Part shown: piece after piece, positions 1 through 64,000 of the stretch | How the letters are laid out: each line of letters opens with the position of its first letter | Position numbering within the stretch: position 1 is the stretch's first letter | Origin: Ohtaekwangia sp. | GTDB taxonomy: Bacteria > Bacteroidota > Bacteroidia > Cytophagales > Cyclobacteriaceae | Assembly: GCF_036568665.1 (NCBI RefSeq) | Contig: NZ_DATCSD010000313.1 | Location: 1,569-65,568, forward strand | DNA: 64,000 nt | Direction of reading: 5' to 3' | Notes under the pieces: model-generated | Told to the model about the DNA's origin: nothing | Database searches by the model: none | Seen by the model: only the letters and a program-made list of their open reading frames with translations | Made by a program: the position numbers and the translations under genes

Positions 1-789
1 GATACCGGTTTGTTCGCTGGCCTGTCGTACACGCGTGAGCAGCATCTGTACCAGGTGATGTTGCAGGCTTGCACAAATATCGTTTATATTCTCCTCTACA
101 AAGTTGGGATTCTTTACTTTTTGATCTCTCAAAAAATACAAGAACGCAGTCTTGATGCCACTAAAAGAAAAGTCGAGCCCAGGCATAACCGTCTCTGAAA
201 ATTTATAGGCCTTCGGATTCCCCAGCTTGGCATACTTGTCTATCAGTGGCCCACCGGGATAAGGCAGTCCCATAATCTTGGCGGCTTTATCAAACGCTTC
301 TCCCACAGCATCATCATGTGTCTGGCCGATCACGTGCATATCCAGATGATCTTTCACCACCACAATCTGTGTATGTCCTCCGCTCACCGTCAGGCAAAGA
401 AACGGAAAGGATGGTTTCGGGTCGTCTATAAAATGTGCCAGCACGTGGGCTTGCATGTGGTTTACCTCTATCAATGGAATGTTCAATGCCATCGCTAAAC
501 CTTTGGCAAACGATACACCCACCAGTAATGCACCCATCAGTCCGGGCCCACGTGTGAACGCTATGGCATCGAGTTCTGTTTTGTGTACGCCCGACTTTTC
601 CATGGCTTCGTTTACTACCGCTACTATGTTTTGCTGGTGAGCACGCGATGCCAGTTCAGGCACCACACCTCCGTATTTTTGGTGCACTGCCTGTGAGGCG
701 ATAATATTATTAAGTACCTTGCCGTTTCGTATAACGGAGGCAGATGTTTCATCGCACGAAGATTCAATGGCAAGGATAACGGGACGCAT
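1..789 (-). CDS. tsaD: tRNA N6-adenosine threonylcarbamoyltransferase TsaD (3' end runs off the window start)
   Basis: Not in the ORF track. Manual reverse translation from ATG at 789 gives MRPVILAIESSCDETSAS...GGVVPELASRAH...EVNHMQAH...LTVSGGHTQ...DDAVGEAFDK...LPYPGGP...FSFSGIKT, the canonical TsaD motifs. Confidence 0.96.
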   Translation of the reverse strand, partial: MRPVILAIESSCDETSASVIRNGKVLNNIIASQAVHQKYGGVVPELASRAHQQNIVAVVNEAMEKSGVHKTELDAIAFTRGPGLMGALLVGVSFAKGLAMALNIPLIEVNHMQAHVLAHFIDDPKPSFPFLCLTVSGGHTQIVVVKDHLDMHVIGQTHDDAVGEAFDKAAKIMGLPYPGGPLIDKYAKLGNPKAYKFSETVMPGLDFSFSGIKTAFLYFLRDQKVKNPNFVEENINDICASLQHHLVQMLLTRVRQASEQTGI

Positions 790-800
790 GTGTTGATAGA

Positions 801-3800
801 ATGAACCGGCAAGTTATCAAAAATAAAATTCGAAAAATACTGGCTTACCTTTTTGCGAGCACAGTCTTCCTGCTTATCTCAGGATTTCTGGTATTGCAGA
901 TGCCGCCCGTACAGAACTGGCTTGCCTCACGCTTTCTGAAAGATTTTACCAAAGTAGTTGGCTTCCGCTCTACGGTAAAGGGTTTTCGTATGCTCTGGTT
1001 CGATCGACTCGAACTCACCGGGGTAAATATCTATGACCTGGAAGGCAACCGGATGATCGGTGCCAAAGAGATCATGATCAACTTCAAGTTGTCGCAGCTT
1101 ATACAGGGCCGCGACATCAACATCGATGGTATTTATGTAGACAGTGCGCATGTATACCTTACCAAGATTCACGAGAGCGATACTTCCCGAAATCTGAACA
1201 TCAATGTATTCATCGATCGGATCAACGAAGGTTATTCTTCCGGATCGGGTGGTACCGGCAAAGCTCCACGCATTAATATAGGGGAAGCCTTTCTCAATCA
1301 AAGTCAGTTTACCTATATCAACCAGGACCGCGACTCTATTCATAACGGTTTCGACTATAATCACTTCTCACTGGCTGTAGACGAAGGTCACCTGAACAGC
1401 TTTGTGGTGCTGGGCGATACCACGGAGTTCCAGGTAAGTACACTGATCGCGCAAGACCTCAAGACTAAATTTACGGTTAAGCAACTGTCAACGTTCTTTC
1501 GCATTTCGCAGTTAGGCATGGAGTTTACAGGACTCAACGCACAGGCTGGTGAAAGCACTATATCAGATACGATCATCTTCCGCTACAATGCTCAACGAGA
1601 CCTCAATGATTTTGTTGATAAGGTAAAGATCCATGCGAATCTGACGAACACGATCATCGATCCGAAAGATCTCGACCTGTTTGCTCCGGGTGTGCATCGT
1701 ATCACACAGCCCCTCAAACTCAGCGGTATATTTAATGGCCGCGTAGATAAATTCAAGCTCAGTAAAATGCAGCTCGGTATAGGCAACACAAGTTTGAATG
1801 GTTCGCTGGATATGGAAGGGTTGCCCAACTTTAATGAAACGTTCATTAACCTGAACATGAACAATTCGAAGTTCGATCCGCGCGACCTCGCCTTTCTTTT
1901 CAACGATCGTACACTCGACAGGCTTCGTCCATTAGGTATACTTAATATGCACGGGCAGTTTCTGGGTTACCCGACTGACTTTGTTGCCAATGGTACATTC
2001 TCGGGCAAGCTGGGTATTATACGTTCGGATATAAACCTGAAAGTAAATGAAGAGAACATCGACTACTCGGTATATAAAGGAAAGATATCACTGTCGTCCT
2101 TTGATCTCGGCACCTACCTGAACGATACTGCGTTTTACCAACGCGTAACGCTTGACGGGCAAGTGAGCGGTAAAGGACTGACACAGCGCACTGCCGACTT
2201 CCTGTTGAATGGCAAGATCAGTTCGATCGGTATAAAAGGATATAACTATACCAACATTACTACCGATGCGCGTTTTGCTACCGGCTTGTTCCGCGGATTG
2301 GTAAAGATCAATGACCCGAATCTTGAATTGACGGTGCGCGGTTCGATGGACTTGCGTGACGAACGAAACGAGATACGTTTTCAGGCACAGCTTGATACGG
2401 CATACCTGCATCGCCTGAAGTTATCGAAAGATAGTCTCTTCATTCACGCTATAGCGGAAGCCGACTTTCAGGGATTAACGCTCGACTCACTCAAAGGTAC
2501 TGCTCACCTGCGTGACCTTGTAGTACTCTATAAGGACAAGTGGCTTTCATTAAACGATGTGCAGGTTGACGCCCAGCGCGACCGTGGTAACAGGCTTTTC
2601 AAAGTACAATCTACTCTCGTTGATCTGGAAGCACGCGGTAATTATTATTACTCCGATATATCTTCGGATGTACAGTTACTGATAAAGGAAATCCTCCTCA
2701 ACATCCGAAACGACAAGCATGAGATTGCTGAGTATTATAGTCAGAAAGCACGCAGACCGAAAACATACGAAGCGCGCATCTCGGTTGATCTGAAAAATAT
2801 TACACCCATTGCCGAACTGTTCAATGCGGATGTACACTTATCGCCCAACACAAGGTTCGATGGTAAATTTACCAGCGGCCGCACTACGATCTTTAATATA
2901 TACTCACAGTTCGATTCGCTGAAGTATGAAGGAAAAACCTTTGTGAAATCGGCTGTAGAACTTACCGTATCTAAAATTACTGATAGCACGAGCGTACTCT
3001 CCATGCTCACGATCAATTCGGATAAACAACTGCTGAGTAAAAATCTGCAGACAAAGAATTTACTCGCAGAAGCTATCTGGAACAGAAACCATATTGATTT
3101 CTCGCTGGATGCTGATCATGACGGCCAATCAAACTATATACGCCTGCAGGGAGATGTTGATTTTCAGAAAGACAGTACGGTAATATCAATGCATCCATCG
3201 GAACTGCAACTGCTGGAACGCAAGTGGCACTTTAGCGATAACAACTATATATCGGTGCGCGGCAGTGACTGGGGATTTTCAAATCTTGCACTGATGAACG
3301 ATCAGCAGTCGATTAAAGTAGATGGTATGATATCGCAAGACCCATCGAAGATTATTACCCTTACCATCGACAATCTCGAGCTGTCGCTCTTTAATGTACT
3401 GACGAATAAAAAAATAAAAGGCATTACCGATGCCGATATCAACATGAGTAACTACTACAAGAAGCCGGTTATTCAAAACGACATCAGCATTCGGGAGTTT
3501 ACGGTGGATGATTTCCTGGTGGGCGACATCATGGGTAAAAATCATTGGGATACGCTGGATCACAAGCTCGACATAAATATGTATGTAGACCGGATGGGAA
3601 CTCGCATTGTTAACCTCACAGGCGATTACAATCCTTCGCGTGCAGACAGTCCGTTGAACATTACAGCTAACCTGGATAAAGCCGAGCTAAAGATTGTGCA
3701 GCCATTCCTTGAAGAATTTTTCACGCACATCGATGGTACTGTTTCCGGAGCGTTCAGCATTACCGGTCAACTGAATGAACCCGAGATTCGTGGCGAAGGT

Positions 3801-5402
3801 AAAGTGGCTGACGGGCAGATCATGATCAACTACCTGAAAACGCTATATCGCTTTACCGGCATCATTGGCCTCACGCCTACTTCTATATTCTTTAAGGACA
3901 TTGAGCTTACCGATATACTTCGCAACAAAGGAAAGTTAAACGGTGCTATCACACATCGCAACTTCTATAGCATGGGTATAAACATGAAAGCGGAGTTTAA
4001 AAATTTCCAGGTACTTAACACAGCCATGAAAGATAACAGTCTCTTCTACGGGCAGGCGTATGCCACGGGCGATGTAAGCTTCACCGGTCCGCTCAGCAAC
4101 CTGGAGATTTCATCCAACGTCCGCACAGAAAAAAATACGCATATATATATACCGCTCAGCGGTTCATCTTCTGTTGATAAAAAAGAGTTTATCACCTTCG
4201 TCAATTTCAAGGATACAACCTTTACCAAAACCGTAAATCATCCGGTTACCAAAAAAGTTAATATTACCGGTTTATCATTCAACCTCAACCTCGATGTAAC
4301 ACCTGATGCCTATTGCGAGATCATCTTCGATATGAAGTCGGGCGACATCATTCGTGGTCGCGGTGTAGGAGATCTTCGTCTGCAGCTCGATACAAAAGGA
4401 GAGTTCAATATGTTTGGTCCGTTCGAGTTCACCGAAGGGTTCTACAACTTTACACTATACGATATCATCAACAAAGAATTTATTATCAAGAAAGGAAGTC
4501 GCATTACCTGGTATGGCGATCCATACAAAGCCACGGTAGATATAGACGCAACCTATAATCAGTTAGCATCATTCGCCCCGCTGGTAGCGATGAACGATCC
4601 TTCTATAAAACTTTCGGAAGCACCACAATTACAACGCCGTTACCCGGTAATGGTATTACTCTCGCTCGATGGACCAATGCTGGCACCCGAGATAAATTTT
4701 GATATAGTAGCAAAAGACCTTCCGAAGAACGTAACCTCTAACTCCGGCCAGGTATATAATCTCGACCTGTTGTTTACCGCCTTCAAGAATAAACTGGATG
4801 AACAGGAATTGAAGCGACAGGTATTCAGTCTCATTGTACTGCGCAAGTTCTCTCCGGCCGAAGCGTTGAGCACCAGCGGGTCCGTTGTAAACAGTCTCAG
4901 CGAATTATTCTCCAATCAACTCAGCCACTGGATGAGCCAGGTGGATGAAGACCTCGTGGTAGATGTAGATATAGGGTCTATGGATGCCGAGAGCTTTAAT
5001 ACATTTCAGTTGCGTATGTCCTATACATTCCTCAACGGTCGCTTGCGCGTAACCGGTGATGGAACCTATAATAATATGAACTCCGCCACGAGCAACGCCA
5101 CGCAACAGAACCCTTCGAGTCTTGCAGGTGACTGGACGGTTGACTATATGTTAACGGCCGATGGCAAGCTGCGGGTAAAGATGTATAGTCGCACCAACGT
5201 AAACCCTATACTTAGCTCGGTTAATAACCAGACGGCTATGACTACGGGGGCGAGTCTCATTCACACACAAAGCTTCAATGAGATACGCGACCTCTGGGTA
5301 TCGGAACGGAAGAAACGCAAGAAGCAGCAACAATCCGAAGAACAGAAACCCGATGCTAACAAAGATGCAATCAAGGAAGAAGAAGGCGATGGTACGGAGT
5401 AA
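801..5402 (+). CDS. tamB: TamB/AsmA-like translocation and assembly module protein (1533 aa)
   Basis: N-terminal membrane anchor, long beta-rich body, and a C-terminal region typical of Bacteroidota TamB-domain proteins (GDIIRGRG.GDL.L...GEFNMFG; LNGRLRVTG; DGKLRVKMYSRTN). Confidence 0.8.
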   Translation: MNRQVIKNKIRKILAYLFASTVFLLISGFLVLQMPPVQNWLASRFLKDFTKVVGFRSTVKGFRMLWFDRLELTGVNIYDLEGNRMIGAKEIMINFKLSQLIQGRDINIDGIYVDSAHVYLTKIHESDTSRNLNINVFIDRINEGYSSGSGGTGKAPRINIGEAFLNQSQFTYINQDRDSIHNGFDYNHFSLAVDEGHLNSFVVLGDTTEFQVSTLIAQDLKTKFTVKQLSTFFRISQLGMEFTGLNAQAGESTISDTIIFRYNAQRDLNDFVDKVKIHANLTNTIIDPKDLDLFAPGVHRITQPLKLSGIFNGRVDKFKLSKMQLGIGNTSLNGSLDMEGLPNFNETFINLNMNNSKFDPRDLAFLFNDRTLDRLRPLGILNMHGQFLGYPTDFVANGTFSGKLGIIRSDINLKVNEENIDYSVYKGKISLSSFDLGTYLNDTAFYQRVTLDGQVSGKGLTQRTADFLLNGKISSIGIKGYNYTNITTDARFATGLFRGLVKINDPNLELTVRGSMDLRDERNEIRFQAQLDTAYLHRLKLSKDSLFIHAIAEADFQGLTLDSLKGTAHLRDLVVLYKDKWLSLNDVQVDAQRDRGNRLFKVQSTLVDLEARGNYYYSDISSDVQLLIKEILLNIRNDKHEIAEYYSQKARRPKTYEARISVDLKNITPIAELFNADVHLSPNTRFDGKFTSGRTTIFNIYSQFDSLKYEGKTFVKSAVELTVSKITDSTSVLSMLTINSDKQLLSKNLQTKNLLAEAIWNRNHIDFSLDADHDGQSNYIRLQGDVDFQKDSTVISMHPSELQLLERKWHFSDNNYISVRGSDWGFSNLALMNDQQSIKVDGMISQDPSKIITLTIDNLELSLFNVLTNKKIKGITDADINMSNYYKKPVIQNDISIREFTVDDFLVGDIMGKNHWDTLDHKLDINMYVDRMGTRIVNLTGDYNPSRADSPLNITANLDKAELKIVQPFLEEFFTHIDGTVSGAFSITGQLNEPEIRGEGKVADGQIMINYLKTLYRFTGIIGLTPTSIFFKDIELTDILRNKGKLNGAITHRNFYSMGINMKAEFKNFQVLNTAMKDNSLFYGQAYATGDVSFTGPLSNLEISSNVRTEKNTHIYIPLSGSSSVDKKEFITFVNFKDTTFTKTVNHPVTKKVNITGLSFNLNLDVTPDAYCEIIFDMKSGDIIRGRGVGDLRLQLDTKGEFNMFGPFEFTEGFYNFTLYDIINKEFIIKKGSRITWYGDPYKATVDIDATYNQLASFAPLVAMNDPSIKLSEAPQLQRRYPVMVLLSLDGPMLAPEINFDIVAKDLPKNVTSNSGQVYNLDLLFTAFKNKLDEQELKRQVFSLIVLRKFSPAEALSTSGSVVNSLSELFSNQLSHWMSQVDEDLVVDVDIGSMDAESFNTFQLRMSYTFLNGRLRVTGDGTYNNMNSATSNATQQNPSSLAGDWTVDYMLTADGKLRVKMYSRTNVNPILSSVNNQTAMTTGASLIHTQSFNEIRDLWVSERKKRKKQQQSEEQKPDANKDAIKEEEGDGTE

Positions 5403-6264
5403 ATGGATCGCGATCTTTTTGTTAGCTCCTTCCCTGTTGTTGGCGCAATCTGATTCTATACCGGCCGTTAACAAAAAACGACTGCGTGCCTTTACCATTA
5501 CTTCTATTGCGGGCTATAGCGCAGCATTAACAGGTTTAAATTATCTCTGGTATAAAGATTCAAACCGCGAATCGTTTCACTTCTTTAACGATAACGCAGA
5601 GTGGAAACAAGTAGACAAGATTGGTCATTTTTACTCAGCATTTTACCTGAGCTATGGTACATCGCGCGGTTTGCAGTGGAGCCGTATGCCGGCACGCAAG
5701 GCCGATCTTATAGGAGCGCTCGCAGGCTTTGCTGTATTGGTACCCGTAGAGATCTTCGATGGATTCTCGGATGAATACGGTGCCTCTACAGGCGATCTTA
5801 TTGCTGATGCTGCGGGAGCTGCCTTCTATCTCGGACAAACGCGACTATGGAATGAAGTACGTATATACCCGAAGTTCTCCTTTCATCGCACAGGCTATGC
5901 GCCACAGCGTCCGGATCTTTTAGGCGAAGGATTATCGGGCGAGATACTCAAAGACTATAACGGCCAAACGTATTGGTTCTCGGCAGATATGGATAAGTTT
6001 ATGCGCTTTCCGAAATGGCTGAATATAGCCGTGGGCTATGGTGCGCAAGGTATGCTATATGCCCGCGATAATCAGAATATAGCAGCCGGCTATGCGCCAC
6101 CTTATCGACAATATTACCTGGCGCTCGACTTCGATCTCTCGGCTATCAAGACCCGCTCGAAGGTTGTGAAGACACTCATCTTTATTGCCAACATGGTAAA
6201 GTTACCGGCCCCCACAGTGGAGTTCTCATCGCATGGTACGCGGTTCCACGCCTTTTATTTTTAA
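5389..6264 (+). CDS. DUF2279/YfiM-like protein
   Basis: WY, FHFFNDNAEWKQVDKIGH, EIFDG, GAS.GD..A, PKFS, LKDYNGQTYW, WLNIAVGYGA, RQYYLALD motifs. The likely start is ATG 5389 (signal-like MVRSKWIAIFLL), overlapping the tamB end by 14 nt, rather than 5278. Confidence 0.75.
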   Translation: MVRSKWIAIFLLAPSLLLAQSDSIPAVNKKRLRAFTITSIAGYSAALTGLNYLWYKDSNRESFHFFNDNAEWKQVDKIGHFYSAFYLSYGTSRGLQWSRMPARKADLIGALAGFAVLVPVEIFDGFSDEYGASTGDLIADAAGAAFYLGQTRLWNEVRIYPKFSFHRTGYAPQRPDLLGEGLSGEILKDYNGQTYWFSADMDKFMRFPKWLNIAVGYGAQGMLYARDNQNIAAGYAPPYRQYYLALDFDLSAIKTRSKVVKTLIFIANMVKLPAPTVEFSSHGTRFHAFYF

Positions 6265-6371
6265 CGGCTCTGCCTGCTTCCAGGCGCTGTTACCAAATGA
6301 TTTACAGTTGTTTGATTCTAAATGCGCCAACTATTTTCTAACTTCCGGTATTAACCCTAATCTCACTGTTT

Positions 6372-6785
6372 ATGGTAGCAACATTACCCGGCATTATGTA
6401 TTATGTTGAGCAATACGCTGAACATATTGGAGGCCAGTACACCGACTATGATCACACCCGTTCTGTGATCGTTGTACCGTTAAATTCCAGTCGCTTTCAA
6501 ACTGTATTGGCAAGTGTACAGATCAGTCCTGTCTCCGGTCGTGAGCAGGCGCTCTTCACATCGAAAGTATGTGAGTTCTCTCCATCCCTTGATCTGAAGG
6601 CATTGCTTGAACGAAATGCAAGCTTTGATTACAGCAAATTTATTCTCGAAGACGGCTATCTGAAAGTGGAATCTTCCTGCCTCGCAGAAACTGTATCGGA
6701 AGAACAGGTTCGCGAAATGATCCAGGAAGTAGCACAACTGGCAGATCACTATGAGATGAAGCTCACGGGCAAAGACATTCATTAG
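6372..6785 (+). CDS. Hypothetical protein, YbjN/T3SS-chaperone-like fold
   Basis: 137 aa. The pattern R.QTV, SKVCE, LLERNA...YSKF, EMIQEVAQLADHYE resembles the YbjN-like chaperone fold. Confidence 0.5.
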   Translation: MVATLPGIMYYVEQYAEHIGGQYTDYDHTRSVIVVPLNSSRFQTVLASVQISPVSGREQALFTSKVCEFSPSLDLKALLERNASFDYSKFILEDGYLKVESSCLAETVSEEQVREMIQEVAQLADHYEMKLTGKDIH

Positions 6786-6801
6786 TCGTTGGCCGTGAAT
6801 C

Positions 6802-7072
6802 GTTATCCGTTAATGGTTACTCGTTAAGAGTGGATCGTTATACGTCTGAAGAATACGCTGTAAAAAAGAAACCTCGAAGTTATTTGCTTCGAGGTTTCTT
6901 TTTTGTGCTATACTATATATCTGCTTCTGTTAACGACTCACGGATAACGAATAACCATTAACGGATAACAGAAAACCGAATATCGAACAAGGAACACCGA
7001 TCAACGAATAATGAAGTATAAATGCCGCCTTCTAACGAATAACCGTTAACTGATAACGATTAACGATAACTA
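6802..7072. repeat. Degenerate 7-nt-period repeat arrays in inverted orientation around the terminator
   Basis: 6945-7014 holds ten consecutive heptamers (TAACGAA TAACCAT TAACGGA TAACAGA AAACCGA...) and 7033-7072 holds about five more. 6802-6826 is a 24/25 reverse complement of 6945-6969. Confidence 0.8.
6862..6904. terminator. Bidirectional intrinsic terminator
   Basis: Perfect 18-bp inverted repeat AAAAAAGAAACCTCGAAG / CTTCGAGGTTTCTTTTTT with a 7-nt loop, between convergent genes. Confidence 0.9.
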
Positions 7073-7078
7073 AATCCG

Positions 7079-10000
7079 TTACTTCTTCACAAATCGCGCT
7101 ACCTGTCCCTTCTGATTCTTCACCAGGTATACACCTGCAGGAAGTTTGCTCACGTCTACATTCTTCACACCATCGGCTTTCATAACAATTACATCGAGGC
7201 TGCTGATGATCACGACATTTGCTTTTTGATTGAAATATAGTGTTTCATTGCCAACCGGGTTGGGATATAGCGTAAATGCCGGGTCCGCTGTTCCTTTACG
7301 GGTCAGCGATGTTATCCACGATGCTGATTTACCATCAAAGTCGGTTTGTGTTAAGCGATAGTATGATAATCCGGGATACGGTTCTTCATCAACAAAATTA
7401 TAGGTCTTGCGAATGGTAGAGTTACCGGCTCCATCAATAGTCGTTATATATTCAAAATCCAACCCGGTAGATGAGCGCTCCAGCGTAAAGTAATCGTTGT
7501 TGATCTCGGTGTCTACAATCCAGTTAACCAAAGCAGTTGCTCCGTTGTCTTGTGCCCAGAATTTTTCGAGTGTTATCGGCAGTGGATTGGTTGGCGCTGT
7601 CGATGCCAACGTAAACGGACTAAAGCTGGTAACAGCAGCCGAGGTTGGTATAGTGCCGTTGGAAGTAGAACCACTAGCCCCACCGTTGCCATGACTTACC
7701 CATCCTGTACCATTCCAGCGTGCTACACGCAGGTCTGCCAGGTTTGTTATATACCCGGCACCACCGCAGGCATTTTCATTCCAGCTTAATGTAACCACTA
7801 CGTTAGAGCCACCGGCTGCACGATCCAGTATCCAATATTCACAACCGCTTACCGTATAGAAGCTCGGATCCCAGGTAGCTTTACCACCATACGTCTGGCC
7901 AGTGAGAAAATATTGCGCAGTAAATTGCGATGATGCGGCAGGTGCAGCAATAGATATAGGTCTGTAATAATTACCGGCTCCTACCGGGAATGTAAATGCT
8001 GTCGTACCCGTCTTCCGCACCGGGCCATTTACATAGCTGTTGTTATTTGCACCACTCACAGATGTACCCGCAGGGAACAGCAGTAATGCCGTGGATGAAC
8101 TGTTAAGTATACCTGAAGTAAAGGTAGCACTCGCGCCAATACTGATGTCTGTATTAAGTGTAACGGTGTTGGAAGTTTTGTTCATCACCAAACGTTGAAA
8201 TACAGGCGTAACAGAGCCTGCTGTTTTACTGATAGCCTGTGCGTTGCTTCCGGTTGTTTGTATAATGCCGGTTCCCCCACCCAACGTTAAGGTTGTTGTA
8301 CTGTTGATCGTGATATCGCCAGCAAAATTGTTGGTTTGATTATAGGCTGGTAAAAATGCTCCGCTTGATAGTTTGGAAAATGTTACCGCACCATTATAGG
8401 TATCGCCTGTTCCGTTTGCCAACAGCCATTGCGCTGTACTGTTGTTGATCAGCACCGTAGTTCCGTTAAAGGTGTTACCTCCGCTGGAAGTATTGGTAGT
8501 GACACCATTCTTCTGTACAGTAGCCGCACCGTTGAATGTAGCTCCGTTCAGCAACACCTGAGGCGATGTAGCCGTAACATCGCCATTGAACTGTACAGTA
8601 GGACCAAGCTGAAGTAATGCCGAACCCGTAAGTATAACATTCTGCGCGGTGCTTCCGGCTTGTGTAAAGCGTTGCATCCACAACGTTCCGGTTGTGAAAC
8701 CAGTAGCTCCCACCGATATCGTTTTACCACTTGCAAGAGTAGCCGAACCGGATGTGTTTTCGCAGAAATATACTCCTGTGCCGGATGTACTGTTCACCGC
8801 TATATTTCCGTTGAATGCGTTGCTTCCTGAAAAAGCAGAGCGGATATACCCGGTTCCGGTGTTAGTCAGCGTTACATCACCATTGTAAGTACTGGCCGAC
8901 AACAGTTCCAGCAGTATGGTGCTTGAACCACTGCTTATCAAAGTAGCCGTACCATTAAATGTATTGTTACCGTTAGTATATAATTGAGCACTGCTGCTGT
9001 TTGTAATGATAGCACTGCCTCCAAAAGTATTATTTCCTAAACCTGTATTGTTAGTGGCTCCGTATTTTTCGAGCAATGTAGTAGCCCCGTTGTAGCTGCA
9101 TCCATCCAGGTATAATTGAGAGCCTTTAAAATCAACATTCCCATCAAAGCTTGAGGCTGGCCCTACGCGTAATATAGATGCGACATTCAAAGTCTGTGCA
9201 GTGCTACCGGTTTGCGTAAAGCGTGCGAGGCGCAATTCACCGGAAGTAAACCCGGAAGCACCAATAGCGATGGTCTTTCCTGCAGCAAGCGTAGATGTAC
9301 CACCGTTCGATCCGAAATATACTCCACTCCCCGATGTTGCATTCACCGTAATGTTTCCATTATATACTGTACCCGCTACGTTGTCAGACAACAATATATA
9401 GGATGCCGTGCTGTTGTTATTCAGTGTAAGATCATTATTGAATGAATCGAGTGTAGTAACCCCGGAGCGTAACCATCCGCTGCCAGAGTTGGTCAAGGTA
9501 GTTACACCATTGAAGATATTGCTTCCGTTACTGTCATCGTTAGTAGCACCGGTCTTTTCGAGCAGCGTCACACCATTGTAAGTACATCCGTTCAAAAATA
9601 AACGTGGCGCTTTGAAATTAACATTACCATTAAACGTAGATGTAGGCCCGAGATATAGCGAGCTTGTTCCCGTTAATGTAAGACTTTGAGGCGTTGTTCC
9701 CAGCTGAGTAAAGTGTATCAGACTGAGTCTTCCTGTGGTAAGTCCGCTGCTGCCAACCGAAATAGTTTTCGTGTCAGCCAGTGTAGCCGTACCGGTACTT
9801 TCGCAGAAAAATATACCGGTTCCTCCTGTTGAGTTCACCACTATATTTCCACCAAAGGTGTTTGTTCCTAAATATCCGATGCGAATAGAAGAAGAACCGG
9901 TATTAGTAAAGGTAACGTCATTGTTATACGTACCACCGGAGTAACGCTCCAGGAGTATATCAGCCGAACCACTGTTGATGATCGAAGTAACACCGTTAAA

Positions 10001-12892
10001 TATATTGTCGCCATTGGTGCGCAGGTAGCCGCTGCCACTATTCACAATAGTAGTTGTCCCTCCAAAAACATTGGCTCCTGTACCTATATTGGCAGTGGCT
10101 CCGGTTTTCTCCAGGTAAGCTGCTCCATTATAAGAAGCACCATCCAGGTATAATTGTGGCGATCTAAAATCAACATTGCCATTGAATGTACTGGTTGGTC
10201 CTACACGCAGCAGGGCTGTTCCTGTAAGAGCAAGTGTCTGGGCTGTATTGCCTACTTGTGTGAAGCGACTCAGACGCAATTCACCGGAAGAGAAACCACC
10301 TGCTCCCACGGCTATCGTATAACCATCCGAAAGTGTTGCCGTAGCACCGTTGGTCTCTGCAAAATATATAGCCGTACCGGTAGTGTTACTTACCGATACA
10401 TTTCCACTAAAGGTAGTGCTGCCTGCATAAGCCATGCGTATACTGGACGTACCGTTGTTGATCAATGTAAGATCACTATTGTAAACACTGCCTGAAGTAT
10501 ACTCAAGAAGAATCTGGTTACCGGTACTCAGCAACGTAGCAGGTCCGTTAAAAGTGTTGCTTCCATTGGTATACAGAAAAGAAGAACCGCTGTTTACAAT
10601 AGTAGTGTTTCCTGAAAATATATTTCCGCCAAGTCCGGTGTTACCATTGGCGCCTGTTTTCTCCAGGTAGTTTGTAGTACCGTTGTAAGTAGCTCCATCC
10701 AGGAGAAGTTGTGGTGCTTTAAAATTTACATCGCCACCGAAAGTAGTACTCGAGCCTACACGTAATATCGATGAAGCTCCTCCTAAGGCAAGCGTTGATG
10801 CGGCTGTTCCCAGCTGAGTAAATCTGCGGAATCGTAATTCACCCGAAGTAAAACCTGTGGCTCCTATGGAAACACTTTTACCCGCGGCCAGCACAGAACT
10901 CCCGGCTGTGTTATTGGAGAAGTATATACCTGTGCCAGAAGAAGCATTCAGAATTATATTGCCATTGAAATTATTCGGACCCGAATTGTGTGCAAGGTAA
11001 ATCAGGTTCGATCCTGAATTGGTTACCGTAAGATCACCACTGAATGTATCAGCCGTTGTATTCGCCAACAGAAAATAACCCGAGCCTGAATTAACGATGG
11101 TCGCAGTGCCGCTAAACGTATTGCCGCCATTGCTGGCATCATCAGTTGCTCCGGTCTTTTCAATATAGGCCGATCCGCCATAGGTACATCCATGTAATCG
11201 AACACGAGGCGAAGCAAATGTTACATCGCCTCCTATCGATGAGCCGGGACCAATCTGTAGTATAGCATTGCCGGTAAAGGTAAGCGACACCGGTGTAGTT
11301 CCGTTTTGTGTAAAGTTTGAAAGCTGGAATGTTCCGGCAGAAAATCCGGCAGCACCAACAGTTATAGTATAGCCCGGCATCATCGTAACAGTTCCGGTTC
11401 CTGCAGCCATATCTATACCTGCAGATGTAGTACTGTTGATCGTTACATTGTTATTGAAAATAACATCGCCTAAGTTACCAACAAAGAACTCACCGTTATT
11501 CGAAGAGCTGGAAGTAAAAATTACCGGGCCGTTAAAAGTTGTCAGTGTACCTGCGTCGTAGCTGATGTGTACATCACTGGTGTTACCATCACTGGTAAAA
11601 GAGGTGGTCCCGTTAAAGGTTACTGAAGAACCTGTGAGTCGCGATACCTGCACGCGGTTGGCATCTACCGTAGGATCACCCGAACTATAGAATGTAGCAT
11701 TCGCATTGAAGACGGTTCCGGCAGAGCTTTGCCCTACACGAATACGACCACCGCCCAATGCATGAAAGGTAGCATCCGCCTGGAATGTATCGCCTGCATC
11801 GGCACTGTTCGAGCCGAGCACAAGATCAGCATCACCCGTGTTTGTGAAGTCCGTTACACCCATGAAGAGATTTCCTCCACGTGAATTACCCGTATTGCTG
11901 TCGCTGGTTTGTGTAAAGGTTCCGGTGTTGTTAAAGGTACTGCTGTTAAAAATCAGCACCGGAGAAGAAGTTGTTAACGCACCATTGAAGACAGAAGAGG
12001 GTCCTAACGTAAGTGTAGCCGTACCGTTGCCTGCCAGTATAAGCGACTGACTTGTACCGCCTGCCTGCGTAAAGCTCGATAATTGTAAATTACCACATCC
12101 CGAAGCACCATAACTCGCTACACTGATGGTTTGCCCTGCGGCCAGTGTTGAAGAACCTCCGTTATACCCGAAGATCACCGAGCCGGTAGAGTTATAGTTA
12201 ATCGAAACAGAACCGTTGAGTATATTTCCTGCAGAAGCCCGCGCGATCATGATAGCAGCGGTACTGTTGCTATTGATCGTTACAGCACCATTGAAAGTAT
12301 CAGGAGATGTTCCTCCTAATTGCAACTGGCCCGAGCCTGTGTTGGTAAGAGTAACTGCACCGCCAAATGTATTTCCACCGGTACCATTATCATTGGTAGC
12401 ACCGCTTTTCGTAATGTCTATATCTGCTGTAAAAACTGATCCGCTGAACAGCACACGGCCTGAACTACCATTAACCGTAGCAGTAAATTGTGTTCCCTGA
12501 AAGGTTGTAAGACCGGCCGTGTTCAACGTTAGCGAACCGGTAGCCCCCGAGTTGGAAACTGTACCAACTGCAAAGTTATTGGTACCCGTGGTGGTGAGTA
12601 TATTTCCATTGAGATCAATTGTGCCGGTATAATTTGTAATCATCGACATGCCGCCAACGGTCGGGCTAATGTCCAGCACGCAGGTTCCGGTTCTTCCTCC
12701 CGCACCATCAAAGATGGCTACATTTCCGCTGCCGGGTACAGATGCTCCCCCGGTTCCTCCGGAGGCCGTTGACCAGTTTGCAGAATTGTTCCAGTTAGAC
12801 GATACGGTTGATATCCAATAGCGATTTTGAGCTATCCCTTGATAGGAAATGAATAGCGCGGCCATTACAGCCAGGAGGTAAATTTTTTTCAT
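7079..12892 (-). CDS. T9SS type-A CTD cargo; large Gly/Thr/Ser/Asn-rich repetitive (probably beta-helical) surface protein, 1937 aa
   Basis: Signal peptide, seven xxxFTQxG-marked modules, then PLPITLEKF...LYPNP...LPAGVYLVK...RFVKK, the type-A CTD signature. Confidence 0.85.
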   Translation of the reverse strand: MKKIYLLAVMAALFISYQGIAQNRYWISTVSSNWNNSANWSTASGGTGGASVPGSGNVAIFDGAGGRTGTCVLDISPTVGGMSMITNYTGTIDLNGNILTTTGTNNFAVGTVSNSGATGSLTLNTAGLTTFQGTQFTATVNGSSGRVLFSGSVFTADIDITKSGATNDNGTGGNTFGGAVTLTNTGSGQLQLGGTSPDTFNGAVTINSNSTAAIMIARASAGNILNGSVSINYNSTGSVIFGYNGGSSTLAAGQTISVASYGASGCGNLQLSSFTQAGGTSQSLILAGNGTATLTLGPSSVFNGALTTSSPVLIFNSSTFNNTGTFTQTSDSNTGNSRGGNLFMGVTDFTNTGDADLVLGSNSADAGDTFQADATFHALGGGRIRVGQSSAGTVFNANATFYSSGDPTVDANRVQVSRLTGSSVTFNGTTSFTSDGNTSDVHISYDAGTLTTFNGPVIFTSSSSNNGEFFVGNLGDVIFNNNVTINSTTSAGIDMAAGTGTVTMMPGYTITVGAAGFSAGTFQLSNFTQNGTTPVSLTFTGNAILQIGPGSSIGGDVTFASPRVRLHGCTYGGSAYIEKTGATDDASNGGNTFSGTATIVNSGSGYFLLANTTADTFSGDLTVTNSGSNLIYLAHNSGPNNFNGNIILNASSGTGIYFSNNTAGSSVLAAGKSVSIGATGFTSGELRFRRFTQLGTAASTLALGGASSILRVGSSTTFGGDVNFKAPQLLLDGATYNGTTNYLEKTGANGNTGLGGNIFSGNTTIVNSGSSFLYTNGSNTFNGPATLLSTGNQILLEYTSGSVYNSDLTLINNGTSSIRMAYAGSTTFSGNVSVSNTTGTAIYFAETNGATATLSDGYTIAVGAGGFSSGELRLSRFTQVGNTAQTLALTGTALLRVGPTSTFNGNVDFRSPQLYLDGASYNGAAYLEKTGATANIGTGANVFGGTTTIVNSGSGYLRTNGDNIFNGVTSIINSGSADILLERYSGGTYNNDVTFTNTGSSSIRIGYLGTNTFGGNIVVNSTGGTGIFFCESTGTATLADTKTISVGSSGLTTGRLSLIHFTQLGTTPQSLTLTGTSSLYLGPTSTFNGNVNFKAPRLFLNGCTYNGVTLLEKTGATNDDSNGSNIFNGVTTLTNSGSGWLRSGVTTLDSFNNDLTLNNNSTASYILLSDNVAGTVYNGNITVNATSGSGVYFGSNGGTSTLAAGKTIAIGASGFTSGELRLARFTQTGSTAQTLNVASILRVGPASSFDGNVDFKGSQLYLDGCSYNGATTLLEKYGATNNTGLGNNTFGGSAIITNSSSAQLYTNGNNTFNGTATLISSGSSTILLELLSASTYNGDVTLTNTGTGYIRSAFSGSNAFNGNIAVNSTSGTGVYFCENTSGSATLASGKTISVGATGFTTGTLWMQRFTQAGSTAQNVILTGSALLQLGPTVQFNGDVTATSPQVLLNGATFNGAATVQKNGVTTNTSSGGNTFNGTTVLINNSTAQWLLANGTGDTYNGAVTFSKLSSGAFLPAYNQTNNFAGDITINSTTTLTLGGGTGIIQTTGSNAQAISKTAGSVTPVFQRLVMNKTSNTVTLNTDISIGASATFTSGILNSSSTALLLFPAGTSVSGANNNSYVNGPVRKTGTTAFTFPVGAGNYYRPISIAAPAASSQFTAQYFLTGQTYGGKATWDPSFYTVSGCEYWILDRAAGGSNVVVTLSWNENACGGAGYITNLADLRVARWNGTGWVSHGNGGASGSTSNGTIPTSAAVTSFSPFTLASTAPTNPLPITLEKFWAQDNGATALVNWIVDTEINNDYFTLERSSTGLDFEYITTIDGAGNSTIRKTYNFVDEEPYPGLSYYRLTQTDFDGKSASWITSLTRKGTADPAFTLYPNPVGNETLYFNQKANVVIISSLDVIVMKADGVKNVDVSKLPAGVYLVKNQKGQVARFVKK

Positions 12893-13105
12893 GGTTTTGG
12901 GCTCCCAGGAATTTTATGCCAATATATAACGAATTGGTACGAGTGGTAACATATATGTTTAAATTATCACTTCTAGCATGGTAATGGCGATTAAATTCCA
13001 CGTATTACGTGAGACATATTCCAGCGTGTTACTGCGTTTAGGCTATACGTTGGAATCAAATCTCTAAAAGAGACAATCAATTCCCCGGCATATTTCGGAT
13101 CTTAT

Positions 13106-13113
13106 TACCTTTG
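13106..13113 (+). promoter_or_regulatory. Bacteroidota housekeeping -7 box for rnpB
   Basis: TACCTTTG matches TAnnTTTG, about 4 nt upstream of the predicted RNase P RNA 5' end. Confidence 0.7.
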
Positions 13114-13116
13114 CAT

Positions 13117-13507
13117 CAGCAAGCCGCCTTATCGCTCTCGCAAGAGGGAGGAAAGTCCGGGCAACACAGGGCAGCGTACTTCCTAACAGGAAGGTCTTGT
13201 TGAGTTATATCAGCGGGAACAGACAGTGCCACAGAAAACAAACTACCTGATCCCGACTTGTCGGGATTGGGAAAAGGTGAAAAGGTGAGGTAAGAGCTCA
13301 CCGCTCTGATGGTGACATGAGAGGCATGGTAAACCTTACGCGTTGAAAGGTCAAATAGGCTTCGGTTGGAGCGGCTCGTTCCATATATCAGCAATGATAT
13401 ATACCGAAGCGGGTAGACTGATTGATTCCGGCTGTGAGGCCAGGAACAGATAAATGATAAGGACTCCCGCTCTGCGGGATGACAGAACCCGGCTTATAAG
13501 CTTGTTA
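13117..13507 (+). ncRNA. rnpB: RNase P RNA (bacterial type A)
   Basis: Conserved blocks GAGGAAAGTCCGGGC, AGTGCCACAGAAAAC, GGTGAAAAGGTG, GGTAAACC, CAAATAGG, AGATAAATGAT, ACAGAACCCGGCTTA. The 5' AGCAAGC pairs with the 3' GCTTGTT. Confidence 0.96.
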
Positions 13508-13611
13508 TTTTTAAACCTGCTTCGCGAATGCCCAGCAGGTTTATTTATTTTAGCACACTGGCTTCAACGGTTAATCGCTATCCGGTAATCGTTAAGCTTA
13601 ACCAAAAATCT

Positions 13612-14763
13612 ATGGCAAAAATTCTCATCATCGAAGACGACAACAAGATCCGCGCAATACTGAAAGAGATTCTGGAAGAAAAAGAACACGATGTTCAGGA
13701 AGCAGCAGACGGACAGGAAGGATTTAAAAAACTGGAACAAGGTAATTTTGATCTTTGCATCTGCGATATAAAAATGCCCAAGATGGATGGCCTCGAAGTT
13801 TTAGAGAAAGCCAAAGAAGCCGGTATATCTTCCAACTTCATTATTATATCGGCACACGGTACGATCGATGTAGCGGTGGAAGCGGTGAAAAAAGGTGCGT
13901 TCGATTTTCTGCAAAAACCTTTTGACCTCGGGCGCCTGGAGATAACGTTGCGAAATGCACTCGATAAATCCAGCCTTGTTAAAGAGACCAAGACGTTAAA
14001 GAAAAAGATATCGAAGAAATTCGACATGATCGGTGAGTCTGCTCCTATACTTGAAGTAAAGGAGATGATCGAAAAGGTAGCGCCTACCGATGCACGTGTG
14101 TTGGTGAATGGCCCTAACGGTTCGGGGAAAGAATTAGTGGCGAGATGGATACACGAGAAGAGCAAGCGCGCAGACGGACCATTGATCGAAGTAAACTGCG
14201 CAGCAATACCATCGGAATTAATCGAGAGTGAATTGTTCGGACACGAGAAAGGTTCATTTACTTCGGCTATCAAACAACGCCTGGGTAAATTTGAATTGGC
14301 GGAGAATGGCACGTTATTTCTCGATGAGATAGGCGACATGAGTTTATCGGCACAAGCCAAAGTATTACGCGCACTGCAAGAGAGTAAAATATCGCGCGTG
14401 GGTGGCGATAAGGAGATCACGGTAAATGTACGTGTAGTAGCAGCTACTAATAAAGATTTGCGAAAGGAAATTGAAGAGAATCGTTTTCGCGAAGATTTGT
14501 ACCATCGCCTCAGTGTAATTGTTATTAAAGTACCAGCTCTCAACGACCGGAAGGAAGATATACCCTTACTGGTTGATAAATTTCTGCAGGATATAGCGGA
14601 TGAATACGGAGCGAAAAAGAAATCGATCAACGCAAAGGCTATTACACAATTAAAGGAACACAACTGGACGGGTAACATACGCGAACTGCGCAACGTGGTG
14701 GAGCGACTGGTAATTATGAGTGGTGACGAGATTTCGCAGGAGGACGTTAAAAAATATATTTAG
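13612..14763 (+). CDS. Sigma-54-type (NtrC-like) response regulator: receiver plus AAA+, no C-terminal HTH
   Basis: KILIIEDD...DIKMP receiver; GPNGSGKE Walker A; ESELFGHEKGSFTSA; LFLDEIGDM; RVVAATN; FREDLYHRL; WTGNIRELRN. Likely start ATG 13612 rather than 13528. Confidence 0.9.
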   Translation: MAKILIIEDDNKIRAILKEILEEKEHDVQEAADGQEGFKKLEQGNFDLCICDIKMPKMDGLEVLEKAKEAGISSNFIIISAHGTIDVAVEAVKKGAFDFLQKPFDLGRLEITLRNALDKSSLVKETKTLKKKISKKFDMIGESAPILEVKEMIEKVAPTDARVLVNGPNGSGKELVARWIHEKSKRADGPLIEVNCAAIPSELIESELFGHEKGSFTSAIKQRLGKFELAENGTLFLDEIGDMSLSAQAKVLRALQESKISRVGGDKEITVNVRVVAATNKDLRKEIEENRFREDLYHRLSVIVIKVPALNDRKEDIPLLVDKFLQDIADEYGAKKKSINAKAITQLKEHNWTGNIRELRNVVERLVIMSGDEISQEDVKKYI

Positions 14764-14807
14764 CCTCTGCACGTCTATACTACCGGATCAGTTCACCAGC
14801 ATTCTTT

Positions 14808-15692
14808 ATGAGCACAATCAAAAAGATCGCTTTTATTGGAGCTACCGGTATGATAGGCAAGCCAGTAGCCCTTGCGTTGCACCGGGCCGGTTATGAAATT
14901 ACCGTGCTAGCTCGCGACAGCACCAAAGCCCGCACTATATTTCCCGAAGATATTCATATTCAGCAGGGCGACATAAAGCATATAGCCGATCTGCAAAAAC
15001 TCTTTAAAGGTCAGGATGCGATCTATATAAATCTGAACCTTAACCTGAATGATGGCGCAGGCGCGTGGCATTCTGAACGCGAAGGGTTGGATAATATACT
15101 TGCTGCGGCAAAAGAATTCTCTATAAAACGTATAGCCATGACCAGCTCGGTAGTTAAAAATTACCAGGGCATGAATGGATTTAAATGGTGGGTATTCGAT
15201 CTGAAACAACAGGCTATCGAAAAGATCAAAGCATCGGGTATACCTTATACCATCTTTTACCCTTCTACATTTATGGAAAACTTCATAAGCACGTATCGAA
15301 GAGGTAACAAGATTTTACTGGCTGGCACTTCGCATCACAAAATGTATTTCATTGCTGGCAGTGATTTCGGTAAACAGGTTGGTCGCGCACTTGAATTACC
15401 GGAGACTGAAAACAAAGAATATATCATACAAGGCCCAGAAGGTTTTACGGCCGATGAAGCTGCTGAAGTGTTCATCAAACATGCTCCGGATACTACACTG
15501 AAAATATCACGGGCTCCGCTGGGACTATTAAAATTTATAGGCATGTTCAGCAACTCCGTGAACTATGGTCACAAAATTATCTATGCGCTGAATAATTACC
15601 CGGAGAAATTTGAGAGTACAGAGACGTGGAATCTGCTCGGTAAACCAACTGTAACGCTAACTGACTACGCCAAATCCGGAGGAAGTATATAA
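14808..15692 (+). CDS. NmrA-like NAD(P)-binding atypical SDR protein
   Basis: IAFIGATGMIG Rossmann motif; GIPYTIFYPSTFMEN. Confidence 0.8.
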   Translation: MSTIKKIAFIGATGMIGKPVALALHRAGYEITVLARDSTKARTIFPEDIHIQQGDIKHIADLQKLFKGQDAIYINLNLNLNDGAGAWHSEREGLDNILAAAKEFSIKRIAMTSSVVKNYQGMNGFKWWVFDLKQQAIEKIKASGIPYTIFYPSTFMENFISTYRRGNKILLAGTSHHKMYFIAGSDFGKQVGRALELPETENKEYIIQGPEGFTADEAAEVFIKHAPDTTLKISRAPLGLLKFIGMFSNSVNYGHKIIYALNNYPEKFESTETWNLLGKPTVTLTDYAKSGGSI

Positions 15693-15706
15693 ATTAAATT
15701 ATATAG

Positions 15707-16771
15707 CTATAGTCCGGTAAGATCCCACGGCAATGATGCATCGTAGCGAATCTCTCCTTTTGTTACCTTGAGTGGCGAAGGTATATTATCTTCATATATA
15801 GCACCTGTGCCTAAGCCCTGCGGTATAGCGATAGCATATTCTGCTGTGAATTGACAGATCGCATTCAAACCTATACTTGACTCGAGCGCAGAAGTTATCC
15901 ACCAACCTATACCAGCCTGCTCCGCCATACTGATCCACTCGCGACAACCCTGCAGTCCGCCATGTAGTGTTGGTTTAAGAATAATATAGGGCGGGTTCAT
16001 TTGCTTTAGTAATGCACTGCGTGCGTCACCTTCTATACCGATCAGCTCTTCATCGAAAGCTATAGGTATGGGAGACTTGCGACACAGTTCTTCCATCTCG
16101 GGCTGTCCTTGCTTTATAGGCTGTTCGATGGAGTGGATCTTGAAGCGCGAAAGCTCTGTGAGCTTAAACAACACTTCCTCTATTTTAAAAGCTCCGTTGG
16201 CGTCTAGCCGTATCGTGAGTTGCTCGCGATAGAAGCGCTTGCGGATATAGTCAAGCACATCCATCTCCTTATCAAAATTCAGTCCGCCCACCTTCAGTTT
16301 TATACAGGTAAATCCCTGCGCAACTTTTTCGCTGATCTGGTGCAGCATAAAATCCAGATCGCCCATCCAGATAAGACCGTTGATAGGTATAGATTTACCC
16401 TGCACAAATTCATTATTGAAGATCACACGCTTGCCTCCGTTTTGCAGATCAAGCAAAGCAGTCTCCAGTCCAAAGATGATAGAAGGAAAACCGGATGGTA
16501 CAATGTGTTGGAGTGTTGAGGTGTTGAGGTGTTGAAGTGAGTAGGATGCCAGTTTATTCAATACATCCTGAAGAACTTGTTCGAAGTCGGGGCGGTCATC
16601 TATACTGAGGCCGGGGAGTGGGCCGCATTCGCCCATACCTTTTATAGCCGGGTTGGCATCATCCCATAGCGTAATGAACCACGAGATCTTATCACGCATC
16701 AATCCACGCGATGTCCTTGCCTTGAAATTGAACTGAAACGTTTTCTTTTGGTAGGATGCCTGCAGCGCCAT
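15707..16771 (-). CDS. menC: o-succinylbenzoate synthase-like enolase-superfamily enzyme
   Basis: GECGPLPGLS, KLKVG, RLDANGAF, SIEQP, IAFDEELIG, ILKPTLHGG, ITSALES, QGLGTG. Confidence 0.75.
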   Translation of the reverse strand: MALQASYQKKTFQFNFKARTSRGLMRDKISWFITLWDDANPAIKGMGECGPLPGLSIDDRPDFEQVLQDVLNKLASYSLQHLNTSTLQHIVPSGFPSIIFGLETALLDLQNGGKRVIFNNEFVQGKSIPINGLIWMGDLDFMLHQISEKVAQGFTCIKLKVGGLNFDKEMDVLDYIRKRFYREQLTIRLDANGAFKIEEVLFKLTELSRFKIHSIEQPIKQGQPEMEELCRKSPIPIAFDEELIGIEGDARSALLKQMNPPYIILKPTLHGGLQGCREWISMAEQAGIGWWITSALESSIGLNAICQFTAEYAIAIPQGLGTGAIYEDNIPSPLKVTKGEIRYDASLPWDLTGL

Positions 16772-16807
16772 GTTAAAATTTGAAAAACGAAAATAAGGTT
16801 TTCAGAT

Positions 16808-16815
16808 TAACTTTG
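16808..16815 (+). promoter_or_regulatory. -7 box upstream of queA
   Basis: TAACTTTG (TAnnTTTG) ends 8 nt before the queA ATG in the short divergent menC/queA gap. Confidence 0.6.
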
Positions 16816-16823
16816 AAGCGCTT

Positions 16824-18008
16824 ATGAAAGAACTGAACATAAACGATTTTACATACGACCTGCCCGCAGACCGCATTGCGCTATACCCGTTGGATAAACG
16901 CGATCAATCCAAACTGCTGGTATACCGAAAAGGCACCATCCTGCATCAACAGTTCAGTTCGCTCACAGATTTTATTCCGGCCAATGCCACACTGTTCTTT
17001 AACGATACCAAAGTAATACCGGCACGTTTACATTTTACCAAAGATACCGGTGCTACTATAGAAGTGTTTCTGTTACACCCTGTGGCTCCTTCTACGCTTT
17101 TGGTAGAAGCCATGCAGACACAGGATACCTGCACCTGGAAATGTACTATCGGAAACCTGAAGCGCTGGACGGAAGGATCATCACTCAAAAAAAATATTGA
17201 TCCTTTTACAGTAACCGCCAGCCTCCTCAATCGCGAAGAAGGCATCGTAGAGTTTCAATGGACACCTGGAGTATCTTTTGCCGAGATCATTTCACGCTCA
17301 GGCGAAACGCCACTCCCACCCTACCTGAAACGCAAAGCCGAAGCTTCTGACCGCGACCGCTATCAAACGGTATATGCACATTACGAAGGAGCCGTAGCTG
17401 CACCAACGGCCGGGCTACACTTTACCAGCAATGTATTGCAGGCATTGAAAGCAAAAGGTATAGAAACCGATTACCTCACGCTGCACGTAAGTGCCGGCAC
17501 CTTTCAACCGGTAAAGGTGCAGAACGCTGTAGAGCACCCGATGCACACCGAGCAGGTATTGGTAAGTCGCAGCAACCTGGAGAACCTGATGAAGAACCGC
17601 TTTATCATTCCGGTGGGCACAACCTCTATGCGTACACTGGAGAGTATATATTGGTTTGGCGTAAAGCTGATGACGAACCCGGATGCTGTATTCAGCATTC
17701 AGCAGAACGATCCATATATAGCCTATACTTCCCTTCCTTCTGCTATAGAATCGCTGGAACACGTACTCCGCTACCTCGACCGAAAACAGTTAGATATACT
17801 CACCGGAGAAACTTCCATATACATTATGCCCGGCTATACCTTTCGCATCTGTCGAGGCCTTGTAACAAATTTTCATCAACCCGGTTCCACCCTTATACTA
17901 CTGGTAGCCGCGCTCGTTGGCGATGACTGGAAGAGTATATATAGCGAAGCGCTCGCGAACGGCTATCGATTTTTGAGCTACGGTGATAGTTCGCTGTTGT
18001 TGCCGTGA
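16824..18008 (+). CDS. queA: S-adenosylmethionine:tRNA ribosyltransferase-isomerase
   Basis: FNDTKVIPARL, GETPLPPYLKR, YQTVYA, GAVAAPTAGLHFT, TLHVSAGTFQPV, VGTTSMRTLES, TNFHQPGSTL, YRFLSYGDS. Confidence 0.97.
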   Translation: MKELNINDFTYDLPADRIALYPLDKRDQSKLLVYRKGTILHQQFSSLTDFIPANATLFFNDTKVIPARLHFTKDTGATIEVFLLHPVAPSTLLVEAMQTQDTCTWKCTIGNLKRWTEGSSLKKNIDPFTVTASLLNREEGIVEFQWTPGVSFAEIISRSGETPLPPYLKRKAEASDRDRYQTVYAHYEGAVAAPTAGLHFTSNVLQALKAKGIETDYLTLHVSAGTFQPVKVQNAVEHPMHTEQVLVSRSNLENLMKNRFIIPVGTTSMRTLESIYWFGVKLMTNPDAVFSIQQNDPYIAYTSLPSAIESLEHVLRYLDRKQLDILTGETSIYIMPGYTFRICRGLVTNFHQPGSTLILLVAALVGDDWKSIYSEALANGYRFLSYGDSSLLLP

Positions 18009-18200
18009 GGGAGAGAATTGGAAGATTAATAAGATTGAAAGATTAGAAGATTAAACATTACAATATTGAAAGATTGAAAATTGGAAGATTCACTTCGTTG
18101 AAATAAAAAATGCCGGAGGGAAACCCCGGCATTTCAATTTTATAATCTTAAAATTTTACAATTTTATCAATCTTCTAATCTTTCAATTTTTCAATCTGCT
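18009..18200. repeat. Inverted 8-nt-period AAGATTRR arrays flanking a terminator
   Basis: Left arm AAGATTGA AAGATTAG AAGATTAA...; 18034-18052 is the exact reverse complement of 18169-18187 (19 nt). Confidence 0.8.
18104..18134. terminator. Intrinsic terminator between convergent queA and OmpA-family genes
   Basis: AAATGCCGG-a-GG GAAA CC-CCGGCATTT hairpin with a GNRA loop and an upstream A-tract (U-tail on the minus strand). Confidence 0.8.
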
Positions 18201-18207
18201 AATTCAC

Positions 18208-20538
18208 CTACGGCTTTGTTCCTACTTCATTCAAATCTACTATACGAACCTCCACGCGTCTGCCTTCTTCTTTGGTGGTGGCTACATCTTTGGTAGCTCC
18301 GTATCCCTTGGCAACAATGCGTCTGCGCACTACGCCTTTGTGGTTGAAGTAATCGAGAATAGCAATGGCGCGTTTGTTAGACAGTTCGCGGTTCAACGCT
18401 TCCGTACCTTCTGCTGACGCGAAACCGGAAATCTCTACACCGAGGTCTGGCGATTTCTTGAGCTCGGCTAATATAGCATCGAGCTGCGCGTTATACTGTG
18501 CTTTCAGATCGCTCTTGCCTGCATCAAAGTATATCTTGGCAGCTTTTGTAAGCGCAGTTTTATCGTAGTTGGATTTCTTACCCGCTTGCTCTTTCTGTTT
18601 CTTCGCTTCTTCGGTAAATACGAAAGTCGGCAGCGAGAAAATGGTTTTGCCGTCTACCTGCTTCTGCTCAAATTTACTTTCGTCACTTTCATCGTAGTAG
18701 TATGTGCGTGTAGCCACCTCGATGCGTGAGTTCTCTTTTTCGTTGAAGTTCACATCTTCGATCGGGTCTTTCATCTGGATCAGGTCGGTGAGGTAATTGA
18801 TACCATCCTTATCGCCAGAAGCCATCAGGTCGAGCATCAGGTCATATACATCTACATTGCCCGTTTGCACCAGTTTCGCTTCATGTGTTTTACGCAAGTT
18901 GCTTTTCACATCCTGGTCGGTATCATAGAATGCATTCTTCACCTGCACCTCTTGTCCTACCACCACATCAAACTGCTTAATGGTTTTCAGGTTGATCATC
19001 TGGTATAGCTCATAGAAGTAGCTCTGGTTCGGTATATTTACGTTGATAGTATAAGGAAGAAATCCTTCTGACTCAATCACTATATCATAATCTGTAGCCG
19101 GAGGCAGGATCACGAGATAGTTACCGGTTTCCGGATCCGGATCATATACAAAGTCCAGTTTCTTGTCGGTCTTGTTATCGATCACATATAGTTTGGTGGG
19201 CATCGGCTTGCCGGTTTCAGCATTGAGAATCTTTCCCTTGATCATCGTCAGCGGAATGTTTGCAGACTCTGCCGGCAAATCGAGGTAGTATATATCTTGT
19301 CCGCCCTGGCCTCCTTTACGATCAGATGAAAAGTAAGCACGTGTTCCATCGGCAATCAGCGTAAAGTAATTATCATTCGCAGTCGTATTCACCGGGTATC
19401 CCATGTTCTCGGGAGAGCTCCAGTTCTTATCTACCATTTTGGAAACAAAGATGTCGCGTCCGCCCATCGAGTTGTGACCGTCAGAAGTAAAGAACAACGT
19501 CTTCTGATCCGGATGAATGAACGGTGCATCTTCATTGGCTTTCGTATTAACCGGTGCACCCAGGTTTACCGGGTTGCTCCAGGTTCCGTTAGATTGCAGC
19601 GTTGTCTTATATATATCCAGTCCGCCCTGTCCGCCCAGGCGGTCGCTGGCAAAATATATAGTCTTGCCATCGGGAGTGATACTCGCAGTTGATTCCAGGT
19701 ACTTCGGTGTATTGAGGTTGGGTGTAAGCAATGCCGGTTTACCCCATGCATCACCGGTCTTGGTTATTTGATATAGTCCTCCGGGATCCGTTGAACCTCC
19801 CATAAAGATGATCATCTTCTGTCCATCGGCAGAAATACCAGCCGTCCCTACATTGTAATCGTGCGCTATCGGTATAAGTTTAGGTTCCGTCCATGAGCCG
19901 TGATCATTATACGATATATAGATCTCTTCAATAAATTTGTCGCCCGTGCGGGTCTTGCCTGTGTTGGGGCGAAGAGCCGTATAGGCCATCACACTTTCAT
20001 CAGCCGAAACAACCGGGTTGTATTCGGTATATTTTGTATTTACCAATGGTGAGTTGAAGTAACTTACTTTGAAGTTGCGCGGCACCGACATCAACGCCAC
20101 TGCGTTGTGGCAGGTTTGTATAGCTTCATCAGCCTGTACCATCGCTTTTTTATCGGCCTTGTTGCTGTTCTCGCGAAACTTGGTAAAGCATTCAATAGCC
20201 TTCTGCAGGTTCTCATCCTTCAGATAGATACTGCCGAGGTCGTAGTATAATGATATAGGCCAGCCTTTACCATTCTTGATAGCATATTCAAAATAGGGTA
20301 TAGCTTTAATTTGTTCACTGAGTTCGGGTGACTTTTCGTAGCAAACACCTGTCTTGTAATGCACGTTTGGATCTTTTTCGCCCGCATTTATGGCATCCAG
20401 ATATTTTGGTAAAGCTGCATCGTAACTTTTAACACTGAAATACCGTTCAGCTTCAGCCAATGCTTTGGCGTCCTGGGCAAACGAAGCCGTTGCAAAAAGT
20501 AAGCAGAGCAACAACAAGTAAATGGTCTTCTTCATCAT
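18208..20538 (-). CDS. OmpA-family protein with TPR, PD40 propeller, carboxypeptidase-regulatory-like and OmpA-C domains (PorE-like architecture)
   Basis: Signal peptide; TPR helices; PD40 repeats (EYNPVVSADES, ESTASITPDGKTIYFASDR, EDAPFIHPDQKTLFFTSDGH); IYFD...EISGFAS...ELSNKRA...GYG...RRVEVRI. Confidence 0.88.
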   Translation of the reverse strand: MMKKTIYLLLLCLLFATASFAQDAKALAEAERYFSVKSYDAALPKYLDAINAGEKDPNVHYKTGVCYEKSPELSEQIKAIPYFEYAIKNGKGWPISLYYDLGSIYLKDENLQKAIECFTKFRENSNKADKKAMVQADEAIQTCHNAVALMSVPRNFKVSYFNSPLVNTKYTEYNPVVSADESVMAYTALRPNTGKTRTGDKFIEEIYISYNDHGSWTEPKLIPIAHDYNVGTAGISADGQKMIIFMGGSTDPGGLYQITKTGDAWGKPALLTPNLNTPKYLESTASITPDGKTIYFASDRLGGQGGLDIYKTTLQSNGTWSNPVNLGAPVNTKANEDAPFIHPDQKTLFFTSDGHNSMGGRDIFVSKMVDKNWSSPENMGYPVNTTANDNYFTLIADGTRAYFSSDRKGGQGGQDIYYLDLPAESANIPLTMIKGKILNAETGKPMPTKLYVIDNKTDKKLDFVYDPDPETGNYLVILPPATDYDIVIESEGFLPYTINVNIPNQSYFYELYQMINLKTIKQFDVVVGQEVQVKNAFYDTDQDVKSNLRKTHEAKLVQTGNVDVYDLMLDLMASGDKDGINYLTDLIQMKDPIEDVNFNEKENSRIEVATRTYYYDESDESKFEQKQVDGKTIFSLPTFVFTEEAKKQKEQAGKKSNYDKTALTKAAKIYFDAGKSDLKAQYNAQLDAILAELKKSPDLGVEISGFASAEGTEALNRELSNKRAIAILDYFNHKGVVRRRIVAKGYGATKDVATTKEEGRRVEVRIVDLNEVGTKP

Positions 20539-20779
20539 ATGTTAACTGTATTTTAAGCTCTCAATACTACAAAGATTATGCGCGACTATATATAGTTTTT
20601 AGCCCGTTACCTTACACCGGGCCCCTAAAAAAATACAACTTTATGAACCGGTATAAAGCAATATGCCTTCCGTTGTGTCAATAATATAGCGACAATCACC
20701 TCAATAATAGCCAAAAATAAAGCAGTTTATAGGAATTTACTTGGATTATCACCAATTTTAGGTCTAACGGGGGAATTGC

Positions 20780-23700
20780 ATGAGGGCACAAATACTTCAA
20801 TTTCTGGATGTCAAGAGCGGTGAAGGCACCCGCGTGGGGCTGCTGCTCATCATGAGCTTTTTCATGGGCGTTTTTCTGGCCACGATTAGTGTAGCCTCAC
20901 AAACACTTTTTCTCCAACACTTCGATGAAAAAACCGATCTGCCAATAGCCCTCCTCGTTTCCGGTGCCTTTGGTCTGGTAGCGACCATCCTCTATAACTT
21001 TTTACAGAACAGAATCCCGTTTCAACTGCTGGCGATCATCAGCCTCTCCGTTGTAACAGCTCTCACAGCCTTTATCGAGTTCGGTGAAATCTTTTTCAAC
21101 GATTCCAAAACCATCTTCTTCCTCGGCTTTACGCAGATCATTCCGTTCTCATTTATACTATACCTGGTGTTCTGGGGTGCATTTACCCGGATGTTCAACC
21201 TGCGCCAGTCCAAACGCCTGGTGGGTACGGTGGATATAGGCGGACTTATCGCTTCGTTCATCGCCTTCTTCTCGATTCCTCAATTGCTTAACCCTCAAAT
21301 ATTCTTCAAGGGAAAAGAAGGTATATCCGTAGAATCGTTATACACTTTTTCGCTGCTAAGTGTTGCTTTGTTCCTGCTCACGTTCATGTACCTCTCCGTA
21401 AAATACCTGAGCAAGGGAAAGACCTTCGCAGAAGAGAAAGCCATCTATCAGAAACTCCGTTTCAACGACTTCCGGCAGAACCGCTATATATTTTATATGT
21501 CGCTGTTTGTAGTGGCCTCCATGATCGCGCTGAACTTCGTTGACTACTCTTTCCTGAACGTAACAACACTATATTTCACCGACCAGGACGCGCTGGGAAG
21601 CTTTATCAGTTACTTTGAAGGTACCATTGTGATCTTCAGCTTCCTGTTCCAGACTGTAGCTACTGATCGTATTATACAGGAATATGGCATGCGCGTATCG
21701 CTGCTGATCAGTCCGCTGCTCATTGGTTTCTTTACCATCTGCGCGATCGCGCTGGGTATAGTGTTCGGATACTCTCCTGCCGATAATCTGTTTGTGATCT
21801 TCTTTTTGATTATCGCTATCAGTAAATTGTTTATACGCTCGCTCAAAGATTCGCTCGATAACCCGACCTTCAAACTATATCTGCTTCCGATCGAAAGCCA
21901 CATACGCATTGACGTGCAGACCAAGATCGAAGGAATTGTTACTGCCTTTGCCAGTTTGCTGGCCGGTGCGCTTATCATTCTTATTAACCGCGTAGAGATA
22001 TTCGATCTCCTCTATATTTCCATCTTTACTTTCCCCCTGTTAATCATGTGGTATATCGTATCCAACCGCATGCATACCAATTACCGCTATACCTTGCAAG
22101 ATACCTTGTCGCGCAACAAGTCGCGTATAGCCGGTAAAGCAGAGAAGAGTTATACCGTAAGCACCGTGCTTGAACAAGAGATCAACAGCACCGCAGAGGA
22201 TAAAGTATTGTATGGATTAACGCTGATGGAGAAACTGGAGCCTGCTGTTTTTGAAAGCACCGTAATGCGGCTGGCCAACAGCGAATCCAACGTGATCCGT
22301 AAATATGCACTTGAAAAAATAGAAGCACTTGGTCTACAGTCCGACAGTGGCAAGAACGAAATACGTTCCCTCGCAGAGCGTGCGTATGGCGAACTGGAAG
22401 ACAGCGACCTGCTCTCTATATCTCCTGAAAAATTACTCAAGCTCAGCAAATCCGTTAAGCAATCAGACCGTATACTTTCGGCCAAGTTGCTGCGGAAACT
22501 CATCAGTCAGAAAACTATATTTATCCTGCTGGAGTTACTGCGCGATGCCGATCCAAAAGTTCGCTACGAAGCGCTATATACCGCACGCAAAGTAAAACGC
22601 CAGGAAACATGGCCGGTGCTGATCGAGTTACTCGGCTCTCCATCCTATAGCCACCACGCTGCAGCTGCCTTGAAAGAAGTAGGCGAATCGGTATTGCCAA
22701 CACTCGAAGCTGCCTTCCATAAATCAGGGCAAAGCGACCTGGTAATGCTGCGCATTATACAGATCATGGGTCGTATAGGAGGTCGCTACGCATTACAACT
22801 GCAATGGAAAAAAGCAGACTACCCGGATAAGCGCATTGTTAAACAGATACTATATTCTCTTCGCTATCAAAATTACCAGGCACGCGGTAAAGAGATACGC
22901 GATGTAATAAACCTGCTGGAAGGGGAGATCAGCAAAGCACTCTGGAACCTGGCCGCGTTGGATGAATTACCTCAAACCGATGAGTTCTTCTTTTTAAGAC
23001 AAGCCTTACAAGAGGAAGTATTAGACAATTACGACCAGATATATATGTTGTTGTCTATACTGTATGATCCACAGTCAGTACAACTGGTGCGCGAGAATAT
23101 AGAGACACGCGAGCCCGATAACATTGCTTTCGCGATGGAGTTGCTCGACCTGTTTATTGACCAGGAATTAAAACCCAAGCTGCTTCCGTTGCTGGACGAC
23201 TCTCCTACTTCGGTTAAGCTGAAACATTTACAACTTCACTTCCCGCGCGAAAGCTATAATCCGATACAGGTTATCAACTATATATTGAATCGCGACTTTA
23301 ACCTGAACAACCGCTGGACAAAAGCCTGCGCGATACATGCTTCTGCCTTTATAGCAGACTTCCGTATAAGCCGCGGGCTTGTAGCGCAGATGTTCAATCG
23401 CGATAAACTCCTGCAGGAAACTGCCGCGTGGGTGATCTATCATAAAGACCGGAAAGTATACGATACGATACTGCAGCGTTTACCGGAGCGCGATAAAAAA
23501 TTCATTGACTCATCGATCGAGAACAACCAGTTGCTGGATGGTTTGAACGATGGTTTCTTCCTGTGGATTGAGCTTGTAATGTTCATCAAACAGTTGCCGC
23601 TCTTCCAGGATATACATGGCACATTGTTAAGTGATCTGGCTGATAAAATTACACCACTCGATATGGATCGCAATGAGCGTATCAAGTTGGCGAATGATGC

Positions 23701-23977
23701 GCACAATTCTCCTCTGTTGATTGTAGCATCCGGTGAAGTAAAACTGAAAAACAACGGTGATGAAGTAGTAACCCTGAAGAAAGGCGCGATCTATGGAGAG
23801 CTTTTCAGTGATGGTTATGTAGCACCGGTAAATGAAGTGGAAGCTACGCAGCGGGCAGCCGTGTTCAAGATTAACCTCATGGACTTCTATTTCGTTATGG
23901 CGAATCATCATGAGCTTGTACAGGGACTTATCAAGAATATAACAGAAGAACATAAACCTCAATTATTGCAACCTTAA
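20780..23977 (+). CDS. Npt/TLC-like MFS membrane domain fused to HEAT repeats and a cNMP-binding-like domain
   Basis: About 12 hydrophobic segments (FNLRQSKRL, LYLLPI...R...QTKIEG), HEAT-like repeats (LLRDADPKVRYEAL), and a C-terminal cupin-like segment (IVASGEV...LKKGAIYGEL). Confidence 0.75.
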   Translation: MRAQILQFLDVKSGEGTRVGLLLIMSFFMGVFLATISVASQTLFLQHFDEKTDLPIALLVSGAFGLVATILYNFLQNRIPFQLLAIISLSVVTALTAFIEFGEIFFNDSKTIFFLGFTQIIPFSFILYLVFWGAFTRMFNLRQSKRLVGTVDIGGLIASFIAFFSIPQLLNPQIFFKGKEGISVESLYTFSLLSVALFLLTFMYLSVKYLSKGKTFAEEKAIYQKLRFNDFRQNRYIFYMSLFVVASMIALNFVDYSFLNVTTLYFTDQDALGSFISYFEGTIVIFSFLFQTVATDRIIQEYGMRVSLLISPLLIGFFTICAIALGIVFGYSPADNLFVIFFLIIAISKLFIRSLKDSLDNPTFKLYLLPIESHIRIDVQTKIEGIVTAFASLLAGALIILINRVEIFDLLYISIFTFPLLIMWYIVSNRMHTNYRYTLQDTLSRNKSRIAGKAEKSYTVSTVLEQEINSTAEDKVLYGLTLMEKLEPAVFESTVMRLANSESNVIRKYALEKIEALGLQSDSGKNEIRSLAERAYGELEDSDLLSISPEKLLKLSKSVKQSDRILSAKLLRKLISQKTIFILLELLRDADPKVRYEALYTARKVKRQETWPVLIELLGSPSYSHHAAAALKEVGESVLPTLEAAFHKSGQSDLVMLRIIQIMGRIGGRYALQLQWKKADYPDKRIVKQILYSLRYQNYQARGKEIRDVINLLEGEISKALWNLAALDELPQTDEFFFLRQALQEEVLDNYDQIYMLLSILYDPQSVQLVRENIETREPDNIAFAMELLDLFIDQELKPKLLPLLDDSPTSVKLKHLQLHFPRESYNPIQVINYILNRDFNLNNRWTKACAIHASAFIADFRISRGLVAQMFNRDKLLQETAAWVIYHKDRKVYDTILQRLPERDKKFIDSSIENNQLLDGLNDGFFLWIELVMFIKQLPLFQDIHGTLLSDLADKITPLDMDRNERIKLANDAHNSPLLIVASGEVKLKNNGDEVVTLKKGAIYGELFSDGYVAPVNEVEATQRAAVFKINLMDFYFVMANHHELVQGLIKNITEEHKPQLLQP

Positions 23978-23986
23978 ACTTTACCC

Positions 23987-25432
23987 ATGGCCTTTGACAT
24001 AGATGTACTCATCGTTTTCGCTGACCGTGATAACGAGACTACCGGGAAGAACGAACCGGGCTGGGTTTCACATTTCAAAAAATTCCTGGAGCTTATGCTT
24101 ACCCAGGTGTTGGGCGCGAAACCAAATATACTCCTGAAAGGAGAACACGATTCAATCACAGCTCCACGTCTCGATAACGTGGGCGTGTTAGTACCCGTAC
24201 TCTCCAAAGATTTTATAGAGTCGGGCCACTGCCTCGATCATGTAGAAACTTTTTTCAAATCTATTGAGTCGACTACCAAAAACAGGAACCGCGTTTTTAA
24301 AGTATTCAGAACTCCGCTCTCCGTTCATGAGCAACCTCCACGCGTGCGCGATCTACTGGGCTATGAAATGTACCAGCTCGATCCGGACTCTGGCGAGATA
24401 CGCGAATATACCGACTACTTCAGCACAGAAGCAGAACGCCAGTACTGGATGAAAATGGTTGACCTCGCGTACGATATATATGAGATACTGCTCTTTTTGA
24501 AAGACAACACTTCGCCTGCCGAAGTAAAGACTATATACAAGCGTAAAACTATATACCTCGCAGAAACAGGCCACGATCTTTCCGTTCAGCGTAACATTAT
24601 AAAGCGCGAGTTACAACGGCATGGCTATAACATTTTGCCCAACCAGACATTGCCGGGAAATATAGCAGACCTTGAAAAACTGGTACGCAAGAGTCTGGAA
24701 GAATCAAGTCTGTCAATACACCTGATCGGCAGTGCCTATGGCGAAATACCGGAAGGCTCTGATAAATCGGTAGTAGATATACAGAACCGTATAGCAGCCG
24801 AGAAGAGTATACAGGCGAAAGAAAACAACCAGGAGTTTACACGACTCATCTGGATTTCGCCTAACCTGACGCATGCCAGTGAACGTCAAAAAGCATTTAT
24901 AGAGAATATCAAGCGCGATGTAGAAGCACAGGAAGGTGCAGAGATTCTGCAAACTCCGCTGGAAGACTTCAAAAATATTATGCGCGAAGAGTTAGAAGAG
25001 GCAGGAGAAAAACGTGTATCGCCAGAAACACGCGGCCGTTCTATATACTTTATGCACGACAAGATCGATCACAACGAAGCGCTACCTTTTATAGAAGTAC
25101 TGCAACGCTCAGGCTTTGAAGTGCTGATGCCGGAGTTTGAAGGCGAGTTATTGGAGCTTCGCCAAAAACATATAGACAATCTGCGCAACCTCGATGGCGC
25201 TATTATCTATAAAGGAAAAGTAAATGAACAATGGGTGCGCATGAAAGCGCTTGATCTGCTGAAGGCTCCAGGCTTCGGACGCAAGAAGCCGATCGTAGCC
25301 AAAGCCATTGTTACCGGTTCAGCATCATCCGCTAATGTGGAAAGTTACCGGAGTCAAAACCTGCGGGTTATTGATGGCACGCGTAACGCAACTGAATCTC
25401 TCCAGAATTTTTTACAGGAATTTAAAGCCTAA
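23987..25432 (+). CDS. Protein with three tandem TIR/DUF4062-like domains; first TIR lacks the catalytic Glu
   Basis: DIDVLIVFADRDN..GWV, VLVPVLSKDFIESGHCLDHV; second unit KTIYLAET..ELQRHGY..SIHLIG..YG; third unit RSIYFMHD..GFEV..LDGAIIYKG. Confidence 0.7.
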   Translation: MAFDIDVLIVFADRDNETTGKNEPGWVSHFKKFLELMLTQVLGAKPNILLKGEHDSITAPRLDNVGVLVPVLSKDFIESGHCLDHVETFFKSIESTTKNRNRVFKVFRTPLSVHEQPPRVRDLLGYEMYQLDPDSGEIREYTDYFSTEAERQYWMKMVDLAYDIYEILLFLKDNTSPAEVKTIYKRKTIYLAETGHDLSVQRNIIKRELQRHGYNILPNQTLPGNIADLEKLVRKSLEESSLSIHLIGSAYGEIPEGSDKSVVDIQNRIAAEKSIQAKENNQEFTRLIWISPNLTHASERQKAFIENIKRDVEAQEGAEILQTPLEDFKNIMREELEEAGEKRVSPETRGRSIYFMHDKIDHNEALPFIEVLQRSGFEVLMPEFEGELLELRQKHIDNLRNLDGAIIYKGKVNEQWVRMKALDLLKAPGFGRKKPIVAKAIVTGSASSANVESYRSQNLRVIDGTRNATESLQNFLQEFKA

Positions 25433-25434
25433 CC

Positions 25435-28400
25435 ATGCGTGAGGTAAATGTAGATACACTGGCCGCAAACCCGTTCCCCGGATTACGGCCATTCAAGATC
25501 GAAGAGAGCCACTTATTCTTTGGCCGCGAAGGTCAGAGTGATGAGGTGCTGCTAAAGCTTTCGAAGAACCGTTTTGTTGGTGTAATTGGTCCTTCCGGTA
25601 GCGGTAAATCTTCTTTCATTTATTGTGGTGTGATGCCGATCCTCTACGGAGGATTTTTAACCGATGCCAGTCCTAACTGGGAAGTAGTGGTTACTCGCCC
25701 CGGTGCAGGCCCTATCGATAACCTGGCGGAAGCGTTGTTAAAAAATAACCCGGAATACCAAGAAGCTGATACCGAAGAGAAAAAAATCAAGCGTACTATA
25801 TTTTCTACGTTGCTGCGAAGCAGTTCGTTGGGATTGGTAGAAGCAATTGAACAAACACGCAAGGATGCTGATGTAAATTACCTGGTGCTGGTCGATCAGT
25901 TCGAAGAACTTTTCCGATTCAAGGAAGGACTTGATGCCAACTCGATAAACGAGACACTCGCATTCGTGAATTTGTTAATGGAAGCCGTTAACTATCCGGA
26001 TGCCCCTATATATGTAGCCATCACCATGCGCTCTGACTTTATTGGTGATTGCGCTCAATTCCCTGAACTTACCCGTAAGATAAACGATAGCCACTATTTG
26101 ATTCCGCAGTTAACGCGCGATCAAAAACGTAAAGCTATAGAAGGCCCAGTTGCTGTGGGGGGTGCTATCATTGCTCCGCGCCTGGTGCAACAGTTGTTAA
26201 ATGATTTGGGAGATAATCCGGATCAGCTTCCTATTCTTCAGCACGCGCTGATGCGTACATGGAGTTACTGGTCATCGTATCGCGATTACGAAGAAGAGCC
26301 GGTTGACCTGAAGCACTACGAAGCGATTGGTACGATGTCAGAAGCATTGTCGCAGCACGCGAACGAAGCGTATGACGAACTGGATGAAGACCAGAAGCGC
26401 ATTTGTGAAATGCTTTTCAAGGCGATCACTGAAAAACGCGGTGAGAACTTTGGTATACGAAGACCTACACGTTTAAGCGAGATCGCTTCGATCGCCGATG
26501 CCTCGGAGCAGGACGTTGTTGCTGTGATCGATCTCTTCCGCGAACCCGGTCGTTCCTTACTTACGCCTGCGTTCGGCTCTGCTATATCTTCCAAAGCGAT
26601 GGTCGATATATCGCACGAAAGTCTTATGCGTATATGGGTACGGTTGAAGAACTGGGTGGACGATGAAGCGGATGCTGTGCAGATGTATACCCGTTTGGCA
26701 GAAGCAGCCGCGATGCACCAGGTGGGCAAAGCCGGTCTGTGGCGTCCACCGGATTTACAGCTCGCCCTTAACTGGCAGGCAAAGCACAAGCCTACACTCG
26801 TGTGGGGCCAGCGCTATAACCCTGCGTTCGAGCGTACCATGATCTTCCTTGAGTATTCGAAGAAGGAATGGGAGACTGAGCAACGTATAAAAGAATTAGA
26901 ACAGAAGCGTAAACTGAAACGCGCCCGTATAGTAGCCCTCGTGCTGGGTACGGCCGTTGTAATTTGCCTGCTGTTCCTCATGTATGCCTTCATTCAAAAA
27001 TCAGAAGCCGATAAACAACGTCTGCAAGCAGAACGAAATGCAAAAGAGGCGGAGGATGCAAGAAAGGTAGCGGAAGCAAAAAAACTGGAAGCTGAAAAAG
27101 CTACAGCCGCTGCGTTGGCCGCCAAAGAAGCAGAAGCAAAACAACGTGAGCTTGCACAAGCTGCCGAACAAGCCGCTATACAAAATGCCGAACTTGCCAA
27201 ACGTAACGCTGCCGAAGCGCGAAGAAATGCAGAGGAAGCAAGAGTAAACGCACGACTGGCACAAACCAACGAGAAGATTGCGAAAGAACAAGAGTTGATC
27301 GCGATCAAGAACGCAGCCGAAGCGTTGCGCCAGCGATATATAGCACAGGCGAAAGCAATGGCCGTGAAGTCGAAAGAGTTGAACGATCCGGAGCAGCAGG
27401 CACTCATTGCCCAGCAGGCATTCAAATTCAACTCCGAGCACGAAGGCTATGTATATGATAACGATATATACAACGGACTATATTTCGCGCTCAAGAAACA
27501 GGAACATCCGCTTACCAAAAGTCTGGAAGCGCACGAGCGTGGTGCAGCACGCGCACTCGTTACGCGCGTATCCAGCAACCATATATACTCTGCCGGAAGT
27601 GATGGCCGCATTATTCGCTGGAGCGAACAAGGCAATCAATGGAAATCAGAGATCCTGGTAAACCAGACAAACTATCAATACTACTCACTCGATGTGAGTC
27701 CGGATGGTAACTGGCTTGCAGCAGCAGGTTTAAATACGCAGAACGAAAAGCGTAACTATATCGAGTTGTATAACCTCAACAACATGTCGGCATCACCGAA
27801 GAAAATTGAAGGATATACTTACGCGATCGAGAACCTGAACTTTACACCCGACAGCAAAGGATTTTTTGCGCGTGATAATTCCGGAAGGAGCATTCGCTAT
27901 TCTGATCTCACCAAGAGTCAGGAAGTGATCAGCTCACCGATAAAGATCAACGCGATACATCTCAGTGCTGATGGCAGCAAACTGGCCGGTGCAGGCGAGA
28001 ATGGAAGTCTCTTTATATGGGATGTAAAAAACAACTTTGCTGTAACCGAAATAAAAGATCTCGGCTCTCACCTCACCTCGGTAACCTTCGCGCCTGAAGG
28101 CAGAAGAATTGTAGTGGGCGATAACTCCGGCCTGGTAAAGATCTTCGACATGCAAAGTGGTTTGGTGGTACGTATACTTTCCGGACATACTTCTTCTATC
28201 GAACAGATACGTTTCAATCATGCCGGTACATTTATGGCTACTGCCAGCAAAGACAAAACCGTACGCTTGTGGAATGTGAATCGTTTGAAGGAACAGCCGA
28301 TCGTACTAAGCGATCACAGCGACTGGGTATGGAGTGTTGCTTTTACTCCGGATGATGAACAGTTGCTGGCCAGTGTACACAGCTCGGTAGAAACCGTGAA

Positions 28401-28569
28401 AGGTGTAGAACATACCATTCACGCATGGCCTACCAAAATACCGGTAATGTCAACCGTACTCTGCGATAAAGTAAAACGGAATATCAATAAGGACGAGTGG
28501 GAAATTTTTGTGGGAGACGACTTGCCATACGAATCGACCTGTGCATCGTTACCTGCTAACAATCATTGA
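25435..28569 (+). CDS. nSTAND1-type STAND NTPase with TM helix, Ala-rich coiled coil and WD40 propeller
   Basis: NPFPGLRPF..FFGRE, Walker A GPSGSGKS, Walker B LVDQFEELF, TMRSDF, LPILQHAL, HESL..W.RL..W; TM at 26929-26994; WD40 repeats (LSGHTSSIEQIRFN..MATASKDKTVRLWNV). Confidence 0.9.
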   Translation: MREVNVDTLAANPFPGLRPFKIEESHLFFGREGQSDEVLLKLSKNRFVGVIGPSGSGKSSFIYCGVMPILYGGFLTDASPNWEVVVTRPGAGPIDNLAEALLKNNPEYQEADTEEKKIKRTIFSTLLRSSSLGLVEAIEQTRKDADVNYLVLVDQFEELFRFKEGLDANSINETLAFVNLLMEAVNYPDAPIYVAITMRSDFIGDCAQFPELTRKINDSHYLIPQLTRDQKRKAIEGPVAVGGAIIAPRLVQQLLNDLGDNPDQLPILQHALMRTWSYWSSYRDYEEEPVDLKHYEAIGTMSEALSQHANEAYDELDEDQKRICEMLFKAITEKRGENFGIRRPTRLSEIASIADASEQDVVAVIDLFREPGRSLLTPAFGSAISSKAMVDISHESLMRIWVRLKNWVDDEADAVQMYTRLAEAAAMHQVGKAGLWRPPDLQLALNWQAKHKPTLVWGQRYNPAFERTMIFLEYSKKEWETEQRIKELEQKRKLKRARIVALVLGTAVVICLLFLMYAFIQKSEADKQRLQAERNAKEAEDARKVAEAKKLEAEKATAAALAAKEAEAKQRELAQAAEQAAIQNAELAKRNAAEARRNAEEARVNARLAQTNEKIAKEQELIAIKNAAEALRQRYIAQAKAMAVKSKELNDPEQQALIAQQAFKFNSEHEGYVYDNDIYNGLYFALKKQEHPLTKSLEAHERGAARALVTRVSSNHIYSAGSDGRIIRWSEQGNQWKSEILVNQTNYQYYSLDVSPDGNWLAAAGLNTQNEKRNYIELYNLNNMSASPKKIEGYTYAIENLNFTPDSKGFFARDNSGRSIRYSDLTKSQEVISSPIKINAIHLSADGSKLAGAGENGSLFIWDVKNNFAVTEIKDLGSHLTSVTFAPEGRRIVVGDNSGLVKIFDMQSGLVVRILSGHTSSIEQIRFNHAGTFMATASKDKTVRLWNVNRLKEQPIVLSDHSDWVWSVAFTPDDEQLLASVHSSVETVKGVEHTIHAWPTKIPVMSTVLCDKVKRNINKDEWEIFVGDDLPYESTCASLPANNH

Positions 28570-28584
28570 CGCTGATTTATACAC

Positions 28585-38671: not shown

Positions 38672-40015
38672 TTATATACGTTGCTTCCGGATCTCTGCGG
38701 AATTCACGGTATATAAAATTATCATCCCGATAACAAAGTATAGTCCGAGGGCCAGTGCGCTATAGCGCATGCTTCCGGTTATATGGTCGATAAAGCCATA
38801 CGAAAATGTTCCAAACACAATCGAGAGGTTATAGGTAACATCGTAGAAGCTGAAGTAAGAAGCATGATCGTTCGTATCGCGTGGTATAAGTTTCGAATAT
38901 GTTGCCCGCGAGAGCGATTGTATACCTCCCATGACCATACCCACAACAAACGCCAGCGCATAAAACTGGTAAGCATTTACCGTGAGGTAAGCCCCTATAC
39001 ATATACCGATCCAGATGATGATCATGGTGCTGATCGCAAAGCGGTTTCCCTGTGACTGCGACACCCTGGCGAACAGCCACGCACCGATTGAACCCACCAG
39101 TTGGATAATTACTACGGTAGCAATCAGACTTCCGGTTTCCAGGTGCAGCACATCGGTGCCGAACAACGTAGCGAGATACATAACCGTTTGCACGCCCATG
39201 TTGTAAAAGAAAAATGCAGCCAGGTATCGCTTCAGGTCCTGCTGGCTCTTCAGGTTTCGCCATACCATACGCAGTTCTTCATATCCTTTTGTCCAGATGT
39301 TGCCGGTAGGTTTTCTTCCGTACGGATTCTCCGGAAGTATAGCAAAAGGTATCATGGAAAAACCAATCCACCACACACCCACCAGCAGAAACGAAAAGCG
39401 TGTAGCCTCACCGTCATTGGCAAAACCAAAAGGTTCAAAGTTCAGGATCATTACTGTGCAGATCACCATGAGTATAACACTGCCGTAATATCCCATGGAG
39501 TAACCACGCGCACTGGTTGCATCAAAACGATCTTTACTGACAATCTCGGGAAGAAACGCATCGTAAAATACAAGGCTGCCGGAATAACCTATACTGGCCA
39601 GTATAGAACAAGCTATACCCCACTCCAACATATCTATACTATCAAAGAAATATAGCCCTATGCACGATAAACTTCCGAGGTATACAAAAACCTTCATAAA
39701 AGTTTTCTTCTTGCCGGTATAGTCAGCCGCACCCGAGAGTAATGGAAGTATAGCCGCTACTACCAGAAACGAAAACGACAAAGCATACGAGTATAGCACG
39801 GAGTTTTGAATGGTGAACCCCAGGAACTGCACCTGGTCACTCCCATTCGTTACAGCTACTGCTTTATAGTATATCGGGAAGATAGCCGTAGTAATAACCA
39901 GCGAGTATACCGAGTTGGCCCAGTCGTACATATACCAGGCACGTACAGTTTTCGGGTTGTTTAACTGTGCAGCAACACTTACTCCATTCATGGCATGGGA
40001 TGTTAAATCATTCAA
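38672..40015 (-). CDS. MFS transporter (UMF1/Atg22-like)
   Basis: AWYMYDWANS, FYDAFLPEI, SARGYSMGY.G, FFYNMGVQTV, GGIQSLSRATYSKLIP; about 12 TMs. Confidence 0.88.
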   Translation of the reverse strand: MNDLTSHAMNGVSVAAQLNNPKTVRAWYMYDWANSVYSLVITTAIFPIYYKAVAVTNGSDQVQFLGFTIQNSVLYSYALSFSFLVVAAILPLLSGAADYTGKKKTFMKVFVYLGSLSCIGLYFFDSIDMLEWGIACSILASIGYSGSLVFYDAFLPEIVSKDRFDATSARGYSMGYYGSVILMVICTVMILNFEPFGFANDGEATRFSFLLVGVWWIGFSMIPFAILPENPYGRKPTGNIWTKGYEELRMVWRNLKSQQDLKRYLAAFFFYNMGVQTVMYLATLFGTDVLHLETGSLIATVVIIQLVGSIGAWLFARVSQSQGNRFAISTMIIIWIGICIGAYLTVNAYQFYALAFVVGMVMGGIQSLSRATYSKLIPRDTNDHASYFSFYDVTYNLSIVFGTFSYGFIDHITGSMRYSALALGLYFVIGMIILYTVNSAEIRKQRI

Positions 40016-40022
40016 GATACAA

Positions 40023-41039
40023 TTATTTTACTTGCGTGGACTCGCGGATAACGAGTTTGCTTTTCACAATCCGTTTTTCCGGTTTCATATCCTGGTGGCG
40101 GATGTGGTTGATCAATATCTCGGCAGCACTTGCTCCGATATCGTGAGCCGGATGATCGATGCTGCTAAGCGAAGGCTCTACAAAACGACACAGGTTTTCG
40201 TTGTTAAAGCCCAGCACCGCTACATCGTTTGGAATGCGCAAGCCATTCTTCTTCATCATGTGCATCATCTCAATGGCAGCATAATCGTTAATGGCAAATA
40301 TAGCATCCGGACGCTGCGGTAAATTAAGCAGGTAACGTGTATACTCTTCTACTTTATCGCTGCGATAATAAGCATGCACAATGTTGGAATCTTTTATCTG
40401 CAGGTTATGCTTGCGTAAGGCATCCAGATATCCGTTCAACCGGCCGCGACTATTCTGTAAATGTTCAGGCCCGGCTACAAATGCTATGCGCTGACAGCCT
40501 TGTTCAATGAGGTGCTCTGTTCCTTCCATCGCCACTTCATAATTATTCGTTACTACCTGCGAAGCTTCTACATCTTCAAACACGCGATCGAAAAATACCA
40601 GCGGTATACCTTTTTCCGTCAGTGAAGTAAAGTGTTCAAAACGATCTGTCTCGGTTGAAACAGAAACAATAATACCATCCACTCTGCTGGATACTAAAGA
40701 ATGAATGTTCTTCTTCTCGGATATATAGGACTCGTTCGATTGGCAAATCATTACATTCATGCCCGCCATCTCTGCTTGCTTTTGTATACCGCCAACAGCA
40801 CGCGCAAAGAAGCGGTTGATGGTTTCAGGAACGATCACACCAATCGTGTTGGTTTTTTGCTGCTTGAGATTTATAGCCAGTGTGTTGGGTTCGTATTGCA
40901 ACTGACCGGCCAGATCAAGAACCTTCTTTTTGGTTTCCGGATGTATATCGGAGCGACCGGCCAGTGCGCGTGATACGGTTGACTTGGAAATGCCCAGCAT
41001 GCGGGCGATGTCTTTGATCGTTGTTACTTTCTTCTGCAT
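40023..41039 (-). CDS. LacI-family transcriptional regulator
   Basis: TIKDIARMLGISKSTVSRAL HTH, Y.PN..A..L hinge, and a periplasmic-binding-protein-like effector domain (PDAIFAIND). Confidence 0.95.
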   Translation of the reverse strand: MQKKVTTIKDIARMLGISKSTVSRALAGRSDIHPETKKKVLDLAGQLQYEPNTLAINLKQQKTNTIGVIVPETINRFFARAVGGIQKQAEMAGMNVMICQSNESYISEKKNIHSLVSSRVDGIIVSVSTETDRFEHFTSLTEKGIPLVFFDRVFEDVEASQVVTNNYEVAMEGTEHLIEQGCQRIAFVAGPEHLQNSRGRLNGYLDALRKHNLQIKDSNIVHAYYRSDKVEEYTRYLLNLPQRPDAIFAINDYAAIEMMHMMKKNGLRIPNDVAVLGFNNENLCRFVEPSLSSIDHPAHDIGASAAEILINHIRHQDMKPEKRIVKSKLVIRESTQVK

Positions 41040-41091
41040 AAAGTGCCTGCAGGAAAATCAGGATTGGGTTAAAGATAAAAATTTTTCGTTC

Positions 41092-41133
41092 CCGTTCCCG
41101 GGAACGGTCTCGGAAAAATATTTTCGAAAATAT
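41092..41133. promoter_or_regulatory. Two perfect 16-bp CG-centred palindromes; candidate operators
   Basis: CCGTTCCCGGGAACGG (41092-41107) and ATATTTTCGAAAATAT (41118-41133) in the lacI/ECF divergent gap. Confidence 0.5.
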
Positions 41134-41197
41134 ACGTATGACCGCATGAAAGTTTGAAAAAAAGACGAAAATTAGAACAATCAATCGATTTCGTAAC

Positions 41198-41806
41198 ATG
41201 GATAAGTCTCTAACCAAAGTAGTCTCCGGTTCGGCACTCCCTCTAAATTTCCCGGGAAATTCATCCAAACAGTTTGATATAGACCTGTTGATGGAGCGCG
41301 TTCTCCGGGAGAATGATTACCTGGCATTTCAAAAATTATTTAACGGCATGTATACTCCGCTCTGCATGTTCTGTGTAAAGTTCGTGCAGGTAAAAGAAGT
41401 AGCCGAAGAGTTGGTGAGCGATGTATTCTATACTATATGGAAGAATCGTCAGCAAATCGAGATATCATCTCCCAAAGCTTATCTCTTCACAGCAGTGCGC
41501 AACAGGGCCTTCGACCATCTGCGCAAGATCAAGAAGACTGTATGGTGCGACCTGGAGGAAGCCACGCAAATGGCAACCGAGATAGCCGACAGCCAGGAGT
41601 TACTTATTCAGCAGGAATTTAATCGTCATGTAGAGAAATCCGTAGCACGACTGCCACGCCAGTGCCGATTGATCTTCGAAATGAGCCGCGAACATGGATT
41701 CAAGTATAAAGAGATCGCGAGCGCCCTTAACATCAGCATCAAAACCGTAGAAACACAAATGAGTCGCGCGCTGAAGCACCTGCGTGGTTCCTTGCAAACT
41801 ACCTGA
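41198..41806 (+). CDS. ECF RNA polymerase sigma factor
   Basis: AFQKLF, AEELVSDVFYTIW, KAYLFTAVRNRAFDHLR, LPRQCRLIFEMSR..GFKYKEIA..LNISIKTVETQMSRALK. Confidence 0.93.
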   Translation: MDKSLTKVVSGSALPLNFPGNSSKQFDIDLLMERVLRENDYLAFQKLFNGMYTPLCMFCVKFVQVKEVAEELVSDVFYTIWKNRQQIEISSPKAYLFTAVRNRAFDHLRKIKKTVWCDLEEATQMATEIADSQELLIQQEFNRHVEKSVARLPRQCRLIFEMSREHGFKYKEIASALNISIKTVETQMSRALKHLRGSLQTT

Positions 41807-41856
41807 CGTTCCCCCAAATTCTTTACAGAAAATTGAAGCTATAGAACCTTTTCAAA

Positions 41857-41890
41857 TAAGGGTAATCCAAAACTAAATTCGTCTTTTCAT
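41857..41890 (+). promoter_or_regulatory. Candidate ECF-dependent promoter of the anti-sigma gene
   Basis: TAAGGGTA...N...CGTC, with 17 nt between GGG and CGTC. It resembles bipartite motifs I associate with Bacteroidota ECF-fecR junctions (inference). Confidence 0.35.
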
Positions 41891-41904
41891 AGTATACAGC
41901 TTCG

Positions 41905-42141
41905 ATGAAAAGACTCAACGAGCAGGATTGGTCTCTTATTAGCCGTTATCTTAACGCAGACGTAAGCGAGCAGGATATGGCGCAACTTGATTCGATCTGG
42001 GCGGAGAACCCTGCTCTCAAATCAAGGATCGATGCGTTATGGCAAAGTAAAACTTCCACCAGTTTCTCTCCTGAGGATTTCGATGCCATCAAAGCTTTTC
42101 AAAAACTGCACGAGCGTCTTCAGCGCGAAGACCTGATCTGA
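41905..42141 (+). pseudogene. FecR-like anti-sigma N-terminal domain only (truncated, or a mini anti-sigma), 78 aa
   Basis: Directly follows the ECF gene. LISRYL..DVSEQD..LD..WAEN...LW...AF.KLHERL resembles the FecR anti-sigma domain. It stops before any TM or FecR domain and overlaps the convergent kinase end by 22 nt. Confidence 0.6.
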
Positions 42142-43415
42142 TCATCAAAATATACTATAAATGAATGCCGGTCATCGGTATAGCTATAGCGAATGGTATA
42201 GCCGGCATGATCGCAGATCTTTTTCACAATAGCCAACCCCAGGCCTACACCTTTACCGGGTTTACTCTGCTTGTTGAAGCGCTCAAAGATACGCTCCGGA
42301 GCAATGATTAAGGGTTTACCACTGTTGGCTACCAACAACTGATCGGCAGAAAGTTTTACAATTACTTCTCCATTCTCATGGGTGTGATGATATGCGTTAC
42401 CCACAAGATTGGTAATAAGAACTTCTACCAGCACCCTGTTGGCATATAGTGTGCAAGAGTCAATCTCGTGTTTGGCATGAATGGTTATGTTTGATGTAAG
42501 CAGACCAAAGTTCTCGAGTTGTTTGAGCATGATTGGTTTTAAGTCTATCATCTCCCGCTCAGGGAACTGATCATTTTCAATCTTAGACAACAACAGCAGG
42601 TTCTTGTTCAGTCTTGATAGTCGTTGATTGGTTTCGAGTAAATCTTTTACCAGTTCAGCCTGCTCTTCGGTTAACTGCCTACTCTGCATCAGTGAATCAA
42701 GCTTTACCTGAAATATAGCGAGCGGTGTTTGTAGCTCATGCGAAGCATTTTCAATGAACTCCTTCTGCTGTATGAATACTTGTTTATTACGGTCTGTCAA
42801 TTGCCGCACGGCATTGTTCAAGTCATCAAACTCAATGATCTCCGTTTGCTCATACTCAAACGATTCATTCTTATCCAGTTCATAAGCTTTCAGCTTGGTA
42901 AGTGTTTTATAGAACGGTTGCCATATACGCTTGGAGAGTGAACGGTTTATCAGGATCATACCAATAGTAAGCAACATTAAAAGCAACGCCACAACGGTAA
43001 CGATAGCCGCCACCAGGTCATCATTATCCAGAAGCGACAAGCGGGTGGTGAGTAAATACGGATGTCCTTTTACAAGAATACTGGATTGCAACTCGCGATA
43101 AGGTTTTGTTTCCTGATCGAGGCTGTCATAAATAAATACCGTGCTATACTGCATACCACTTCGCGGGAAAGAATCCTGCACGATATCCACATCATACGAC
43201 AGTTGTTCAAATACCTGCAAGTCAAATTCAAGATCATCGAGATATTCGAAACTCTTGATGTGATTGACAAACTGATCATGATGTGTAAGCAATGTTTCAT
43301 CTACCTCCTCCTCCAATAAAGTATGGATAGCCAGGAACGAAATAGGAATCGTAACCAACACCAGTATAAATGAATATAACAGGAAGTTTCGTAAACTGAA
43401 ATTCAGCAGCCTCAT
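42120..43415 (-). CDS. Sensor histidine kinase
   Basis: Two TMs, FIENASHELQTPL H-box, NLVGNA N-box, IFERF, G.GLGLAIVKKIC. Confidence 0.95.
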   Translation of the reverse strand: MRLLNFSLRNFLLYSFILVLVTIPISFLAIHTLLEEEVDETLLTHHDQFVNHIKSFEYLDDLEFDLQVFEQLSYDVDIVQDSFPRSGMQYSTVFIYDSLDQETKPYRELQSSILVKGHPYLLTTRLSLLDNDDLVAAIVTVVALLLMLLTIGMILINRSLSKRIWQPFYKTLTKLKAYELDKNESFEYEQTEIIEFDDLNNAVRQLTDRNKQVFIQQKEFIENASHELQTPLAIFQVKLDSLMQSRQLTEEQAELVKDLLETNQRLSRLNKNLLLLSKIENDQFPEREMIDLKPIMLKQLENFGLLTSNITIHAKHEIDSCTLYANRVLVEVLITNLVGNAYHHTHENGEVIVKLSADQLLVANSGKPLIIAPERIFERFNKQSKPGKGVGLGLAIVKKICDHAGYTIRYSYTDDRHSFIVYFDDQIRSSR

Positions 43416-44086
43416 GCCGTAAATTTATAGCCAAGTCCGTAAACTGTTTTTATATAGTCGGCACAACCTGCATCGGCAAGTTTCTTCTTCAGGTTCTTCA
43501 TGTGCGTGTAGATAAAATCAAAGTTATCCATAAAGTCGGCATCATCGCCTGTAAGATTTTCTGCGATCGCGTTCTTCGATACCACGCGATCTTTGTTGGC
43601 AACCAGAAACAGAAGCAGATCAAACTCCTTGCGGGTAACAACGATCGGTTTGTTATTCACCGTTATAGTCTTGGCTGCCGTATCGATCCTGATCTCGTTA
43701 AACTCAACGATGCTGGAGCCACTGAACTGCCGTCTGCGAATGATCGCCTGCACACGCGCTATCAACTCCGCCATGTGAAAAGGCTTTGCCAGGTAATCGT
43801 CTGCACCGAGATTTAATCCAACCACCTTATCATCAATAGAATTTTTTGCCGATACAATGATAACACCGTTCGTTTTACCAATTCGTTTCAACTCTTGCAA
43901 TATCTGAAGACCGCTCCCACCGGGTAAAGATATATCGAGCAGTATACAATCATAGTCGTGCGCCACAACCTTATCCATAGCCGTCTCATAATCATTTGCC
44001 TGCTCGCACAAATAATTTTCAGAACGCAAAAATTCCGCCATGCTATCCGCCAGCTCCATCTCATCTTCTATAATCAATACCTTCAT
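43412..44086 (-). CDS. OmpR-family response regulator
   Basis: KVLIIEDE, LLDISLPGGSG, GADDYLAKPF, TRKEFDLL, IKTVYGLGYKF; 4-nt overlap with the kinase gene. Confidence 0.95.
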   Translation of the reverse strand: MKVLIIEDEMELADSMAEFLRSENYLCEQANDYETAMDKVVAHDYDCILLDISLPGGSGLQILQELKRIGKTNGVIIVSAKNSIDDKVVGLNLGADDYLAKPFHMAELIARVQAIIRRRQFSGSSIVEFNEIRIDTAAKTITVNNKPIVVTRKEFDLLLFLVANKDRVVSKNAIAENLTGDDADFMDNFDFIYTHMKNLKKKLADAGCADYIKTVYGLGYKFTA

Positions 44087-44098
44087 CTTTTCGGGTCT

Positions 44099-44935
44099 TT
44101 ATTTCTTCTTTCCCAACCACAACAAAGCATCTACAATCATCTGATCCTGTATAGCATTACCAAACGTAAGTGATAATTCTTTATTGGTGCCGTGTTCATA
44201 ATCTATATCGTTGTGCCCCATGTTCAAATATAGCATCCTATATTTCGTATTCGTCCACACTACCGGGTAATAGCCGCTGTGCCATATCTCGTGTTGTTTG
44301 GGTCCGGTGCCGAGCGGAAAACTGGCCGGGTCTATCGAGAGCAATATTTTGATGTCATGGTTTTTCGTGAGATCTTTTTCCCAGCTATACCATTCGCTGG
44401 GAGACGACTTGAATGTTGCCGGTAAATGCTGTGTGACCGGATGTTTTTTATCTTCCACTTTTAATATAGCAGACGTTGGTCGCCAGGTATTTCCTTTGTA
44501 CTGCCCCGCTCCTATAAATTGATTGTGGTACCAATCCCAGTTCTGCGGATAAGCAGAGGGTGTAAGCGCAAAACCGGCAAAGTGAAAACCGATCCATCCG
44601 CCACCATGCTCTATATATTTTTGAAAAGCCACACGTTGTGCCGCAGAATCCGGACGTGTATCCAGAAACACTACCACCTGGTAACGCGACAGGTATTTCT
44701 CATTCAGGTTATCCCAATTGTTAGTGGAGTCATAGGTAAAATTATACTTGCCTGCCATAGCAGCAAACCACTTGTTGGCTTCGTGCACAAAGCTGATGTG
44801 CGCCTGATCCTGTTTAGCTGTATAAAATCCTACAACATGAAAGGTTGAAGAAGGTTGTGCCCATGCATCAGAGAACAACACACACAACACACCGAGTAAA
44901 ATTATGCGAGTAAGGCGCTTCATGGATATAGTCAT
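44099..44935 (-). CDS. ThuA-like (class I GATase-like) secreted protein
   Basis: Signal peptide; YQVVVFL, FQKYIEHGGGWIGFHFA, EWY.W, YPVVW, YLNMGH. Confidence 0.8.
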   Translation of the reverse strand: MTISMKRLTRIILLGVLCVLFSDAWAQPSSTFHVVGFYTAKQDQAHISFVHEANKWFAAMAGKYNFTYDSTNNWDNLNEKYLSRYQVVVFLDTRPDSAAQRVAFQKYIEHGGGWIGFHFAGFALTPSAYPQNWDWYHNQFIGAGQYKGNTWRPTSAILKVEDKKHPVTQHLPATFKSSPSEWYSWEKDLTKNHDIKILLSIDPASFPLGTGPKQHEIWHSGYYPVVWTNTKYRMLYLNMGHNDIDYEHGTNKELSLTFGNAIQDQMIVDALLWLGKKK

Positions 44936-44990
44936 AACTGTTTTTAGATTGATCGAATTTAGGTATTTAATCCAATTCAGCAGGGAAAGT

Positions 44991-45022
44991 AAAATAAAAA
45001 GCCCCGAAAAAATCGAGGCTTT
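44991..45022 (-). terminator. Intrinsic terminator after the araC-like gene
   Basis: Minus strand reads AAAGCCTCGA TTTTT TCGGGGCTTT followed by TTATTTT. Confidence 0.65.
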
Positions 45023-45048
45023 GGTTATACGGTATAAACTTGTTGCTA

Positions 45049-45858
45049 TCAGATTCTCGAGGGTGCCTTGCCATACATTTTTTTGAAGGCAAACGAAAAG
45101 TGCGACAGATCCTGAAACCCCAACTCAAGATATACTTCCGAAGGTGCAGCGCCCTTTTCTTTGATCAGGTAATGTGCCTCCTGTAATCTTCGTTGTTGCA
45201 ACCACCGGCTGGGAGAACTGTGAAAGATCTTCTCAAAGTCGCGCTTGAATGTAGCTAGGCTTCTGCCTGTGAGATATGCAAATCGTTTCAACTCTACATT
45301 GAAATGAAAATTACGATTCATAAATGCTTCCAGGTCGATCTTGCCCGGATCGGTAAAATCAAACAGCACATTCTTCATCTCCGGATTTACCTGCAGCAAA
45401 AGCAACACTGCTTCTCTCATCTTCAACGACAACAATTTATCATTACCGGGTTGTTGCAGTTGCTCATAAGGCCGCAGCGAATTCATATAGCTTTCATATA
45501 GTATATCCGACTTCAGCGGTACAATTACGTCATCGGCCGCTGGTCCATCAGCTTTATAGCCATACTCCATACCAATCTCCCGCAGAGCTTCCTGATCCAG
45601 GTAGATGGATACTGATTTGAACTCTCCCTGCGCTGGTGGCAGTTTGGTAAATTTTACCAGCGAGTTTCGCTTGCAAAAACGAAAATCTCCCGGGTTGAAC
45701 GTATGCACCTTGTCTCCATCGTTCAGGAAAAGTGTACCCGTCAATTGGTAACTGAAAACATGTTCCTTTACAAACTGCTCTCCCTCATGGTTACGGGTAT
45801 AATAGCAGGAATATACTATAGGTGCAGACTTGCTGACCTTGTTTACTGCTTCAGGCAT
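45049..45858 (-). CDS. AraC-family transcriptional regulator (ExsA-like N-terminus)
   Basis: FMNRNF..N..LKRFAYLTGRSLATFKRDF..IF..SP.RWL..RRL.EA..L...EVYLELGF.DLSHFSFAFKKMYG. Confidence 0.93.
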   Translation of the reverse strand: MPEAVNKVSKSAPIVYSCYYTRNHEGEQFVKEHVFSYQLTGTLFLNDGDKVHTFNPGDFRFCKRNSLVKFTKLPPAQGEFKSVSIYLDQEALREIGMEYGYKADGPAADDVIVPLKSDILYESYMNSLRPYEQLQQPGNDKLLSLKMREAVLLLLQVNPEMKNVLFDFTDPGKIDLEAFMNRNFHFNVELKRFAYLTGRSLATFKRDFEKIFHSSPSRWLQQRRLQEAHYLIKEKGAAPSEVYLELGFQDLSHFSFAFKKMYGKAPSRI

Positions 45859-45961
45859 ATATCAAATATATAAATACCAACAGAATAGCGAATCGTTATT
45901 TATGCCAAACACGCCAGCACCGTTAGCAACCGCTTATTGTTTGTTTGATTAGCAAAGTGTT

Positions 45962-46846
45962 TTATCCTTTTTGTGGAACAAATGCTTTTCCTTCTGCGGT
46001 TTCCAGGAAATTTACCGCGTTGTCGTGGTCGGTGGAAACACTCACATTCATCCACTGCTCCAGTTCGGCACCTCTCGCCTCATTCGCCTGCTTTAACATA
46101 CCGATGGCTTCACTACCCAACACCAGATGTACAGGAGGCTTCGGGTGGCTGGCCAGATCAACCATTACTTTCGCAGCTTTATCCGGATCGCCCATTGGTA
46201 CATAAGCGCCTTTACGCAGGAAGTTCACTACAAAATCAACTGTAGATTCATAGCCTTCTACGTGCTCGGTAAAGGTCATGGAAGCACCACCCCAATCGGT
46301 GCGAAAACCTCCCGGCTCTACCGATGTTACATATATACCCAAAGGTGCCACTTCTCTGGCGAGTGCTTCACTAAAACCACTCAAACCAAATTTAGCAGCC
46401 TGATACATGGTAAGACCAGGATTACCGATGCGACCGCCTATAGAACTGATCTGTAGTATACGGCCAGCTCGCTGCTTGCGCATATAGGGCAACACCGCGC
46501 GAGTTACTTCAATCGGTCCATACAGATTTGTTTCTAACTGACTGCGCACTTGTTCATCGGTAAATGCTTCGGCTGCTCCTGTTATACCAAAGCCTGCATT
46601 GTTTACCAACACATCAATTTTACCAAAGTGTTTTATACCTTGTGCTACAGCAGTATGTATCTGTGCTTTATCGGTAACATCCATTGCTGCCGGGTAAATC
46701 TGTTCACCGAATTTCTTCACCAGGTCACTCAACTGCTCAGGCTTGCGCGCTGTTGCAATCACGTTATCACCACTGGCTAACACGGCCTCGGTCAGGCTTT
46801 TTCCCAATCCGCGGGAACTGCCTGTTATAAACCAAACTTTTGTCAT
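45962..46846 (-). CDS. Short-chain dehydrogenase/reductase
   Basis: VWFITGSSRGLG, IDVLVNNAG, ISSIGG, YQAAK catalytic YxxxK, VEPGGFRT. Confidence 0.95.
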   Translation of the reverse strand: MTKVWFITGSSRGLGKSLTEAVLASGDNVIATARKPEQLSDLVKKFGEQIYPAAMDVTDKAQIHTAVAQGIKHFGKIDVLVNNAGFGITGAAEAFTDEQVRSQLETNLYGPIEVTRAVLPYMRKQRAGRILQISSIGGRIGNPGLTMYQAAKFGLSGFSEALAREVAPLGIYVTSVEPGGFRTDWGGASMTFTEHVEGYESTVDFVVNFLRKGAYVPMGDPDKAAKVMVDLASHPKPPVHLVLGSEAIGMLKQANEARGAELEQWMNVSVSTDHDNAVNFLETAEGKAFVPQKG

Positions 46847-47448
46847 TGCGTTTTTGATTTTTGTTTACACAAAGCTCGGCAGTAACCTTCCTCTTAACTT
46901 TGCTAAAAGGCTCAAAGTTCATTTGTTCAAACGCTCACGCGAATTTTTCTTATAGCATACCCAAGACCTGTAAACAACAGCACTTTTCTCTTTGTTATAG
47001 AAACGGAAACCAATAGCATACTATCGCTGCCAGGTATATATCATTTGTGTCTGCCTTCAGCAATTACCTGCGCTTCTAAAAAATGCCGGGTTCCTTGCAG
47101 AAATTGATTTTAAAGTAGTAGATTTATTTACATGCCGGATGTATAGGAGAGATTATTAGCATTATCAACCAGTCTCTTCAGCCGCCCGGCACCCTACCTC
47201 CTGCCTGCTCATCCTTTTGCCGACAGCGGGGTATATATATAGTTTTGGCTGAACCCGCTGACTTCAGAATTTGCCGGCACGTTGACGTGAGATACATCCC
47301 AGGAAGCCGGCGACAAGCTAAAAATAGTTACTGGAAATTTTCAACGTTGATGTTACGATGATATCGCTCTGCTTCCCTGCTCATCCATCTGTAGCCGCCA
47401 TCTGTCCGGATACGTTGAGGACAAACCTGATTTTCAAAAAGACTCGTT

Positions 47449-50433
47449 ATGAAAAGACAAAACACGCTCATCCGTTTCTCATCTTTTATAGCTGCAGTAG
47501 CATTGGCTATTATAACGGTATCCCTATACGTTCTTTGGCTTGTGGGAGGCGATGATATAGGCCAGCAATTAAGTGAAATACAAGCCAGTAGTATATTACT
47601 CACGCGGCTTCAATCTTCGCAGGTAGCGCTGACGGAAGGCGTTCAGGAAAATATACTCCGGAACCTGACCATGCAAACCCAGGACTTAAAGAACAGCCTG
47701 ACGAAATTTTCAAAAGATAAAAACCTGCCCGGTATATATGAAAAAACAGAAACGCTGTGGAGAGATATTTCGGCATTAAACGATGCACATTCCGAATTTA
47801 AAAAGCAACTGAACTCCACTCCGGATTCTCTTCGCGCTATAGCACGATCCGATTTTGATAAGCGCTTCGCAGCGATTCTTACTCACGGTACCACAACAGC
47901 TTTATCGATAGAAACAGCTTTGAAGATCTATACACGCTCACTGCGCGATGAGCAGAGCACACAGATGGCTTCATTAAAAAAAACTTCCTGGCTATTGTTC
48001 CTGGCACTTGTTAGCGGATTTGGCGGAATCGGTTATCTCACTTTCAAAAAGCTGAACGCCAATGAAAAGTACCGGCAGGAGTCGGAAGAGAAATTTGCTC
48101 ATGAAAATGTACGCATGCAAACTATGACACGATTTGTCGAAGCTATAGCAAGTGGCTCGTATAGCCAGACCGTTGAGTTTGAAGAAGGCGATCATCTGAC
48201 GCAGATGATGGCAGAGATGAAAAACAAACTACAGGTGTCATCGGAATCGGATCGTAAACGCAATTGGGCAAACGAAGGTATGGCTGAAATTGCCAAGCTG
48301 CTGCGTGACTCTACTACTGCCGAGATACTATATTCCAACGTAACACGCTTCGTTGTTAAATATACCCGCTCCAACCAGGCCAGCCTCTTTGTACTAAACG
48401 ATGAAAACAAGGACAACATTTACCTGCAACTGGTAAGCACGTATGCCTACGATAAAAAGAAGTTTGCTGAAAAGAAATTTGAATTGGGAGAAGGACTCGT
48501 AGGACAAGCGGTGCTGGAAGGCCAAACGGTATATCTCACACAAGTACCGCAGCAGTATATCCGGATCACTTCAGGGTTGGGTGAAGCTCCGCCTACAGCA
48601 GTAATTATTATACCGCTTAAACTGAATGATAAAATATATGGTGCTATAGAAATGGCTTCGTTCCATCCGTATGAAGCATACGAGATTGAGTTCCTCGAAA
48701 AATTGGGAGAAGGTATAGCATCTTCTATTTCAACAGCACAGGTAAATGATCGCACCCGTGCATTGCTGTTGCAAAGCCAGCAACAGGCAGAGGAATTGAA
48801 AGCACAGGAAGAGGAGATACGCCAGAACATGGAAGAGCTCACGGCTACACAAGAGGAAATGAGTCGTAAAGATATGGAGATGACCGGGCAGCTCAACGCG
48901 ATCAATAATACTATGGCAGCGATAGAATTTAGTCTGAATGGTGTTATCAATTCTGCCAATGAAAAATTTCTGCATACAATGGGCTATACGCTGGATGAAG
49001 TGAAAGGAAAACATCACCGCATGTTTGTAGATATAGCGCTTGCTGACAGCCGGGAGTATAAAAAATTCTGGGAAGATCTGAGAAGCGGTATAGCACAGAT
49101 CGGAGAATTTCAGCGCATCGGTAAACATGGAAAAAGTATATGGTTAAGTGCCAGCTATACGCCTATTCTTAATCAGCATGGCGATCCTTACAAGATCATC
49201 AAATTTGCACAGGATATAACCGAACAAAAAATTAAGGCGCTCGACTTTGAAGGGCAAATAAAAGCTGTTAACAATACTATGGCTTCCATTGAATTTACAC
49301 TGGATGGGAAGATCGTTACAGCCAACGAAAAATTCCTCGCTGCCATGGGCTATACATTAAGTGAGATCAAAGGGAAATACCACCGCATGTTTGCTGATGA
49401 GAAATATACCCAGAGCCTGGAATATAATCAGTTCTGGCAGGAGCTTAACAACGGCATATCGCAATCAGGAGAGTTTAGAAGGATTGGTAAAAATAAAAAG
49501 GAAGTGTGGCTCAATGCCAGTTATACTCCTATATTGAATATTAACGGCAAGCCCTATAAGATCGTAAAATTTGCACAGGATGTAACCGCAATTAAGCTGA
49601 AGTCGCTCGACTTTGAAGGACAGATCAACGCTGTAAATAATACCATGGCTTCTATCGAATTTACACTGGATGGTAATATTGTTACTGCCAATCAAAAATT
49701 TCTGGATACGATGGGATATACCCTTGACGAAATAAAAGGAAAACATCATCGCATGTTTACCGATGCTGCACATGCCGGCAGTTATGTGTATCATAAATTC
49801 TGGGAAGATCTGGGGAAAGGTATATCGCAGTCAGGTGAGTTCAGAAGATTGGGTAAAGATCACAAGGAAGTTTGGCTCTCTGCCAGCTATACCCCCATCA
49901 AAGATATTGATGGTCGTCCATATAAAGTAATCAAGTTCGCGCAGGATATAACCGCTGTTAAACAGAAGACACTTGATTATGAGGGGCAGGTAAATGGTAT
50001 ACGAAGATCAAACGCTGTCATTGAATTTGATATCCGGGGAAATATACTCGATGCCAATGAGATGTTTGTGGCGGCTATGGGATATGAAACGAAGGAGCAG
50101 ATCGTTGGCAGGCATCACAGCATTTTTGTTACCGATGAAGAAAAGCAGTCGGCTGAGTATAGAAAGTTTTGGGAACGCCTGGCTCATGGCGAATTTTTTA
50201 CAGGAGAGTTTGTACGAAAAAGAGCAGACGGTTCTGATATACAAATACGCGGAAGCTACAACCCTATATTGGATAGCCAGGAAAAACCCTGTAAGGTCAT
50301 AAAGTTTGCGCAGGTTATCGGCCAGGAACAAAACATCCTGGTGAAGGAAGCACAAGACAGACTCATACAAAAACTGAATGAACAGGAAACGAAGAAGAAC
50401 CGTGTGAACACACACAATCAACCCGATGTGTGA
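47449..50433 (+). CDS. Membrane sensor: 2 TM, GAF, coiled coil and four PAS domains; no output domain
   Basis: TMs near aa 10-32 and aa 180-198; GAF (YAYDKKK...GEGLVGQA..E...YL); PAS repeats at an exact 366-nt period (48904, 49270, 49636, 50002). Confidence 0.85.
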   Translation: MKRQNTLIRFSSFIAAVALAIITVSLYVLWLVGGDDIGQQLSEIQASSILLTRLQSSQVALTEGVQENILRNLTMQTQDLKNSLTKFSKDKNLPGIYEKTETLWRDISALNDAHSEFKKQLNSTPDSLRAIARSDFDKRFAAILTHGTTTALSIETALKIYTRSLRDEQSTQMASLKKTSWLLFLALVSGFGGIGYLTFKKLNANEKYRQESEEKFAHENVRMQTMTRFVEAIASGSYSQTVEFEEGDHLTQMMAEMKNKLQVSSESDRKRNWANEGMAEIAKLLRDSTTAEILYSNVTRFVVKYTRSNQASLFVLNDENKDNIYLQLVSTYAYDKKKFAEKKFELGEGLVGQAVLEGQTVYLTQVPQQYIRITSGLGEAPPTAVIIIPLKLNDKIYGAIEMASFHPYEAYEIEFLEKLGEGIASSISTAQVNDRTRALLLQSQQQAEELKAQEEEIRQNMEELTATQEEMSRKDMEMTGQLNAINNTMAAIEFSLNGVINSANEKFLHTMGYTLDEVKGKHHRMFVDIALADSREYKKFWEDLRSGIAQIGEFQRIGKHGKSIWLSASYTPILNQHGDPYKIIKFAQDITEQKIKALDFEGQIKAVNNTMASIEFTLDGKIVTANEKFLAAMGYTLSEIKGKYHRMFADEKYTQSLEYNQFWQELNNGISQSGEFRRIGKNKKEVWLNASYTPILNINGKPYKIVKFAQDVTAIKLKSLDFEGQINAVNNTMASIEFTLDGNIVTANQKFLDTMGYTLDEIKGKHHRMFTDAAHAGSYVYHKFWEDLGKGISQSGEFRRLGKDHKEVWLSASYTPIKDIDGRPYKVIKFAQDITAVKQKTLDYEGQVNGIRRSNAVIEFDIRGNILDANEMFVAAMGYETKEQIVGRHHSIFVTDEEKQSAEYRKFWERLAHGEFFTGEFVRKRADGSDIQIRGSYNPILDSQEKPCKVIKFAQVIGQEQNILVKEAQDRLIQKLNEQETKKNRVNTHNQPDV

Positions 50434-50478
50434 TTACAACGAAAGCCTGGATAAGTGTGTCTAAATAGAAAGCTCACT

Positions 50479-50898
50479 ATGAAAACGAGGTTTTATATAC
50501 TTATCCTTCTCTTTGCGCTTTGTTGCTGCGAGAGTAAAGACACGGAGTTAACCGCTTCGCGAAAGGCAGCTGGTTTTACCGGTAACTGGACGATTGAGCA
50601 GGTATATGCCAATGACCACTGGGGTGGCCCGCTCACCTGGAGAAATACCGACTGGGGCAAGCAGATCAAATTCACAGCGGATGAATACTACGAAAAAACG
50701 AACGGCACTTTTCAATTGATTGGCTCGTATAAAATAGTTTCCGATACCGAAATTGAGATCACATTAGATCCTCCTGTACAGGATTTCCCAACCTATACAT
50801 TAGGCTATACTTTTGAAGAAGATGGCACACTTACCTTGCGAAAAAATCAATTTGAAGGTGTTGTGGCCGAACGATACCGGTTTAACGCAACGGAATAA
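50479..50898 (+). CDS. Hypothetical lipoprotein (lipocalin-like)
   Basis: MKTRFYILILLFALCC/CES signal, then FTGNWTIE. Likely start 50479. Confidence 0.6.
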   Translation: MKTRFYILILLFALCCCESKDTELTASRKAAGFTGNWTIEQVYANDHWGGPLTWRNTDWGKQIKFTADEYYEKTNGTFQLIGSYKIVSDTEIEITLDPPVQDFPTYTLGYTFEEDGTLTLRKNQFEGVVAERYRFNATE

Positions 50899-50915
50899 GT
50901 CTGGCAAAAGAAATA

Positions 50916-50948
50916 CAACGGTCCGTCTAGACAAAAAACGGACCGTTG
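50916..50948. terminator. Inverted repeat between convergent genes (possible terminator)
   Basis: CAACGGTCCGT / ACGGACCGTTG, 11-bp stem with an 11-nt loop and no clear U-tract. Confidence 0.5.
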
Positions 50949-50966
50949 CGGCTATATATACCTATA

Positions 50967-51617
50967 CTACATAGCCGGTGTGATCTTCAAATTGGCGAAT
51001 GAGCCGTTCGAGGTCACTCCTGCCCAGAAGCCAATTCTTCCGGTTCTATTCTCGTTCAGACTTTCAACTTCCAGGCTTGGCTTGGCAGAATTGTTCACAT
51101 ATACCCTGATCAATTTACCCTGTACGGTGATCTTTACATGAAACCAATCGTCCGGGTTCGGAACAGGATTAACTTTGCTCTCATATTTGCCGGGAGAATC
51201 TGCGCGGAGTTTATCCCAGGGATAATCGGGCATAAATACATACTGTACCGATCTTGGCCTGCGCACCGTGTCCGGATTCATAAAATTAAACGGACGGAAA
51301 TAAATCACCTCATACTTTTTATCTTCCGTTGCATGAAATGCTGCACCAACAAAACTCTGCTGCGGCACATTTCTTCCTTTCACATCAAACTCGATGGTGC
51401 CGTTGGAGAATTTATAGTCTTTCAACAACATATAACCATCACTTTCGGCTTCGCTGAATTGAATAACTTTTTTTCCATTCTCTGTAGTAGCACTCACATT
51501 GCGACCTGTTACATCCCACAATTTCAGGTTATGCAAATCAGGTTGAAAAGTTTGTGCAACCGCTAAAAGATTAACAGCCAGCAACAGCATAAAACTTAAA
51601 CAGTATTTCATAAGCAT
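50967..51617 (-). CDS. Secreted DUF1080-like (ConA/glucanase fold) protein
   Basis: Signal peptide; FSNGTIEFDVKG, FVGAAF, YFRPFNF, WFHVKITV.G..IRVYVN, GRIGFW...F.NL.I. Confidence 0.7.
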   Translation of the reverse strand: MLMKYCLSFMLLLAVNLLAVAQTFQPDLHNLKLWDVTGRNVSATTENGKKVIQFSEAESDGYMLLKDYKFSNGTIEFDVKGRNVPQQSFVGAAFHATEDKKYEVIYFRPFNFMNPDTVRRPRSVQYVFMPDYPWDKLRADSPGKYESKVNPVPNPDDWFHVKITVQGKLIRVYVNNSAKPSLEVESLNENRTGRIGFWAGVTSNGSFANLKITPAM

Positions 51618-51731
51618 TTTTATTTTTGGTTTTTGGATTGAAGTTTCGAACGCCAAAATTCCTGCAAAAGGATTGTTTTTCGTTGTTCAAGTTCGTGCCA
51701 AATCCGTACAAGCCTATACCATTGTTTTACT

Positions 51732-53015
51732 ATGACCAAAAACGGAGAAGAATCAGAAGTTACCCGATGCCTGTTGCTGATCGAATCTCAACTCGGTTGG
51801 GGCGCCAGCGAACAGTGGGTAAACTATGATTTTGAAAAACTGAGCGACACTATTCACGAAAGTACCGGTGTGCGGTTAAGTATAACAACGCTGAAACGCA
51901 TTTGGGGAAAACTGAAATACGACAGCGCTCCAACGCTTACCACACTAAATGCTCTGGCCAAATTTGCCGGCTATACCGATTGGCGCACATTTAAACAGCA
52001 AGGTAACACTTCTGCTACAATAGAAGTGGATGAAGTACAACCCGCTCCGGTTCAGGCAGCCACCGTACGCAAGCATAACACGCGTTACTACTGGTTATTG
52101 CTGTTGATTCCGTTCGCGCTCCTGGGGTATGCACTGATCCCTGCCAGGTATAAAATAAAAAACTATACGATCGACAGCAATCTATACTCTTTCCGTGCAG
52201 ACAAGATGGTAACAGAAGGTGTACCCAACTCGGTTGTGTTTCATTATAATGCTGAAGCTTCTCCTACCGATTCTGTTTTTATAGCGCAGACATGGGACCT
52301 CTCCCGGAAAGTACGTGTACCCAAAAACAAAACGGCACACTCTGCTATCTACTATTACCCCGGCTACTTCCGTGCAAAACTTCTGATCGATACCATTGTT
52401 GTAAAGACGCATGATCTCTGGATTACTTCCGGAGGATGGTTGTGCCTGGCAGAGAATAATCCTGTGCCGCTATATTTCACACAGGCAGAATGTATAAAAG
52501 ACAGTATCGTAGAAGTAAATGAAAGTATATTGAAGAAATACAATCTCTCACTTCATCCGAAAGCTCCGCGTATTCGCTTTTTCAATCAGCGTAACCTGGG
52601 CGATCTGATGAGCGACAACTTTACGTTTGAAACCAAACTGCAAAGTGACTTCAATGAAGGCACCAATGTATGTCAACCCGTACAGGTATTGATTCAATGC
52701 AAAGACGATATAATTATTATACCTTTTTCTGCCAGGAGCTGTGTTGGCGATCTGCAATTAGCGTTCTGCGGAACTTATGTCACCAGTAAAGATGCTGACC
52801 TCTCCAGGTTTGGAGCCGACCTCACTCAATGGACTAAACTTCGGATAGAAACCGTTAACAAACATACTACGATCTATATCAACGATCAGAAAGCATACTC
52901 ATTTACATTCCCCAATGACGCAAGCAACATTGTAGGCATACAATATCGTTTTAATGGTGTAGGAGCTGTAAAAGATACCTGGTTTGAAAATAAAGGCAAG
53001 GTTACCCGGTTTTAA
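51732..53015 (+). CDS. Hypothetical single-pass membrane protein: HTH-like N-terminus, TM, PKD-like and ConA-like domains
   Basis: N-terminal LSDTI...LSITTLKRIWG...TLNALAKFAGY; TM YYWLLLLIPFALLGYALI; beta-rich C-terminus. Confidence 0.55.
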   Translation: MTKNGEESEVTRCLLLIESQLGWGASEQWVNYDFEKLSDTIHESTGVRLSITTLKRIWGKLKYDSAPTLTTLNALAKFAGYTDWRTFKQQGNTSATIEVDEVQPAPVQAATVRKHNTRYYWLLLLIPFALLGYALIPARYKIKNYTIDSNLYSFRADKMVTEGVPNSVVFHYNAEASPTDSVFIAQTWDLSRKVRVPKNKTAHSAIYYYPGYFRAKLLIDTIVVKTHDLWITSGGWLCLAENNPVPLYFTQAECIKDSIVEVNESILKKYNLSLHPKAPRIRFFNQRNLGDLMSDNFTFETKLQSDFNEGTNVCQPVQVLIQCKDDIIIIPFSARSCVGDLQLAFCGTYVTSKDADLSRFGADLTQWTKLRIETVNKHTTIYINDQKAYSFTFPNDASNIVGIQYRFNGVGAVKDTWFENKGKVTRF

Positions 53016-53090
53016 TTTACCAGGCAGGCAAACTTTTTTCTATATACTTTTTGTTACGGCTATACTCTATACTCAATAATCTATCACAAC

Positions 53091-53780
53091 GTGAGCAATC
53101 CGGTTATCAACAAATCCACTTTTGATTTTTTAAAGAAGCTTTCTGCAAACAACGATCGCGAATGGTTCAGCGAGCATAAAGCACAATATGAACTTGCCAA
53201 AGAAAATGCCGAAGCATTTATGGATGCACTCATCGCGAAGATGAATACTCATGATCAACTGGAAAATCCTTCGGGGAAGAAGAGCCTCTATCGCATCTAC
53301 AATGACGTACGCTTCTCAAAAAACAAAGCTCCCTATAACGCCCGGTTTGCCGGTTACCTGAAACGCTCCAAACCTTTGTTGCGCGGTGGATACTATATTC
53401 GCATAAAACCAGGAGCTTCGCGTATAGCCTGTGGATTTATGAATCCTAATACTGATGACCTGAAACGTATACGCGAAGATATAGCAGCAAACTATACCGA
53501 CTGGAAAAAAATACTGAACACCAAGAGCATCAAACAAAACTTTGGTGGTATGCAGGGCGAACAGGTAAAGAGCGCACCACGCGGTTTCTCCAGCGATGAT
53601 CCCGCTATAGAACTTCTTCGCTATAAACAATTCTGGTTCGAGCACACATTTACCGATAGCGAAGTAATGGCACCAGACTTCCTATTGAAAGTAAACAACA
53701 CCTATAAAGCCATTCGCCCGTTCTTCGATTACATGAGCGATCTGCTCACAACAGATTCTAATGGTGAATCGCTGTATTAG
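53091..53780 (+). CDS. DUF2461 family protein
   Basis: FLKKL..NNDREWF..HK..Y, RIYNDVRFSK.K.PY, GGYY, LKRIR.DI, AP.GF...P.IELLR.K; GTG start. Confidence 0.88.
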   Translation: MSNPVINKSTFDFLKKLSANNDREWFSEHKAQYELAKENAEAFMDALIAKMNTHDQLENPSGKKSLYRIYNDVRFSKNKAPYNARFAGYLKRSKPLLRGGYYIRIKPGASRIACGFMNPNTDDLKRIREDIAANYTDWKKILNTKSIKQNFGGMQGEQVKSAPRGFSSDDPAIELLRYKQFWFEHTFTDSEVMAPDFLLKVNNTYKAIRPFFDYMSDLLTTDSNGESLY

Positions 53781-54049
53781 CGATTCACCCAAAAATATAT
53801 TTTTATTTTTTTGACTCCTTCCAGAATCGACTGACTACCTAAACAGAGGGAGTATACTTTCTAAATATTTCCCCGTTCACTCAGTGATTATGCTATATAT
53901 TTTTTTGATGTGTAGTAATATACATTTATATACCCGGATATAGGCGTTGGCAGGGATTGGAAAATCATTCGGTACTCATTTACTTTTGAAAAAGATCTTT
54001 TTTGGCGGAGCGACCAACGCCTGCTAATTATTATTCAACGCAACTATAT

Positions 54050-54244
54050 ATGATGAAACGAAAAATAACAATTCTAATTCCCCTCGGTATTTGTCTCATC
54101 GCTTCTGCAATTTCGTGGGTACTGATCGTTACTGGTATAACCGGAGAAAAAGAAACCTGGCGAGTAATTTTCAGCTCTGCTGGATTATTGGGGATTCTGT
54201 TTCTTACGCTATGGCTCGGCAAAAGAATTTACAAAAAGGCGTAA
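54050..54244 (+). CDS. Small two-TM hypothetical protein
   Basis: MMKRKITILIPLGICLIA...WRVIFSSAGLLGILFLTLWLGKR. Likely start 54050. Confidence 0.55.
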   Translation: MMKRKITILIPLGICLIASAISWVLIVTGITGEKETWRVIFSSAGLLGILFLTLWLGKRIYKKA

Positions 54245-54312
54245 ATATATATCAAAAAAAATGGTGAAGGACCTTAATGAATGCCCTCACCATTATAAGA
54301 ATAGAAACGTAC

Positions 54313-54340
54313 TAACCTTAAACGTTAAACCTTAAACCTG
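54313..54340. repeat. Four tandem heptamers
   Basis: TAACCTT AAACGTT AAACCTT AAACCTG, just past the stop of the convergent hydrolase gene. Confidence 0.6.
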
Positions 54341-54354
54341 GCACCTCAAAGCAT

Positions 54355-55137
54355 CTACTGCTTCGCCAGCCACTCCAATATATAGTCGGCATCTTCCTTC
54401 CAGGTAGACTGCCCCACCACGTAGTGATTTCTTCCTTTAAACTCTTTATAGTCCAGAACAGAGCCGTTCTTTTTATACCGTTTATAGTTACGAAGATTGA
54501 GGTGAGCGGGTATAATGGTATCGAGGTCGCCCGAAGTAAGAAGAAGCGGTACATGCGGTTTATCGAAGTCTACCTTTGCAGCACTGGTTAGTCCGCCACG
54601 TGCTACAGTTTTCGATTCAGGTATAGTATTCTGTTCATACGCTTCCAATTGTTCTTCGAGTGGCATCTCATTGACAAAAGCATATTGCCAGTCTTTAAAC
54701 GACATCAGGTAGGTCTTCTTTAGCGAAGTGAAAAGTCCTAACGCTTTCCATCCTGCTTTTAAAAATGAAAACTCATAGGGAAATACACCCAGTGGCGGAA
54801 CTGAATGTATAGCAACACCGGCCGCTGCAAGATCGCGATTCACAATGATCTGTGTCATCAGTCCTCCCAACGAGTGGCCGATCACAATGGGCTTCTCCGG
54901 AAAACTTTTTACAATACCGGCATAATGATCCACCACTTCGCTGAGCGTAAGCGTGGCAAGATCTATATCATTGGGCTGGCGTTTTCTCAATACATCCGGA
55001 GGAGCATCTTTAAACGGCCAGGGAGGAGCTACACATGTATAGCCTTTACTTTGAAAGTATTCGATCCAGGGATTCCAGCCGAGGTTGGTAACAAAGGCAC
55101 CGGTAACAAAGACGACATTTTTAGTTTGGATGGCCAT
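54355..55137 (-). CDS. Alpha/beta hydrolase
   Basis: GHSLGG nucleophile elbow, GDLD acid, GRNHY histidine. Confidence 0.9.
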   Translation of the reverse strand: MAIQTKNVVFVTGAFVTNLGWNPWIEYFQSKGYTCVAPPWPFKDAPPDVLRKRQPNDIDLATLTLSEVVDHYAGIVKSFPEKPIVIGHSLGGLMTQIIVNRDLAAAGVAIHSVPPLGVFPYEFSFLKAGWKALGLFTSLKKTYLMSFKDWQYAFVNEMPLEEQLEAYEQNTIPESKTVARGGLTSAAKVDFDKPHVPLLLTSGDLDTIIPAHLNLRNYKRYKKNGSVLDYKEFKGRNHYVVGQSTWKEDADYILEWLAKQ

Positions 55138-55326
55138 AACAAAGGGGATTTGGGTAAGTAAATTTCAACTCCCATTAAGTTGACCAATAAATAGTATAAA
55201 AGCGAGAAACGGGCCGATTAATTACGGATATATACCCGGATCAAATAACATGCAACGTTTGCGAGAAGCAACGCAGGTCACGCCTCGTCTACCATTAGAC
55301 AAGATATACCTTGTGCAGGGTATATA

Positions 55327-55725
55327 TCAGGCTACCTTCGACAACTGCTGCTCGGCAATGGCCTGGTTCCGAATGCGCTCGCGATGCTGCGTGCCCCATT
55401 TATTCAGCGACTGCAACACCTCGTGGAGGGAATCTGCATACTCGGTAACTTCATATTCCACCATCACTGGCGTTGTTTCCGTATATACATTTCGTTTGAT
55501 AAAACCATTCATCTCAAGATCCTTCAATTCATTTGAGAGCACACGAGCCGAGATGCCTGTTACCTTGCGCTGCAATTCATTAAACCGCTTGTTACCTTCT
55601 GATAGCGCGATGATAATTCGCAGTTTCCATTTTCCTCCGATCACGTACAGTGCATCACCCACTGCGTTTAGTGCGGCAGTACATTCTGCACTGGAGAGAG
55701 GACTGTTAGGTTTTAATCCTGGCAT
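55327..55725 (-). CDS. HxlR-family winged-helix regulator
   Basis: IGGKWKLRII..L..G.KRFNELQR...GIS..VLS.ELK.LE...V.R......VEY..T. Confidence 0.93.
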   Translation of the reverse strand: MPGLKPNSPLSSAECTAALNAVGDALYVIGGKWKLRIIIALSEGNKRFNELQRKVTGISARVLSNELKDLEMNGFIKRNVYTETTPVMVEYEVTEYADSLHEVLQSLNKWGTQHRERIRNQAIAEQQLSKVA

Positions 55726-55749
55726 ATATAGTTTATGGTTAAGTTACCT

Positions 55750-55811
55750 GAAGGTTAGTACTAACCTTCTGTTCACTACTAATATTTGCATAGCAAAGGT
55801 ATCTATTTTTG
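55750..55811. promoter_or_regulatory. 20-bp palindrome plus back-to-back -7 boxes of hxlR-like and azoR
   Basis: GAAGGTTAGTACTAACCTTC is a perfect palindrome (55750-55769). TACCTTTG lies on the minus strand (55794-55801) and TATTTTTG on the plus strand (55804-55811). Confidence 0.6.
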
Positions 55812-55980
55812 TAACACCAAAGCGCGAAAAAAGCGCTGTCATGACACGCAAAAGAATTTAAAGGTCGAATACACTATTCGAACGGTAAAGCTTTGATCAG
55901 CCCTTATAACAATTCCTCTGTGGTTACGCAGCGGCTGTTCTGCTTGTGCCATTTCGGAAATAAAACTCAACTAAAAAGTC

Positions 55981-56580
55981 ATGAAAAACATATTGCATAT
56001 AGTTTCAAGTCCACGCGGAGAAGAGTCGAACAGTACATTGCTGGGAAATACGATCATTGAAAAATTATTAAAAGAAAATCCCGGAAGTAAAGTTGTTGTG
56101 AACAACGTGATCGATAAAAATTATAAACCACTGCAGTCCGTTCACGTTACGGCTTACCGGTTGCCTGATGATAGTCAAACAACCGAGCAACGCACAGCAC
56201 TTCGTGATTCAGACAATGCGGTAGCCGAGTTATCAGAAGCAGATATAGTTGTCATCAGTTTGCCTATATATAATTTTGCTATACCGGCTATATTAAAAGG
56301 CTGGGTAGATCATATTGTTCGGGGAGGTAAAACATTCAGTTACCAGACCGGCAAAGCAGAAGGTCTGCTGAAAGGCAAGAAAGTATATTTAGCAATTGCC
56401 TCAAACGGAGTATTCTCGGAAGGCCCGCTGAAAGCTATCGATCATGCAGAACCCTACCTGCGATTCATACTCGGCTTTATAGGCATCACCGATATAACTA
56501 CCTATAGAATCGAGGGAGCCGGCATTCCGGGGGTAATGGAAACGGCTGTACAAAAAGGATTGGAAAGTGTACTGGCATAA
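55981..56580 (+). CDS. azoR: FMN-dependent NADH-azoreductase
   Basis: NILHIVSSPRG..S.S, PIYNF.IPA.LK.WVD.I.R.GKTF.Y...GLL.GKK, PYL..ILGFIGI. Confidence 0.8.
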   Translation: MKNILHIVSSPRGEESNSTLLGNTIIEKLLKENPGSKVVVNNVIDKNYKPLQSVHVTAYRLPDDSQTTEQRTALRDSDNAVAELSEADIVVISLPIYNFAIPAILKGWVDHIVRGGKTFSYQTGKAEGLLKGKKVYLAIASNGVFSEGPLKAIDHAEPYLRFILGFIGITDITTYRIEGAGIPGVMETAVQKGLESVLA

Positions 56581-56638
56581 GTATATATACTGTTGGGCTT
56601 TGCTATACAGGCAGAGCTCAGCAGTAAGTATATACCTG

Positions 56639-57163
56639 TTATTGACGTTGCAAGCCGAAATCAAACCGTTCGTGAACAACTCTTTTCATTAAGCCCAGTT
56701 GTCCGCAGTGCCACATGGTGTGTTTTACATTCCAGTCAAGTGCTTCGAATTTATTACTGGCCACCGGATGCGGCACAGGAGTAGGCACCAGTGGATGCTC
56801 CAGATCATCAGGTGTTAATGATTGAATGATCTCGATCGAACGCTGCTGTATAAATTGCAGGTGATTATGCAATTGCTCCGGACTTGCTTTACCCACCGAT
56901 TTCTTCGGAATGCCATGGGTAAAGTATTGATCATACTCCCGCATAGGCACCTGCTGAAGTATATCTTTTTGATGCCCGACTATTACCATAACTGCGTGGA
57001 AGTAGTGACTCAGCACCAAATGGCCTACCTGCCAGCTTATGTTTGACTCAATGATCTCCGGTGTATTCTCCCATTGATTATACGGAACAGGGCTTATCAG
57101 TCTATTCAGCCAATTGTAAGCATCCTGTGTTTGTCGGGCAAGAATTTCCACCGGTGATTTCAT
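56639..57163 (-). CDS. DinB-family protein
   Basis: NISWQVGHL and H..WH.GQ metal-binding His pattern. Confidence 0.8.
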   Translation of the reverse strand: MKSPVEILARQTQDAYNWLNRLISPVPYNQWENTPEIIESNISWQVGHLVLSHYFHAVMVIVGHQKDILQQVPMREYDQYFTHGIPKKSVGKASPEQLHNHLQFIQQRSIEIIQSLTPDDLEHPLVPTPVPHPVASNKFEALDWNVKHTMWHCGQLGLMKRVVHERFDFGLQRQ

Positions 57164-57227
57164 ATCGTACAGTAATTGTATTAAATCACTAATCTATAAG
57201 ATAATTTCAATTACCAACATTATCTTA

Positions 57228-57995
57228 TTATTGTTCCTTGAAAATAAAGGAATTTATCACCGATGGGTTGTTCATCTTATACAGTACAATGTTGAATTTC
57301 TTCTGCTGTTCCCGAATCACATTACTAAACATTTCCGATACCGCATAGTTGGTAGCGTATATCTTATCACCATACGCAAAACCGCTGCTCAGGAAGTTCC
57401 CGGCACTGAATGTAACAGAAGAGTTTTGTACATTATTCACATAGCCCGCATTGATGTATCCTCCGGGACCAAATGCTATTTCTTTCGTATTGATTGATAC
57501 CTCCGGACTTTTACTAAAACAGAAGTATTCCCCCACCATATAGTCTCCATCGGGTTTATCGTTTGTGGAACGTTGATAACTCAGCCAGCCATCTGCATAG
57601 TCTACCCAGAAGTATTCATCAAAAGAAAAAGGAATTTCTTCCACTAACGCAATCTCAGATACTGTATCTGCACTGGTGGTATGCTCTATTTTAATTGTGT
57701 TAATCCCTACATATCCGGGTTTATCGATCGTTAACAATAAGTCGCCCTTGGGTAAATTATCAACTTTAAATTTTCCGTTAGCGTCCGGAGTAACTACCAC
57801 AGGGCTTGCATTTACATCACCGAATTTGATAGTAACATCAGAATATACCAGGTTCTCCTCTCCATATTTATCATAAAGCTTAACACTCCCCACCAATGTA
57901 TTTGTCTCTATACCATTGTCATCATCCGAACAGGAAAAGATGATCATTGAAATTAGTAGTGCGAAAAGGGTTACGGTTGAAAAATAGGGCTTCAT
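57228..57995 (-). CDS. Lipoprotein with carboxypeptidase-regulatory-like domain
   Basis: Lipobox IIFS/CSDDD; G.V.L...V.I...TPDANGKF....LP.G..L.I.KPGY. Likely start 57995. Confidence 0.65.
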   Translation of the reverse strand: MKPYFSTVTLFALLISMIIFSCSDDDNGIETNTLVGSVKLYDKYGEENLVYSDVTIKFGDVNASPVVVTPDANGKFKVDNLPKGDLLLTIDKPGYVGINTIKIEHTTSADTVSEIALVEEIPFSFDEYFWVDYADGWLSYQRSTNDKPDGDYMVGEYFCFSKSPEVSINTKEIAFGPGGYINAGYVNNVQNSSVTFSAGNFLSSGFAYGDKIYATNYAVSEMFSNVIREQQKKFNIVLYKMNNPSVINSFIFKEQ

Positions 57996-58099
57996 ATTTA
58001 TTGATGGGATTATAATATACAACTTACCATTAGCGTTGATACATTACGGTTAATACCACACCAAATTTAATGCTTTACAACGAACTTCCTATATATATG

Positions 58100-58126
58100 A
58101 AAAAAGCCCCGGTATTCCAGGGCTTT
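58100..58126 (-). terminator. Intrinsic terminator after the PKD lipoprotein gene
   Basis: AAAGCCCCGG/CCAGGGCTTT hairpin with an A-tract on the left (U-tail on the minus strand). Confidence 0.7.
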
Positions 58127-58149
58127 AATGTTATTATAGCTAAAGACTA

Positions 58150-58950
58150 TTAATACTTCTGAACTTTGATATTCACCAGCAGGCGTTCACCATTGATAGC
58201 CGTTGTTTTAATAGCACCTTTTTTTCCTGATGCAGTTTCAAACAGAATGATATACGGGTTAGATGTACCAAAGCTCTCCTCATCGCTCGCATCGATCGCT
58301 ACATTTTTGATGAAGCTCTCGTCAGTAGCGTTGTCAAATACAGTTGGAGTAACGCCAAGCCCCTCTGGGTAGTTGATAACTTTTGTAGTGGTTGCTCCTG
58401 CTATTCCAAATTTCTCGTTCGCATCATCAGGACTTGTAAAGTAATTTACAGAAGTACCTAATTGACTGAAAGCAAGATCAATTTTAGGACCTGTAGTGCT
58501 GTTCACTTCGCTGTCTTTATAGATCAGTCCTGTTTGCGTAGAGAAGAAACGACCGTAGGTAGAGCTTCCTGCTTCACGCGCAAAAGCAACATCGGTATAG
58601 GTAACGATAGCACTGTTTCCTTCGATCTCTACGGTTTTAACAACTGTCTTGGTGTCGCTGCCACTGGTTGCTACCAGGGTAACTTCAAATGTTCCGGCCT
58701 TATCAACCGTAAGAGCTGCAGGATCTTTATCCAGCGATGTACTAACATTAGCGCCAGCGCTGAATGCCCATCCATATACAACAGCACCTGTTGTTGAGTT
58801 GGTAATTGTAACGGTAGCATTCGGTGCCTGACCGCTAACAGACAATGAGAAGTCAGCAACTACAGCTGTACTGTCATCGTCACTTGAACAAGATGAAACA
58901 AACAGGATAGCACATAACATGGCCACCGGTGCAAAAAACTTTTTAATCAT
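58150..58950 (-). CDS. Lipoprotein with PKD-like domain
   Basis: Lipobox FVSS/CSSDDD; VADFS...P..VTITNSTTGA..Y.W.F...GTFEVTLVAT. Confidence 0.7.
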   Translation of the reverse strand: MIKKFFAPVAMLCAILFVSSCSSDDDSTAVVADFSLSVSGQAPNATVTITNSTTGAVVYGWAFSAGANVSTSLDKDPAALTVDKAGTFEVTLVATSGSDTKTVVKTVEIEGNSAIVTYTDVAFAREAGSSTYGRFFSTQTGLIYKDSEVNSTTGPKIDLAFSQLGTSVNYFTSPDDANEKFGIAGATTTKVINYPEGLGVTPTVFDNATDESFIKNVAIDASDEESFGTSNPYIILFETASGKKGAIKTTAINGERLLVNIKVQKY

Positions 58951-59476
58951 AACTTTTTTTTAATTTTTAGGACACAATGATAGACCTATAGCTACGGCTA
59001 TAAAAAGTAAACTATAGGCAAACCTTACACACGCAACGGTATGGCTACTGAAAATAATGGTGAAGAACAGCTTAAGGATTAAAACGTTCGAACGGTTAAA
59101 TAAAAGGATGCCCGGTGAAGTGAATACTTTCTTTGAATAGAGTAAAAAATCCAACTAAGCTAATTATTCCGTTATTTATATAATCGTACAAATAATTACT
59201 CCCACCAGTGTTTATCCTAATTATTACTATGAATATATACTATGAGAATATGTCCGCTTCCGGACGATTTCTAAATGGCTTTTGACGATAGTATAAGCTC
59301 GCTGCTATAGGTGAAAATATAGTATCACTCTCTGACAACATACGGAAATCACCGCAGACTATACTTGAAGCAGTTATTATTACTCGCGAAGAGGCAGGCG
59401 AGTTTATCCTCTAAAATCTCAAATTGCTTCGAAGCCGTTATATAGTGGACACTCTATTGAAAGATATTTACTTTAC

Positions 59477-59974
59477 TTACAACATATAAATATCCATAAG
59501 AAGGAGAGAAATGGACCTTAGTAATACAGGAAGCACTACGTTTAAATACTTGTTTTTTCCCGTCAAGAAAATAATAAACAACAATACTCCTATTCCAACT
59601 CCAATTGTTGTACCACCCGTTATTAAAAGTGTTTTATACCCATCATTACCCAAATGAAAGAGGGAAAACGCAATACCAAGTGCAGAAATTCCTGAGCTTA
59701 TCCAAAGCACCTTTGGTATAATCATCAATCCCAGTAATTCTGAAAAGCCAAATTGCTTGCTCATCTGCTCGGAAAGATCGACTGGTCGAAACGCGAATAA
59801 GAAAAAGACGACACCAAGTCCGATAAGTGCTACCTCAATCACTATCGTGCTTATTTCCAACAACATTAGCATTGCCCCAATCACAAGAGCCGTTAATAAA
59901 ATTCTCTCTAACAATGGAAGATGCTTGGTTATTCTTATGATCATTGGTATTGAAGTCTTCGATGAAGTTTCCAT
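59477..59974 (-). CDS. Hypothetical multi-TM membrane protein
   Basis: 165-aa ORF with about five hydrophobic segments; AT-rich. Confidence 0.6.
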   Translation of the reverse strand: METSSKTSIPMIIRITKHLPLLERILLTALVIGAMLMLLEISTIVIEVALIGLGVVFFLFAFRPVDLSEQMSKQFGFSELLGLMIIPKVLWISSGISALGIAFSLFHLGNDGYKTLLITGGTTIGVGIGVLLFIIFLTGKNKYLNVVLPVLLRSISLLLMDIYML

Positions 59975-60229
59975 TTTACTTTACCGGTAATATATAAATT
60001 CAGCACAAGGTATAATGAACAAAGGGCATAAAAATATAAAATAAGAAAGTCAAGATTTAAGAAGCACAAGATTCAGAAGGTTCTCATTTGTAACGACAAA
60101 GATTTCTCAGTATTAGACAGTCTAAGACACTTTCCGAACCTACCTTAGCAAGGTGTTTGAGTGATGAGTTCACAACACGGCCAGACTATTTAAAATGTTG
60201 TAGGAAGTCGCCTGGAATACTTTCATTAA

Positions 60230-60397
60230 CAGTTTATACTTATCTATAAACGACTCACAAATCATAACCTATTACTTATGATTCTTATAACCGTAACTTC
60301 CATTGATGAGTGGACGCTTTATACTTACCTGGGCGTTGTTGAAATTGTACTTACAAGCACTATTGCCTGGTATGCGTGGCGATGGCCAAGAGTATGA
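60230..60397 (+). pseudogene. 5'-truncated remnant resembling the C-terminus of DUF6326-like membrane proteins
   Basis: Open frame from the stop at 60227-60229 reads ...MILITVTSIDEWTLYTYLGVVEIVLTSTIAWYAWRWPRV*; below the ORF-track cutoff. Confidence 0.5.
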
Positions 60398-60467
60398 TAT
60401 ATATACTTTGTGTTGGTATATTTGGTAGAAGATTTGTTAGAAGGTTTATTAACATATTATAATTTTT

Positions 60468-60881
60468 ATGCATGCATCTTACCAACACAATACGCCACCA
60501 GTTATTTCTGTAATGCTGGCAGTATCAGACACTCCTAAAGCTGTTGCCTGGTACAAAGAGGCATTGGGAGCTACAGAGTTATGGAACTTAGGCTCAGTCG
60601 CGGGATTACAAATTGCCGGAGCTCCTTTCTTTTTGGGCGAGCCAGCAGCAAATGGTTGGGAAAGTCCAGCCAAGCTTGGCATCACTTCTGCCCGCATTGA
60701 AGTTTTCTGTGATGATCCGGATGCTTTCATTACTCGTGCGGTGAAGTGTGGTGCAAATGGTGACTTCGATCCTATCCGGAATCACGAAGCTCTGTGGGGT
60801 ATTCACCGACAAGGAGGATTTATAGATCCCTTTGGTCACATCTGGTTGATTGGTGATCGATCTCCTCTACAAGTTTATTAA
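60468..60881 (+). CDS. VOC/glyoxalase (PhnB-like) protein
   Basis: ML.VSD...AVAWYKEALGA.E, DDPDA...RAV..GA, WG.R.G...DPFGHIW.I. Confidence 0.88.
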   Translation: MHASYQHNTPPVISVMLAVSDTPKAVAWYKEALGATELWNLGSVAGLQIAGAPFFLGEPAANGWESPAKLGITSARIEVFCDDPDAFITRAVKCGANGDFDPIRNHEALWGIHRQGGFIDPFGHIWLIGDRSPLQVY

Positions 60882-61195
60882 TTTACATAAGATACCGGGC
60901 ATAGAGATTTACGAATCGGTGAATACAGGTCGCTCCTGAATGTGGAAGCAAACATCTATATACCTAACACGTCCAAATGACGCTTATAAAAGAAAGCCCT
61001 TTACAACAAAGAAATGTTCCTCTTGCAGAACTGATTCTACCATTAGAAGCTTAACTCCATGTATTTTAAATCATTTTTTATATTTTACAGGCTAAGTTAT
61101 AACGTGAAGCTGCAAACATCTTATAAATCATTGAGTTCATTTTCTGTACATACGCTCAGACTGTTAATCAACCCGCATCGGATCGCACTAACCTG

Positions 61196-62296
61196 ATGAG
61201 TAACAAATCTATCTACTTTTCTGGCTTAAACGGTTTACGAGCAATTTCAGCCATAGCTGTTGTCGTTTCTCATACAACACTAAGTTTGAAGGAGTTCAAT
61301 CTGGATCCCTTTTTATTTGGCGTGTCGCAAGAAGGAAAACCTCAGGGCCTTTCACTTGCTGGATATGGAGTGAGCATATTTTTCGTTCTAAGTGGTTTTC
61401 TGATAACCTTCTTGTTGCAAACAGAAAAAGATATACAGGATATTAATATCAAAAATTTTTACACAAGAAGAATCCTCAGAATCTGGCCGCTGTATTATTT
61501 ATATATAGGTCTATATATAGTAACGATGCTTATATATGGCATTTGTATCGACTGGCAAACTCTTCTATACTATATTTTGCCGGCTGCCAATATTCCTTTT
61601 ATCACCGGAGGGAGCACCGTGGGGCTCTTATCTCATTACTGGTCTTTAGGCGTAGAAGAACAATTCTATCTGTTTTGGCCCTGGCTCAATAAAAAAGCAA
61701 CTATGCTGTTATCGCTCGCAATAACACTCATTATCATTTTGATCAGCGCCAAGACTGTTCTCCATCTGTTTTATCCAAATTCCATTTGGGAAGTATCCAT
61801 ACACATTACCCGATTTCATTGTATGCTGATAGGAGCAGCCGGAGCATTGCTATATAAAAATAAAAACACATTATTCCTCGCACTGGTGAATAACAAATTA
61901 ACGCAATCTGTTTGCTGGGTGATCATTTTCCTGGTTGCCATCAATAAATATCATATAGCTTCCTTCATTGATAACGAGATTATTTCTGTAGTAGCACTAT
62001 GTTTAATTATCGGGCAGATTGAGATTAAAAACAGAATGGTGAATTTGGAAGTAGGCCTCCTCGATTTCCTGGGAAGAATTTCTTTTGGAATATATGTTCT
62101 CCATCCGTTACTTATATTCTTCATTTCGAAATTACTCCCGGATATGACTATATATTTACCACTCCGGTATATTATTGTTTATTTACTTATACTGACAACA
62201 ACCATTTTCTTTTCCTATCTATCCTATAGATACTTTGAAAAGTACTTTCTAAATTTCAAAACAAGATTTGAAATTGTAAAAGGGTACAAGAATTAG
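61196..62296 (+). CDS. Acyltransferase family 3 (OafA-like)
   Basis: LNGLRAI.A..VVV.H, GV.IFFVLSGFLIT, FY.RR.LRIWPLYY, HYWSLGVEEQFYL.WP, LG.ISFGIY..H. Confidence 0.93.
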   Translation: MSNKSIYFSGLNGLRAISAIAVVVSHTTLSLKEFNLDPFLFGVSQEGKPQGLSLAGYGVSIFFVLSGFLITFLLQTEKDIQDINIKNFYTRRILRIWPLYYLYIGLYIVTMLIYGICIDWQTLLYYILPAANIPFITGGSTVGLLSHYWSLGVEEQFYLFWPWLNKKATMLLSLAITLIIILISAKTVLHLFYPNSIWEVSIHITRFHCMLIGAAGALLYKNKNTLFLALVNNKLTQSVCWVIIFLVAINKYHIASFIDNEIISVVALCLIIGQIEIKNRMVNLEVGLLDFLGRISFGIYVLHPLLIFFISKLLPDMTIYLPLRYIIVYLLILTTTIFFSYLSYRYFEKYFLNFKTRFEIVKGYKN

Positions 62297-62353
62297 ATAA
62301 CAGGCTTCATCTTTGAAGAGAACCTACATTGCTCACATGGGCTATAAACATTA

Positions 62354-62875
62354 ATGATCGATAACTATATTATCCGAAGCGCAACACCAGACGAGTTCTC
62401 TCTAATTGGCAGACTCATGGTAAAGGTGTATTCGGGACTGGAAGGCTTCCCAAAAGAATCTGAACAACCTAATTACTACCGCATGCTCGCCAATGTAGGT
62501 GAGCTTACCACTAAACCGGATACAGATATACTCGTAGCCGTTTCATTAACCGGTACTATAGCTGGAGCAGTTGTATATTTTGGCGACATGAAATATTATG
62601 GTTCTGGTGGCACTGCTACACAAGAACAAAATGCTGCCGGGTTCAGACTGCTGGCGGTGGATGATCTAGCGCGCGGGCAAGGTATCGGTAAATTGCTAAC
62701 GCTTGCCTGCATAAAAAAAGCAAAAGAACAGAAACTCCTGCAGCTGATCATTCATACTACTATGGCCATGCAAACCGCCTGGAAGATGTATGAATCACTA
62801 GGGTTTAAAAGATCCGAAGATCTTGATTTTATGCAGGGAGAATTACCGGTGTTTGGTTTTAGATTAATGTTATAA
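62354..62875 (+). CDS. GNAT-family N-acetyltransferase
   Basis: RLLAV...ARGQGIGK.L acetyl-CoA motif, A.KMYESLGF.R. Confidence 0.9.
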   Translation: MIDNYIIRSATPDEFSLIGRLMVKVYSGLEGFPKESEQPNYYRMLANVGELTTKPDTDILVAVSLTGTIAGAVVYFGDMKYYGSGGTATQEQNAAGFRLLAVDDLARGQGIGKLLTLACIKKAKEQKLLQLIIHTTMAMQTAWKMYESLGFKRSEDLDFMQGELPVFGFRLML

Positions 62876-62885
62876 CCATGCGACT

Positions 62886-63485
62886 ATGGGCTTAGATAGC
62901 GTAGCACTTATCGTAGATATAGAAACACACTTCGACATTACCATTCCCAACAAAGAGGCCGAGAAAATATATACCGTTCAGGACATAGCGGACTGTGTTG
63001 TTAACAAAGTAACCATACATCCAAGCGATAAATGCAAATCTCAGATTCTATTCTATAAATTCAGAAATTACTTTATACAAAGATTTCCCACCAATGAAAA
63101 TGAATTTAAGCCTGACTCCAAATTAACGGACTGGATTCCACGGAATGAATTGAAAGATACCTGGGCAGATATAGCAAGTAAGCTTGACATTGAATTGCCT
63201 TACCTCTCGCCTTTAGATCTTGATCCTTCAAAACCCAGGGAAATTAAGTTTTTATGGATAACAATCGATACCCACACAGAATTACTGACCGATGATGCTA
63301 CCGCAAGCAAATTGATACAATGGACTTTATCCTTAAATCACAAAAAGCTTATTGATCCAAAAAATCTTTGTAGCAAACAAGATATAGAAAATATAGTTAT
63401 CGGTATTGTTAGTGAATCTGTGGGCCTCCATGTTCAGGAGATCAAACTGGAACATGTGTTGACCAATGATTTAGGAATTGATTAA
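62886..63485 (+). CDS. Acyl-carrier-protein-like protein, apparently circularly permuted
   Basis: N-terminus MGLDSVALIVDIETHFDITIPNKEAEKIYTVQDI matches ACP helices II-IV. C-terminus IVSESVGL..QEIKLEHVLTNDLGID* matches ACP helix I and loop. Confidence 0.7.
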   Translation: MGLDSVALIVDIETHFDITIPNKEAEKIYTVQDIADCVVNKVTIHPSDKCKSQILFYKFRNYFIQRFPTNENEFKPDSKLTDWIPRNELKDTWADIASKLDIELPYLSPLDLDPSKPREIKFLWITIDTHTELLTDDATASKLIQWTLSLNHKKLIDPKNLCSKQDIENIVIGIVSESVGLHVQEIKLEHVLTNDLGID

Positions 63486-63608
63486 AACCAGATCGCATAT
63501 CCTTCCATTTTTATATCGTGAGCATCTTCACCAATACTCGCCAATTGTATAGCAGCGGGAGGCGTATAGGAACTACGTTGGTAACTTTCAACAGGATGGA
63601 ACAGGCAT

Positions 63609-63639
63609 AAAAAAATTGCAGGGATTTTTCACCCTGCAA
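63609..63639 (-). terminator. Intrinsic terminator
   Basis: TTGCAGGG/CCCTGCAA 8-bp stem with an A7 tract on the left (U-tail on the minus strand). Confidence 0.75.
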
Positions 63640-63671
63640 CCTTCGTTAAATCTTTCGATTTATAGTTTTTC

Positions 63672-63896
63672 TTATTGAGCTTCACCAGCAGCTTCCAGTG
63701 CAAGTTCTTCAGTAGTAGAGTTGTCACCATTCTCTTTCGCTGGCTTCACTTTCTTAACGGACTTGTCAACAATTTTCTCAAGTGCACCAATAGCTTCCTG
63801 AACAGGCTTCAGTTTCGACATCAGTTCAGCTTCTTCTTCTTTCAATTTTTTCAATGCATCAATCACCGGGTTCTCTTTTGCAATTTCCTTGGCCAT
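63672..63896 (-). CDS. Small charged coiled-coil hypothetical protein
   Basis: 74 aa, K/E-rich heptad pattern, AT-rich leader and its own terminator. Confidence 0.65.
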   Translation of the reverse strand: MAKEIAKENPVIDALKKLKEEEAELMSKLKPVQEAIGALEKIVDKSVKKVKPAKENGDNSTTEELALEAAGEAQ

Positions 63897-64000
63897 AATC
63901 GTATTTGTTTTATTGTAAAAATCTTTCCCTTTATAACGCTCAAGCCGTCTCGGGGAAAAACGGGCTGCTAAAATACAATCAAAATTGTTAGCGAGGTAGC

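Follow-up and report, generated by a model that had tools for sequence, protein, structure and literature searches.

The window analysed here, a stretch of 64,000 nucleotides from Ohtaekwangia sp., carries a cluster of genes that encode, in order, an NTT-like transporter-HEAT-cNMP protein, a TIR/DUF4062 protein, the WD40-bearing NTPase examined in this work (g3), an outer-membrane (OM) barrel, a lipoprotein and a giant T9SS protein (Table 1). The g3 protein has five parts: an nSTAND1 NTPase, a 22-residue hydrophobic helix, a helical stalk (~130 residues), and a conserved neck that leads into a WD40 propeller of seven blades. Its orthologues have the same length and are 68-94% identical to it.

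Table 1. Features of the g3 gene and of the surrounding cluster (nucleotide positions in the window; aa, positions in the encoded protein).
Feature	Position	Strand	Details
g1, polytopic membrane protein with NTT-like, HEAT and cNMP-binding-like parts	20780..23977	+	HEAT_2 1.7e-9
g2, TIR-like/DUF4062 ('TIR+DrHyd') protein	23987..25432	+	Pfam DUF4062 7e-5, TIR_2 0.008
g3, whole gene	25435..28569	+	nSTAND1 NTPase, TM, heptad stalk, neck and WD40 propeller; 1044 aa
nSTAND1 NTPase module, predicted cytoplasmic	25471..26721	+	aa 13-429, PF20703
Walker A, GPSGSGKSS	25588..25614	+	aa 52-60, read from sequence
Walker B, LVLVDQFEE	25882..25908	+	aa 150-158, read from sequence
Juxtamembrane helical region	26722..26928	+	aa 430-498, ends in basic patch KRKLKRAR
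Single TM helix	26929..26994	+	aa 499-520, IVALVLGTAVVICLLFLMYAFI
Heptad 'alanine-stripe' helical stalk, predicted periplasmic	26995..27384	+	aa 521-650, ~19 nm if straight
Conserved neck	27385..27534	+	aa 651-700, two short helices linking stalk to propeller
Seven-bladed WD40 propeller, predicted periplasmic sensor or docking domain	27535..28434	+	aa 701-1000
C-terminal tail	28435..28566	+	aa 1001-1044, Cys1010/Cys1036 pair, candidate disulfide
g4, signal peptide, helical N-terminal domain and OM beta-barrel	28585..29616	+	OMP_b-brl_2 3.2e-18
g5, predicted lipoprotein, VVSC lipobox	29613..30917	+	ORF and sequence; 4-nt overlap with g4
Terminator-like hairpin at the end of g5	30901..30926	+	11 pairs, 7 G-C; consensus scan only
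g6, giant secreted protein with T9SS C-terminal sorting domain	31008..37217	+	Por_Secre_tail 2e-14, aa 1990-2064

Judged by its sequence, g3 is a STAND NTPase of the nSTAND1 clade. The Pfam nSTAND1 profile matches the NTPase module with 321.2 bits against a cut-off of 27.1 (E 1.9e-95) and is covered at 372 of its 379 positions, in agreement with a whole-genome search. The module has a mean identity of 0.88 among 53 orthologues across genera, and in the AlphaFold2 model from the deeper alignment its pLDDT is ~70-92. The Walker A and Walker B motifs, which a previous reading of the sequence alone (hereafter, the sequence-only reading) had called intact, follow the patterns GxxxxGK[ST] and hhhhD plus an acidic residue, respectively. 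The residues G52, S54, G55, G57, K58, S59 and S60 of the former and D154, Q155, F156, E157 and E158 of the latter are invariant in all three of our alignments (A1, A2 and A3), down to 33% identity. The N-terminus is devoid of a hydrophobic segment, consistent with the absence of a signal peptide noted in the same reading. An N-terminal effector or effector-associated domain is typical of STAND NTPases, albeit not universal. No such domain is fused to g3, where the NTPase begins at residue 13; the earlier observation to this effect holds for the protein itself, but a co-conserved TIR/DUF4062 protein is encoded 2 nt upstream.

At the opposite end of the protein, the C-terminal sensor made of superstructure-forming repeats is present as the WD40 propeller. 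Where roughly one propeller had been anticipated, both AlphaFold2 models contain seven four-stranded blades at aa 705-999 with pLDDT above 90. In Foldseek comparisons, this domain matches seven-bladed WD40 structures with target-normalised TM-scores of 0.85-0.89; at the sequence level, the C-terminal region is recognised by WD40 and propeller families of Pfam, and the closest sequences in the PDB are the Nostoc WD40 protein 2ymu and PkwA 5yzv. The propeller is moderately conserved (0.64 identity) rather than hypervariable, and the preceding neck, with helices at aa 652-668 and 676-688 in the AlphaFold2 models, shows an identity of 0.76. For the full-length model of g3, the top Foldseek matches, and the best whole-length structural match overall, are full-length structures of Apaf-1 (3j2t_A, E 2.5e-20; also 3shf, 3sfz and 5juy; ~1065-1087 aligned columns), although, because the global TM-score is low (0.22-0.26), this match supports only the fold class of the Apaf-1/NLR proteins, in which helical and winged-helix modules come after the NTPase. 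Both proteins combine a STAND NTPase with a subsequent WD40 sensor. However, Apaf-1 is soluble and cytosolic and possesses an N-terminal CARD effector and two propellers, whereas in g3, a TM helix and a 130-residue rod are inserted between the NTPase and one propeller, and the effector candidate is the product of a separate gene.

The position of the TM helix given in the sequence-only reading (nt 26929-26994) coincides exactly with the sole segment of g3 in which the Kyte-Doolittle value exceeds 1.5 (peak 2.8); this helix is 22 aa long in all 53 orthologues. The juxtamembrane region, helical in both AlphaFold2 models, is the best-conserved stretch of the protein (0.95 identity), and 8 of the 15 residues that immediately precede the TM are K or R. 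The bias extends to the homologues: among 266 of these, the number of K+R per 15 residues averages 6.4 before the TM compared to 2.6 after it, and 263 carry more of these residues on the N-terminal side, as the positive-inside rule predicts for a cytoplasmic NTPase. In a set of 150 diverse representatives, the hydrophobic segment follows the NTPase in 149, and 146 contain exactly one such segment, so that the chain cannot re-enter the cytoplasm. The two cysteines of the C-terminal tail are invariant in alignment A1 and at least 90% conserved in A3 (down to 40% identity); the pair is present in paralogues and in the distant lineage L016, and absent in lineage L015 and from about half of the 50%-identity representatives. 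PPC domains are typical of secreted proteins, and PPC pre-peptidase domains are found inside the post-TM part of relatives. Thus, four indirect lines of evidence, namely the positive-inside bias, the tail cysteine pair, the PPC domains of the relatives and the co-conserved downstream genes for an OM barrel and a lipoprotein, point to a periplasmic propeller. Combined with the single TM, they suggest that g3 is most likely an inner-membrane protein with a cytoplasmic ATPase and a periplasmic WD40 propeller (N-in, C-out), the topology originally put forward.

The region following the TM had been described as an Ala/Glu/Lys-rich coil, and indeed A, E, K, Q and R account for 73% of aa 521-660, and AlphaFold2 models the ~130 residues of the stalk as mostly helical (helices at aa 465-551 and 558-646). 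Its sequence pattern indicates that the stalk is a heptad rod, beyond a mere charged coil. Between residues 518 and 637, Ala occupies every seventh residue at 17 of the 18 positions of one heptad phase; by our own arithmetic, which takes 29% as the Ala content of the stalk and allows for seven phases, such a stripe would arise by chance with a probability of ~1e-7. In a heptad profile built from 152 sequences, position 0 is Ala in 93% of the cases and position 3 is Q, N or A in 77%, and Pro and Gly together make up 0.36% of the stalk. Paralogues and members of distant classes carry the Ala stripe as well. The conserved AKAMAVKS motif (aa 638-645) lies where the stalk ends, directly before the neck, and its phase relative to the stripe is fixed in 150 of the 152 sequences.

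The length of the stalk is conserved in a quantised manner. Each of the 53 orthologues has a stalk of either 130 or 137 aa. Insertions and deletions always come in multiples of 7, and a change in one half is made up for in the other: the halves measure 45+85, 52+78 or 59+71 residues in the 130-aa stalks and 52+85, 59+78 or 45+92 residues in the 137-aa stalks; owing to this inverse change of the halves, the total length stays constant. The stalk thus has two features expected of a periplasm-spanning coiled-coil ruler, a continuous heptad repeat and a total length kept in whole heptads. The unbroken heptad phase, the near absence of Pro and Gly and the compensating 7-residue indels are all in line with the extended stalk of ~19 nm that had been proposed. 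The Ala/Gln/Asn core of the stalk is weakly hydrophobic, and the rod may consist of just one helix.

The gene order from g1 through g5 to the giant protein is maintained in nearly all of the 80 Bacteroidota loci examined, with gaps of 3, 3 and -1 nt. The first gene of the cluster is present in 70 of these loci; its membrane part resembles the ADP,ATP carrier 9j3n (E 4.6e-7), and the cNMP_binding family matches it at 1.3e-3 and a paralogue at 6.6e-8. The TIR/DUF4062 gene, found in 65 loci, ends 2 nt before the g3 start. Its distant homologues are clear TIR_2+DUF4062 proteins (E 1e-17 to 2e-22), and the column of the canonical TIR catalytic Glu is variable, not conserved, within the g2 clade. 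We consider g2 a likely effector or adaptor acting in trans for g3.

On the downstream side, the OM barrel gene g4 is next to g3 in 76 of the 80 loci (median gap, 3 nt). The lipoprotein was detected by BLAST in 58 loci, and elsewhere an ORF of 390-490 aa occupies the same position. As for the giant protein, 48 loci extend 3 kb or further beyond the final cluster gene that was recognised, and 35 of these contain a following ORF of at least 800 aa. In the distant lineages L015 and L016, a TonB-dependent receptor with a g4-type N-terminal domain takes the place of the small barrel: the N-terminal domain of g4 and the N-terminal extension of the L015 receptor, encoded at the same gene position, are 31% identical (E 3e-12). 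These neighbours accord with the proposal that the stalk could reach OM partners. The most likely partner of the propeller is g4, and it is synteny that suggests contact with either g4 or g5. Actinobacteria and Chloroflexi lack a classical outer membrane. TM-bearing nSTAND1 proteins occur in these groups too, and hence an OM partner is not a general attribute of the architecture.

Taking as established the domain content, the presence of one TM, the heptad ruler and the patterns of conservation and synteny, we infer a topology, a set of contacts, a direction of signalling and an output that together make up our preferred, and in our judgement fairly probable, interpretation: g3 would be a type-II single-pass inner-membrane STAND NTPase, with the propeller held near the OM by the heptad ruler, that signals as a switch together with its cluster partners. 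The 22-residue TM helix would run unbroken into a heptad rod of ~126-130 residues, with Ala at one core position and Gln, Asn or Ala at the other. Because the ~19 nm length of the rod is constant in whole heptads, the neck, the propeller and the probably disulfide-stapled tail would be placed near the inner face of the OM. There, the propeller might dock on or monitor the g4 barrel, via its periplasmic N-terminal domain, and/or the g5 lipoprotein, both of which appear genetically tied to the giant T9SS surface protein g6. An altered propeller contact would change the oligomeric state or the register of the stalk and the TM, upon which the NTPase, like Apaf-1 and the NLRs, would exchange its nucleotide, oligomerise and thereby flip, and would then engage g2 and the NTT-like, cNMP-domain membrane protein g1. 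In line with such an output arm, three lineages have, upstream of the TIR gene, a gene for a membrane protein whose cytoplasmic domain is of a ligand-binding type: cNMP-like in the cluster described here, TrkA_N+RyR in L015 and, in lineage L018, a SLATT 2TM effector. The term 'receptor-like NLR' that had been applied to g3 describes its probable working mode and is not a family label. On computational evidence throughout, all testable parts of the sequence-only reading are supported.

The domain order of g3 is already known from published tables. Kaur, Iyer, Burroughs and Aravind (eLife 2021, PMC8195603) tabulated 'nSTAND1+TM+BetaPropeller' 278 times in a supplementary table, and accordingly, the architecture is not new as a domain string. 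Their entries include a 1043-aa Cytophagales protein, 'nSTAND1+TM+PspA+BetaPropeller', with 'TIR+DrHyd' upstream, as well as Bacteroidales entries with 'TMx11+cNMP' upstream (PMC8195603). The g1-g2-g3 layout in the window matches the 'TIR+DrHyd-> nSTAND1+TM+BetaPropeller' rows, including the upstream polytopic TM+cNMP gene, and g3 shares with this clade both the NTPase family (PF20703, 321 bits) and the domain string. In the passages of the main text located by term searches, the clade is treated as a component of conflict systems; nSTAND1 occurs once, none of the six 'transmembrane' passages deals with nSTAND1, and TM topology, a heptad ruler or OM barrel, lipoprotein and T9SS cargo partners are not discussed (PMC8195603). 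Relative to these passages and the table, the new elements are the proposed topology, the fixed-length stalk and the OM partner genes.

The published context also defines the main alternative, namely that the cluster is an anti-phage or conflict TIR-STAND abortive-infection module, in which a sensor watching the periplasm would, on meeting signs of invasion such as phage proteins or a breached envelope, set off nucleotide chemistry by TIR/DrHyd together with the membrane effector g1. Apart from the fact that nSTAND1 was defined in conflict systems and that operons of this very type are among those tabulated, distant homologues are paired with clear TIR_2 domains and, in lineage L018, with a SLATT pore-type effector. 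Furthermore, type-II ParA NTPases (PCTM and TIR-ParA systems), which resemble g3 in having a cytoplasmic P-loop NTPase, a single TM, a variable periplasmic sensor and a TIR partner, have been proposed to sense periplasmic events and to serve as receptor-like immune sensors (bioRxiv 10.64898/2026.10.19.760177); unlike g3, however, they are SIMIBI rather than STAND NTPases and have been described without a long heptad stalk or OM partner genes. The antiviral STANDs (Avs, bNACHT) likewise share with g3 a STAND NTPase, a repeat sensor and association with TIR-type effectors, but their sensors are described as recognising foreign molecules within the cell (PMC13581612), in contrast to the predicted periplasmic sensor and the conserved gene order of g3.

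The distribution of g3 differs from the patchy, mobile pattern with a variable neighbourhood that is expected of a defence gene. A g3-type gene is present in 69 of the 101 genera of the family, the chromosomal flanks are conserved and shared with Chryseolinea soli, a whole-genome search detected only 2 nSTAND1 genes in this genome, and base composition is unremarkable, with no GC anomaly. The search with PADLOC defence models produced no match for g3 other than marginal P-loop hits of ~20-35 residues each (mad3, 5.8e-4; mad8, 1.7e-3). The 88% identity of the NTPase across genera, the gene order fixed over 80 loci, the variable TIR Glu column and the propeller that is not hypervariable further argue against a defence role, and OM barrel, lipoprotein and T9SS cargo genes would be unusual as defence components. 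We therefore consider this alternative unlikely. In its vertical, fixed-order inheritance, the cluster is unlike a mobile conflict system; in Cytophagales, it has the look of an envelope-signalling device that is fixed, passed on vertically and derived from TIR-STAND conflict systems, rather than of a mobile anti-phage gene.

A distinctly unlikely possibility is that g3 is mainly a structural or assembly factor, an inner membrane-to-OM tether or ruler like TolA or Lpp that sends no signal to the cytoplasm, with the NTPase acting inside-out to control assembly or to power an event at the OM, for instance the display of the giant T9SS protein. The fixed, heptad-quantised stalk length and the constant neighbourhood of OM barrel, lipoprotein and T9SS cargo genes would fit such a role, as would weak TolA- and GltJ-like compositional matches over the stalk. 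However, STAND NTPases are switches, not motors; the TolA matches fall far below the cut-off (20 against 213 bits) and reflect composition; and the co-conserved TIR/DUF4062 and cNMP-domain proteins suggest signalling. Membership of g3 in the TolA family was rejected: the matches to NF007065 (20.2 bits, cut-off 213) and TIGR02794 (16.3 bits, cut-off 59.45) both cover the low-complexity stalk only. Like g3, TolA domain II and Lpp combine a membrane anchor with a long helix rich in Ala, Glu and Lys and with a globular part at the far end, but there is no homology, and the comparison concerns the way these proteins work, not family membership. TolA is coupled to the proton-motive force via TolQR, in place of which g3 has an ATPase switch. 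[quoted passage not shown]

Alternatively, the topology could be correct but the stalk folded back as an antiparallel Alacoil-type hairpin, or flexible, leaving the propeller near the inner membrane, short of the OM. Ala at every seventh residue is also a signature of tightly packed antiparallel helices, and the stalk helix is interrupted near aa 552-565 in each of the two AlphaFold2 models. The pLDDT at the break, however, is below 50, and the heptad phase continues through these residues without Pro or Gly. Moreover, the arms of a hairpin would be expected to vary together, whereas the halves of the stalk are unequal (~45 and ~85 residues) and vary inversely, with the total constant. Given these observations, we regard a folded-back stalk as very improbable. 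Finally, most known proteins with canonical WD40 repeats are cytoplasmic, but the notion that the hydrophobic helix is re-entrant or a buried core helix, with all of g3 including the WD40 domain in the cytoplasm, is exceedingly unlikely in view of the 22-residue length and hydrophobicity (2.8) of this sole segment, the flanking KRKLKRAR, the charge bias in 263 of 266 homologues, the PPC domains after the TM in relatives, the conserved tail cysteines and the OM proteins encoded by the downstream neighbours.

Extending the preferred interpretation of g3 as a membrane-anchored switch to the entire cluster, we tentatively put forward, as a possible though doubtful scenario, that the six genes encode a vertically inherited trans-envelope receptor: the propeller on its ruler would read the state of the T9SS giant, the OM barrel and the lipoprotein, and the signal would cross the inner membrane to an Apaf-1-like switch that acts through two proteins, an NTT-like nucleotide transporter and a TIR/DrHyd protein whose catalytic function has been altered. 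If true, the cluster would provide the first demonstrated case of an NLR-type switch with a housekeeping role as an outside-in receptor across the envelope of a bacterium, and would parallel, in bacteria, signalling of the 'extracellular repeat sensor, TM, TIR' type.

Four indirect lines of evidence agree in supporting a predicted N-in, C-out topology for the STAND protein g3, with its WD40 propeller in the periplasm. The underlying observations of the sequence-only reading, namely an open reading frame with intact Walker motifs and a WD40 domain, are confirmed, because the frame, the domains, the motifs and the coordinates of the transmembrane (TM) segment all match. Pfam assigns residues 13-429 to the nSTAND1 STAND NTPase family (E 1.9e-95) and matches WD40 and propeller families at about residues 694-1000. 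Walker A (GPSGSGKSS, residues 52-60) and Walker B (LVLVDQFEE, residues 150-158) are intact, and three alignments extending down to 33% identity show no variation at their key residues. The single hydrophobic segment detected by a Kyte-Doolittle scan spans residues 499-520 (nt 26929-26994), exactly where the one TM helix had been placed, and it is followed by a stretch with 73% A/E/K/Q/R, in accord with the Ala/Glu/Lys-rich coil described earlier.

AlphaFold2 was run on g3 with two alignments: 53 close orthologues gave a poor model of the NTPase (pLDDT 40-80), and a more diverse set of 55 sequences at 40-84% identity gave a mean pLDDT of 82. The two models agree on one long helix comprising the juxtamembrane region and the TM segment (residues 465-551), a low-confidence break at about residues 552-565 (pLDDT < 50), a second long helix (residues 558-646), two short neck helices, a seven-bladed propeller (residues 705-999, pLDDT > 90) and a short helical tail. 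In Foldseek comparisons, the propeller aligns with seven-bladed WD40 structures at target-normalised TM-scores of 0.85-0.89, and full-length Apaf-1 structures are the top matches of the better model. The PDB sequence search with g3 returned WD40 matches only. Matches to TolA and GltJ were rejected as compositional; the legacy name 'carbon uptake protein Hat' was treated as uninformative, and a literature search found no functional study.

With respect to topology, the 15 residues preceding the TM segment contain on average 6.4 Lys and Arg vs 2.6 after it, and the excess lies on the N-terminal side in 263 of 266 homologues. Among 150 representatives sharing at most 50% identity, 146 show a single hydrophobic segment over their full length, and 149 have one after the NTPase; the chain is predicted not to re-cross to the other side after the TM segment. 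The tail carries Cys1010 and Cys1036, which do not vary among close orthologues and stay at least 90% conserved as identity falls to 40%; the pair is absent from the distant locus L015 and from about half of the distant representatives. Longer relatives contain, in the part that follows the TM segment, PPC pre-peptidase domains, a type characteristic of secreted proteins. Charge bias, the single TM segment, the Cys pair and the PPC domains thus lend computational support to the earlier proposal of a cytoplasmic NTPase and a periplasmic propeller.

The stalk that would connect the two reads as a heptad ruler. Ala occupies 17 of the 18 every-seventh positions from residue 518, among the last residues of the TM segment, to residue 637 of the window protein. 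Across 152 homologues, this stripe position is 93% Ala, the +3 position is 77% Gln/Asn/Ala, and Pro and Gly together make up 0.36% of the stalk; the Ala stripe is also found in paralogues and in homologues from other families and classes. In the 53 orthologues, the TM segment is invariably 22 residues long and the stalk measures either 130 residues (33 sequences) or 137 (20 sequences), with no other value, and the stalk alignment gaps are of 7 or 14 residues without exception. The two halves of the stalk vary inversely, as 45+85, 52+78 and 59+71 for a total of 130, and as 52+85, 59+78 and 45+92 for a total of 137. Where the stalk ends on its C-terminal side, directly ahead of the neck, the conserved motif AKAMAVKS (residues 638-645) has one fixed phase with respect to the stripe in 150 of the 152 sequences. 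This combination of quantised length, compensating halves and fixed motif phase argues that selection acts on the total length and register of the stalk, as would be expected of a continuous rod; the arms of a hairpin should behave in the opposite way. A stalk folded back on itself as a hairpin is unlikely because its two halves vary inversely in length. The unbroken heptad stripe and the compensating whole-heptad indels instead bear out, computationally, the extended coil that had been suggested, and its estimated length of about 19 nm is reproduced by calculation, with 126-130 residues at 0.148 nm per residue and roughly 1 nm for an extra heptad.

The gene g3 lies in a co-oriented cluster (see the table), the order of which, g1-g2-g3-g4-g5, is repeated in Chryseolinea soli, where the chromosomal flanks are also the same, and in another genome.

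Genes of the g3 cluster, in window coordinates
Gene	Position	Strand	Length	Product or features
g1	20780-23977	+		polytopic membrane protein, ADP/ATP carrier-like, HEAT repeats, cNMP-binding-like domain
g2	23987-25432	+		TIR-like + DUF4062
g3	25435-28569	+	1044 aa	nSTAND1 NTPase, TM segment, stalk, WD40 propeller
g4	28585-29616	+		signal peptide, helical N-terminal domain, outer membrane (OM) beta-barrel
g5	29613-30917	+		lipoprotein
g6	31008-37217	+		giant protein with T9SS sorting domain

A scan of genome contigs yielded at least 590 confirmed loci, and in the best 80 of these, all from Bacteroidota, the order is kept nearly throughout: g4 is present in 76, g1 in 70, g2 in 65 and g5 in 58, with median intergenic gaps of 3, 3 and -1 nt. 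A giant ORF follows in 35 of the 48 loci where the sequence extends at least 3 kb further downstream. In the window, a strong terminator-like hairpin (30901-30926; 11 pairs, 7 of them G-C, with a T-run) lies at the g5 stop codon, 80 nt before g6, so the giant gene may be transcribed separately or by read-through. The membrane part of g1 (residues 124-432) resembles the ADP,ATP carrier 9j3n (E 4.6e-7), its middle contains HEAT repeats, and its C-terminus weakly matches a cNMP-binding domain (1.3e-3) that exceeds the Pfam cut-off in a g1 paralogue from another genome (G211).

Two distant Bacteroidota lineages encode, in the gene that follows the STAND gene, a TonB-dependent receptor with plug and barrel (L015:6336-8924 and L016:5748-8339). 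The N-terminal extension of this receptor is a homologue of the g4 N-terminal domain (residues 21-115; 31% identity, E 3e-12 for L015), a Cys pair included, and this sharing points to the g4-type domain as the likely docking site for the propeller. In the distant lineages, TIR_2 and DUF4062 are clearly recognised in the TIR partner (E 1e-17 to 2e-22), and upstream of its gene, in the position of g1, lies a gene for a SLATT 2TM effector protein (L018:10111-11796) or a TrkA_N+RyR membrane protein (L015:13617-15566). These partners point to a putative output arm composed of a TIR/DrHyd protein and a membrane protein with a cytoplasmic domain of ligand-binding type.

The system could serve in active anti-phage defence: Kaur et al. 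(2021, PMC8195603) defined the nSTAND1 family among conflict systems, which the distant versions resemble. In this clade, however, the NTPase is 88% and the juxtamembrane region 95% identical across genera, and 69 of the family's 101 genera have g3, compared with only 15 genomes in a phylum-wide sample of 301. Furthermore, this genome carries only two nSTAND1 genes, no PADLOC model matched, and the base composition is unremarkable. The g2 protein, which had no match in the PDB sequence search, appears to hold three TIR/DUF4062-like units. Where the L015 and L021 homologues have the canonical TIR catalytic Glu, in the motif S-x-W-C-x-x-E, it carries His85 (SGHCLDHVE); this column is variable (T/L/E/A/H) in the Cytophagales clade, and a Glu two residues past it is conserved in 44 of 67 sequences. 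On the strength of conservation, spread, copy number, the PADLOC result, composition and the TIR column, we favour a domesticated role in envelope signalling in the Cytophagales clade, which we regard as fairly probable, over active anti-phage defence, which seems improbable.

The domain order itself is not new. The protein g3 is a member of a catalogued family, and it matches a domain string that already appears in the tables of Kaur et al. (Figure 2-source data 1, PMC8195603), with 'nSTAND1+TM' listed 412 times and 'nSTAND1+TM+BetaPropeller' 278 times. The spread beyond Bacteroidota is taken from this published table, in which Verrucomicrobia, Acidobacteria, Chloroflexi, Actinobacteria and Cyanobacteria are also represented; term searches of the main text gave a single mention of nSTAND1 and no 'transmembrane' passage that refers to it. 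Our literature search found no paper discussing the topology, stalk or OM partners of this protein type. Among related systems, a recent proposal for ParA describes receptor-like type-II NTPases that have periplasmic sensors and TIR partners (bioRxiv 10.64898/2026.10.19.760177), and Lpp and RcsF are an established case of trans-periplasmic signalling in which length is critical (PMC5736177). Our computational analysis adds the case for a periplasmic propeller, the heptad-quantised stalk of compensated length, conserved predicted OM partners that have one N-terminal domain in common, and a housekeeping-like inheritance.

A representative search with the NTPase, TM segment and stalk as the query returned 10,132 clusters at E<=1e-30, and of the 150 best clusters, 149 have the TM segment and nearly all show a stripe of 15-20 heptads. 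STAND/NLR proteins are understood as intracellular sensors. If the predicted topology is right, this would be a large, widespread subfamily with the sensor outside the cytoplasmic membrane and a switch that has to be operated by way of one TM helix and a rigid rod. It would raise the questions of how a STAND oligomerisation switch is driven across a membrane, what the periplasmic ligand of a canonical WD40 propeller might be, and how protein rulers match the width of the envelope. The exact stalk length of 130 or 137 residues, with its compensating heptad indels, predicts that function depends on stalk length in whole heptads, and the fixed six-gene operon of Cytophagales offers a defined set of candidate partners.

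Several additional observations concern related loci. A paralogous cluster without g2 occurs in this genome (G000:C417) and in others; here (L019, G000:C417:6769-16107), its nSTAND1-TM-stalk-WD40 protein has 1047 aa (~40% identical) and is accompanied by genes for an OM barrel and a lipoprotein and by a giant ORF cut off at the contig end, without a TIR-like gene upstream. In two of the long relatives, P0235 and P0224, each representing a 50%-identity cluster, the PPC domains lie between WD40 blades. Just upstream of the cluster in the window, a 776-aa ORF on the reverse strand (18208-20538) lies in the position that a 777-aa PD40/OmpA-domain gene has in Chryseolinea soli (L001).

Follow-up and report, generated by a model that had tools for sequence, protein, structure and literature searches.

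A Circularly Permuted Acyl Carrier Protein, Without the Phosphopantetheine Serine, Encoded in an Ohtaekwangia sp. Genome

Introduction

Can an open reading frame (ORF) that begins with helix II of an acyl carrier protein (ACP) and ends with helix I still encode a carrier? Few small proteins have been studied as thoroughly as ACPs, which are defined by a single phosphopantetheine-bearing serine. In the present study, we analyzed a stretch of 64,000 nucleotides from Ohtaekwangia sp. (hereafter, the window), in which ORF 62886-63485 raised this question. An earlier note on the same DNA had described the product as a circularly permuted ACP, the two ends of which form complementary halves of one fold around a large segment. 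It had also taken Ser5 for the phosphopantetheinylated serine and had seen a hint of a dedicated acyl-transfer route with the OafA-like and GNAT genes nearby, an adjacency that it allowed might be chance.

The ORF Product Is a Circular Permutant of AcpP

The ORF and its parts are listed in Table 1. The encoded protein has the N-terminus MGLDSVALIVDIETHFDITIPNKEAEKIYTVQ and the C-terminus ...GLHVQEIKLEHVLTNDLGID, which is directly followed by the stop codon. The ORF has no longer N-terminus, because an in-frame stop lies upstream at 62865-62867. The helices of the product follow the order II-III-IV-insert-I, in contrast to the collinear I-II-III-IV of ACPs.

Table 1. Position of the ORF and of its parts in the window.
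Feature	Coordinates	Strand	Basis
Whole ORF, 199 aa plus TAA stop	62886..63485	+	ORF list, sequence, homologues, AF2
N-part, residues 1-43: Met1, Gly2 at the Ser36 position, ACP helices II, III and IV	62886..63014	+	
Middle, residues 44-160, ~117 aa: probable degenerate, serine-less second ACP-like domain	63015..63365	+	
C-part, residues 161-199: ACP helix I and loop I, ending D195-L196-G197-I198-D199	63366..63482	+	
TAA stop, directly after the Asp equivalent to D35, at the codon position of the canonical Ser36	63483..63485	+	

The model searches recovered the two ends of the protein separately. The Pfam match was confined to residues 2-41 and lay on the C-terminal half of the PP-binding models (model positions 48-87 for PP-binding_2). 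The NCBIfam ACP models matched two separate stretches, with residues 3-41 on model positions 39-77. All of the ACP model scores fell below the curated cut-offs, both in NCBIfam (NF002148, 51 vs. 71 bits; TIGR00517, 44.2 vs. 70.45) and in Pfam (PF00550, 18 vs. 20.8; PF14573, 28.9 vs. 32). A profile built from 24 family members was then searched against the PDB sequences, and it aligned with ACPs in swapped order: residues 165-198 matched ACP 6-39 and residues 2-40 matched ACP 40-78, with a best E-value of 6.5e-16.

The two halves were re-joined in silico by placing the C-part (161-199) before the N-part (from Gly2). The re-joined sequence aligned with E. coli AcpP with 0 gaps over 70 residues and with the AcpP of its own genome with 0 gaps over 76 residues. 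The junction ...TNDLGID/GLDSV... stood opposite ...VEDLGAD/SLDTV..., so that D199/G2 fell on AcpP D35/S36. In this register, residues 1-43 correspond to AcpP 36-77, D195-D199 to D31-D35, and L3-D4-S5-V6-E7-L8 to L37-D38-T39-V40-E41-L42. Further downstream, the register is anchored by F16 (F50), P21 (P55) and the motif E26-K-I-x-T-V-Q32, which is equivalent to E60-K-I-T-T-V-Q66. The two-stretch NCBIfam matches, the PDB profile alignment and the gapless re-joined alignment demonstrated that the product is a circular permutant of an AcpP-type ACP, as the earlier note had proposed.

The same alignment located the point of opening. The outer bundle is an AcpP-type ACP opened exactly at the D35/S36 peptide bond, and the canonical phosphopantetheine serine has been lost, with the chain ends in its place. 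The C-terminal Asp had been described as standing one residue before the serine position, and this was borne out by the equivalence of D199 and D35. The assignment of Ser5 as the modified serine did not hold, since it was off by three in register: Gly2 occupies the Ser36 position, and Ser5 occupies that of Thr39.

The Permuted Architecture Is Conserved in a Large Family

A word-indexed search returned 58 proteins, namely the 100% self match and 57 homologues of 191-236 aa, nearly all of which were 197-198 aa long. The carriers in this search included Muricauda, Polaribacter, Mesonia, Zunongwangia, Nonlabens, Winogradskyella and Psychroflexus, and a part of the 58 is annotated at NCBI as 'phosphopantetheine-binding protein' or 'acyl carrier protein'. 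An exhaustive search gave 1591 representatives at E <= 1e-3, some of the weakest of which are probably ordinary ACPs, and at least 227 clusters (50% identity) at E <= 1e-10. The window protein shared 41-59% identity with 50 full-length members. Hundreds of diverged members, with identities as low as 27%, retained the length, the start and the stop, and their frames were unbroken. Agreement of 58 close homologues and at least 227 clusters in architecture and exact termini goes far beyond chance. The earlier note had allowed that the ORF might be a one-off fusion of ACP fragments; this was excluded, as the architecture holds across hundreds of clusters.

Both chain ends were found to be strongly conserved. 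Essentially all homologues, evident gene fragments aside, start with M-G-L-D and end with D-L-G-x-D-stop. Among 183 full-length members, M1 was present in all, D4 in 182 and L3 in 180, and position 2 was occupied by Gly (176), Ser (6) or Ala (1). The C-terminal residue was Asp in 132 of the 183, and nearly all members ended within the DLGxx motif. The start codons of the homologues vary synonymously (ATGGGACTA, ATGGGTTTA, ATGGGCCTT and others); therefore, selection acts on the protein.

Conservation was computed on a family set that was non-redundant at 80% identity. The most conserved residues were M1, G2, L3, D4, L8, E13, F16, T30, W93, P105, N151, G180, D195, L196 and G197. Within this set, E13 (E47 in AcpP) and F16 (F50) were 100% conserved and D195, L196 and G197 reached 99-100%; L8 (L42), T30 (T64) and G180 (G16) belonged, together with these last three, to the residues conserved at >=92%. 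The core residues of helix I were also retained (I167, V171, I174, I175, G180, I181, I186, F192/L192 and L196). Conservation thus peaks at the AcpP-like termini and in helix II rather than in the middle domain.

Position 5 deserves separate mention. It was Ser in 147 of the 183 members (~80%) and T, G, M, L, F, Y or I in the other 36, so Ser5 is not a universal modification site, which also speaks against its having been read as the modified serine. The equivalent position 39 in 73 canonical ACPs was mostly Thr and never Ser, in contrast to the family, in which Ser far outnumbers Thr at position 5. A share of 80% Ser is above the expectation for a neutral position, so that Ser5 could be of importance, perhaps as a site of modification. 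Two other candidates for a modified group were rejected. Only 48% of the members conserve Cys50, which might have served as an alternative thiol, and an N-myristoylation-type motif at the N-terminus has a spacing that does not fit; to our knowledge, bacteria lack NMT.

Three forms of the family were observed. The soluble form, of about 197 aa, has the full middle domain. The two-TM form, of about 232 aa, has a pair of transmembrane helices in place of part of the middle. The mini form, of 87-94 aa, lacks the middle, and its two ends are joined by a short linker. The mini forms indicate that the two ends constitute one unit, for which the middle is dispensable. No Pfam, NCBIfam or PADLOC model of the permuted serine-less family was found in the model searches, and the literature searched contained no description of a natural permuted ACP. 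Collectively, this is a large family that is undescribed in the searched literature, and the window protein shows all of its features.

Predicted Structure of the Outer Bundle and the Middle Domain

AlphaFold2 (AF2) was run with a 24-sequence alignment of the family. The model of the window protein was confident as a single unit (pLDDT 83.4, pTM 0.81). It placed helices at 3-16, 22-25 and 31-39 in the N-part, at 51-66, 86-100, 109-112 and 140-150 in the middle, and at 164-179 in the C-part, with a beta-hairpin insert at 119-128 within the middle domain. Foldseek, the alignment of which is sequential and hence blind to permutation, matched the model mostly to ACPs, in two classes. The first class set the N-part on AcpP structures over about 40 columns with 45% identity and an rmsd of 0.8-1.6 A, the superposition being at about 1.2 A. 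The second class covered about 100 columns on whole ACPs with 10-12% identity and a TM of 0.58-0.67 (ACP-normalised), and it would fit the middle domain.

We infer the closure of the outer bundle from the high pTM, the retained helix-I core residues and the mini forms. The claim that the two ends complement each other in one ACP fold, with a large segment between them, was supported by the single-unit AF2 model and by the mini forms. Position 2 is always Gly, Ser or Ala, which allows removal of Met1; thus the mature amine and the C-terminal carboxylate would abut at the former cofactor site.

The middle domain was compared with ACPs by several methods. In hhalign, the middle profile matched the canonical ACP profile with a probability of 78% and an E-value of 1.8e-5, and residues 11-62 of the middle lay on ACP 3-57, that is, on helix I, loop I and helix II up to the I-P motif, with P105 equivalent to P55. 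The match between the middle and the re-joined outer domain consisted of two collinear pieces and was weaker. A 39-sequence profile of the middle was searched against the PDB, and the top match was the ACP 8gsa (E 0.21), which also gave the best Foldseek TM. The residue equivalent to Ser36 in the middle is E88 in the window protein and D, N or E across the family. W93, P105 and N151 are nearly invariant and are conserved in both the soluble and the TM subfamilies. Four independent and individually modest signals agree in pointing to a probable second ACP-like domain in the middle, degenerate and serine-less. The insert had been described as 125 aa of unknown sequence; its size stands approximately, at about 117 aa, and the word 'unknown' is replaced by this assignment.

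In summary, the product of ORF 62886-63485 is best described as a permuted, serine-less, double ACP-like protein. It is a stand-alone cytoplasmic protein of an outer and a probable inner ACP-like four-helix bundle, one nested in the other. The whole chain would plausibly read II-III-IV / I'-II'-III'-IV' / I, as if derived from a tandem ACP array truncated at both ends.

The Gene Is a Rare, Often Mobile Accessory Gene Without a Conserved Partner

In the window, the GNAT gene stops 10 bp upstream of the ORF, and because of this short gap the two genes are probably co-transcribed here. We examined whether this neighbourhood recurred in related genomes. In three congeners, the permuted ACP gene lies between a DUF6000 (or other small) gene and a gene for a small TM protein, followed by a rhodanese gene; in a fourth congener it adjoins a DUF1801 gene, and HTH genes also occur as its neighbours in congeners. 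Orthologues of the GNAT were found in six congeners. Two of these also carry the permuted ACP, there at unlinked places, and other GNAT-bearing congeners lack it. In one congener, a glyoxalase gene adjoins the GNAT gene, with no OafA gene between them. The dedicated acyl-transfer route with the OafA-like and GNAT proteins was not supported by this comparison: the pairing is specific to this genome, the GNAT and the permuted ACP are unlinked in congeners, and elsewhere the gene is a single-gene cassette or stands among unrelated genes.

About 20 neighbourhoods were examined, and locus by locus they were unrelated to one another. No fab, pls, PKS or NRPS genes and no dedicated PPTase were found in any of them. 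Of the loci from the genome-contig search, in which one pattern also matches canonical ACPs, 9 were full-length and usable. The Terrimonas copy stands alone between valS and the his operon, and another member lies upstream of a transglycosylase gene. One copy is located on a 357-kb Persicobacter replicon, and no homologue was found in the phage records. The gene was present in 5 of 20 congeners and in at least 4 of 400 other genomes across the phylum, the latter count being a lower bound with 8 candidates scored per genome. The host genome of the window also has canonical acpP genes at other places.

In Muricauda ruestringensis, Polaribacter, Mesonia and Croceitalea, the gene was found within strand-specific arrays of attC-like sites. 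The sites were called by a regex derived from observed Flavobacteriia sites and, for two loci (L091 and L005), by direct reading of the intergenic sequence. A strict RYYYAAC/GTTRRRY search with an MFE pairing test and a duplex-energy screen both missed attC sites that were obvious by eye. On the plus and minus strands, the counts were 12 vs. 0 in 16.6 kb at L004 and 9 vs. 0 at L003. Each R' box carries a 4-nt tail that matches the R'' box of the next site, and the cassette's 5' end (TTGGCAAAC...) and its own R'' region are complementary. This R'/R'' pairing pattern is the signature of integron cassettes. The cassette unit consists of the permuted-ACP ORF alone, with no acyltransferase, and homologues L001, L003, L004, L010 and L091 were each found as single-ORF attC cassettes. 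L091 and L005, at 54-57% identity to the window protein, are cassettes bounded by attC of a different type. Translation around a circular cassette was considered and rejected, as about 200 nt of attC lie between the stop and the start.

The Muricauda cassette (L001) has a tyrosine recombinase gene directly upstream, in the same orientation as the cassettes. The recombinase resembles integron integrases, with a TIGR02249 score of 197 vs. 265 bits, which is below the IntI cut-off. The neighbours in the cassette arrays included TIR, SLATT, SUKH/SMI1, Abi_alpha and PLD-type genes. At the window copy, no attC was found on either side and the regex had no match near the gene; the 3' flank had no fold (z = +1.05) and no inverted repeats, and an integron integrase was absent from the ~4 kb upstream in the window and from the 0.7 kb of contig that remains downstream. 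The Flavobacteriia and metagenomic homologues are thus like integron gene cassettes, that is, the attC-bounded, promoterless single-gene units of sedentary chromosomal integrons and CALINs; the window copy differs in having no attC, and the Muricauda recombinase differs in its score and in its co-orientation with the cassettes. These results indicated that the gene is rare, accessory and often mobile and that it lacks a conserved partner. Carriage as a single-gene cassette in several lineages further implies that the protein works alone or with housekeeping proteins of the host.

Comparison with AcpP and Possible Functions

The protein resembles AcpP (PF00550 PP-binding, TIGR00517 / PRK00982) in both outer halves, with about 45% identity over helices II-IV. 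It keeps DLGxD, L37, D38, E41, L42, E47, F50, I54 and P55, as well as E60, I62, T64, V65 and Q66. Its differences from AcpP are the chain termini (Gly2) in place of Ser36, a nested second domain of about 117 aa and the permuted order; in addition, the window gene lies outside any fab or lipid gene cluster. The protein is plainly ACP-derived, but it should not be filed as an ACP, because it fails in collinearity, in the DSL serine and in the curated score. The database labels 'acyl carrier protein' and 'phosphopantetheine-binding protein' are thus probably wrong functionally.

The outer bundle keeps the AcpP recognition surface, namely the DLGxD of loop I, the equivalents of D38, E41 and E47 in helix II, and F50 and I54/P55. 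From a recognition surface under strong purifying selection together with a missing cofactor site, we tentatively propose that the protein mimics ACP in a permanently 'apo' state and docks to proteins by which helix II is recognised, a reading to which we give appreciable weight, though somewhat short of an even chance. The mimic may dock to fatty-acid or lipid enzymes, to a phosphopantetheinyl transferase, or to an ACP-binding regulator or toxin. Once docked, it would act as an adaptor, a competitor or a decoy, not as an acyl carrier, and the two-TM subfamily may play the same role at the membrane. Unmodifiable or apo AcpP is reportedly a potent inhibitor of E. coli growth, acting via ACP-client enzymes, so that a serine-less ACP can be biologically active. 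Such S36 mutants share with the permuted family an ACP surface without a cofactor attachment site; they are laboratory versions of the collinear AcpP, whereas the permuted family is natural. Toxicity would be expected of a general ACP competitor, and this is hard to square with carriage in a single-gene cassette lacking an antidote. Defence annotation of the PADLOC or PHROG type, which would back a decoy role, was not found: the soluble proteins were unmatched in PADLOC, and the TM variant gave one weak '2TM effector' match (E = 0.006), on which we do not rely. The literature searched described no natural, dedicated serine-less ACP mimic and contained nothing relevant on ACP cassettes and apo-ACP toxicity.

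The mimic reading has to be weighed against others. If the ACP fold were only a scaffold, the middle domain, with W93, P105 and N151, would act on a target unrelated to ACP clients, and the protein might belong with orphan immunity- or antitoxin-like proteins or with the small regulators that populate cassette arrays. The TIR, SLATT, SUKH/SMI1, Abi_alpha and PLD-type neighbours, the DUF6000 and HTH genes in congeners, and the nearly invariant residues that the middle domain maintains in both the soluble and the TM subfamilies are in line with this. We nevertheless regard it as rather unlikely, since conservation is strongest in the AcpP-like termini and helix II, the mini forms have no middle, and no cognate toxin gene is linked. 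A functional holo-carrier, with Ser5 phosphopantetheinylated by a host PPTase and acyl groups shuttled for the OafA-like (Acyl_transf_3) and GNAT proteins, would explain the likeness of G-L-D-S-V-E to G-x-D-S-L-D, the majority status of Ser5 and the probable co-transcription with the GNAT gene, and Ser5 would sit on the helix-II face that also bears the Ser36 position, one turn away from it. The gapless register, the 36 members with another residue at position 5, the missing OafA/GNAT adjacency at all other examined loci, five congeners included, and the cassette copies free of any acyltransferase make it improbable. A non-functional remnant, left when fragments of tandem ACP genes were by chance fused in frame or truncated, has a conceivable source in the tandem acpP genes found in nature; hundreds of members that keep length, start and stop down to 27% identity with no frame disruptions, the synonymous variation at conserved codons and the confident fold prediction leave it a practically negligible chance.

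The exact placement and extreme conservation of the chain ends could also be explained by a carrier with non-canonical attachment, in which a group is borne by the alpha-amine of Gly2 or the carboxylate of Asp199, for example as an N-acyl group added by a GNAT-type enzyme. The permutation would then serve to set a free chain end atop helix II. The restriction of position 2 to G, S and A, which permits Met excision, the GNAT gene directly upstream in this genome, and the six members with Ser at position 2, the true Ser36 position, all point in this direction. No modifying enzyme co-occurs with the family, however, and the GNAT is unlinked in congeners; moreover, we know of no precedent for chain-terminus attachment chemistry in ACPs, and we consider this carrier quite improbable. 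Very improbable, in our estimate, is the more specific form of a phosphopantetheine-free carrier, in which the backbone opened at Ser36 would put a free terminus at the mouth of the acyl pocket, an acyl or other group joined directly to that terminus would still be presented to ACP clients via the intact surface of helix II, and the upstream GNAT of this genome might carry out the N-terminal acylation.

A large natural family thus keeps the AcpP surface under strong selection, with the backbone cut at the serine and the serine lost. This raises the question of what purpose an ACP surface that carries nothing might serve, whether as a regulator, as a decoy, as an adaptor or through a new attachment chemistry. 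The mobility of the gene as a cassette in several lineages is a sign of autonomous action and offers a handle for functional screens.

Circular permutation classically arises by duplication and subsequent truncation, and the family would be a clean natural example of this route. Tandem or doublet ACPs, such as the prodigiosin doublet 5y08, the tandem ACPs of PUFA synthases and acpP in Terriglobales, also have two ACP-like bundles per polypeptide or locus, and they are a plausible evolutionary precursor via duplication and truncation at both ends. The known tandem ACPs are collinear and each carries the DSL serine, whereas here the bundles are nested and neither has the serine.

Genomic setting of the permuted ACP

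In the three congeners that carry the block, the gene order was an XRE-type HTH protein (86 aa), DUF6000 (203 aa), the permuted ACP, a 120-aa protein with a TM segment at its N-terminus, and a rhodanese sulfurtransferase; the DUF6000 gene was absent from one of the three blocks. In the window, the permuted ACP gene and the Lys/Glu-rich ORF facing it had a hairpin in common (GCAGGGATTTTTCACCCTGC, 63618-63637). The ORF yielded no family match, and its product is probably a coiled-coil.

Features compared in the window, the related loci (L-numbers) and the permuted-ACP family proteins (P-numbers)
Feature	Location	Strand	Remark
Co-directional block with permuted ACP	L095 520-3413; also L093, L096		three congeners
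74-aa ORF, Lys/Glu-rich	window 63672-63896	-	convergent to permuted ACP gene
attC-like arrays	L004 1-16594 (Polaribacter sp.); L001 6733-10174 (Muricauda ruestringensis); L003; L010; L011		strand-specific
Second attC-type array	L091 1-10608 (metagenome contig); L005 8598-11601		
Tandem canonical acpP pairs	L030 5761-6435; L072 5890-6494; L081 5797-6431; L089 5782-6456; L052 4999-5652		
Mini permuted-ACP members, 87-94 aa	P0124, P0169, P0184		representative library

The glyoxalase and GNAT genes adjoined each other in one congener, with a gap of about 140 bp (L107, 1038-1997), whereas in the window (60468-62875) they were separated by a 366-aa Acyl_transf_3 (OafA-like) gene at 61196-62296, indicating that this gene, too, was inserted in a lineage-specific manner. 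The GNAT orthologue of one congener (L110, G010:C15:386577-387086) contained an in-frame TAG and is possibly a pseudogene.

attC-like arrays

The sites in Flavobacteriia were about 130 or 195 nt long and formed long arrays with the consensus xxxxAAC-ACCGTATATA ... CATATACA-ACAACGTTxxxx. These arrays followed the circular-cassette rule, in which the R' box tail matches the R'' of the next site and the 5' end of the cassette pairs with its own R''. The cassette products included TIR-TPR, SLATT, SMI1/SUKH, PLD and AAA proteins. The Muricauda tyrosine recombinase had the same orientation as the cassettes; its match to the IntI model was split in two stretches and scored 197 bits, below the cut-off of 265.

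The attC type in L091 and L005 differed from the Flavobacteriia one, as in the example GGCTGGCAAC-AAAGTGCATAA ... TTATGCAC-AAACGTTGTAGG. Its sites set apart 14 small ORFs on one strand, nearly all of unknown function. This array is CALIN-like, with no integrase in view.

Related acpP arrangements and mini forms

Two canonical acpP genes lay in tandem directly upstream of fabF in Terriglobales and Acidobacteriota genomes, with a gap of 50-115 nt; such an arrangement could give rise to a permuted ACP via fusion and truncation. The mini members retained the MGLDS...helix II-IV portion as well as the helix I...DLGxD portion, with a linker of 8-15 residues between them, and appear to have lost the middle domain by in-frame deletion.
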